From assembly GCF_016432865.1 (NCBI RefSeq), contig NC_067402.1, forward strand, positions 218,922,001 to 218,986,000: DNA of 64,000 nt. Reading direction: 5' to 3'. A program made the position numbers and the translations under genes. Under the pieces are notes generated by a model, which was not told where the DNA came from, did no database searches, and worked only from the letters and a program-made list of their open reading frames with translations. The stretch comes from Antechinus flavipes (lineage: Eukaryota). Below are positions 1-64,000 of this stretch, piece after piece. Position 1 is the stretch's first letter. Each line of letters begins with the position of its first letter.

Positions 1-130
1 TTACTTGCCATCTAGGAGAGCAAGTGGGGGGAAGGATGGGAAAAATTGGAATACAAGGTTTTACAAGGATCAATGCTGAAAAATTATCCATGCATTATGT
101 TTTGAAAATAAAAACCTTTAATTTAAAAAA
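1..130 (+). mobile_element. 3' end of an old marsupial L1 (3'UTR tail and A-rich end)
   Basis: cttgccatctaggagag...aaataaaaacctttaatttaaaaaaa resembles the tail of the young L1 at 20990-21120 (cttgccatctaggggag...aataaaaagttatttaaaa). Confidence 0.65.
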
Positions 131-134
131 AAGT

Positions 135-3100
135 TTCCCACATTTATCATGCTACATAAGAAAAATCAGATCAAAAAGGGGAGAAAAAAATCGAAAGGAA
201 AAAACCAACCAAGCAAACAACAACAAAGGTGAAAATATGTTGTGATCCATGTTCAGTCCCCATAGTCTTCTCTCTGGATGCAGATGGCTCTCTCCATCAC
301 AAGTCTTTTGGAATTGGCCTCATTGTTGAAAAGAGCTGAGTCCATCACAGTTGATCATCACATAATCTTGTTGCTGCTGTGTATAATGTTCTTTTGGTTC
401 TACTCAGTTCACTTAGCATCAGTAAGTCTCTTTTTTGAAATCCTCTAGCTGATCATTTTTTATAGAATAATAATATTCTGTTACATTTGTATACCATAAC
501 TTATTCAGCCATTTTCCAACCAATGGGCATCCACTCAATTTCTAGTTACTTGCCACTACAAAAAAGGGCAGCTACAAACATTTTTGCATATGTGAGTCCT
601 TTTCTCTTTTATGATCTCTTTGCAATGTAGAGCCAGTGGAGACATTGCTGGATCAAAGTGTATGCACAGTTTTATAGCCTGGGCATAGTTTCAAATTGCT
701 CTCTAGAATGTTTGGATCAGTTTAACTCTACCAATAATGTATTAGTGTCCCAGTCTTCCCACATCCCCTCTAGGTTTATCATTATTTTTTCTTGTCATCT
801 TAGCCAATTTGAGAGGTGTAAAGTGGTATCATAGAATTGTCTTAATTTGCATTTTTCTAATCAATAGTGATTTTTTCATATGACTAGAAATGGTCTTTAA
901 TTCTTTCATCTGAAAATTGTCTGTTCTTATCCTTTGATCATTTATCAATTGGACAATGACTTGTATTCTTTTTATAATTTTGAGTCAGTTCTTTGTATAT
1001 TTTAGAAATGAGGCCTTTGTCAGAAACCTTGAATGTAAAAATTTTTTCCCACTTTTCTGCTTCCCTTCTAATCTTAGCTGCATTGGATTTGTTTATACAA
1101 AACCTTTTAAATTTAATATAATCAAAATTATCCATTTTGCATTTCATAGTGTTTTCTAGTTCTTCTTTGGCCACAAATTCTTTCTCCACAAATCTGAGAG
1201 AGAAATTATTTCTTGTTCTCTTAATTTGCTTATAGTGTCACTTTATGTGTTTAAATCATAAACCCATTTCAACCTTATTTTGGAATAGGGTATTAGGTAT
1301 TGGACCATGCCTAATTTCTGCTGTATTATTTTCTAATTTTCCCAGTAATTTTCATCAGATAGTGATAGAAGCTGGAGTTGTGGGGTTTATCAAACACTAG
1401 ATTACTATAATCATTTACTTTTATATCTTGTGACCCTAATCTGTTCCATTGATCCTACTACTCTTGTTTCTTAGCCAATACCAAATGGTTTAATATATAC
1501 TTTATAATATACTTTTAGATCTGGTACAACGAGGCTACTACACCTTTGTTTGCATTTTTTTTGTTAGTTCCCTTGAAATTCTTGACCTTTTGTTTATCCA
1601 AATGAATTTTGATACTATTTTTTCTAGCTCTATAAAATAATATCTTGGCAGTTTGATTGGTATTGATTAAATAGATTTAGGTAGAATTGTCATTTTTACT
1701 ATATTAGCTCAGTCTACTTATGAGCAATCAATATTCTTCCAATTGTTTAGATTTAACTTTATTTTTGTAAAAAGTGTTTTGTAATTGTGCTCATATTGTT
1801 CCTGGATTTGTCTTGACAAGTAGACTCTCAAATATTTTGTATTATCTAAAATTATTTTAAGTGGAATTTCTTTTTCTATCTCTTGCTGCTCATCTTTGTT
1901 GTTAATACATAGATGCCAACCCCATTCATTGATCTCTTCTTCTCTATTTTATGCAAGTAAGCATCTAAAGATATAAAACTTCCCCTAAGAATACTGCTTT
2001 GTCTGCATCCCATAAATTTTGGTATGTTGTGTCATTATTGTCATTTTCTTGGATGAAATTATTGATTGTGTCTGTGATTTATTGTTTTTCCCACTCATTC
2101 TTTAGGATTAATGTGTATTTAGTTTCCAATTAATTTTTTGTCTATTTTCCCCTGACTCTTTATTACATGTAATTTTTATTGTATCATGAACTGAAAAGGA
2201 TGCATTTACTATTTCTGCCTTTCTGCATTTGATTGTGTGCTTATATGTGGTAATTTATGGTCAATATACTACTGAGAAAAAAATTATATAACTTTCTTTC
2301 CCCATTCAGTTTTCTCCAAAAGTCTATCATTCCTAACTTTTCTAAAATTCTATTTACCTTCTTAACTTCTTTCTTGTTTATTTTGTGGTTCAATGTATCT
2401 AGTTCTGATAGAGGGAAGTTGAGATTCCTCTACTAGTATAGTCTTGCTGTGTATTTCTTCAAGCAGCTTTCTTACCTTCTCCTCTTGGTATTTGGATGCT
2501 ATATAACTTGGTGCATATATGTTTAGTATCGATATTTCTTCATTATCTATGGTACCTTTTAGCAAGGTGTACTTTGCTTCCTTATCTCTTTTAATTAGAT
2601 CTATTTTTACTTTTGTTTGATCTGCTTTAAATGTCTTTCTTGTAAACAACATATTGTAGGATTCTGGCTTTTAATCCAGTCTGCTATCTGCTTCCGTTTT
2701 ATGGGAGTGTTCATCCCATTCACATGCTCAGTTAAAATTAATAACTATTTCTTGCCATCTTTTTTTCCCCCAAGTTATATTTTTCTCTTTCCTTTCCCCC
2801 TTTCCCTCCTCACTAGTGTTTTGCTTCTGATCACCATTTTCCTTAATCTGCCTTCCCTTTTATTCAGGCCCTTTCCCCTTTCTTATCCCATTCTCTTTCT
2901 ACTTCTGCCCTCCCTTCTATTAGCCTCCCCATTTCCTTCCCTATAGGGTGAGATAAGTTTCTATGTCAAAGTAAATATGTATGATATTCCTTCTTTGAGC
3001 TAAATCTGATGAACTTAAGGTTCAAACAATGCTCATCGCTCTCCCTTCTTTCCCTCAGCTATAATAGGTCTTTTTTTTGCCTCTTCATCTGATGTAATTT

Positions 3101-4690
3101 ACTTCATTTCACCTCCCCTTTCTTCTTCTTCCCATTTAATCCCTTTTCCCTCCTAGTTTCCTTTTTATATCCTCACATTAAAGTCAAGTAAAGTCATCCT
3201 CTAAGTATACCCTAGCAAAGATTCAGTTCTCAAGAGTTACACTTATCAATCTTCTCTCTCAGATTTGTGGAGAAAGAATTTGTGGCCAAAGAAGAACTAG
3301 AAAACACTATGAAATGCAAAATGGATGTATATTATACATTTTTCACTTTAAAAAAAAAGGGTTTTTTTCCTTCCTTTTTTAACTTTCTTATGCTTCTCTT
3401 GAGATCTGTTCAGCTCTCATCTTTTCATCAAAAATAATTGAAAATCCTCTATTTCATTGACTGTCCATCTTTTCTCCTGAAAGACAATAGTTTTGCTGGG
3501 TAATTGATTCTTGGCTGTAATCCAAGCTCCTTTGCCCTTTGGAATATCATAATCCAGACCCTTTGATCCTTTAAATAGAAGCTATTAGGTCCTGGGTAAT
3601 CCTGATTGTGGCTCCTCAGGATTTGAATTGTTTCTTTCTGGCTGCTTGAAATATTTTCTCCTTGATCTGATAATTCTGGAATTTAGCTCCAGTATTCCTT
3701 GGTGTTTTAATTTTGAGGTCTCTTTCAGGGGAGTGATCAGTGGATTCTTTCAATGGCTATTTTACTCTCTAGTTCTAGGATATTAGGGCAGTTTCCTTGA
3801 TGATTTCTTGAAAAATGTTATCCAGGGTCTTGTTTTCATCACTGTTTTCAGGTAGTACAATAATTCTTAAATTGTCTCTCCTAGATCTGTTTTTTTTCCC
3901 AGTGAAGTATTTTACATTTTCTTATCTTTTTTTGGTTTTGTTTGATTCTTGATGTTTCATTGAATCATTCACTTCCATTTCTCCAATTATAATGTTTAGT
4001 GAATTGTTTTCTTCATTTAGCTTTTGCATTTGGTCAATTTGTGCTTTTAAAGGAGTTATTTTATTCATTGGATTTTTTTTTTTCCATTTCACCAGTTCTA
4101 TTTTTTAAGGGGTTGTTTTCTTCAGACGATTTCTGTGTCTCCCTTTCTAAACTCTCTTACTAAGTTCTCTTTTCCTTTCCCCATTTTTCTTCTAACTCTC
4201 TTTTAAGATCCTTTTTGAATTTTCCTAAGAGAGCTTTTTGAGTTGGAGACCAGTTCATATTCCCCTTTGAGACTTCATCTGAAGTCATTTTGCCTTTTAG
4301 TGCCTTCAGGGTTTGAGTTCTGTTCTTCCCTTCTCCATCCATAATAACTATCTATAATCAGAGCTCTTTTTACTTTTTTATTTATTTTCAAAGGGAGCAT
4401 AGGGGAGATTGTCCCGAGCTTCCTCTAGAGGGCAATAGCAGCTTCATGCTGCTTCCCCACTGGGCTGGATGGGCCTGGCCAAGTCCTGCTTGTTATGTTG
4501 GGTTCAAGGGCTCACTATTTGCCTTCTGTGCTTGTGCTGGAGGTCTCACAGCTAGTCTGCTGATCCGCTGGCTTCTGAACTAAGACAGTGTAGCCAATGC
4601 TACTGTACTTTGGCTAAAAGTCCTCCTGCTCTCAGGGCCTCTCCACCCTGGGTTTCCCTATGCTGCAGCTTCGCTGAGCTGTGTGTGTGT

Positions 4691-4763
<73 letters not shown>

Positions 4764-4930
4764 ATACCTGACTGAGACAGACCTTTCCTGAAGTCCTTTC
4801 AAGATATCTTCTGCTGGAAATTTGTTACACTCCAAACATTTGTGGGTCCTCTCACTCCAAAATCCATTCAGAGATTTGATCTAATGTTGATTCTGAGGGA
4901 AGCAGGAAGAGTTCAAGGCAAAATCCTGTG
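135..4930 (-). mobile_element. Old, decayed, internally deleted LINE-1 in a TIMELESS intron (3'UTR, ORF2 C-terminus, ORF2 endonuclease, ORF1 and 5'UTR remnants)
   Basis: Minus-strand ORF fragments match L1 ORF2: 938-1189 MKCKMDNFDYIKFKRFC...EKIF and 2362-2652 KRDKEAKYTLLKGTIDNEEISILNIYAP (endonuclease). 4160-4342 is ORF1-like. The element ends in gtcatcttggct, similar to the L1 5' end. Many stops and frameshifts; the RT core is missing. Confidence 0.8.
4681..4760. repeat. (GT)n microsatellite, about 40 units
   Basis: Direct reading; one GT>AT interruption. Confidence 0.98.
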
Positions 4931-5863
4931 TACTCTCTGTCATCTTGGCTTTGCCCCACCATGAAATACTATTTGTAAAAATTGTTTAGCACAATGCCTG
5001 GCATATAGTATGTGCTTTAAAATAACAATAACAAAAAAAAATCTTCCAAAATATACACATTAGGAAGAACAAGTAGCTGGATGAAGAATGGACTGAAGAT
5101 GGAGGAGACAGAGAAGAATTATCTAAAAGAGGCTATTTCAGGAGTCTAGAAGAGTAGTAATGGAAGTGTGTGTTTAGTTCTAGGAATAAGAAAAAAAAAT
5201 GTGAACAGAAAGAGAAGATGGGGGGGACAGAATAGGAGAACATAGGAGTTATAAAATTTGGAAATCAGTTGGATACAAGAAATAAGGGAAAGGAAACAGC
5301 TAAACAAAACATCAAATTTGCAAATGTGGGAGAGTGGGTAAATACTGTTGATTGAAATAGTGAAATCAGAAAGGGGAATTTAGGAGGAAAGATTTGGGAA
5401 AGAATGCTCAGTTTGGGATTGGTAGAATTTGTGATTCATTTTTTGCTAGAGAAGGCCAGCGGGTTTGGCCTGAGGGCCACAAGTAGAGATGAGGGATTGG
5501 CCTTATCAGGGAGTACACATACCAGAGGGAAGGAAGAGTCTAGGTGATGATACTGGGAAAAGGCAAGAATGGAGTTAGGGGTATTAGGGAGAGGGTGGTC
5601 TCCTCAGATGGCTTCAGTCTTCTCTGTAAAGTAAGGACATAAGTCAGCTTGTCTGAGATATGGTCAGGGTGCAGGTGAGAAGAAAAAGTTTGGAAGAGTG
5701 AATGTGGAAAGACGGATTAGAAGGATTATTCAGAAGCAGGTGGAGCTCATTTTCTGCATTTTGGGAAGCAGCAGGATCTGGTCAGTGTCTTCTAACAATT
5801 ATCTGGTCTCATTCTCTAACATCTGGTGCCCCTCGATCACTCTACCTCTGTCCCTTTCTACAG

Positions 5864-7588
5864 ATGTCCTGGGTAACATCATGAAGAACATCACAGCTAA
5901 GCGCTCACGGGCCCGGATAGTAGAGAAACTTCTGTCCTTGGGGCTAGTTGCAGAGCGGCGGGAGCTGTACAAGAAGCGCCGGAGGAAGCCTGCGACTGCC
6001 AGTCTTGTAAGCACATCTTGGTACTGCTTCCACTTGAGCCCTCTTCATTTCATTCTTGGCTATTCCCACATCTTCCAGTGAGGAGGGCAGGATCAGAAGG
6101 TCCGACTTAGTACTCTCAAGCTGCCTCTACTCCTTATGTTCTAGCCCAACTTATGCCTGCTTCCTTCCAGCTGGATGGAAAGGATCCTCTGAAGGACTCT
6201 GACCAGGAGGATCCGGAGGAAGAAGAAGAGGAGGATCAATTGCTGGAGGAGGATAGTGAGGAGGATGAAGAAGGCCCAGGGGCTGAAGCAGCTCAAGGCA
6301 CCCCAGGCCACATATCCCAAAGCCTTAGGCAGATCCTGCAAGACGAAGGTGAGGAGACCAGGAGCAAGGGTTTGGGGTTAGAGAGACTGGGGTGGAGGAC
6401 CCCCAGATCATCATTTTCCCTTTACCTCCTCAGACTTCTCTGCCCCTATCCAGTGGCTCCAGAACTGCCTGATTCGAATAGCTGAAGACCGGGAGGAAGA
6501 TGGTGAGTGGGAAAGGTTGGGGGATTTGAGGAGGAAGGGACTGAAGCCTTCCAGGAACATGATCAGGGACTAGAACAAAGAGGGGACAGGCTTTCTCCCT
6601 CATCTAGGTCTGTCCCTTCTGTTCCTAGGCTGCAGCCAGGCAGTGCCCTTGGTGCCTCTGACAGAGGAGAACGAAGATGCAATGGAGAATCGGGATTTCC
6701 AGAAGCTGTTGAGAAAGCTGGGGATTCGGCCTCCAGCCTCAGAACAGGTGAGCTTCATGGCCCATTGGAGGACCAGACTGGGGACTGGTGGTTTTCTTGT
6801 CCTCCCCATTGCAACTTTTGGCCTTGACTTCCCTGATCACTTAGGAATCTTTCTGGAGAGTTCCAGCCAAGTTGAGTCCTGCACTGCTGCGGAGGGCGGC
6901 AGCTTCTTTGAGTCAAACAGGGCCTGAGATACAGTCTGCAGACTGCCCAGAGCAGGGGCCCAGGAAGGAGAAGCCTGCACAAGCCCCAGGATCCCCTGTG
7001 ACGGCCAAAAAACGGAAGATTGCTCTAGAATCAACAGGTAACAGGTCTGGGAGTAGGGGACTGGCTGGGGGCACTAAAGCAGCAGGCAGAGCCTCATCCT
7101 TACTGGTGCTCCTCATTGGGTCATTTCAGAGGGAAAAACTGAGGAGGAGCCATCGAGTTCTGAGTCCCAGAAGCTACAACTACTAGACAGTGATGAGGAG
7201 CAGAAGGATGAAAATGAAAACAAAGGTTGGGTGGAGAGGGTCTGTGTGTGTCTGTCTAGGCATAATATTTTCCTCTTATTCTTATTTTTAATTACACTGT
7301 GTCTGTGCTTTGGGATAATACCTTCCTTCTGTTTTCCTTCTCTATGACTGTGTGTGTGTTTGTGTGTCTAAGTGTAAAATACCTCTCTCTTGTTCTCTTT
7401 CTCCATTACCCTATGCATGTGTGTCTGTATGTAATAGCCTCCCTCCTATTCTTCCTCTTTGTCACCATCCTCAATTATCCTGACCATTTTCCTTCTCTTC
7501 AAATCTCATAGATACTGATCCAGACTCCCCTGAGCCCCCAAGGAGCCACAAGAGGAGAAGGTTTCTGATTGAGGATGAAGATGACTAA
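5864..7588 (+). CDS. TIMELESS: Protein timeless homolog, 3' part (last 7 coding exons; the gene starts upstream of the window)
   Basis: Exons 5864-6006, 6171-6348, 6434-6502, 6629-6747, 6845-7037, 7130-7225, 7512-7588 (TAA). All introns GT-AG with continuous phase. Peptides [88 protein letters not shown] and FLIEDEDD* match the human TIMELESS C-terminus. AATAAA at 7854-7859. Confidence 0.96.
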
Positions 7589-8456
7589 GAAGCTGCTTTG
7601 ATGTGACATGGGAGGGTGTCCCAGCACTGGTTCCCACAGCTACCTTCCAGGAGCAGCTCCGAATTGCTGGGGCAGACTGGCAAAGGGGACAGTGGGTGTG
7701 TCCTTTGTTCCAGTTTCCTAGGGTAACAGGCTCTGCCCTTTTCTTGTCCTTGGTTATCTGCCTTGGCCCAGCTTTGGAACTTTGGGGTGGGAGTAAGAAG
7801 GGCAATTTATAGATACTTCTTGTTTTGTGCTTTATTATAAAATTAAAGCATTAAATAAAAACCTGCTTCTGTTGGCCTGAATCTCAACACCTTTTACTCT
7901 TTGTCCAGGCTTCCACATATATCTTAGTTGAAGTGACAGTGACACTGTCAGGGTCTTTCTGTTCCATGCATACCCAGCTCTCAGGGAGTCCAGGGACCCT
8001 GAATCCAATGAAGCTCACCATGACTGTTGGCAGGAGGGGGAATGATGTTACAGGACACAGTGACAGAGAAAGAGAAAAGGCATTTGTCACTATAGCAACA
8101 AGGGCAAAGGTCCAAGTCCAGCCTGCAGAGAAGGAACTAAGCCATATCTTTTTTGACCTCTTGAACCATCTGCTTCCCACAATCTACTGACTTTAGCTTT
8201 TGTAGGAGCTAGGAGCACAGAAAAATAGGCAGTTAGACCTAAGAGAGTCATTTCTCAAGCTTTTTTTTTTTTTTTTCTCCAGAGACAGGCTTTTCTCATA
8301 AATCCTCAGGGATGATACAATGAGTGGAACAAGTCTCAGGTGCAAGTCCCAGGAGAGATGGGATAAGAACAGAGCCTAACTATGACCTGGCAAAATTTTA
8401 TCTTGCCATTTCCTTATCTGACCCTACTTGACTCCCTACCTTTTATTTTTCTTCAG

Positions 8457-9118
8457 CAGGACTGCCTCAACCACCATCCTTCTGGCCCAGATTCAGCTTT
8501 GTTTTGCTATATCTTACTATATCAACTGATTATCACTACAATGAAAGCCATAATAGAGACTCTCACCTCTCCTCCTGTCTCTTTCCAATAATATGCTGGT
8601 GACATTCTCTAGCCAACCCCAATCCCCAAAGTAGGATCTCCTATTTGAATTTCCCAATTTGGATCCTTGATCTGACACAAAGTGGCATGAGTTGTGACTA
8701 AGGAGGAGGTTTTTTTGTTGTTGTTTGCACCGTGGCTTGAATTTTTTTGACTAAGAGGGAAGGAAACCATTGAGACTTTGGTCCTTGGATTCTAAGATGT
8801 TGGCCAGGCTTGATATGACCCTACTCTATAGCTCCTAGGCAAATTTCAATTGAACTAGGGAGTATTCATTGGTTACCTGTCCTTCCAGAGGACTCATGAA
8901 TCTGAGTAGATGATTTATCAAATCAAACTGCAGGCGTGTGAGTTTATCTTGTTTCAGTTCCCATAGATCCCAAAACCCATTTCTGGTCTTTTATCTTTCC
9001 ATCCTACCCAAGAGTTTTCATCTGAGGCTTGAAGTATCATATAATGTCTTAAAATTTCCTGAATTAAAGACTATGATAATGTGCCAAGCTGATCAAAAAG
9101 TCCTGGCCAAGCCTTCTC

Positions 9119-9120
<2 letters not shown>
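8457..9120 (+). pseudogene. APON: Decayed apolipoprotein F-family paralogue, probably apolipoprotein N (APON), with multiple stops and at least one frameshift
   Basis: The acceptor region ccttttatttttcttcag|caggactgc resembles the APOF exon-2 acceptor cctttatattcttctctag|caaggctgc. One frame gives ALFCYILLYQL (signal-peptide-like; APOF here has MLLCGFLLYPV), then LRGKETIETLV (8751-8783; APOF RLGGVKATETLL), then L*LLGK (8826-8843; APOF LQLLGR). After a frameshift comes LEVSYNVLKFPELKTMIMCQADQ (9028-9096), resembling mouse ApoN LEKVYTQLAKSPELKNFTLSVEDQ as recalled from memory. The position matches mouse Timeless-Apon-Apof. Confidence 0.7.

Positions 9121-9168
<48 letters not shown>
9121..9168. 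repeat. (AC)24 microsatellite
   Basis: Direct reading. Confidence 0.98.
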
Positions 9169-9171
<3 letters not shown>

Positions 9172-9954
9172 CCCTACATTCCCTCTAAGACTTGCAGCTG
9201 ACAGCCTTGGTGAAGAATACAGTCCGTTTATTTTCTTAGATGAAATACAGACTATGAAACAAATAACCCGATGAGGATGAGGAAGCAGAAGCTCTAAATA
9301 ATTTGTAAATTTTTTTTTAATTTTTTAATGAATTTAATTAACTAAAATTAAAAACTAAAAATTAAGTTAACTAAAAATAAAAAATCAACTAAAATTAAAG
9401 GATCTAAGAAGCTCTAGAATGGGGAAAGAAATATCCTGGATTCATTGACAACTTATAGTAAATACAGGCTGTTGATTTAAGACCTCATACCTAACCAATT
9501 CTGTTTTGTCATTTTTCCCCTTAATTTCCAGACCCTTCTTTTGCCTAGGGCCTCATTCACTCATTAAGCAAATATTGAGCATATACTGAGTATTTAGTAT
9601 CTTTACTAGTATCTTCTAGTGCTTTATAATTAGATGGAGGAGACTTTAGGTCCTTAAAAATTATATTGCACTAGAGATTACAAATATAACACCAGTGATT
9701 GTTTGACTGAGGACCAGCCTAGAAACATTTGGAGAGTCTCAAACCAATCTTTTATCTTTCATAATGTCCATTTCATAGACTTCTCTGAACCTGACCAGGA
9801 ATGTTGGGATGTGGGTGGCAAATGAATAGCAAGGAAGAGGAACTGTTAAGTAAAACACTTTTTTCTAATTCAGAAGCCATAACAGTAGTTTGTCTTTATA
9901 CTTAACTTTATACATATTCCTTTTGATCCTCATTGAAAATAACAAACATAAGAA

Positions 9955-10260
9955 TTATTATAACTACCATGCACCAGGCACTATGCTAAGGATTTTACAA
10001 ATATCCCATTTGAAAATATTATCTCGCTTGATCTTCCCAGCTAGGTAATTGCTCTCATTATTCCCATTTTACAGTTGAAGAAAGCAAAGGTTAAATGACT
10101 TGCCCAGAGTCACACAGCTGTCTGAAGCTGGATTTGAACTGTGGTCTCCCCAACTTCAGTGCTGTCTCCAGGGCACCATCTTGGTATTGTTCCCAATATA
10201 CTGATGAAGAAACAGGTTCATGGCAGTTAAATAAATTGTTAAATATCACTGAGTTCAGAA
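9955..10260 (-). mobile_element. MIR/CORE-SINE fragments
   Basis: cccattttacagttgaagaaagc...aaatgacttgcccagagtcacacagct...ggatttgaact is the MIR core in reverse orientation. Confidence 0.7.
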
Positions 10261-10319
10261 AAGAATAAGACTTGGACTCCAAACCTCTGGCTGCATATCT
10301 AGTTCTGTTCACTTGCCTA

Positions 10320-10490
10320 CAACACAAAGGGACAAGGTCTGACATGGTGCAAGATAGACAAATATTTGCAGTGACCATTTCTCTTGCCAGTCTTTGGGAT
10401 AGGATAGGAAGAGCAGGGGTATGTGAAGTCCAGGATAGAAGAGTCATAAGACCTACAAAGGAGACCAACTGTCACTCTTGAGCAGGTAGG
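10320..10490 (+). promoter_or_regulatory. Putative APOF hepatic promoter and short non-coding exon 1
   Basis: DR1-like AGGGAC-A-AGGTCT at 10328-10340; FOXA-type palindrome CAAATATTTG at 10359-10368; donor CAG|GTAGGT after 10485, pairing with the acceptor at 10747. Confidence 0.45.
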
Positions 10491-10774
10491 TTTCCTTTTG
10501 TCTCTTGTGCCAGGAGAAACGATTCTTTAGCTTTCCATAGTCAAAGACAAAGATGAGACCAGGAGAAATGGTAGGGGAGCGTAAATTTTTGAATAACTAG
10601 TCCAAAATTTTCAGCCTTGGCCATTAATAGCAAGTTATAGAGGTGGAGGTTGTACTATGGATCAAATTGTCCCCCATCTGAATCTGAATACTTTGTGACT
10701 TTAGCCAGAAAAGAATAGCTTTGTGTCTCCTTTATATTCTTCTCTAGCAAGGCTGCAGTCCACTACTCTCCAAA

Positions 10775-11671
10775 ATGTCTGTATTGATGCTTCTGTGTGG
10801 CTTCCTGCTATACCCAGTAACTGCAGCTGGATCCCAGCCAAAGACTCTACCTCCCGGGCCTCCGACCCTGGACCCCCAGGCGCCCATTGTCAACCCCCTT
10901 TCCTGTTGGGACTTGTTGCCTGAATCTCTTCCCGATTTCAACCACCTAGCCCCTCTGCCTAGGTACCTGATTAGCCTGGCACTGTACATACCCCTGGAGC
11001 AAGCTGGCTGTCCAACCGATGCCCATAACCTTCGGCAGCAGCTCAATAGGTTGGGGGGGGTGAAAGCCACAGAGACCCTCCTCCAACAGCTCCAAGGCCT
11101 GCCAAGGGACAAAAAAGACAAGAAGTCTGACTGGGTCCTGTTCTCCATTCTGCAGCTCCTGGGCAGGAGAACGGAGAGGTTGGGAAGGTCAGGGAGGATC
11201 ATCCGCTCACTCTCCGCCACAGATTGTGTCTCTGAGAAGGAACAGCGAGTGCACAGTATCATCCAGTTCTTGCCACAAGTGGGAAGTTACTATAACCTTG
11301 GTACAGCTTTCTATTACGCTGCCCTGAATTGCACAGCTCAGGCCTGGGAGCGAGGACAGGAAGCGGGACTGGACCTAGGCTATGATTTCCTTGTGGGACT
11401 GATGGGAGTAGTGGGGGGCCCTGTAGGGATAGTGGCTGGTGTAGTACTTAGACCAGTGGTCAAATCTGAGGCGCGGAAGCTGATCGAATATTATTACAGA
11501 AATAAGGAGATGGGAAGCACAGATCAAAGCTGGCAGGAGTGGGGAATCACCCCAGAAACCGGCGGCCGCTGGAAGGAAGACTATGGGGTGAGCAGCGGCA
11601 AACACGTGGCTGACGAAGTGACAGAAGCCACCTCCCTGTGGAACTGGAGGTCATTCAAGATCTGGGGATAG
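10775..11671 (+). CDS. APOF: Apolipoprotein F precursor, 298 aa, encoded in one exon
   Basis: Signal peptide MSVLMLLCGFLLYPVTA; propeptide with PLSC...LAPLPRYLISLAL...AGC...LGG; convertase-type site RIIR|SLSATDC; mature region EKEQRVHSIIQFLPQVGSYYNLGTAFYYA...ERGQEAGLDLGYD matches human APOF. Syntenic between TIMELESS and STAT2. AATAAA at 11802-11807. Confidence 0.93.
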   Translation: MSVLMLLCGFLLYPVTAAGSQPKTLPPGPPTLDPQAPIVNPLSCWDLLPESLPDFNHLAPLPRYLISLALYIPLEQAGCPTDAHNLRQQLNRLGGVKATETLLQQLQGLPRDKKDKKSDWVLFSILQLLGRRTERLGRSGRIIRSLSATDCVSEKEQRVHSIIQFLPQVGSYYNLGTAFYYAALNCTAQAWERGQEAGLDLGYDFLVGLMGVVGGPVGIVAGVVLRPVVKSEARKLIEYYYRNKEMGSTDQSWQEWGITPETGGRWKEDYGVSSGKHVADEVTEATSLWNWRSFKIWG

Positions 11672-12760
11672 AAGAGAAATCAGAAGCGACCTCCGCTGAG
11701 CTGGGGATAGGGGGGCGCGAAAGAGGTTTATAAGGAAGAGTCAGAGCTGCGGCCTCCGATGGCCTGTACACCGAGGCTCGTATCAGTAAACGCAAGTGCT
11801 TAATAAATGCAGCTTGATTGTTCTATGCCTGTGCTCGATAAATTGGGAAGAATAGGGTTTGTAAGCATCTCCATCCTTCCTCCAAAGGCTAAACTCCTCT
11901 AGCTCTTGCCCCACTAAAGGGTTTTGTGGTTGCTTTGCGTGACTTCGCTGGGGATTTCCGGGCAAAAATTTGCGGACAGCATTAGTGACTTTCAGCCGGC
12001 TTTGCCCGAGGCCAGACTTGAACTCGAGAAGCGGGCAGCTCTCAAGCCTTCTCTCGATTGACTGACAACCCTTAGTCAACCCTAGTTTCAGATAAACTCC
12101 TTTTCCCCAAGAGCTCCGCCTCAATTCCCGGAAACTATTCTTCCCACCCCTGCGTAATCTTCAACTTTTCATTGGGCTATTCTTCCAGAAGAACCCCCTC
12201 CCGCCGCGGAAAGGAGGGAGGAGTTTTCTTGCCTTCCGTCCAATTGCTGCAGACGGGAGGCGGGACTTTTTTCTCACTCCCTACCTTTTGGGGAGGGGCG
12301 GGGCTTGTTGTCCTGAGGAAGCCTTCGCGGAGCGCCGAGAATGGCTCGCGCGGCAGCAGGGAGGGCGGGATATTTGGACCGGAATAGCCAGGCAGTGGGA
12401 GGAGCCGGGGAGCGAGGGGGAGGGACTTCCAGTGTTTGTAGTCGATCAAGCAGAGGAGAGCCAGGTTGCTGGATCCGCGAGCTAGGGAGAGCGACCCCCG
12501 ACAGGTAAGGGGGCTGGGAATGGAACGTGGCTCCCGGGTGTGCGGTCGTAGATTCTCTGAAGCTGGCGGACTGGCGGGCCTCCAGCAGCCCCTGGAGTCG
12601 GAAACCCCACATACGAGCGCAGGCGTCTCAGACTTAGCACGAATAAGGAATTTTGTTGCATAACTCGACCACCCCCATCCTTACTCACGACCTTCTACTC
12701 TCCACCCCTCGAGTAGGTCCTTTGACCCCCGAACCACGCCCCGTTATATATTCTGATTTA
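11540..12760 (+). promoter_or_regulatory. CpG island / STAT2 promoter with non-coding exon 1 (donor after 12504)
   Basis: High CpG density in an otherwise CpG-poor genome; GGGGATTTCC (kB) at 11950-11959; TTCCCGGAA (GAS) at 12125-12133; GC boxes; donor GACAG|GTAAGG at 12504/12505. The TSS cannot be located from sequence alone. Confidence 0.7.
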
Positions 12761-13489
12761 AATACTCTCCCCAGGTCTTCCTCAGTTTCCACTTCCCCTT
12801 CCATTTTCCCCTTATATTTCATTCTTGGCAACCTAATTCTCCCAAGATAGGTGGGAGTCTCTTAGATGGTAGGCGAGGAAGGCTTTAAAATATATATAAT
12901 TTATTAATGTCGCATTTTAGGGAGGGGGGGCAGGGGCTGGATCTCCAGCTGTTCCGTTCTGGGTATGACTTAACCTGCCACAGCTGTAGAAGGTTGGACT
13001 ACTCACTTCTCTCCTCACTTTCTCACTATGAGGTATATGAGGCTTTTAATAACAGATAATATTTTTTCTCGTTATTGATGCACAGTCACAGAAGGAAGAA
13101 AGAAATGTGGGTGAACATCAAGTTTTCAGCATTTTGCACACAGGCTCACAATAAATGTTTCTAAGTATTCAAAGTTCAAGCTTAGCAAAAAGAAAAACCA
13201 AAGCAAAACAAAACAAAAAAACTAATGCCATCTGGAGTAAAGGCTTTGACACATTATCTAACCTAGGTGGCTACTCTAGATCTCTGGGAATGCCTGGGAA
13301 TGTACTGTTAAACTCCTGCCAATACCTGGGTTGGATTGCACTCAGTTCAGTCTAGGGTTTAACCTATAAAATCAGGGGAATTCAGTTAATTTTCACAAAT
13401 TTCTTGTTCTCTTTCCCCCTAAAATCCTTATCTTCTTTTCTATTTGTAATGATCCAAGAGGAAAGTACTCTCCAGAGCACATTTATTAC

Positions 13490-13760
13490 ATGGGGGAAAA
13501 TGTATACATATATAATAAAAATATATCTATATTTATACATGTATTATACACATATGTACATGCATGTATTTATATAAAATTAAATGTATTTACAAAGGGC
13601 ACATATATACATGTGTATATGGTTACATGTGTTTTATACGTGCATGCATGTACATATTTATTATGCAGTGTGTGTGTTTGTGTATATATATATATGTATA
13701 TATATATATATGTTTGTGTATTTACTTTTAAATGCATATGTAGGTGCATAGGTGGAGAGA
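13490..13760. repeat. Degenerate (TA)/(TG)/(CA) low-complexity tract
   Basis: Direct reading. Confidence 0.85.
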
Positions 13761-14384
13761 AAGATAGATTTAAACCCCTAAAAATTTCAATATTTCCAGT
13801 CTCTATCTTTAGCTAGGTATTTAGCTAGGTATGGACATGATTTGCATAAATTTATTCCCTATTCTACTTCCTCTTTGTCTTCATATCACATTGGTTTCCC
13901 TTCCCCTATCAATTGAAACCCCTCTTGTAATCAAGATTAAAAACAGTTCAGCAAAGCCAGTCCACACAGAAACTGTACAATATTCTAGCATCATAATACT
14001 TCATCTCTTCAGTCAAGGGACAGGGCTCTATTTTTTCAGTTCCTTGAAAAGCTTAATCAATTAATTGTAATTAACAGAGCATTTAGTTTTCAAAAATTGT
14101 CCTTTTACTTTTTAGTCATTGTGCATATTATATATTTTTCCCTAAGCAAAAGTTTCTCTTCTTATCCTAGCTACTTTGATTTCATTTATGCCAAACTTTT
14201 CAATTGCATGTAATCAACATTATCTGCTTCATCTTTTGTGATTGTCTCTTCTCTTTTTTTTAAGAATTTCCTCTTTAGTCACAATTGTGATGCTCCATCC
14301 CTTTTCCTCCAAATTTTAACAATATAGTTTTTAAATTTTTTCAAGCATGCATTTGTAATTCATTATGGTGTATAGATGCCAGAC

Positions 14385-14600
14385 AGCTATGTGCTTCAGT
14401 GAATGTAGTGCTGGGTCTAAAAGACTTGATATGATATTAGCTGGGTGACCCTACACAAGTGACTGAAGCTGTCTGATCTTCAGTCTTATCTTTTAAATGG
14501 GGATAATAATATATCTACCTTGCAGGTTTAAATGAGATCATATATGTAAAATTCTTTGTAATTTTAAAGCACTAGGTAAAATGATAGCTATTATGTTGTT
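14385..14600 (+). mobile_element. MIR/MAR-type SINE
   Basis: gctgggtgaccctacacaagtgactgaagct...aaatggggataataata...aaagcactaggtaaaatgatagctattat. Confidence 0.6.
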
Positions 14601-15576
14601 GATAATGATCTAAACCTATATTTTTGCTAAGCTGCTTGCTAGTTTCCCAGGTTTTTGTCACTTCTTCTTCTGAGAAGTTTATGTTCTCAGTTCATTGAGC
14701 ACAACGTTGAGTTTGATTGTTTCTGGTTCTTGCTTCATTAATATTTTCCACTGATTGACTTTGCTATATTTTAGTCAATACCCAATAATTTTGTTAATTG
14801 TTTTACAATACAATTTTGAAGTCTGAAAGAGCCATCCTATCTTTAGAATCCCTTTTTTTTCTTATTTACCCTGAAATTCCAGATCCTTGGATATTTTGGA
14901 ATAGAACAATAAATTTACATTGTGGTATCATCATTCTTATGATATTGGTCTAATCTAATCATGGAAAAATGAGTAGTTCTTCAATAATTTTAGCTTTGCT
15001 TTAAACAATTATTGATATCTTTTGAGTTTGCATTACTTTTCATTTCTGAATTTATTTCTCTTACCCCTTTAAAATAGCAACCCATTCCTTGTAACAAAGA
15101 ACACAAAAGAAATCATGAAGAAAAAATGTAGATCCTCCAACTAACCAACACACCAGTGAAATCTGTACAATGGAATCAGTATGTACAGTGTTCCATTCTC
15201 AAATAGCACCCTCTAGCTCTGCAAAGATGGAGGAAGGAGCATTTTTTTTGTCTGTAAAATGAGAATTGGACCAGATATGATCTTATATCTCTTTTAAAGC
15301 CAAACCTGATCCTTATAATTAACCAGTGTTTAATTTATGCATCTATGAATTGTGTTTGTTAATTTTTTACTCATTAGACAGTAATTTTCCATTATATTAA
15401 TTTATCATAATTTGCTTAACCATTCTTCAATTAAAGACATTCTTTGTTTTCAATTCTTTGCCTTCGCAAAAAGTGCTACGTGACTCTTGGCATATAATAT
15501 TCCTATCTTTTATCTGTTTGGTGTATGTGCTCAGCAGATACATACTTAGATTAAAGGATATGGATATCACTTTTTA

Positions 15577-16589
15577 TTTTTTTTTTAATAATAATTTTTT
15601 ATTGATAGAATGCATGCCAGGGTAATTTTTTACAGCATTATCCCTTGCATTATTTCTGTTCCGATTTTTCCCCTCCCTCCCTCCACCCCTTCTCCCAAAT
15701 GGCAAGAGTCTTTTACATGTTGAATGGGTTGCAGTATATCCTAGATACAATATATGTGTGCAGAACCAAACAGTTTTCTTGTTGCACAGGGAGAATTGAA
15801 TTCAGAAGGTATAAATAACCCGGGAGGAAAAACATAAATGCAAGCAGTTTATATTCATTTCCAGTGTTCTTTCTCTGGATGTAGCTGCTTTTGTCCATCT
15901 TTGATCAATTAAGGCTCTCTTTATCAAAGAGGTCCACTTCCATCAGAATGCATCCTCAAACAGTATCGTTGTTGAGGTATATAATGATCTCCTGGTTCTG
16001 CTCATTTCACTCAGCATCAGTTCATGTAAGTCTCGCCAGTCCTCTCTGTATTCATCCTGCTGGTCGTTCCTTACAGAACAATAATATTCCATAACGTTCA
16101 TATACCACAATTTACTCAACCATTCTCCAATTGATGGACATCCTTTCATTTTCCAGCTTCTAGCCACTACAAACAGGGCTGCCACAAACATTTTGGCACA
16201 TACAGGTCCCTTTCCTTTCTTTAGTATCTCTTTGGGGTATAAGCCCAGTAGAAACACTGCTGGATCAAAGGGTATGCACAGCTTGATAACTTTTTGAGCA
16301 TAGTTCCAAACTGCTCTCTAGAATGGCTGGATGTGTTCACAATTCCACCAACAATGTATCAGTGTCCCTGTTTTCCCACATCCCCTCCAACATTCCCCAT
16401 TATCTTTCCCTGTCATTCTAGCCAATCTGACAGGTGTGTAGTGGTATCTCAGAGTTGTCTTAATTTGCATTTCTCTGATTAATAATGATTTGGAGCATAT
16501 TTTCATATGTCTATAAATAGTTTCAATTTCTTTGTCTGAGAATTGTCTGTTCATATCCTTTGACCATTTATCAATTGGAGAATGGTTTG
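15577..16589 (-). mobile_element. Young 5'-truncated LINE-1 (about 1.0 kb) with target-site duplication, nested in an older L1
   Basis: Poly(T) at the left end; intact ORF2 C-terminal fragment (LGLYPKEILKKGKGPVCAKMFVAALFVVARSWK...EMSRTRRSLYT); TSD ATGGATATCACTTTTT(A) at 15560-15576 and 16590-16606; endonuclease site TT/AAAA on the minus strand. Confidence 0.93.
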
Positions 16590-16920
16590 ATGGATATCAC
16601 TTTTTAAAAAATATTATTCCAAATTGCTTTCTAGTATGGTTGGTCCTATTCACTGCCCAATCAATTGTGTATTATTAATAATGTCTGAATTTCTCCAGCC
16701 TCTCAAAAAATGTAAACTAGTTTCATACTTTGTTTTCTTTGCCAATTTGCTGAGTGTGGCATAAAATCTCAAAATTTTTAATTTTTGTTTCTTTTATTAT
16801 TAGTGTTTTGGAGCAGTTTTTCATATGGTTGTGAATTGTTTGTATTTCTTTTAGAACTGTTTGTCCTTATCTTTTGAGCACATCCAATAGGAAATAGTTC
16901 TTTATTTTATATTTATGTTA

Positions 16921-17062
16921 GAGATACATAGATGTCACAATGGATAGAACACTGGCCCTGAAATTGGGAGGACCTGAGTTCAAGTGCAACTTTAGACACT
17001 TAACACTTACAAACTGTGAGACTCTGCTAGTCACTTAATCCCAATTGTCTCTCCAAAAAAAA
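16921..17062 (+). mobile_element. WSINE1-like tRNA-derived SINE (older copy)
   Basis: atggatagaacactggccctgaaattgggaggacctgagttcaag...agtcacttaatcccaattgtctctccaaaaaaaaa. Confidence 0.7.
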
Positions 17063-18119
17063 ATGTGTGTGTGTGTATATGATATGCATGCTAATTTATA
17101 GTTTAGTAACTAATTACTTCATATGCATTTTTAGTTTTGTGAGCTTTTGTTTTGAGCATTTTTAGTTTTGTGAGATTGAGATAGAAGGTACTAATAATTA
17201 TTTTTTCTTCTGTTTTTGAAATTTCACCTTGTTCATTTTTTTATATTCCTCTTTGAGGATACTTATGTTGTTTTTGTTGATTTTAATCTTTTCAAAGAAT
17301 TAGCTCTTAGCTTTGTTTTTCATTTCAGGAACCTTATTTTAATTTTACATATTTTTGTAGTTTTCAAGATTTCTTTTGTGCTTTTTTAATATTTATTTGT
17401 TTACTTTCTAATTTTTAAGATGCATACTAAATTGATTTCATTGTCACTAATGTGTGTTTTCAGTTATTTTTTCCCACTGAAGATAATTTTAGATTATCCC
17501 AGAAATATTGTATTGTTTCATTGTTATCATTTTCTTTCACCTAATTACTATTTCTAGGAATTATTTAGTTGTCAGAATATCATTATTAAGTCTCCATTTT
17601 TTTCTCTATCTTTTGCTATGACTATTTATATTATATTATGTAAGGGATGTGTTTAGTATTTCTACTTCTTTATATTCCAATCTTCTCTATATCCTGGTAT
17701 GAGGTCCCATGTGGTACTAAAACTGTGTGTTTATATGTATGTTCTTTAATGTTACTGTTCTGAAGATGATACAGAGCTTTTCAGATCTATTTTTTCTAGG
17801 TTTGTTCAGCTTCACATTTTCCATTTTGTATCTTTTTTCAGTTAAATTTATTCAGTTCAGAAAAAGGAATATTAAAATCTTCTATAACTATTATATAATT
17901 AGCTAGACTTTTTTTCAATTTAGTTAACTTTTCCTTTGAGAATTTAGATGTATATTTGATATATATATATATATATACACACTAAATGATCATATTAGTT
18001 CTTTGATTATGGTACCTTCAAGTATCTTGTGGTTTCTTTACTAGTCTCTTTTAATATTGTGAGGTTTGTTTTTTTTTTAATCTAATAGCAGAATTGGCAA
18101 CATCTGCTTTTTAAAATAT

Positions 18120-18395
18120 CATGAGAAGCAGCTAGTTGACACAATATATAGAGTACTGTCTCTAGAATCACAAAGAATAAAATTAAACTTTCAGACACAA
18201 GCTAGCTGTAAAACCCTAGGCAAAGCACTTAATATTGCCAGTTTTCTGAACTATAAAATAGGACTAATAACAACTCCTACCATTGCAGAGTTGTTGTGAG
18301 GATCTAATAAAATAATATTTTTAAAGCAGGTAGCATAGTACTTAGCACATAACCATTTCTATATAAATATTAGCTGTTACTGTATTATCATTACC
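18120..18395 (+). mobile_element. MIR/MAR1-type SINE
   Basis: gagttgttgtgaggatc...cttagcacat...tatataaatattagctgttact is a MIR 3' end. Confidence 0.55.
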
Positions 18396-20362
18396 TTTCA
18401 TTTATCTCATTTTCATTCTGCATTTTTTTATGTGCTTCTTGTCTGTGCAAATTATTGGACTTTGTTTAATCCAGATTGTTACACTTTTATTTCATTGGAT
18501 TGCTCAACTTTAAGGTCATTTATGTTTTCCTCCATTTATTTATTTTTAATTTATTTTTATCCCATTTCTCTTTTTGGTGATTATTTTTTCTTGCACTATT
18601 TTGATTTTTTTTTTATGTGCAGACTATTCCCTCCCTTTTACCGGAACTATCCTGAATTGTTTGAATTTAAATATATTATATCTTAATTTTTATTTGTTTC
18701 TCTTTTAACTCTTCTTCCCCTCAATCTCTCAGCTTCTTCCATGTGCTCTTAGGATCCTTTTGGTTTATGAATTTATGCCAGGCTTTTATAAGGGCTTTTT
18801 TTCTTGTTATTTTGTGAACCTTTTTCTTGCATTCTCCATTAGTATCAATCCTTTGGCTTTCTGCTTTCCACTGGGGAAATACCCAAGGCTAGCAAATGCC
18901 CAAGGTAGAAATTACCACCAAGCACCGCTTTGTTCCTTTTAAGATGTTGGACATCTTTTCATCTGTTGGACTCTCACACCATTTACTTTAATCCCATAAG
19001 CTCCTTAGCCCCATACTTCCTCTTTGCCACCTTCAATATGTAGATCTTATTAGAGAAATTCGTAGATAACATTGTAAGAGGCTGTCAAGGAAGTGTTACA
19101 TGAAATTATGAACTCATTGAGGGCAGAGTCTATACTCATTTTTAAAAATGACATTCAGTCATATGACTTTTTATCTTTTAGTGATAAATTTCATTTTAAA
19201 ACCACAAACCTAAAAATGTAAACTAAACCAAAATATACTCCCCAAAAGAAGTAAGCATATTTTGTAGATACTTGTATATATTTGTATTGTTCCTGTAGAA
19301 TGTAAGCTTCTTGAGGTCAGAAACTGTACTCTTTTTGTTTTTGAGTCTCCATCACCTAGCACAGTACCTTGCATTTAGCTGATGTTTAATAAATTTCAAC
19401 AATGCAATTTATGAATTGTTTGAATTGAGTAGTACGTTAGTATCTGCTTTTTACCATGTGCTTTTCAGAAATTTTATTAATATTTTTGCTTTTACTTAAA
19501 CAGTTTACTTTATGACAAAGAAAAATAATAAAGCAAAAACACTCCCCAAGAGTAACCACATCTGACAATGCACACATTTCACCCTAGGAGTCTCCTTCAT
19601 CTCTGCCAGAAGTTAGAAGTATCTTTCATTACCCAAGCTCTATTCATAATCATTGTTAATTATTACATAGAATTCAACTTCCTCTCTTTTTGTTATATTT
19701 TTGGCTCTGATTATTCCATTGTGTCAGCAGTTCATGGAAACCTTTGCATGTGTATCTGAATAACTCATTCTTCATTTTCTTCTGTATAGTACTATCTCAT
19801 TATAGTCATAGATTTAAAATCAGAAATCAAATCTTAGAGGTCATTGACTCCAAGTGGATCAGTAAACTGAGATACTTGACACTAAGAGTGGTTCAGTGAT
19901 CTGCCTCGGGTCACACAGCTAGAAAAATGTCTGCATTGGCATTCAGACTCAGGCCTTCTTGGTTCCAAATCCAGCACTCTTTCTGTTATAACACCTGGAT
20001 GCTCTGGGCCCAGTTTCTTCAGCCATTCTCTAGTTGGTGAGCACCTTCGTTATTTCCAGTTCTTTGCTACTGGGAGAAAGTGCTACCAGGAAAATTTTTC
20101 TTGATTTAGGTTTTTGTTTCCATCTTCGACCTTCTTGGATTATGTGCTCTTTAGTGAAGTTGCTGGGTCAGAGACAAAAACAGTACAGCTCCTGACCGCC
20201 TTATCCTCTATAGGATCATATATACAAATATCTATAAAACATGCCTAGGGGAGTATATTTTGGTTTAGTGTGCATTTTCAGGTTTTGATATCAAAATGAA
20301 ATTTATCACTGAAAAAAAATAAAAAGTCATATGACTGAATGTCATTTTAAAAAATGGGTATA

Positions 20363-21220
20363 ACATCCAGCCATTCTGGAGAGCAATTTGGAACTATGCT
20401 CAAAAAGTTCTCAAACTGTGCATACCCTTTGATCCAGCAGTGTTTCTACTGGGCTTATACCCCAAAGAGATACTAAAGAAAGGAAAGGGACCTGTATGTG
20501 CCAAAATGTTTGTGGCAGCCCTGTTTGTAATGGCTAGAAGCTGGAAAATGAAAGTATGCCCATCAATTAGAGAATGGTTGAGTAAATTGTGGTATATGAA
20601 CGTTATGGAATATTATTGTTCTGTAAGGAATGACCAGCAGGATGAATACAGAGAGGACTGGAGAGACTTACAGGAACTGATGCTAAGTGAAATGAGCAGA
20701 ACCAGGAGATCATTATATACCTCAACAACGATACTGTTTGAGGATATATTCTGATGGAAGTGGATCTCTTCGATAAAGAGAGTTAATTCAGATCAAAGAT
20801 GGACAGAAGCAACTACACCCAAAGAAAGAACACTGGGAAATGAATATAAACTGCTTGCATTTTTGGTTTTCTTCCCAGGTTATTTCTACCTTCTGAATTC
20901 AATTCTCCCTGTGCAACAAGAAAACTGTTCAGTTCTGCACACATATATTGTATCTAGGATATACTGTAACCTATTCAACATGTAAAGGACTGCTTGCCAT
21001 CTAGGGGAGGGGGTGGAGGGAGGGAGGGGAAAAATCGGAACAGAAGTGAATACAAGAGATAATGCTGTAAAAAAAAAAATTACCCTGGCATGGGTTCTAT
21101 CAATAAAAAGTTATTTAAAAAAACAAAACCCAAAGCATTATATAAATGCTAACCATTATAATTATTATTAATAAACTTTAAAGCACTATAAAAATGCAAG
21201 ATTTTATCTACCAAAAAAAA
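20363..21220 (+). mobile_element. Young 5'-truncated LINE-1 (about 760 bp) plus about 90 bp of apparent 3' transduction and a second poly(A)
   Basis: ORF2 C-terminal fragment differs at only 5 of 104 aa from the copy at 15577-16589; L1 AATAAA at 21102-21107; TSD AAAAAATGGGTATA at 20349-20362 and 21221-21234; target site TTTT/AAAAAA. Confidence 0.92.
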
Positions 21221-22140
21221 AAAAAATGGGTATAGACTATTCTCAATTTCTTGAATAATCCTAAATTGATATGTTGGGCTAGTTCCTAGAACCATCAGCA
21301 ATATATTAGTATACTTATCTTCCCCTAGCTCCTCAAATACTGACATATCTGCTTTTTTTCCTCTTTTATATGCCTTTCCATATTTTAAAAATTCTTCTTA
21401 TTCCTTGTACTTTACAGTACAATAATATTCCATTACATTGTCATTCCACAATTTATTAAGCCATTACCAGTTAAGTAGTTTGCAGTTTTCTGCCATTAAA
21501 ATAGTGGTATTATAAATATTTTTTGTAAAGATAATCCTTTTCTTACTGTCAATAATAACTACACCAAAGGTTATGAATATTTTTGTAAGTTTGGGGGACA
21601 TAATTTCATATTGTTTTTTACCCATGGAAGGCCTAGATATTTGTGATCTCTAAAGGGAAGGGTCAGGCTTTTTTGTCTCCTTGTCTCTGACTCTTTATAT
21701 CTTTACCCCAAAATTCCAAAGGAATCATTTAGAGATTAGGTTTGTTTATATCTAAAATCTCCTTAAAGCAAGGAATAGAAAGGGATTCGATGTATGTTGT
21801 AAATCAGATATAGGACAGCTATTTACTTCTTCCAACCAGAATAAATCCTGAAAATAGAAAAAGTCCATACACATATCTTAATAAAAATTTAAATAAGGAG
21901 TTTTTAAAACAAGCAATATTTTATAATTAGTTATGCTTTTCCTGGAGGTTGAAACTTAAAAAATATCAAAACCTGTACTGCAATACTCTCCATCAATTGT
22001 TCCCATTCCCCATTTCCAAACTTTACCTCTTCAAGGAAGTGAGGAGGAATCATTTCCTCATTTTTTTTCCTCTAAAGCCATTATAGTTTACAAAGTATTG
22101 GCCTCATGTTAGCATTTCTTTTCCTTTACATTAATACACT

Positions 22141-22142
<2 letters not shown>

Positions 22143-22182
<40 letters not shown>
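22143..22182. repeat. (GT)20 microsatellite
   Basis: Direct reading. Confidence 0.98.
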
Positions 22183-22185
<3 letters not shown>

Positions 22186-22454
22186 TTCTATAGTTCTGCT
22201 TGTTTCACTCTGCATCGGTGCCTATAATTTGTGTCATATTTCTCTGAATTTCTTTAATTAATTTCTTATGATATAAAGATAATCTGTTACGTTCTGGTAC
22301 CCACTTCTTTCTAGTTCTTTGCTAATAAAAAGTGCTTTAAAAAGTGTATATGGTGGTTTTTGCATAAACCGTTTTTTTTTTTCTTTTCTATCTTTAAACT
22401 CATTGGAGTATACATTCTACTTTGAGGACTCAGGGAAATAAGGCTCAGGAAGGT

Positions 22455-22895
22455 CATATTAAGAGGCACACTTCCATCAGTTAGAGAATGGCTAAATAAG
22501 TTATGATATATGAAAGTAGTAGAATATTGTTCTATAAAAAATGATAAACAAGCTGATTATAGAAATTCCTGGAAAGATATACATGAACTGATTCTGAGTG
22601 AAAAAAGTAGAACCAGGAATATATTGTACACAGTAACAGCAAAATTGTGCAATAATCAACTGTGAAAGACTTGGTTCTTCTCAGTAGTTCAGTGATCCAA
22701 GGCAATCCCAATAAACTTTGGATCAAAAATGCCATATGCATCCAGAGAGAGAACTATGGAGATTGAATGTAAATTAACACATTCCATGTTCACTTTTTTT
22801 CCTTTTTGTTTTTTTTTTCCTCTCATGGTTTTACCCTTTTGTTCTAATTTTTTTCTCCTAACATAATTCATAAAGAAATATGTATTTTAAAAAAA
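22455..22895 (+). mobile_element. Old L1 ORF2 end and 3'UTR fragment
   Basis: gagaatggctaaataagttatgatatatg...atacatgaactgattctgagtgaaaaaagtagaaccagg...catccagagagagaactatggag. Confidence 0.75.
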
Positions 22896-23831
22896 GGCAC
22901 AATCATGGTCCCATAGTATCCCATAACTCGGGTCTTCACTCCCAGATTGGGGCATTATCTGTCTACACTACTGAGCAGGCATCTCCTTGGGATAGAAAGT
23001 AAGCAGAAGGATAAGCACTGGCCATAAGCCTGTTGCCGACAAGTGAGATTGAAGCATGACGAATTGAATAAGCCTTCATCTTGCCGATCTTGCATACTAT
23101 ATAGTTAGATATGTTAGAAAAACTAGATCTGTGTTTTAGAGTCAGTTTAGAAAGTGGAATTTTCTAATTGCCCACCATTAGTTCCAGGCCCTGCTTCTGC
23201 TTCCAGCTATATAAAGAGGATCAATTGTAGAACATCAGGGACTTTGGAATGCATCTGCTCCTGAGTGCTCTGGGAACCAGATAAAAATGTAATTGGAAAT
23301 TATTTAATAAAATATAAAAATACAGGGATTCTTACATACATTTTAGTGGCCTATTTGTAATTTCACTTTGATATCACTGATCTAGTCTAACCTTCTAGTT
23401 TTACAGATGAAGAAAACTGAGAGGTGCCAAGTATGAAATTACTTATTTCATAGCTCTTAGTGGTAATAGCTCTTAAGTCATAAAAGGAGGACTCAAACTC
23501 AGACCCCTGATCCCAATTCCATGGTATTTTCTATAATAACACATTATTTCCTTGAACCTCTATTACTCATCTATAAAATGAGAATTATTTCACTATCCAT
23601 CACTCAAGGTTGCTATGAAGAAAGAGTTCTATACATCATAAAACACTATATATATGTGGACTTATATTATTTCTGTAACAGGAATATATTGGGCCAGAAG
23701 AGAGCTTACTGTTCTGCTGAGTTTGAGCCAAATCCATCTAAACTATAAAAATTTACATTGTCCCTGGAGCTGACCCTGCAGATTCACACTTGGATAATCT
23801 TCGTGCTGTGGCCTCTTGTATCTAACCCTGG

Positions 23832-33367
<9,536 letters not shown>

Positions 33368-34636
33368 GAATAAAATTTCTACTCCTCTCCTTTGTTTGGT
33401 ATAGATCAATAGACTGGTTTTTGTTTATTTTGGGGGAAGGGAGATAGAATTAGGAAAAGGAAGAAACAAAGTTTCACAGTTTCCTTTTCTCCCATGCCCA
33501 GTATGGAACTGTTGCTTTTTCCCCCAGTGAAATGCTGGATACCCATTTTTTCTTTGTAAAGGATGAGCTTTGTCTGCCTTATTTTACTCTGTGAGGCTCT
33601 CTCCCAAAATGGAAGTGGAGTGGATAGACCCTGTAATAACTTAGTTCTCTAGTCATTTGAAGTTTACAAAGCACTTTTCTCATTAACTCTGTGAAGCTAC
33701 TCTGTGAAGCAAATAAAAGTCCTACTGTATTCATTTTACAGATAGGGATTTATCTGTGGTTATGCAGCCCTGGGACCTCAACCCCAGAACTCCTGATTCT
33801 GTTGTGTGCTCTTCCTGTGCTGCTTTTTTATCTTGTATTTGCTCTTGTTACCCCTGGAAAAGTCTCACATATGCACTTTGATAACTGGAACCACTTAATA
33901 CAGCTGACTAAGACTTTGATAACAAATAATGTTGGCAGCCAAGCAGGTTCCGATATTATGATAGTTACCCAGTATAAGAGCAAAGCCAATATAATAAACT
34001 ATGTTCTTTTATAGCTGTCTTGTTATTTTTCTTCTTTCCCATTTCTGGACAGTGGGGAGGTGGTGCTGAGGAGGAGGAGGAAAGAGTTGGCAACAATAGT
34101 GAAACAAAGGGAAAAAAGCACCCACTAACCCTTCCCTTATCCCCAAGATTTCAGCTTCCCTAGGGCAATAAAATCCCCTTCAGTGGGGGCCTCGGTGTCC
34201 TGTAAGGGAGAATCCCATTGGTTTTTTAAGGGAATTTACCCTCATGTCCCCAGAACCTCCTATAAGTTCCAAACTGAACTCTTAATCTTCCTTCCCTTAG
34301 TGATTCAAGCTCCTTTCATTTAATGATTCTCAATCACTAAACCTTAGGCTAAGAAATTAAGGATAGAGGCAATTTCAGAGCATACAGTAAAGAAGCCCCA
34401 TCTTCTATTATTTTCATCTCCTTGATCTACATGTTAATGTTAGCATCTACTAGGGAAGAGAAATGATAGGATTTATCTTGAAGCCTGAAAGACCTTAGAA
34501 AACTAATACTTTCTCTAATCACTTAAAAGCTAGAAGGATGAATCAAAGGAAGGACATGGTTTTCCATTTATGTTCCATCTTTCTCTCATTAGCCCTCACA
34601 TCTGAGAAGCAGATTCAATTTGTACATAAATAAGTT

Positions 34637-34730
34637 TTTATTGAAGAAAATTAATATTAGTATAAATATCATAAATATCTCCCCCACACACAACTCTCGT
34701 GAGGATAAATAATTTCCTAAATAAATATCT
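34637..34730 (-). terminator. IL23A 3'UTR AU-rich element cluster and poly(A) signal
   Basis: Minus-strand ATTTA pentamers at 34663-34667, 34672-34676, 34706-34710 and 34718-34726 (two overlapping); AATAAA at 34637-34642. Confidence 0.75.
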
Positions 34731-34888
34731 GTTGGCCCAGCCATTCAGGCTGCAGTCAGTGTTGGTAGTTATCAACATTCATGATGCTTTATCAATAGTA
34801 GAAGCATACAACGCAGCATTACTTGATTTTTTTCCTGTAGTGAAGATCTGTCTTAATCCATGTTAATCCTTTGATGTTTGAGGTAGTA

Positions 34889-36614
34889 TTAATCCATTCC
34901 TTCGGGACTCAAAGTGGCTGCCCCATGGGTAAAAACTCGAGCAGCAATGGCAGCAAAGGCTCGAAGTCTCTGTAAGATCTTGGGACGCAGAAGAAGACGC
35001 TGCCATGGCTCACTCGGGCTAGGAACCTGCTGTTTCTTCCAGGAATGGTCCTTGGGCTGTTGGGATACAGAGAAACCTGACCCTCAAATCTCAGCTCCCT
35101 AACTTCTCTCTGCAATTCCTGAGGGCCACTTTATACTAACCCCAGACCCATCTTTCATTCCCATACCTGTAAGAGCTGGCTGAGGCCCAGCAGAGAGGAA
35201 TGGAGTTGTCCCACAGGACCATCCTGGAGTAGAGAAGGTTCCCCCTTGAAAATGTCTGAGTTCAGCAAGTGACCATAGAAGATTAAGCCTCGATAGATCT
35301 GCTGCAAACAGAGCTGAAAGGAGGGAAGCTGGTGAGAAAAGGGGGATTCATCCAACTCCTCAACCCTCTTCATAACCCCCTCCACTCCTCTGCTTTTCTT
35401 TGACGTGATTGTGTCCCAAATACCTGGCTATTGTCATTGAGACTCTGATGATCGCAGCCATCACCACACTGGATGCGGGGCACATCATCCACAGCTTCTC
35501 CAGTGCCTTCCTCTCTTGGCAGCTCCTGAAGTGGGGTTAGGTGGGAAGCAACACATAAAGTTTTAAACTCTGCTGGGTCTTCCTATGCTGACCCTGCCTG
35601 GTCTAGATTCTTACTCAAAACTCATCTGCCCAGCTCCTCTTCTTCTCAAGGTTTATTTTAGGGCCTGTCTTCTCTGATTCCACTTTGCTGATTCATAGTT
35701 GCTAGCTTGCATCCTTCTTTCCCTCCTTGCATCATCTTTTATATGGCTAATATAATCTAGTGAACCATGATGTGGCAGAGAACAAAACCCAGAACTGAAA
35801 TAGGTTAGAAAAGTTTATTAAGTCATCAGGCAGAGACAAAGAGCCAAAGAAAGGGATGGTCCACTCCCTCTTAGCATAAATTATACATTATATAGGATTT
35901 ACACAAAGGAACAAGGAAACAGTAGCCAATTGGCTAACATTGAAGACATGAGTTTCTTGAAATGTGTAGAAGGGGATTAACTTTTCCCATTCTTTGCATA
36001 AATCTTCAGTTTGAATTGGATTTCTGGTCAGTACAACCTAGGTTCTGAGTTAAGCATTAAAACAAATCTGGTCTCTAAGCAAAAGATCTGATTTCTCAGC
36101 CACAGGTTTGGAGGGGAGGAGGTGTAAGGTTCAAAGTAAGTCATAAAGTTTTCCCCCAACTGTTAGACTCCTTAAAGGCCAAGGTTGTTTTTTGTTTTGT
36201 TAAGTTTTTTGTGGGGGAAGAGGGATAGAATCATTATTTTGTGCCTTATAGAATACATTATTCACCCAGTGTATGCTAGGTATTTAAATGTTTGCTGAAT
36301 TAAAATGAATCCCCAGTCCACTGGGTAAGCATAGCTTCAGGCCAGACCTTTCTAGCTTTCCTTGCCTTAACACCCATCATGTATTTTTCCTCCTACCCTA
36401 GTGGAAGAGGAAGAATCCTATGCTTTATATTAGGAAGGGAGCCACTTACCAGATTTCCCATCTGTGGGTGAATGCCCCAGGCCAAAGCAGTAACATTCTG
36501 AGACAGCTCCTGACACAAATCCCAGGCCACATTTCTTCCACCAAACACTGCACGGCCTTCAGTAGTCCGAAGCAGCAGCAGCAGCAGCAGCAGCATCCTG
36601 AGCCCAGACTTCAT
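34889..36614 (-). CDS. IL23A: Interleukin-23 subunit alpha (p19), 193 aa, 4 exons
   Basis: Exons 36614-36450, 35525-35424, 35313-35167, 35056-34889 (TAA); 582 nt. Peptides GRAVFGG...[48 protein letters not shown] and [35 protein letters not shown] match human p19. Confidence 0.96.
35768..36160 (-). mobile_element. Putative solo LTR in IL23A intron 1, same orientation as IL23A
   Basis: On the minus strand: starts near TGGGGGAAAA, CCAAT palindrome GCCAATTGGC (35925-35934), TATATAA (35888-35894), AATAAA (35814-35819), ends ...CACATCA (35768). No clean TSD. Confidence 0.5.
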
Positions 36615-36769
36615 CTCCCTGGCTAGTTGGGACTTTTAGACCTCCCTCACTGCTGTGTGACCAGTTCCAATTTTGTGTTTTATTCTTTGCTTTCCTTGTG
36701 AATTCTCTGGCTCCTTCTCTCTCTCTGGCTTGCTTCTTGTCTTTTTAAACTCTCCACTCTGTACTGCCC

Positions 36770-36905
36770 TTTATGCTGGGCAGGTGACTCACAGCAGGTG
36801 GGATTTCCCTCCCGATTTTTTTCTCACAAACATACACACACATACACACACACCCACCTTCCTGGGGAGCCCAGGTATCTGGCCCCAGTTCCAGGGGAAG
36901 TAAAT
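36770..36905 (-). promoter_or_regulatory. IL23A proximal promoter
   Basis: TATA-like CATAAA (36770-36775), AP-1 TGAGTCA (36785-36791), NF-kB GGGAAATCCC (36800-36809), PU.1-type GGGGAAGT (36894-36901). Confidence 0.75.
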
Positions 36906-37281
36906 CATGTGGTAACTGTGGCTAAAGACCAAGAATGGGATATGTGTAATGCTCTCCAGGAATCAAAGCCTCTGTGGAAAGGGAAGAGAAGGCAAAGGTT
37001 GTTTCATTGAAGCAAATCTTGGCCACAGCTCTTCCCCTTTGCTAGGTTTCTCTTTGTTCTCTTTTGTTCCCAAAACCAAGGCTCTCAAAACAAACAATGG
37101 CTTTATTCCTTTTGTCCCAAGGGAAACTGAGATGGAGAAGCGTCTACCTCTCAGCCTGAAATCCATGTCTTCTGTTTAGTGCCTTTCTTTGGAGCAGGAA
37201 CTAGACATTCCTGGATTCCCTACTTGGGATGAGAGCTTCAGTTTTCTCACCTCAGATCTCCCAGACAAATCCTCAGGTTAA

Positions 37282-37447
37282 CTTTTTTTTTTCTTTTTTC
37301 TTTTTTTTTTTTTTTTTAATACTTGTTAATTTTTTTTTTTTGAAGGAAATAGACCAGAGTCTCAGTTAGTGTCTGAGGCTGGATCTGAATTTAGATACTC
37401 CTGACTCCAGGGCTAGTGCTCTATTCACTGAGCCACCCACCTGCCCC
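37282..37447 (-). mobile_element. WSINE/MAR-type SINE remnant with long poly(T)
   Basis: gtgtctgaggctggatctgaatttagatactcctgactccagggctagtgctctattcactgagccacccacctgcccc is the SINE head reversed. Confidence 0.7.
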
Positions 37448-39207
37448 GTTTGTTTTTCCCTAGAAGGGTGCAGGTGGTTAAGGACATTCTATTTCTGAGG
37501 TCTATAATGGGTGCCATAGTTTCTGTGAGGTTCAGAAGGAATGCTGATTGCTGAAATTAGTTCAGGTAGGAGATAAAATGCAGGTATATTATTTCCTAAT
37601 CTTCTGACCCTGGTAGACATTGAACTAAGAGAAGTGGGGGTTTAAAAGGGTTTCCTAAGTGTCACTAGTTGGTCCATGGACAACCCCAGGACTGTCCACC
37701 CCTTTCTGATTTGTGAACTGCACCTGTGACTGATTTAAATAATATTTGTAAAAAGTACTTAGCACAATGCCTGACACATAGTAGGTCCATTCCCTTCCCT
37801 TCTCCTGTTAGGAGATGCCATTCACCATGTGTCCCATCAGTAGATGGATTCCTAGGCCAGGGCCCTGAATTCTTGGCACTAGTTCCAGGCAAGCCCAGGT
37901 ACATCTGGGCCCTTGATAGCAAGAGGAGCAAGATAGAAGCATCGTCCCTAATCTCCCAAAATCTATAGAGATCCTTGCCGTATGCACTAGGGCCCTGTAG
38001 CTAGTTGCATCCATGGGTAAAACCTGCCTGACTATTGATTTCATCACCTACCATGATGAAACACAGCAAAGCAACAGAGAGTGCAAGGTTGGGCGTGGGG
38101 GTGGAGGGTAGAGAGTGGTAGGCAGCTGGGGCTGCCCCAGCCTCTTCTGCTACACCCAGACGGTGCCAAGAGTCTGAAGGACCCAGAACAGCTCTGGACG
38201 TCACGAAATGAGGCAATAGCTGACCACCATGGATGTGGGAGATAATCTGCTGGCCTTCAGAGTCCCCCTGAGAAACTGACTCTTATCATCTGAGGATGGG
38301 GATTTGGGATTTCCCTTTCTCTTCCCTCTGCTGTCCTGAGAACTAAGAAAAAGATTGTTAGAAAGAGTTAGAAATAACCCAAGCAAGTTGACCCAGCCAT
38401 GTCTTGGGTGGGGCATATTTTCAACTGCAGAGTAGCAGCAGTTAGAGAGATTTAAGGCCTTTCTCCTCCTAGAAAAGCTTTTATACTTATTAAATTAATA
38501 ACACTGATTAAAATGCTACAAAATGTTCCATCCCCACTTCTGGCTCTAGGAGGTATGGTCTACAAATTCCTGGAAATAGGTCTCTGAAGATCAGGAAGGA
38601 GTCTAGCCAAGGGGGTGGGGTGGATGGGGGGGGGGGTGTTTTGGTATAGCAGGCAGTAGGATGAATTGCAAACAGAAGGCTAAGCAACTTTGTTTCACTT
38701 CCTGGTACTGTGGGAGCAGGATAGGAAGCAGGATTGTTGGGGCAGCTCTGGGACTATTCTAGGGCAAGAGCTTCTTCCAGGACTCCACCCGCCCTGGAGC
38801 TGCCATGGTCACCTGACGTCAGCTAGGCCTTGACCACTATGCAAATCACCAGGACACCCCTCATCTGGCCTTTCCAACTCAGTCCCCAGGCTCTTCATCC
38901 AGTTGACCCTTCTTACATCTAGAGACTAAAGCTAAAGCATGTGAGAGCTAGTACTTGATCATCTAGGAACTCTGTAGAGTCCAGACCTCTGTCTGAACTC
39001 TTTGAAAGAGTATCTGGCAAGTTTGATATTATTTTAATCTAGGGGATCTATTAGAGTAGTCTTCCTCATTCCAGGACCTACTGTGGTTATAGTTGGGAAG
39101 GGAAAAGTTGCCTCTTTAATTCAGAGTCTTTGTCTTTCTTAATTTGAAACTTCACTATACAGTCTCAAAACTGGGGGAAGGGGTGTTGAATCCTGAATCC
39201 TCTGGCA

Positions 39208-39400
39208 CAGTGGTGTCAAATTGAAATAGAGGGAGAGAACTAATATTGCATGAAGATCTCTCTAGCCACATACTCTTTTAGTTTTAAAAATGTAACATTT
39301 TATTGCATTTTTATTTAGTTAATTATTTCCCAGTTACATTTTATACTGGATCAGGAGCACGAGTATTTTTGGCTGGGTTGTAGCTGCATGAAGCCCCTGA
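39208..39400. mobile_element. hAT-like MITE remnant
   Basis: Starts CAGTGGTGTCAAA, has an AT-rich body and a degenerate right end (...aagcccctg); family recognised from memory only. Confidence 0.4.
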
Positions 39401-39523
39401 GCTGAGGCTGAAGGACCATCGGGATGGGGAATCCTGAAACTGTCCTGAATGTGGGGGTGAAACTCTCCTCTGGGACAGGCCCACCTCAGGGAATCAAGAT
39501 ACAGTGGTTTCCTTCTTTTATCT

Positions 39524-40053
39524 TGATGGGATTAGTTGCACCCTCTATTGAGTTGAGTCCAGGACCACTCTCTACTTAGCCCAAACTAGAGCTGAAAATT
39601 AGCTCAGGACCACTCCCAGTAAATTGTCCCATTCAACCAGAAATCTAGGCCGGGGGGCAGTGCCATCATTGAGAGAATCTCATTTGGTTAAACTTCAGTC
39701 TCAGATTTCCTTATAAAAACATGCAATTTGGGACTCAAAAAAGGACCATGCCATACCAAGGAACCTCTCTCTCCTCGGCATAGCTGCTTGTAAGGCCCTG
39801 CCCACTGAGAAGACATTCTCTTCTCAGCTTTAACTCCTCTTTATCTCTCTGCCAGGATTCCTCTGCTAGACCTTCACTTTTCTGTCAGGATCTTGCCGCT
39901 GAAGAAGTCAGTCTTCTAGCAAAAGCTGATTTCTCAGTGCCAATAAACTTCTTTTTGCCAGTCTAACTTTTTGGGTTCGTGAATTCACATTGAACCTCTG
40001 CACCAACCAAATAGGGGTTCCCACAACTCTCTGTCCTGCCACTAACCTCATCA
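39524..40053 (+). mobile_element. Putative solo ERV LTR, about 530 bp
   Basis: Termini TGATG...CATCA (inverted); internal direct repeat CAGGACCACTC (39560-39570 and 39605-39615); TATAAA 39712-39717; AATAAA 39942-39947 followed by a U5-like segment. No matching TSD. Confidence 0.65.
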
Positions 40054-41899
40054 ATAGCACTTCTGAATTTGAGAACAGGAGCTTTTGCCTCTTCTTGTAT
40101 CCCTGGGGCTTAACACAATGTTTATTAACTATTAACTGCCAATTCCAAATAAGTTTTCTCTTAGTTTGGGATCTTTTCATCCAAACCCTTCTATGAAATC
40201 TAAATTTTAAATCCACATCAAGATGTAGTTTATCTTAGGGTCACAATAGCTGGGGAAAGGAAAATTTTGTCTGGACTCTTATGTATAGAGATATCTGTTC
40301 ATGTGTCTCTTATGTGCTTTTTAATAACAACAGTAATAATACCAATATTTGTTATTGTAATAGTAATAGTAGAGGAGTACATCTGCATATTTGGAACATT
40401 TTTATAAGAAGTCTTCTCTCATGGTGTTCCTCTTCAATCTGTTGGACTATTTTAGTGGAGGTGACAGGGGAATATCTCAGTCAGCGTCCTGAAGAGAAGA
40501 AGCCCTACTCCACTCCTATCTCCTGGAAAACTCAACTCCTAGGGCTGAGGGAATTTTCCCAGCTGCATAACCCTGTCCCCTGGGAATGTTTCCAGGGCGT
40601 TTGGGGAAGGACCAATCAGCTAGACAGGAATTCCTCCTCTTTCCTGGGAGAGCAATGTAGAGGATGTAGTCACTTGGGTTGGGCAGCTATTTGACTCCCA
40701 CTTCCTTTTTTTCTTTCATGTCTTTGGAAACCATAGGAAATGCCAATGAAGTTTTGGGGTCAGGGGGCCAAAGAAGAGCAGAAAGTTGATGGGAGTTTTA
40801 TGGCAGCCTGTCTATCCTTGTACTGTATGCACTGGAGAATAAGGAGAGTAGTCAAAAGACAGGATGTACAGGACCCAACGTGGCTAAGGACTCATTAATC
40901 ATAGGATCATTAAATGTGGAGCTGAAAGAAACCATGGGCAAAATCTAGTCCAGAGTCCATAAGTTCTTTTATAATAATTTATTGCTAAGTTTCAAGAACA
41001 AAATGAATTTTCAAAAACATGCTCCCCCCAACAGGACTGCAAATGAAACTTTGAATTCTACTTCACACTACTTGCTTTAAATACATAATTCTTTCAAAGC
41101 AGTTCTGCTTGTCATGTTACTATGTGAACTACTATGTGAATTTAAAATATTACAAGAGCCCTTTAAGACATTATTAAAATCATTAACTCCCCCTTACCTC
41201 CCTTTCTTCCTCCCAGTTATAAACATAAAAGGGGCAGCAGGTGGAGTTTAACACAATCAAAATTAATCCATCCAATGGCTATTATCTAAAATGTATGTTC
41301 CCTTTCCCATCTTGTGTCTGAACAAATATCACACCTTTAAAGTTATTTCCAGGTCTTCTGGAGACATGGTTAGTTGATTGCATTCATTAGTTTCGAAGTT
41401 ATTTCTCTTAAAAGTTTTTGTTGTGTTGCTTTAAATTTTTCTCGAGTCCAGAAGTTCTTAACTTTGTGAAAAGATTTTGACAATATTCAATTCAATAAAC
41501 ATCAGGCTCCACTGTGCTAGATTCAGGGGATTAAAAAAAAAAGGCAAATAAAAGGTCTCTGACCACCCAGATGCTCACCATGCAACGTTCTAGTTATGCT
41601 ATATAGCAGAGAGAAGGCACTAGAATTAAGAGGGGTTGGGTAAAGCCTTCTGTAGAAGGTGGGATTTTAGTTGGGATTTGAAGGTAGCAGGGCAGGTACG
41701 TGGTCAGAACTGGGGAGTATTCCACGCGGGGCAGGGGAGAAATGAGAACGCAACCTGTGAAAACTTCTCATAAAATTGCTTTTAAATGAAAACATTTGAA
41801 AAATTAAATTATATCCACAGTTAATGTTTTGTTTGCGGGACCCCCAGTTAAGAACTCCCCGATTTAGTTCAAACTCTTTATTTGACAATGAAACAGATC

Positions 41900-43160
41900 C
41901 CGAGATGAAGCGACTTGCCCACTAAAGTCAGTTTAGAATTCCTAAAATCACATCCGAGGTTCTTCCTCGTCCACGCTCGTACCCAGATCTAATTCCCAAC
42001 CATAGGGGCATTCCTTGCACTCTCGTTTCCCACGGGCGGAACTAAGCCTGTACTGTGCTCGCGTCTTTTCCTAGGACCGAGAAGTCCGTGGCGGTACCCC
42101 GTTGTCTTCCTTCCCCCCTTCCTTCTCTGCTCCGCTCGTCTCAGCAGGGACAACTCGAAAGCAACAACTGCTGCCCCGGCCGAGAAGTGCGCTTCCGGCC
42201 CAGCCTGATTGGCTCGAGCCCCCAAACGCCACTCGTTGATTGGCCCTGATCGGCTCCGAAAGTTTCTAGAGTTAGGCAGGTCAAGAGGCATTGAGAAGAT
42301 TTGGGATTTCCCGCGGAGACATTTTCCTTGAACTGGCTTTTTCCCTGCCTTAATCTGATCTCGTCCCCTCGACCGGAAGCATCCGTCACTCGAGACTTGG
42401 GGACAACAGTCAGCGCGTCAAGGGTCTCGGGAACCCACGCAGCTCCCGGGATCCTGACGCTCCACCCTCTCCCCTCCCCCACCCCCGGCGCATTCTGGGT
42501 AACCGCTCCTACGTATTCTCCAGTGGTTTCTCGGGAGCTAATCATTTGCCCCCACCCACTCCTTTCCCAGAGAATTATGGGTATGGCTTTTCCTATCCCC
42601 GCCCCTTCCTGTTTTCCCGCCCAGAGGGTTCTGGGTAACAAGTAGGCCTCAGACTGTGGGAAAATTTTATATCCCTTGTCCCCCTTTCTCCCAAAGGATT
42701 CTGGGTAGCTTTTCCTCCCACTTCCACCCCCTTCCGCCCCCCACCTTTCCCACGTCCTCCCCCCTACCCCAGGTGCATCAGGGCTAAGCCAGGCAGGTAA
42801 GGGGGGGGATGGTGTGGGCGGTAAGGAAAGACAGTGTGTGGGGAAGAGGTCCAGGGAAGAAATGGGACGGTAGGAGGTGAGGGTCTGTAGAGAGAGGGTG
42901 GAAAACCCCCTTGGTAATGGAGGTTGCTTGATTTCCCGGGTTAGCCGACTCGGGTCCCCAGGAAAGCCCGCAGTGGGGCTCTGGCTAGGCATCCGCGGCT
43001 GGGCCCGCCTCCCCCTCCCATCCGGGCCACGCACTCCTCCTCCACTCCCCCAGCAGACCAGGATGTCCCCTCAGGGGCTACCCTACTAAAGGTGGGAGCA
43101 GGCCAGTAGAAGGGGTCGGGGCGGGAGGGTGGGGGTACCTTGCCTGCTTCGACTGTCGTC
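41900..43160 (+). promoter_or_regulatory. PAN2 CpG-island promoter and 5'UTR region
   Basis: CpG-rich; two ATTGG (reverse CCAAT) boxes 31 bp apart (42208, 42239); ETS CCGGAAG motifs; GGGATTTCCC at 42303-42312; several ZNF143-like TACCCA(G/T)AA motifs on the minus strand; exon-2 acceptor cccccag|cag at 43053/43056. Confidence 0.75.
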
Positions 43161-46100
43161 ATGAACTTTGAGGGCCTGGATCCTGGACTGACGGAGTATG
43201 CCCCAGCCCTGCATCCCACCCTGGACCCCGTCCTAGATGCCCACCTGAACCCTAGTCTGCTGCAGAATGTGGAGCTGGACCCCGAGGGAGTGGCCCTGGA
43301 GGCACTGTCGGTCCCGGAGTCCGTGCACATCATGGAGGGCGTCTACTCGGAGCTGCACAGCGTGGTGGCCGAGGTGGGCGTGCCTGTGTCCGTGTCCCAC
43401 TTCGACCTCCACGAGGAGATGCTGTGGGTGGGGAGTCATGGGGTAAGAGACTTTTGCTTGGAGGGGCGACGGGGAAGTTGTCTGTCTGGTATGAGGGCCA
43501 AGGACCTTGCAGAAAGCTGCCCGCGATTGGTGTAGGGGTAGAGTGGGTACTGGTGCTGGTGAACCGGGAAGGGGACAGTTTGGAAGTGATTTGGTGTCCT
43601 TCTCCCCGGGGCGATTTAATGTCTGCAAGGTTCTACCCCAAGTTCTGGTCAGATTCCCCAATCAACTCCACCAATTGTTTTACAGCTATTTAAATCTTAT
43701 TTATTTTTCCTTCTCACATATGTACTTAGGCCGACATAGTATTTTTATACCTGTTTTGGTTGTCCAGTCATGTATGAGTCTTTGTGATTCTATTTGGAGT
43801 TTTCTTGGCAAAGTTATTGGAATGGTTTACCATTTCCTTCTCCAGCTTATTTTACAGATGAGGTAACAGTCCTACAGCTAGGAAATGTCCCAGACCAGAT
43901 ATGAATTCAAGTATTTCTGACTCCAGGCCTGGTGCTCTATCCACTGTGCCTCTTAGCTAGCTTTTATTCAAATGTCTGTTATGTATGTGTCATTTTTATT
44001 ATTTTGAATTCTAATGTGTCAGAGATCAGGTACTTTGTGTTCTGTGAGTAGGGATCTTAACTAACTACTTGAAACTCCCTGAGTTCCTATCACAGTGTTC
44101 TCCATATCTTTAGTGGTTAGTAAATAGTGCATTTTTTATGTATCTTGAGTGCCCAACATACTACCATATTACTCTTAGAGCTCAGTAAAGAATGTGTTAT
44201 TTCTTATATATGAAAATAACATTCCCAGGACACCACTGGAGCTTTGGAGGTTGCTTTTTCAAAAATATATTTCTGCTGATCTGTCCATTCTCTTGCCCAA
44301 TCCCCCTATGACTGATAAAAAATTTCCAAGATGGGAGTTTCAGGGGTTGGAACAAAAACTAACCGATGTTGGATGAAATCCATGATTTAAGTCTCCTTGT
44401 CCCTTTTTAAACCAATTTACATAGTTTTCTAGAGATAATAAATGCTGGTAGACTCATTGATTAGGACGTGGACTTGTGTACCCCAGTTGCCAATAAGTTT
44501 ATAGAATTCAAAAGAAAGATCCTTAAGAGATCCCCTAATACAATCATCTTATTTTAATGATGAAACAGACCCAGAGAAGTTAGGTGATTTTTGCCGAAGG
44601 TCACAGCCAATAAATGGTAGAATTGGAATCAGGTCTTCTGATTTTCTAATTCAGAGCTCTTTTTTACATAAATAATGTGCTGTTTGCTTCAAATCATAAC
44701 AAAACCAATTAAGTTTTTCTTTAAACTTTTTTTGAAAAATTAACTTCTTCAGTTGTTTATCTTCATTCACCCCATTGTATATTTTCCTATTATAGTCACA
44801 GTAAATACGTACTAATCTTTTTCTGCTTTTTTACTTAACAGTATTTTCAAATGTCTTCTATATTTATTGTTTTCGTGTGATATTAATTTAGTTTATTTGA
44901 TTTAATGTGATTTTAAAAATTACATTAACATTTCAGTTTGTTCCTCTATTCCCTAATCTTTGGATTTCAGTTTTTGTTCTTGGTTTGTTTGTCTTTTTTG
45001 CAATAAATTACATTGTCATAAATACCTTTGAGCAAATAGATTTTTGAAATTTTTTTTTAGGCCATACTACCAATAATAGATTATTAGATAAAAGGATGTT
45101 TGCATTTTTCTAACTCTGGCAGTAGCTTGTTATGATTTAATCCTTCCCTCCATCCCATATGTAAGATATTACATATACACAAAGAACCCTAATTCTAGAT
45201 CTGGCATTACCCAAAAGTGGTTGGTTTCAATGATGAAAACCTCCAAAATCCCTTTTTTCTCACTTCCTATCATTCCATCTCTTTCCTACACTTTACTTTT
45301 GTAAGCCTGTTCTGTCTACTCATCAATTTATTCCTTTCTTAATACTTTCCCAACCTCTTACCTTGATTTGTCTTCACTTTCCTCCCTTCCCATTAATAAA
45401 CCTATAGTAACCAGTTTAACCTATCCCCTCCTTGACAATTCCTTGATCCCTACTCTTGTTAGTACTTACACCTTGCCAAAAGTCACTTTTGGATAACTAC
45501 CACCATCCATCTCCTTTGTTCCTCTTCAAGATTTGGAAGAAATCATAATTCTGAATTGATACTAGATCATTACAGATCAGGTACTCTCTTATCTCAAAAA
45601 ATAACCTTTTTGCTCAATCTCCACAGAGACTGTCTAAACCTCTCCTTTTCTCAAACTTCACTCTTGGCAAAGAGTCTCATTTCATATTTTTATGGTGGGG
45701 GAAGAGAGAAGCAGACAGGGAGACAGTTCTTCTCTACATCTCAAAACCCTTGGACATCCCCAATATTTATTCTTTATTCCAGTCTCTGATTAAGAAGTGG
45801 TTTTCAAGGCCAACATCTCTACATCTATCCTTGATCCACCCTTCCTATTTTCTCTAATAGGTTGCCTTTGTAATCCCTTTCTCCCTACCTCCCTCATCCC
45901 CCTACCCCCGATTTAATAATTATTATCTATTGGTTTCTTCCCTTATTGCCTAAAACGTGCCTGCCTTTCCCATCTTGGGAAAAAACCACCACCACTACAA
46001 AACATTAGACTCTACAACTGGAGATCTCTCCCCTCCACAGCCAGACTGATTTCTCAATCCTTTGCTATAAATATCCTCTGATTTCCGAACTAATTTAATG

Positions 46101-49100
46101 GAAACTTTGTCCTCTTTTCCTCTCCCTTCCCTTCTCCCCCTCTTCCTCTCCCTTGCCAAAGTTTTTCTTGTTGTGCAGGTCTGATTATGTTACTCTTACT
46201 CAGTACGCTCCAGTGGCTCCCTCATGTCTCTAGAATAAAACATAAACCCCTTTATTTAACTTTTAAAGCCCTTCACACCTGATCCCAACCCACCCTCCCA
46301 GCCTTGATATGTAATGCTCCTGCCCCACAGTCAGCCAAACTAGCTGCCTTGCTCTACTTTCCCCATATTACTGAGTTTCTCTGCTCTGCATTCCCACCTC
46401 ACCTCTGCCTCTTAGACTACTCTTTTTTCCAAAGCCCTGCTCAGGGACCACTCCCAGCTGCTGGTGCTCGCCCCTTCAGAAATGTGTGCTGTGTTTGTGT
46501 GCATATGTCGCCTCTTCTAATAGCATATCAGCTCTGTGAAGGCAGAGACTTTCATTTTTGTCTTTGTCTCCCCAGTGTTTGGTACACAGTAGGCTTTTTT
46601 TGGGCTAGACTGTTAGTAAATGAATGTTAATTGATAGATTGCTTTTCTGTCCATTTCTTTTTTCTGCTTCAATGTGCTATATGGTGAAGGGAAGCAGAGG
46701 GAGCTGGCTGTCGCGACTTTGCATTGTGACTGGGCCTTTTCTCTCCTTCCAGGGCCATGCCACCTCGTTCTTTGGCCCAGCCCTGGAGCGCTATTCATCC
46801 TTCCAAGTCAATGGCAGTGATGACATTCGGCAGATCCAGAGCCTGGAAAATGGTGTTCTTTTTCTTACTAAGAACAACTTAAAATATATGGCCCGTGGGG
46901 GACTCATTATCTTTGATTACCTGTAAGTGGCTCCCTGTGCCTGAACTGATAGGGAAAATCTGAAGCTCTTTCCCTAGCTGTCACTTCCTGTGCTGTGGTT
47001 GGGGGCTTTAGGCTAGAAACTTGAGGAAGTCCTCACTCCTTCCCTGCCTCCACAGCCTGGATGAGAGCGAAGACATGCACAGCCTTCTCCTGACCGAGAG
47101 CAGCACCCTGCTGGTAGGAGGACTGCAAAACCATGTGCTGGAGATTGACCTCAACACTGTCCAGGAAACACAGAAGGTACCAGCCGGGAATGGAGGAGCT
47201 GCAGGGAAGGGGATGGAAGGGACACAGGGACAGTACAAAGGGGCCGGGCCACGGGCCACGGGGACAGCATGGAGGGGCTGTGGGGCCAGGGGGCCAGGCA
47301 CAGAGGGATAGGGATAAGCACAGAGGAACCACAGAGAACAGGGACAGAGGGGCCATAGGAACAGGCATGGAGGGGCTGTGGAGCTGGGCTCTGCTGGGAA
47401 AGCAGGCTGTGTAGGGGACACTGTTCCTAGACATTTCCTTCTGCTTCCCTCCCTAGTATGCTGTGGAGATCCCAGGCATCACCATCATGAGGCAGTCAAG
47501 TCGATTTTTCTTCTGTGGCCACACATCCGGCAAGGTGCTTTTTCTCTCCCTCATCTACCTCCAATTTAAAAAGAAAAAAACTCATAACCAACATGCCCAG
47601 TCGGGCAAAAAAAATTTACCACATCATCCATGTCCAAAGATGTCTGTTCTGTTCTGCTTCTTGAATCTATCACCTAGAAGCAGGGAAGGAGGCAGCAGCA
47701 CCATTTATCATCATTCCTTTGGAATCATGGTTGATTATTGCATTGTTCACAGGTCTAAAGTTTGTCTTTACAATGTTGTGATTGTATACATTGTTCTCCT
47801 TGCTCTATTTACTTCACTCTGTTCAATTCATTTTCTCTTGGTTTCTCTGAAACCATATCTTTCATAATTTACTATGGCATAATAGTACTCCATTATATTT
47901 ATATACTACAATTTGTTCAGCTATTCCCTAAATGACAGGCACTTCTCCGCCCTTAATTTATAGTTCTTAGCTATCACAAAAGGAACAGCTATAAATATTT
48001 TTGTACATATGGGTTGTAGTTTCAGTCTCCTTGTTGGTATGGCATATTATAGAAATAAATATAAAGCATAGTTTAGTAACTTTTGGAGCATAGTTCCAGA
48101 TTGATTTCCAGAATAGCTGGACCAGTTCACAACTTCATCAACAGTGCATTAATGTGCTTGTTTTCCCCCCACCCCCTCCAATTCTCCAATTATCTCACCA
48201 GGTGATTAACTGAGCCCAACTGCTGTGCTATCTTCCTATCTACTTGTGTCTTACTCTGGATCATTTTCTTTCAGATTTTGGCTGCTCTTTTTCCTTTTCA
48301 TTATGCTAAGTGCTATAGAATAGGACTTAAACTTTTTTTCACTTGCAACCTCTTTTGACCTGAGAAATTTTTACATGGCTTTAGCTATATAGACATATAA
48401 AATTGGTATACCATTGAATATTTACTGATAACAAATCATAATCTTGTGACCCCCCACATTCAGTTTAAGAAGCTGAACCATAGAGGTAAGGCAGAAGTTT
48501 AATAATCTCTGAGTCCCTCTCTTTCTCAGCTTCTTTTATTCTCTTCTCAAGCTGATTTTTCAGATCTTGAGGTCTGACTCTTCCCATCAGGAATAAGTAG
48601 GTGGCAGATACCATTCGTTCTAGTTCTTTCTGATGTAGTTGATTGCAGTATTCCTCTCATAGGTATCCCTTCGGGATCTTCGTACTTTCAAGGTGGAGCA
48701 TGAATTTGATGCCTTCTCAGGGAGTTTGTCAGACTTTGATGTGCATGGCAACCTGCTGGCAGCCTGTGGCTTCTCTAGCCGCTTGAGTGGTTTGGCCTGT
48801 GACCGATTCCTCAAGGTCTATGATTTGCGAATGATGCGAGCCATTACACCACTACAAGTGCACGTTGACCCTGCCTTCCTGCGCTTCATCCCCACTTATA
48901 CCTCCCGCCTTGCCATCATCTCACAGACAGGTGCTCGCTCAGTAATGGAAGAGAGGGATGAAGTGGGGGAAATGGAAGGGCAGAATAGCTAACCCTGGCC
49001 TTGGGACAAGGGAGGGAGCCTCTCTGCAAGATTGTAGGATCAAACCTGAAGCTATTATCCCTGACTTTCTCTCCTTCCCCCAGGGACACAGGAAGAGGAA

Positions 49101-52100
49101 AAAGATGGGGTATTGTTTAGTAATAACAGGTCATTGCTGTTACTTGATAAGGTGGGGAAATTTCTGTTCATCACCAAAATGAGGACATAGCCCTTCTCAG
49201 TGTTACCAAAGGCTAGGTGGATAGGACTTCAGTATTTTTTCCACATGGCTCAGTGTCTTCACTTTTCTCTTTCCAGGGCAATGCCAGTTTTGTGAGCCCA
49301 CAGGCCTGGCTAATCCAGCAGATATCTTCCATGTGAATCCTGTGGGACCTCTGCTGATGACATTTGATGTGTCAGCTAGCAAGCAAGCCCTAGCCTTTGG
49401 GGACTCAGAGGGCTGTGTACACCTCTGGGCTGATTCCCCTGAGGCAACTTTCAACCCCTATTCCCGTGAAACTGAATTTGCCCTACCTTGCCTTGTTGAC
49501 TCACTGCCACCCCTGGACTGGAACCAGGATCTACTGCCTCTCTCCCTCATCCCAGTTCCACTCACCACTGACACTCTTCTCTCTGACTGGCCAGCTGCCA
49601 ACTCTGCTCCTGCGCCCAGGTAAATTGCTTACCTGGATCAGATGGAAGGAGGGACCAAGATACTGGTATTCTCTTTTTCTTGCTCTGTCATTGTCCCATC
49701 CATTAGCTAGTGTCCCCATTTTTTTTGGCCTCTGTTATCTCCTTTCTCTGGGACTTGGGGATTGGGCAGTTGTGGGCCCCAGGACCCTTTAAGCCCCAGA
49801 GCTATGCTGCATTGTAGGCGGGCACCACCAGTGGATGCAGAGATTCTGCGCACCATGAAGAAGGTGGGCTTCATTGGCTATGCACCTAATCCCCGAACCA
49901 GGCTTCGTAACCAGGTGTGTATGACAGGAGATGAAAGGGGGAGACCGGGAGGCCTCAACTCCAGCTTCCTTTACCTGTAAGACAACCTCATTGCCCTTCT
50001 GTTCTACTTCTCTAACAACCTCATAGTTGCTATTTTCAGTAAAATGGAATATTTTTTGAATGCTCACTATGGAAGACCTCAAATGTCAGGGTAAAGATTT
50101 TAGACTGTTATCTTTTAAACAGTAAACAGCTGAGGAAAAAACAATGTTTTAGGGAGGTTGATCTAATTCAGTTGTGAGGATAGAAGATGAACTGACATCA
50201 AGGAACCAGTTGGGAAATTATTGAATAATCAAATTGCAAATTGATAAAAGGCCTGAACCAGCAGTGTAGAAATAGAAAGGATTATTGATCAGATTTGGTA
50301 AGTGGTCATAAGGGGTTAGGAAGATAATGTCAGAATCAGAGGTGATAAGAGATTTCCTACCTGTGTGCTTCTCTCTTCTTTTAGATTCCTTACCGCCTCA
50401 AGGAACTAGATAGTGAGTTTGACAACTTCAACCAGGTTCCTGAGTCACCCATAGGGCGGGAAGAAGAGCCACATCTCTACATGGTCTCCAAAAAGTACCG
50501 AAAGGTGTGGGGTCAGGGAAAAAGCAGGGAAGCAGAGAGAAGCATTGTAGTAGAAAAGGATTGGAGAGGCCAACGTAGTTGACCTGTCTTACAAGTTCAC
50601 TGGGCAGGAATGGTAGGATTCCTCCCTCCTCATCCCCTGGTCTTCCACTCAGAACTTAGAGAAGATGTGTAAATGTTATCTGGGAGCTCTCCCCACTTTT
50701 CACTTGGGTTATTTTCTTCATTCCAGGTGACCATCAAATACTCAAAGCTAGGTCTAGAGGATTTTGACTTCAAGCACTACAATAAGACGTTGTTTGCTGG
50801 GCTGGAACCCCACATTCCCAATGCTTATTGTAATTGCATGATCCAGGTAAGGACTGAGGGCCACTGACTATAAATATGCCTACAGTTATATTCTGAAGCT
50901 CGCTCTCTATTCATTTCTCCCTGCTTCTACCACTCCTTTTCCTAGAATAAAAGTTCTTAATTGGGACCCTTGGATAGCTTTCAGGGAGTATGGCAAGTTA
51001 GATGGGGAAAAAAATATTTCTTTATTTTCATTAATCTCTAATCGAAATTTTGCATTTCCTTTAATTATGCCTGAAAAGGCATCCAAAGGCTTGACCAGAT
51101 TGGGGTAGAGGTCCAAGACACACAAACTTACGATGTCTGCCTCTACTTCTTCTGTGATTCTGCTTCTGCTCTGCGCCATTGGCTTTTCCCCATTCTAGAG
51201 TTCTTTGTCTTCCTTCTAGGTCTTATACTTCCTGGAGCCTGTCCGCTGTCTAATCCAGAACCACCTGTGCCAGAAGGAGTTCTGCCTGGGCTGTGAGCTG
51301 GGTTTCTTGTTCCACATGCTGGACCTTTCTCGTGGTGATCCATGTCAGGTTAGAGGCCACTCAAGTAGGGCCTCATTTTGGCATTCGGTGCCCAGATTCC
51401 TAGGATTGAGAAGCTATCTCTGGTTTCCTTCCTCTTCTTACAGGGCAGTAACTTTCTGAGAGCATTCCGCACCATCCCTGAAGCCTCAGCCCTTGGCTTA
51501 ATCCTGGCAGATTCAGACGAGGTTTCAGGCAAGGGCAATCTGGCCAGGCTCATCCAAAGGTGGAACCGTTTTATTTTGACACAGCTACACCAAGACATGC
51601 AGGAACAGGAAGGCCCTCAGGCCTACAGAGGTGCAGGAGGCAGGTACAAAACAAGAGCATGGGGGTCCCCTCAGGTGTGTGTCTCTTAGCCCCTTCATGT
51701 ACACAAAATGCCTTTCTCTGGTAACTGTGTGCTTCTTGATTTCCAACAGCTTTTGTTCATCAGGGGATTCAGTCATTGGGCAGCTCTTCAGCTGTGAGGT
51801 GGAGAATTGTAGCCTGTGCCGGTGTGGCAAAGAAACGGTGCGGGTGTCCTCTACCCTGCTCTTCACACTCTCCTATCCAGAGAGCCACAGTAGTGGTATG
51901 ACCCTGGGCAGATTTGGTGGGCATGGGAGGGAGGAGGAAAGACAGTTGATGATCATTGCCAGAGCACTGTAGAGTTGGGAAGACAACTTGAGTGACTGGC
52001 CTCATTTTTCTTCAGATAAGAGTATGAAGAACTACGACTTTGCGCAAGTATTGAAGAGAAGCATTTGTCTGGAACAGAACACACAAGCTTGGTGTGAAAA

Positions 52101-55100
52101 CTGTGAAAAGTACCAGCCCACAGTGAGTAGCACTTGGATTTCAGGACACCTTTCTGCCTCATCCAGGATCCATTTATGTCCTCTTCCTCACCTACATTGG
52201 TGATTCAGTGTACTCTAGGATCAATCAGGCAGGATAGCACCTATAAAGGGTATCAGGGTAGGGGAGGATAATCTAATCCAAGAATACAAACCCTGATTTT
52301 TTTTTTTAATCTCAGCCCAAATTTTCTACGCCTTGGATTGCCTCATCTCCCAGTTTCCTTCTCTAGGTACAGACCCGCAACATTCGCCATCTCCCAGATG
52401 TTCTAGTTATCAACTGTGAGGTCAATAGCTCTAAAGAGGCAGATTTCTGGAAGTTGCAGGCAGAGGTAAGATCTGGACCTGAGCTAAGAATCAGGGAGGC
52501 CAGAGTACTTTGTGGTTTCTTCCTATCATTGGGACCTATCCCTAGGCCTTTTTGAGGACTCTGACCTTCTCTTTTCTCTCCAGTTTGCTTTCAAGATGGC
52601 AGTGAAGAAGGCAGGTGGGGAGATCCCTAAAAACAAAGAGAGTGCTCTGGCTGATTGGTAGGTACTGGCTTACCTCCTACTGGTGGCTGGAATACTGAAA
52701 TAGATAACTCCTATTATCTCAGGCAGAATTTCTAACTCATTTCCTGACTTCTTGTCTGGCAGGAAGGACCTAGGAAGTCCAAAAGGGCGCCCTTTGTGTA
52801 CTTCCATTGAGGAGTTAAAGAATGTCTGGCTTCCATACTCTATTCAGATGAAGCTTACAAAGAACAAGGGATTGGATGTCAGCAACTGGACCGATGGAGA
52901 TGAGGTACTTATGCTGCAAGGACTGTGTTGGAGGAAGAGGGATTTTTGAAGCCACTTCAGCATCTCAGAAGACCTTTCTTGGCTCCTGAGCCATGCCTTC
53001 TGTCCTTACTCTCCCTCCATCCCCACCTTTATACTTAGCTTAACAACTTGGGAATTCTCTTCACAGCAGAATCCACTCAGGGAAGGGGAGGATAACGTCT
53101 ATGTGTATGATCTGATGGCTACTGTGGTACACATTCTGGATTCACGAACTGGGGGCAGCCTGGTGGGTCACATCAAAGTTGGGGAAACCTACCACCAGCG
53201 CAAAGAGGTCAGTAGTATGATATTGAAGGAGGGTCTTAAAATGGTGGCCATAATGGTACTTTTCTCATCCCACTGTGGTCAGACACATGCTATCTCTTTT
53301 TCCTTTTACAGGGTGTTACTCACCAGCAGTGGTACCTCTTCAATGACTTCCTTATTGAACCTGTGGATAAGGTTGGTCTTCTCATTTCTCTCCAACCTGT
53401 ATTAATTTCAAGACACTGAAAAAAAAAGCCCCAGCCACACACCTGGGAGAAAGGGATAGCTTGCTATTGTACAACAAAGATTTGGAAGAGCAACAAATTG
53501 TGTTGAGAAAAAAGCAAAAGGTTGGGCCAGGGACAGTAACTGATTCTTCCATTCCACAGTGTGAAGCCGTACAATTTGACATGAGCTGGAAGGTGCCTGC
53601 CATCTTATATTATGTCAAGAGGAACCTCAACACCAAATACAACCTGAGCAGTGAGTGGTACAGGGTGGGCAAATAATATGGGTAGTTTTAATTGGGCCCT
53701 CTGGCAGCTAAGAGATCAAGGAAATTTCTTAATAGTTTTTGGATTAGTGTTTAATGCCAGGAGACACTGTAGAAATTCCTGCTTATCGACCTTGTTAAGG
53801 TTAAAAGGGCAGAGCTTTTGTTTTGAATGTAGATCCACAGATTTGGGCCCAAATTATTGCCAGATGTCCTTATCCACAGTGAGCCAAGTGATTTTCCCTT
53901 TTCACCAACCACCCAGCTACTCTGCTCCTTTTGCCTGGCCCCATTGCTTTCCCACCATCTCCACTTCCTTTGAATAGTCTCAGTATTTGACTTCCTATCT
54001 GTCCACAAGCTGTGAACACCCTCATACCCTTTCTTCTTCTCTCTTTTGGCCCTGAGCTAACTGAACTAGGACCCTGACTTTGAAATTCTTATTTCATCCC
54101 TCAGCCCCTTCTTCAGCCTCTACTTTGTGTATTTCCTGATAACTCCCTGGCTTGACCTCTCCATCAGCCTGTCCACCAGGCTTCATTCCCTCTACTTATG
54201 TGCTTTGATTACTGAGGGGCCACGATGCAGACTCAGAGTCCCCAGTCACCCTGAGCCTCCTTCCCCTCACCACTCCCCATCCTTGCCCTGGCTGTCTGCC
54301 CCTCTGCCCTCCAGTCAAGAACCCTATTGAAGCAAGCGTGCTGCTGGCCGAGGCCTCACTGGCCCGGAAGCAGCGCAAGACCCATGCTACCTTCATCCCA
54401 CTGATGCTGAGTGAGATGCCACAGGCCGGGGACCTGGTGGGCCTGGATGCTGAATTTGTCACCCTTAATGAGGTAACTGGGCCCAGGCATCTATGGGGAC
54501 TTGGAGCAGAATCCTAAGGAACTGAGGAGGGATAGACAAAACTATAAGAACCTTCTCCCCTACTCTTGTAGGAGGAGGCAGAGCTGCGCAGTGATGGCAC
54601 CAAGTCCACCATCAAACCAAGCCAGATGTCAGTGGCTAGAATCACCTGTGTTCGGGGCCAAGGGCCAAACGAAGGTGTCCCCTTCATTGATGACTACATC
54701 TCTACACAGGAGCAGGTACCAGGCGGCTTGAGAGTTTGGACAGACAAGAAATTATGCTGATGATCTTAAAAGCTGGTGGGGACTCCATTTCCTAGGATGA
54801 CTTATTCCATTCTTTGTCCTCCTAGGTGGTGGATTATTTGACTCAGTACTCAGGGATAAAGCCTGGAGACCTTGATGCTAAGATTTCCTCTAAACACCTT
54901 ACCACTCTCAAGTCTACGTACCTGAAACTTCGCTTTCTTATAGATATTGGTGTCAAGTTTGTGGGTCATGGACTGCAAAAGGACTTCCGGGTCATCAATC
55001 TCATGGTTCGGACTAGATTTTCCCTGAGTATTTGGTGTGGGAAGGGGGATATAGAGGCAAGGGTAGAAGAGGGTATGTCCCCAGAGTATAGGCTCTCCTT

Positions 55101-56141
55101 GTACTGTTGATGGGTATCAAATGTCTCACTCTTCATTTTGTATTTTTTCAACTCTTAATTTCCCACTTTCATATTTGCTAGGTGCCCAAAGACCAGGTTA
55201 TTGATACTGTCTACCTCTTCCACATGCCCCGAAAACGAATGATCTCCTTGCGCTTCCTTGCTTGGTATTTCTTGGGTGAGTGGCCATGTTTTACATTTCT
55301 TCAAGGTGAAATTGTTGGAGGGCAATGAAGTGGGGGAAAGGGGAAGAAAGAGAAAAGGAAGTTGGTTAGTGGTGGCAAAGTATAATAGTGGCGTATTATA
55401 AGAGTTAAAGATTGAAACCTGAAAAGCATCCTAGAAAAAAAAATCAAGTTCTCACTTTACAGATAAGGAACCCCAGGTATAGAAAAGGTAAATGATTTAC
55501 CCAAAGTCACAGGTAGTAAATAGCAATGTTGGGATTTAAACCCAGGTTCTTTGATTCAGGGCTTTTTTTTCCCATTTTGTGTAATGATTAAGAGATTCAG
55601 GAACCTCTGCTGTAGGGGAATTAATTTGCTCTTTTTGTAAGAAAACTTCAGGGAAAAGGAGGGGTTGATAGTGAAGACTGATCTTCTTTTCTTCTACCAA
55701 ACACTCAAAACACTTTTATTTTCCTCAGATCTCAAGATCCAAGGGGAGACCCATGATAGCATTGAGGATGCCCGAACAGCTCTTCAACTTTACCGAAAGT
55801 ATCTGGAGTTAAGCAAAAATGGCAGCGAACCAGAGTCCTTCCACAAAGTGCTCAAGGGGCTTTATGAGAAGGGCCGAAAAATGGATTGGAAGGTTCCTGA
55901 GCCTGATGGCCAGGCAAGCCCCAAAAGTAAGATTTGGAAGAGAGGAAATGCTGGCTTCGTTTTGGGATGCATATACTGTCTGTGTCTTTATGTGTCCATG
56001 CCTGTGAATGGATTCACCCTTATCTGAGAAGTTAATTCTTCCCTGCATGAACATTTGAGTCTTCATTCACTTGAACGATCATGTTCTCATTTTTATGTCT
56101 TAACAGATTCCGCCGTCTTCTCCACAGTGCTGGCGCTCTGA
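43161..56141 (+). CDS. PAN2: PAN2-PAN3 deadenylation complex catalytic subunit PAN2 (USP52), about 1198 aa, 25 coding exons
   Basis: Exons 43161-43442, 46753-46922, 47056-47176, 47457-47534, 48663-48930, 49277-49619, 49818-49914, 50385-50504, 50727-50846, 51220-51348, 51444-51643, 51750-51895, 52016-52122, 52367-52465, 52584-52657, 52763-52904, 53067-53207, 53312-53371, 53560-53650, 54315-54472, 54572-54715, 54826-55005, 55182-55275, 55729-55926, 56107-56141 (TGA); 3597 nt. Starts MNFEGLDPG; WD40 region; inactive UCH domain ([10 protein letters not shown]); DEDD motifs [21 protein letters not shown] intact; ends [15 protein letters not shown] at 56727-56732. Confidence 0.97.
43755..43960 (-). 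mobile_element. MAR1-type marsupial SINE
   Basis: gttgtccagtcatgt...gttttcttggcaaagttattggaatggtttaccatttccttctccagcttattttacagatgagg...tgactccaggcctggtgctctatccactgtgcc. Confidence 0.75.
45180..46640 (+). mobile_element. LINE-2 remnant
   Basis: Long C/T-rich body ending ctgtgaaggcagagact...tctccccagtgtttggtacacagtaggc...aatgaatgttaattgattgat-like tail. Confidence 0.6.
48322..48477. mobile_element. Second copy of the hAT-like MITE seen at 24353-24547
   Basis: Shares gagaaatttttacatg...gctatatag.catata...atttactgata; right TIR cagtttaagaagctg. Confidence 0.5.
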
Positions 56142-56779
56142 CTGCTCTTTTCCAGCCACATCTTTCCATCTCCCCTCCTTGAGTGCTCTGTGGCTCCACG
56201 ACAGAAGCAGCACCAGGGAGAGGTGGTTTCTCCAGTTGCTGGTCCTCTGTCTCCCCGCTCCAGCACTGCCCTGGGGACAGGGCCCAAGCCTCAGGCCCCA
56301 ACTCAGACCTATAGGGACTCTGCTGATGGTGCTATTATTAGAACTGTTGGAATTTCCTCGGTGCAGCTAGGATGTTATAAAATATGCAGGAGCTGAGCTC
56401 CCTCTATCCCTGTGGCAACATGGAGAGTAAAGCCTGGAAACTGGCCCTTAAAGGAAGCAGCAGTACCATTAGTTAACAGAACACTCAGTCCCTAGCTGGC
56501 TAGGGACAGTAGTGCCAGACAATGGCAAGACAGATCAGTGTCTCTGGATTGAGGATCTGATGGAGGATCCAGCAGGTACAGCTTCAGGGCCCAGAGCAAA
56601 AACACAAGGGCATTGCCAAAGGGCCTTCGTGTCCCAGGCCTATGATCTTTTGGCTACAAAGCTCAGCAGGGTTACTCTTGCTGACACCCTCTTCCTAAGC
56701 TTTGTCTGCAATGGAATGTTTTATAAAATAAAAGCAAAAATCTCTGTGGTGGAGTATAACTGGCTCAACTTGGGGGGGG

Positions 56780-57760
56780 GGGGCAGCGGGCAGCGTAACA
56801 GCGAATTCTTGCCTTCACTTATTTGCATCGGATTCTAGTGTAATTTAACATTCGGGAGTGGAAGTGGGGATTCCGGGGGTGGGGAGCTAGGCGGAGCGAG
56901 CATCTGTTCCTGCTCGTTAAGGACCCACCCCTCTCACTAGAGGAAGGGAAAATGTACAGGAAACTGAATGCCAGATGGCGGGAGCTGCCGGGAGTTGCAA
57001 AGCTGCTCGGGAATTGTAGTTCTAACTTGGCGATTGCACCTAGGACCCTCTCTTCACCTGTCCCTGCTTCTCCGTGCTCGGGCCTCGGCCTCGCCACTCC
57101 CACTCGCCCGCCCTTTGGGCCACGCCTCCGTCTGGGCTGCCGCCTTCCCTTGCCACGCAGGTCCTGCCAGCGGGCGTCGGGGTCCTAAACACTACCATTG
57201 CCGCGAGAACCGTCGAGCTTGGACTGCGAGCCGCACGGCTGCGGCGTCTGTGTTCCCCGGGAGGCTGGGCCCCGCCGGGAGGGCGAACGGGCCACGAGGG
57301 CGAACGGGCCGCGAGGGTGCAGGCGCGGAGTCCTACGACCCCGGCAGTGCGCGGCGCCTAAGACCTCCGGAATAACCCAATCTGCCGCGCTCGGTTCCTA
57401 GGTACGAGCTGCTAAGCTGACGTGGGGGTGACCGGAATTGAGGATAAGCGGGCCGGGCCGAGTCGTGGGGATGCTGGGAGGCGAGCGCAGGCGAGGGGGG
57501 CCCTTGCTCATCCTCGGTCGCTTCTCTCTCCGCAGGCAAACGGAGCTGCGCCGGCCCTGCGCGGATCATGGCGGGCTGCGGGGGGCTGGCCCTGCTCCTG
57601 GCCGCCCTGCTGGGCAGTGCGTGGGCGCGGAGGAGCCAGGACCTGCATTGTGGAGGTAAAGGTCAGGGCGGAGGTGGGGAAGGAGGTCAGGGGCCCTAGG
57701 AGCTTTATTTGCAGCCCAACCTTTTCGGGGGGTCCCGGAGGTTCTCTGCAATTCCGGAGA
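56780..57760 (+). promoter_or_regulatory. CNPY2 CpG-island promoter, probably with a short non-coding first exon
   Basis: CpG-rich; GGGAATTGTAGT (ACTACAATTCCC, ZNF143/THAP11 motif) at 57009-57020; TGACGTGG at 57418-57425; candidate donor CTAG|GTACGA after 57401 and acceptor ctctccgcag| at 57535. Confidence 0.7.
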
Positions 57761-60700
57761 AGCCTGTGGACCCCCTCCTCAAATCATATTTTTTCTTTAA
57801 AAAATTTTTTTTAACATTTTTATTTAAAGTTTTAAATTCCAAGTTCTAGACCTAATCTCTCCCCCCACCCACTCCCACACACACTATCACCACCACCAGG
57901 GTAAGCAATCAGATATAGATTGTACATGTGCAATTGTGTAAAAAAAAAAAAAATCCGCATTAGTCATTTTGTACGAGAAGACTCGAATAAAAGAAAAGAA
58001 AGTGAAAAAAATGTCATGCTTCAGTCTATATTCCATCAATATCAGTTCTTTGGAGGCAGAGAGTATGCTTCATCATTAGTCCTTTGGGATTGTTTTAGAT
58101 TACTGTGTTGCTCAGAATAGCTAAGACATTCACAGTTCTTCATCACACAATATTCTTGTTGCTGTATACAATGTTCTTCTGGTTCTGCTGACTTCACTGT
58201 GCATCAGTTCATGTAAGTCTTTACAGGCATTTCTGATATCATACTGCTTATCATTTCTTTTACCACAGTGATTTTCCATTACAGTCATATACCACAGCTT
58301 GTTTAGCCACTCCCCAATTGGTGGGGGATTTTGATTTTTAATTTTCAATTCTTAGACACCACAAAAAAAAACTGCTATTATTTTATATTTATTGCATATG
58401 TTTGTTTCATATATATATAAACAAATAGGTCCTTTTCTCTTTTTCTGGATGTCTTTGGGATATGAACCTAGCAAGCAGTGGTTTTACTGGATAAAGGGTA
58501 TGCAATTTTATACTCTTTGGGCATAGTTCAAATTTCTCTGCAAAATGTTGGATCAGTTTTTCCAGCATCCAACATTTTCCTTTTTTGTCTTATTAGCTAC
58601 TCTGAAAGTTGTCTTAATTTGCATTTCTCTGATCAATAATGATTTAGAGTATTTTTCATTTGATTATAAAGCTTATTTCTTCTTTTGAAAATTACCTATT
58701 CATATCCTTTGATTTATCAATGGGGAATGATTTATATTTTTATAAATTTGATTCAGTTCTCTGTGTATTTGAAAAATGAGGCCTTTATCAGAGATACTTT
58801 TGCAAACATTTTGCTTTCCTTATAATTTTAGTGTATTAGTTTTGTTTGTGCACAAACTTTAATTTTATATGATCAAATTATCTATTTTTCATTTTGTAAT
58901 GCTCTCTTATCTAATCTGGTCCTAAATTCTTCTCTTATCTATAAATCTGAGAGAGAAAATCATTTCATCCTCTCACAATTTGCTTATGTTATCACCCTTT
59001 ATGTGTAAGCCATGTATCCATTTTGATTTTATCTTGGCAAATGGCCAAGATGGTGAGATGGTGGTCTATATCTACTTTTCTGCCATACAGTTTTTCAGTT
59101 TTCCCAACAGTTTTTTTTTTAATCAAATAATGAGTTTTTGTTCCAAAAGCTTAGAATTTGGTGTTTATTATATGCTAGATTACTATGGTCATTTACTGGA
59201 ATGTAATTGTACAATCTATTCCACTCTATTTCTTAGCCAGTACCAGATTGTTTTGATAATCATCTCTTTATAACACAGCATGAGAAATGGTATGGTTAGA
59301 CCATCTTCTTTCACTTTTTTTCATCGATTGCCTTGATATCTGTGAGCCTTTGTTCGTCCAGATAAATTTTGTTATTATTTTTTCCTAGTTCTGTAAAATA
59401 ATTTTTTGATAATTTGATTGGTATGGCACTAATTGTCATTTTTATCATATTGGCTCAGCCTACCCATTAGCAATTAGTATTTTTCCAATTGTTTAGATCT
59501 AATTTTATTTGTATGAAAAGTTTTATAGTTGTGTTTGTACAGTTAAGCTTTTTTTAATATATAGAATTACATAAGAAAATAATCAATGAAATACAGCTAT
59601 CTAAATTTTTTTTTATCCAACTTCAAGAACCTCTTGTACTCATGTACTCTTTGGGAGTCTGTGAATCCCAGGTTAAAAATCATTGATTTAAATAATCTCT
59701 AAGGTTGCCAATCCTTTATGCTCCTCTGTTCCTCTAATTTCAGCTTGCAGGGCTCTTGTGGATGAACTGGAGTGGGAAATTGCCCAGGTAGATCCCAAGA
59801 AGACCATCCAGATGGGTTCCTTTCGTATTAACCCTGATGGCAGCCAGTCATTTGTGGAGGTAATTTATACTTTGTCTATAATTGAATAGCTTCATTGACT
59901 CTGGGCAGAGCCTGAAGATTTATTCTGGCAGAAGAGGGCTTTGATCTCATTAGGAGTGAATGAAACATTATTGGGGGGGGGGGGAATAAGAAAGAGTTGG
60001 CTATACCTAATAAGGGAGAAGATGGAGTTGGGGGTTTTGACTGCCATGTGTCTTTGTTACAAGCAGATAATCAGCTTCTATTCTGAGAACAGTATATTAT
60101 AAATACACTAGGAGATTAAAAAGGTGCTATCTTATAGTTGGGAAGTTTATAATCTTATTGGAGGAACTAATCAAGTCAGTGGCTGAAAGCACTGAAGATA
60201 ACCTAAGCTATATGTATACATTCTTATATTTGTAAAGCAACATACACTTTGAAATGATTTTATATAATCAAAATATCTCAGATTCTATGTAAGTCTTTGC
60301 CTTGGCAAAAAGGTGCTTGATAAATGTTTGCTGAATTATTTCCACTGTTAGAGCAATAAACAAAAAATACACATTATGTAAACTGGGTCTCAGTACTTAG
60401 GGCATATAGGTAACAATAGTTAATCAGGAAGGCTTTCTGGAGAACATTAATTTTAAATTAAGTTCAGAAGAAAAGGAAGGATGTGAGTTTGGGAAAATAA
60501 CCTCTGTGAATGCACAGAGAGGGGAGGGATTGAGCCTGGCAAAGGATTTTTATGTATTGCTCTCCTAGGTGCCCTATGCCCGCTCAGAAGCACACTTGAC
60601 TGAACTGCTGGAACGGGTTTGTGAACAAATGAAGGAATATGGGGAACAGGCTAACCCTACCACTCATCGAAAGAATTATGTACGCGTAGTGAACCGGGAC

Positions 60701-61447
60701 AAGCAAGTTAGTGAGCTGGACACGGAGGGCATTCGAATTGATGGAGACATCAGAGCCAGCCTCAAGTTTGCGGTGAGGGCAAACAAGCACTGGGAAGTGG
60801 GGTTTCAGGTGTTCTGGGTTGTCTTTATTGCTTTAGTTTCTCTTTTGGAGGTGGGGGCAGAGGCCTCCCCGCAAGCATTCCTCACTTTGACTTGTCCTTT
60901 GGACTTATAGTGTGAGAGCATCGTAGAAGAATATGAGGATGAGCTTATTGAGTTCTTTTCCCGAGAGACTGACAATGTTAAAGACCGACTCTGTAGCAAA
61001 CGTACTGGTGAGTTTTCCCTGTTTTCACCTCACCACATTCTTGACTGTAGCTTAAGAGTTTTTCCTTCCTTGGAGACCTGAACTTCACAATTGCCTCGCT
61101 ATCCTTCAGCTCCACTGTCCACGGCAGTCAGCTCTTATTTGCTTCCCCCAAGTCTCAGTGGCATGTTCCCATCTGGAATAAAGAGATTGGGAGTAGGAGC
61201 AGCGAGGTGGCGCAGTGGATAGAGCACCAGCCCTGAAGTCAGGAGGGCCTGAATTCAGATCTGACCTTGGATACATAACACGTCCTAGCTGTGTGACCCT
61301 GGGCAGGTCACTTAACCCTAACTGCCTCAGGGGGAAAAAAAGAGAGAGAGATTTGGGAGTAGGAATGGTAAGAAGTTTTGGGGGGGATTTAATACTCCAA
61401 AGAATAGTTGGGAAGTGTGTATGCCAGCTTGATGCTAGAATTATTCT

Positions 61448-61504
<57 letters not shown>

Positions 61505-61612
61505 ATGAAATATCTCAGCATAATGGTAGTATCTGTCTGCAAGATTTTATTGTTTATTGTCCCTGCAGATTTATGTGACCATGCCCTGCACATATCTCAT
61601 GATGAGCTGTGA
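57568..61612 (+). CDS. CNPY2: Protein canopy homolog 2 (ER saposin-like protein), 182 aa
   Basis: Exons 57568-57655, 59744-59859, 60569-60772, 60911-61007, 61569-61612 (TGA); 549 nt. MAGCGGLALLLAALLGSAWARRSQDLHCGACRALVDELEWEIAQVDPKKTIQMGSFRINPDG...CESIVEEYEDELIEFFSRE...LCDHALHISHDEL*. Confidence 0.97.
57805..59530 (-). mobile_element. Old L1 (3'UTR and ORF2 C-terminal part) in a CNPY2 intron
   Basis: Poly(T)/3'UTR at the left; minus ORF PPIGEWLNKLWYMTVMENHC...LHELMHSEVSRTRRTLY; similar to 135-1900. Confidence 0.85.
61196..61340 (+). mobile_element. WSINE1-like SINE with TSD
   Basis: ggagcagcgaggtggcgcagtggatagagcaccagccctgaagtcaggagggcctgaattc...cacttaaccctaactgcctcag; TSD AGAGATT(T)GGGAGTA at about 61182-61195 and 61346-61361. 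Confidence 0.88.
61451..61498. repeat. (TG)24 microsatellite
   Basis: Direct reading. Confidence 0.98.
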
Positions 61613-61854
61613 CCCACTGGAGCAGATCTGATGGACCACCCCCTAGGAGGGGAAGAGGGGCTGCAATACCTTTTATATGATGTTTTTACTAAAATGAACC
61701 CCCCCAAAAAAAGGAGAAAAAAAAAACATGGTGCAAACTAAGTTGTGTCTTCCCACCAATCCCTTTTATTAGGTCTGGGAGCCTATAGAAGAGGAACAGA
61801 GAAAGAATTTGGGAATTGGGATAGAATGAACATGTATCTCTCACGAAGAACTGG

Positions 61855-63900
61855 TTTTATTCATTCAGTCATTTCTTGAATGCTTATTCTGTAATGGAGC
61901 CAGCCCCATTATGACCCTAATTTAGGGTATAAAACAAACAATGAAAACTAGAGAGCCAACATTTTACAAACATTACCTACCATGTACTGTATAATGCATC
62001 AGAGAAGCAAGGATTTCTGCCCTTATATTTGAGCAGGCAAGATTAGCTTCTGTTACGTGCATTTTTAATGTAAGTACATGAGTAATATGTGAACTCGGTT
62101 TAGTAACTTCCCATATATGAAGGATTAGGAAAGATTTCATAGAATACATAATAATAAGCTTTAAAAGACAGATAGGATGTTGGTAAGTAAAGGTGAGGAT
62201 CGAGGGACATTCCAGGCATAAAGAAGAGGTTCAGCAAATGTATTTAGGTGGAAAAACATGGAATGTATTTGTGAGGTAGAAGATGATCAGAGACTAAACA
62301 TTTGGAATAGTGGTGAGAAATAACACTGGAAAGATGAATTGGAATCACATTAAGGAGGGTCTTAAAAAACCACTATAGAGACTGTAGATTTTGGTAGGCA
62401 TGAGTGCCAGAAATACTAATCTAGCATTGATGGATAAACTGTGGAGGTGGAAGAAGGAAGGCATGGAAGCACAATAGGAGGCTATTAGCTTAGGTGATAT
62501 ATTGGGGCCAGTGAGAATGGTTAAGAATGGGACTGGACTGGTTGAAAGGAAATTAAAGTATCAGATGTTTGTGGATATTGGGAGAACAGTGATTAAAACA
62601 GTAAGAAAGTAAAAGCATAGGAATGGGAAGTAGGAGGGATTCATTTAGTTTTAGATGTGCTGAGCTCGAGAGTTAAGTGGTACATACAGATGGAAATGAC
62701 AGTCTGCAACTTGGAGAGATCAGGCCCAGGAATGTTTGCTTGTGGGTTGGCTTCTTAGGTAGAGATCCCCAAATGAAAACAGAAGTTCAAGTTCAGCTTT
62801 TGGCAAATGGTTACTCTGTAACAGTGAAAAAGGGAGACAAGGGAATGTGAGAAGGGGACCGTTGCAAACCATCCAGGAAGAAGAACTGGTCGTGGTGTCA
62901 GTGTCTCCACTATGTCACTGTCAATGATGTGTCAGTGTCTCCAGTACTGGAGAGATCAAGAAAGATATAGATTAAGAAAAGGATGAGATCATTGGAGCTC
63001 TTTGAGAATTTGAGTTCATTGGTGAAGATAGAAGCCATGTGGCATGAGGAATCCAAGAGAAGGAAGTAGAGTTAGATTGTGCCTGAAAAGGGAAGAGGTC
63101 AGACATACACAAGACAGAAGCTCCTGGGGATAGTAAATTTCAGTGAAATTGTCTTTTTGGTTCTTTAGAATAGATGAGAACTGAACATCGTATACAGGGA
63201 AGCCAAAAGCTTATGAGAGGGTAATGTGGAAACCTGTAAGAGAGAATATGTAGTTGGATGGAGATTGAAGATGCTGACAGGAAAAGGAGACTGAATGCCA
63301 AAGTGGAGGGGCTAGCCTTGGCTGGAAGGGAAGACGTGTTGCTCTCAGGAGACTCGATTGCATATGAACAAATGGGTGAAGAAGCTATAGAAATGAGGAG
63401 GTGGAAGTTGGCAGTTTGCAAATAGGAACAGTATCCATTTGTTGAACAGAAGGGAGTGGGTAAGTAGTACATAAAAGAACTTCTAAAAAGCAGCTAAAGT
63501 TATTGTAGCAAAGACCTAATGGATGGTGTCTGTACAGTAGGATCTTTTTCATCACCACACTCCTACCAGCAAACAGAAAAAGAAAGAACATGACAGTACA
63601 AATTATACAGGAACAAAAATTAAGATACTCTTTGATGTGAAGTAGGGATAGGAAGGTTTTTTGTAGGAACTGAGACTTAGTCTTGGTCTTAAAGAAATTG
63701 GATATGAATTGTTCTTCTTCCTTACAAGTCAGGATTGATGGCCAATCAAGCAAGTAAATATGTGGAGGTGAAAATAAAGAGACTCACTCGGGTACAAAAA
63801 TCAAATCAGTAAGCATTTATTAAGGGCTGACTACATGCCAGGACATGTGCTAATACAAAAAATATATATACTACCCAAGGAGCTAACATGTCATGGAGAA
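61855..63900 (-). mobile_element. Ancient LINE-2 debris
   Basis: Purine-rich strand with reversed L2 tails (tcattcagtcatttcttgaatgcttattc near 61860; gtaagcatttattaagggctgactacatgccagg near 63810). Confidence 0.45.
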
Positions 63901-64000
63901 GTAACATTTAAATAATCATGGATATCAAGATCTATATATATAACAATCTCAGAAGGACAGCACTTATTGGGAAAAGTGAGGGGGACTTTAAAAGGCTTCT

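What the first reader, a model, noticed from the sequence alone, without database searches (positions are those of the whole stretch)
8457..9120. Hidden, heavily decayed APOF paralogue (probable APON pseudogene) between TIMELESS and APOF
Seen in the sequence: an APOF-like splice acceptor followed by collinear, same-frame peptide remnants of the neighbouring APOF: ALFCYILLYQL, ETLTSPP, LRGKETIETLV and L*LLGK (TAG where APOF has CAG). The spacing from the signal-peptide Cys to the LxG motif is 82 codons, against 85 in APOF. The distal part diverges from APOF but fits rodent ApoN as I recall it (IYQIKLQACEF vs VYETAEALAEF; LEVSYNVLKFPELK-7aa-DQ vs LEKVYTQLAKSPELK-7aa-DQ). Mouse has Apon at this position and human has a pseudogene. 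Inference: the APOF/APON duplication predates the marsupial-eutherian split, and APON was lost independently in this lineage. The ORF track shows only two short, unrecognised fragments of it (8382-8591 and 8938-9201).
Basis: partly seen in the sequence, partly recalled or inferred. Interest (0 to 1): 0.85.

Follow-up and report, generated by a model that had tools for sequence, protein, structure and literature searches.

The report
Decayed APON pseudogene in a marsupial
Between TIMELESS and APOF in the marsupial Antechinus flavipes lies the broken remnant of apolipoprotein N (APON), a gene found here only in placental mammals, so the APOF/APON duplication most likely predates the marsupial-placental split.

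Summary
The window is Antechinus flavipes. TIMELESS is upstream on the + strand and the APOF coding exon is at 10775-11671.

The stretch is nevertheless a real gene relic, and it matches eutherian APON:
- A DNA profile of six eutherian APON exons aligns collinearly to 8454-9112(+), at 55.6% identity over 646 nt.
- That alignment scores 75.8. The maximum over 502 other windows is 34.3, over 250 shuffles 29.8, and over block-permuted profiles 25.4.
- nhmmer with a low-entropy profile gives E 1.3e-5; the next hit has E 0.065. APOF profiles give no hit.
- A DNA tree groups marsupial with rodent APOF (100/99), apart from the relic plus APON.

The relic is not coding:
- ATC stands where APON has ATG.
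- Five stops lie in the reference frame.
- About 16 indels shift the frame.
- The 3' end is lost next to an (AC)n run.

No marsupial APON protein turned up, and no gene is called in this interval in three other marsupials.

Verdict: an unprocessed APON pseudogene at the syntenic site. It is a new member of a known kind and of moderate interest.

The parts
8441..8456 (+). Pyrimidine tract plus AG. This is the remnant of the splice acceptor of the APON coding exon.
   Evidence: Read directly. The profile alignment begins at 8454, which is profile position 75, 25 nt before the ATG column. Eutherian genomic APON contigs L001, L002, L004 and L006 have an acceptor 15-25 nt before the ATG. Taken alone, this part is not statistically distinguishable from other acceptors.
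8454..9112 (+). APON-homologous relic. It covers the 5' UTR part of the coding exon, the signal peptide, the pro-region and most of the mature-peptide region, up to about codon 231 of 254.
   Evidence: DNA profile alignment: 646 aligned nt, 55.6% identical to the consensus, score 75.8. Null values: 502 genomic windows have mean 21.7, sd 3.8, max 34.3; 0 of 250 dinucleotide shuffles reach it; control profiles score 18-27. nhmmer gives E 1.3e-5 for 8454-8939. A frameshift-tolerant alignment to the ApoN protein profile ranks top of 400 windows, with shuffle p about 0.0025.
8476..8478 (+). The start-codon position reads ATC, preceded by CCACC as in eutherian APON.
8668..8941 (+). Five stops in the APON reference frame start at 8668, 8688, 8748, 8907 and 8939.
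   Evidence: (codons mapped through the DNA alignment). About 16 frame-shifting indels lie between 8507 and 9031. Their number and exact positions depend on the alignment.
9121..9168 (.). (AC)n microsatellite just after the point where homology ends. The last ~23 APON codons cannot be aligned.
   Evidence: the alignment ends at 9112 even when sequence up to 9300 is offered.
10775..11671 (+). Intact APOF coding exon, the downstream paralogue.
   Evidence: Pfam PF15148, E 6.2e-49. It is 100% identical to the Antechinus flavipes APOF isoforms.
6646..6756 (+). TIMELESS C-terminal (PAB domain) coding exon, the upstream neighbour.
   Evidence: Pfam PF05029, E 4.8e-15, on ORF 6643-6924. TIMELESS lies directly upstream of APOF, on the same strand, in Vombatus and Petaurus.

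Best explanation
8454-9112(+) is an unprocessed (unitary) pseudogene. It is the marsupial remnant of apolipoprotein N (APON), the tandem paralogue of APOF that eutherians carry between TIMELESS and APOF.

Shown here:
- The stretch keeps the outline of the single APON coding exon: an acceptor, a short 5' UTR, a Kozak-like CCACC, then signal peptide, pro-region and mature-peptide region in order.
- It cannot encode a protein. The start codon is lost, stops and frameshifts run throughout, and the 3' end is missing.

Inferred:
- It has no coding function and drifts neutrally.
- The APOF/APON duplication happened before the marsupial-eutherian split.
- APON was later lost on the marsupial side, probably long ago.
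For: 1. DNA homology to eutherian APON.
- The profile alignment scores 75.8, against a genomic-window maximum of 34.3 and a shuffle maximum of 29.8.
- Reversed, complemented and block-permuted profiles score 18-25.
- It holds without the best-matching sequence: 66.9 against a maximum of 36.0.
- nhmmer gives E 1.3e-5 and 2.1e-5 at two entropy settings; the next hit has E 0.065.

2. It is specific to APON.
- Single-sequence z-scores are 2.4 to 20.6 for six APON sequences, 0.4 for the local APOF and 1.9 for rodent APOF.
- APOF nhmmer profiles give no hit.
- The motif DLL-x3-P-x-L-x-P has ApoN spacing, not APOF spacing.

3. Independent protein-level support.
- hmmsearch picks three collinear weak pieces.
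- The frameshift-tolerant alignment has p about 0.0025.

4. Marks of true homology.
- Mismatches have a transition/transversion ratio of 0.90.
- Identity is 61.8% at columns conserved among the six APON sequences and 51.6% at variable columns.

5. Synteny and strand.
- The order is TIMELESS, relic, APOF, all on +.
- Mouse Apon lies 12 kb upstream of Apof (PMC3282742).
- Eutherian gene models fuse APON and APOF in that order (P0165 and P0019).

6. The DNA tree gives {Antechinus APOF + rodent APOF} against {relic + APON} at 100/99.

7. Lesions are listed.
Against: - Standard searches see nothing or almost nothing: tblastn, blastn, Pfam on the two ORF pieces and default nhmmer (E 0.16 for a 42-nt piece).
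- Detection needs low-stringency profile scoring. I tried several settings, and the unflattened profile ranks the region only 5th-6th of about 505 windows.
- The part specific to mature ApoN is borderline on its own, at rank 4 of about 505.
- All three cysteines invariant among the six aligned ApoN proteins are replaced or deleted.
- The protein tree leaves APON, eutherian APOF and marsupial APOF as an unresolved three-way split (AU p 0.105 for either resolution).
- With only three groups, the DNA tree does not by itself root the relic on the APON side.
- No other marsupial sequence could be fetched, and no repeat library was available.
Confidence: 0.87

Rival explanations
1. Chance resemblance: ordinary intergenic DNA whose translation happens to echo ApoN/ApoF motifs.
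For: - Every single piece is weak: hmmsearch domains score -4 to +1 bits, and tblastn HSPs have E 0.8-13, no better than elsewhere in the window.
- blastn is blank.
- Likeness to the local APOF is at chance level.
Against: - The collinear DNA alignment is about 14 sd above 502 real windows and above all shuffles and permuted profiles.
- nhmmer gives E 1.3e-5.
- Five of six single APON sequences give z of 3.7 or more.
- It is the top window of the whole 64 kb on both strands, so the choice of place is accounted for.
Confidence: 0.04
2. Relic of a separate, marsupial-side duplication of APOF, or of a third ancient paralogue. It would not be orthologous to eutherian APON, so it would say nothing about when APON arose.
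For: - The protein tree cannot place APON relative to the two APOF groups.
- In an unrooted three-group DNA tree the relic simply sits on the internal branch.
- The part specific to mature ApoN is only borderline on its own.
Against: - There is no detectable similarity to the local or the rodent APOF, while similarity to APON runs over about 650 nt.
- That similarity reaches into the region which, by the literature, has no likeness to mature ApoF (PMC3282742).
- Antechinus APOF groups with rodent APOF at 100/99, apart from the relic.
- The relic has ApoN-type spacing after the DLL motif.
- It sits at the same position and on the same strand as eutherian APON.
Confidence: 0.05
3. The stretch descends from APON but is not inert. 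It might survive as a non-coding exon of an APOF or read-through transcript, or as an APOF upstream regulatory element. That would help explain why it is still alignable.
For: - The acceptor-like site is intact.
- The relic lies 1.7-2.3 kb upstream of the APOF coding exon.
- Eutherian gene models join APON and APOF sequence.
- DNA that is neutral between marsupials and eutherians is usually hard to align (general knowledge).
Against: - 55.6% identity, a branch length of 0.82 and about 19 indels in 650 nt fit long neutral decay.
- Identity differs little among codon positions.
- No expression or conservation data were available.
Confidence: 0.08

Closest known systems
Eutherian APON / Apon (apolipoprotein N; bovine 'ovarian and testicular apolipoprotein N' P0121, mouse P0147)
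   Same: - Same chromosomal position and strand, between TIMELESS and APOF.
- Same exon outline: an acceptor about 20 nt before the start, with the CDS in one exon.
- Collinear DNA similarity from -25 to about CDS nt 694.
   Different: - The relic is not an open reading frame. It has ATC for ATG, five reference-frame stops, about 16 frameshifts and no 3' end.
- It is only about 47-54% identical to any single eutherian APON sequence.
Human APON pseudogene (APONP)
   Same: Also a unitary pseudogene of APON next to APOF. The literature reports a loss of function by frameshift (PMC3282742).
   Different: By that paper the human copy is disabled by one frameshift that brings in a stop. The marsupial relic is decayed throughout, which points to a much older and independent loss. 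No human sequence was examined here.
Neighbouring APOF (window 10775-11671)
   Same: Both belong to the Apolipo_F family. APOF and ApoN share the signal peptide and pro-region; the eutherian ApoN profile hits the APOF exon at E 5.7e-22.
   Different: The relic shows no similarity to this APOF above chance. APOF is intact and annotated, and the relic is neither.

Membership tests
APON (apolipoprotein N) locus, orthologue or relic | Significant sequence similarity to APON that is stronger than to APOF. | tested here: met
   nhmmer gives E 1.3e-5 with the APON profile and no hit with APOF profiles. The profile alignment scores 75.8 against a null maximum of 34.3. Single-sequence z-scores are 2.4-20.6 for APON and 0.4-1.9 for APOF.
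APON (apolipoprotein N) locus, orthologue or relic | Conserved synteny: between TIMELESS and APOF, same strand, upstream of APOF. | tested here: met
   A TIMELESS_C exon lies at 6646-6756(+), the relic at 8454-9112(+) and APOF at 10775-11671(+). The mouse arrangement is taken from PMC3282742. Fused eutherian gene models have APON before APOF.
APON (apolipoprotein N) locus, orthologue or relic | Gene structure: the whole CDS in one exon, with a splice acceptor 15-25 nt before the start codon. | tested here: met
   The acceptor is at 8441-8456 and the start-codon position at 8476-8478, 19 nt after the AG. The alignment runs without an intron-sized gap. The acceptor alone is not statistically distinctive.
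APON (apolipoprotein N) locus, orthologue or relic | An intact reading frame encoding a secreted proprotein of about 250 aa with conserved cysteines. | tested here: not met
   There is no ATG. The stretch has five reference-frame stops, about 16 frameshifting indels and a missing 3' end, and the conserved Cys positions are lost. It is therefore filed as a pseudogene, not a gene.
Pfam Apolipo_F (PF15148) | A score above the gathering threshold on the encoded protein. | tested here: not met
   The two open pieces (69 and 87 aa) give no Pfam hit at E <= 10. The shorter pieces are too short to submit. This is expected for a relic broken every 20-60 codons.
Unprocessed (unitary) pseudogene | It sits at the ancestral locus, keeps intron-exon features, has no poly(A) tail or retrocopy marks, and no intact copy exists elsewhere in the genome. 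| tested here: inconclusive
   Locus and acceptor are retained. The rest of the Antechinus genome could not be searched at DNA level.
Transposable-element-derived sequence | A match to a repeat family, or multiple copies. | tested here: inconclusive
   No second copy of 7200-10700 exists in the 64 kb window, apart from a short repeat at about 10090-10140. No repeat library was available.

The most novel reading that the evidence does not exclude
APON was a working gene in early marsupials and was lost only within some marsupial lineages. In that case intact or far less decayed, still unannotated APON copies would survive in other marsupials or in monotremes. That would give a natural series of independent APON losses (human, dasyurids and others) for a gene whose function is still poorly understood.
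Probability: 0.2. Interest if true: 0.55.

Novelty: new member of a known kind. Interest (0 to 1): 0.4.

Why it matters
ApoN is a little-studied HDL-associated protein.

Protein trees cannot say when ApoN split from ApoF. A relic at the syntenic site in a marsupial supplies that missing evidence. It puts the tandem duplication before the therian split and adds a second, independent loss of the gene.

The case also shows that very old unitary pseudogenes can be recovered with low-entropy DNA profiles when BLAST, Pfam and default HMM searches are blank.

The wider impact is modest. The relic is a dead gene of a known family.

Tried and rejected
Searches that found nothing or too little:
- tblastn of the local APOF against the window gave nothing in the interval.
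- blastn of the candidate against the APOF exon gave a best E of 0.34, over the acceptor and signal-peptide part.
- A first attempt at a blastn null distribution timed out.
- BLOSUM62 local alignment of the read-through frame to APOF scored below the null average.
- Six-frame hmmsearch with the marsupial-APOF HMM gave no signal. With the ApoN HMM it gave only E of about 10.
- Pfam on the two ORF pieces gave nothing.
- tblastn with 46 ApoN proteins gave collinear but individually insignificant HSPs.
- nhmmer on the acceptor/start junction alone was not significant.
- Plain blastn with six APON exons gave nothing.

Comparative data that could not be obtained:
Sarcophilus APOF is not on record, and the Monodelphis, Vombatus and Petaurus files were too large. 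Only gene tables came back, and they show no called gene between TIMELESS and APOF.
- The word-indexed protein search with marsupial APOF found only marsupial APOF.

Other checks:
- The protein tree and AU tests could not time the duplication.
- The idea that L001 or P0164 might be a non-eutherian APON was rejected. L001 is no closer to the relic than the others and nests among eutherian sequences. P0164 is nearest to a mole.
- The scan's earlier notes held nothing relevant.

Full report
**Source and setting**

The window comes from the dasyurid marsupial Antechinus flavipes. The 298-aa ORF at 10775-11671(+) is 100% identical, over the parts they share, to two APOF isoforms of that species, and it is a clear Apolipo_F protein (PF15148, E 6.2e-49). 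Upstream on the same strand, an ORF at 6643-6924 carries the TIMELESS C-terminal PAB domain (PF05029, E 4.8e-15). Gene tables for Monodelphis, Vombatus and Petaurus show an upstream gene followed directly by APOF on the same strand, with no called gene between them. In Vombatus and Petaurus that upstream gene carries TIMELESS domains. The DNA of those records could not be fetched.

**Checking the observation**

The pyrimidine tract plus AG at 8441-8456 and the two ORF fragments are there too.

The stated basis, likeness to the neighbouring APOF, does not exceed chance:
- tblastn with the local APOF finds nothing on the + strand of the interval.
- BLOSUM62 local alignment of the read-through frame scores below the average of 788 other windows.
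- A profile of ten marsupial APOFs gives about -1.2 bits, rank 135 or lower.
- A frameshift-tolerant alignment to that profile gives p 0.13-0.63.
- DNA comparison gives z 0.4 against the local APOF and 1.9 against a rodent APOF.
- nhmmer with APOF profiles gives no hit at E <= 10.
- The acceptor/start junction alone is also not distinctive.

**Getting real ApoN sequences**

A full HMMER scan with the marsupial APOF profile returned proteins of about 250 aa labelled 'apolipoprotein F-like'. A follow-up search with their alignment returned 60 proteins. Among them are bovine 'ovarian and testicular apolipoprotein N' (P0121) and mouse 'apolipoprotein N precursor' (P0147). Every named hit is eutherian, and all four eutherian superorders are represented. 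Unnamed ones are nearest to eutherian ApoN.

**Protein-level evidence against ApoN**

hmmsearch with a 46-sequence ApoN profile, run on six-frame translations, picked three weak pieces on its own. They correspond to the signal peptide, the GKDTTETLI motif and the SPE-K...DQ motif. They are collinear and lie in two frames, but the best E is only about 10.

I then wrote an alignment routine that places the protein profile on DNA and allows frameshifts and stops.
- With my first parameter set, window 8401-9300(+) was the top of 400 windows on both strands: 36.6 against mean 21.7, sd 3.7 and max 34.8.
- One of 500 dinucleotide shuffles reached that score, and a Gumbel fit gives p 0.0025.
- Two other parameter sets gave p 0.015 and 0.028.

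This is suggestive but not decisive. It reads LSNN...DLL-x3-P-x-L-x-P, with ApoN spacing rather than APOF spacing.

**DNA-level evidence, which decides the matter**

Six eutherian APON exons with flanks were obtained from short public contigs (L001-L006). By protein similarity five are from Glires and one is unplaced.

*Default nhmmer.* The second-best hit in the whole window, after the APOF exon, was 8751-8792(+) at the collinear position, with E 0.16.

*My own profile-to-DNA alignment.* This routine is local, has affine gaps, and scores each window against its own base composition.
- The unflattened profile ranked the region only 5th-6th of about 505 windows.
- With the profile flattened to allow for deep divergence (0.6 profile + 0.4 background), 8401-9120(+) scored 75.8. 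The 502 other windows had mean 21.7, sd 3.8 and max 34.3, and the three best windows all overlap the candidate.
- None of 250 dinucleotide shuffles exceeded 29.8.
- Controls behaved as they should: reversed profile 18.5, complemented profile 17.8, reverse-complemented candidate 27.0, and profile with 30-column blocks permuted mean 20.1 and max 25.4.
- Leaving out the best-matching sequence still gives 66.9 against a maximum of 36.0.
- The pro-region half alone gives 49.8 against a maximum of 34.3. The half specific to mature ApoN is borderline on its own, at rank 4 of about 505.

*A standard tool agrees.* nhmmer with the same alignment, built at lower relative entropy (hmmbuild --ere 0.3 and 0.2), reports 8454-8939(+) at E 1.3e-5 and 2.1e-5. 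The next hits are at E 0.065-0.1. I tried five entropy settings in all. A single squirrel-like APON sequence gives E 0.001.

*Marks of true homology.* Mismatches show a transition/transversion ratio of 0.90. Identity is 61.8% at columns conserved among the six APON sequences and 51.6% at variable columns.

**Anatomy**

The alignment runs from 8454 to 9112, which corresponds to 25 nt before the start codon up to about CDS nt 694 of 765. It has 646 aligned nt, 55.6% identical to the consensus, with 13 inserted and 73 deleted nt.
- The AG of the acceptor is at 8455-8456.
- After CCACC, the start-codon position (8476-8478) reads ATC.
- Five stops lie in the reference frame, starting at 8668, 8688, 8748, 8907 and 8939.
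- About 16 indels shift the frame. Their number depends on the alignment.
- Homology stops at 9112, just before an (AC)n run at 9121-9168. The last ~23 codons are not recognisable.
- The three cysteines invariant among the six aligned ApoN proteins are gone.
- No second copy of the region exists in the window.

**APON, not APOF**

Single-sequence comparisons give z-scores of 7.5, 8.0, 11.6, 3.7, 2.4 and 20.6 for the six APON sequences, and 0.4 and 1.9 for the two APOF sequences. In a DNA tree on an unguided MAFFT alignment, Antechinus APOF joins rodent APOF (100/99), apart from the relic plus APON. The relic sits outside the eutherian APON group (90/94) on a branch of 0.82 substitutions per site. 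The relic is therefore not a recent duplicate of the marsupial APOF.

**Timing of the duplication**

A protein tree leaves APON, eutherian APOF and marsupial APOF as a three-way split. The best tree pairs APON with marsupial APOF at 92/81. AU tests reject neither a eutherian-only duplication nor one before the split (p 0.105 and 0.106). The relic supplies the missing evidence: an APON-type sequence at the syntenic site in a marsupial implies the duplication came before the therian split.

When the marsupial copy died is not determined. Three things fit an old loss, possibly before the marsupial radiation, but this is inference only: the long branch, the many indels, and the absence of gene models in three other marsupials.

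**Comparison with what is known**

The literature places mouse Apon 12 kb upstream of Apof. It describes ApoN as similar to ApoF only in the pro-region, and reports the human gene as a pseudogene through a frameshift (PMC3282742). Two literature searches turned up nothing on APON in marsupials. A vertebrate apolipoprotein survey that came up covers other family members (PMC6854765). Some eutherian gene models fuse APON and APOF in that order (P0165 and P0019), which confirms the tandem, same-strand layout.

**Verdict**

The feature is a real, very decayed, unprocessed APON pseudogene. It is a new member of a known kind and of moderate interest.

Main caveats:
- Detection depends on low-stringency profile scoring.
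- The APON profile is built mostly from Glires.
- No repeat library and no other marsupial DNA could be used.

Noticed in passing
window 9121-9168: An (AC)n microsatellite of about 24 units lies directly after the point where APON homology ends. It may mark the event that removed the 3' end of the relic.
   Followed up: partly
window 9280-9400: AT-rich low-complexity stretch made of repeated 'aattaa/aaaat'-like units, downstream of the relic.
   Followed up: no
window 10089-10140: A short interspersed repeat has copies at 30040-30098(+) and 61287-61317(-), at 76-90% identity. It is the only repeat detected between TIMELESS and APOF by comparing the window with itself.
   Followed up: no
window 10775-11671: The two annotated Antechinus APOF isoforms (213 and 205 aa, P0003 and P0008) both skip parts of the single coding exon, including parts of the conserved C-terminal domain. 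The uninterrupted 298-aa ORF matches other marsupial APOFs end to end. The full-length form may therefore be missing from that annotation.
   Followed up: partly
proteins P0165 (Carlito), P0019 (Smutsia), P0111 (Camelus ferus): Public eutherian gene models look faulty. Two fuse an APON N-terminal part to APOF, and one holds an internal duplication of an ApoN segment. They are probably read-through or assembly artefacts.
   Followed up: no
locus L001 (Logan SRR31578275), gene 681-1445: An intact ApoN of 254 aa is at most 55% identical to any named ApoN. Its species is unknown. Its exon starts with the same 11 bases after the acceptor as the marsupial relic.
   Followed up: partly
window 42400-43200 and 56800-57800: GC-rich stretches give the highest background scores in several composition-sensitive scans. 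They may be CpG islands or exons of neighbouring genes.
   Followed up: no
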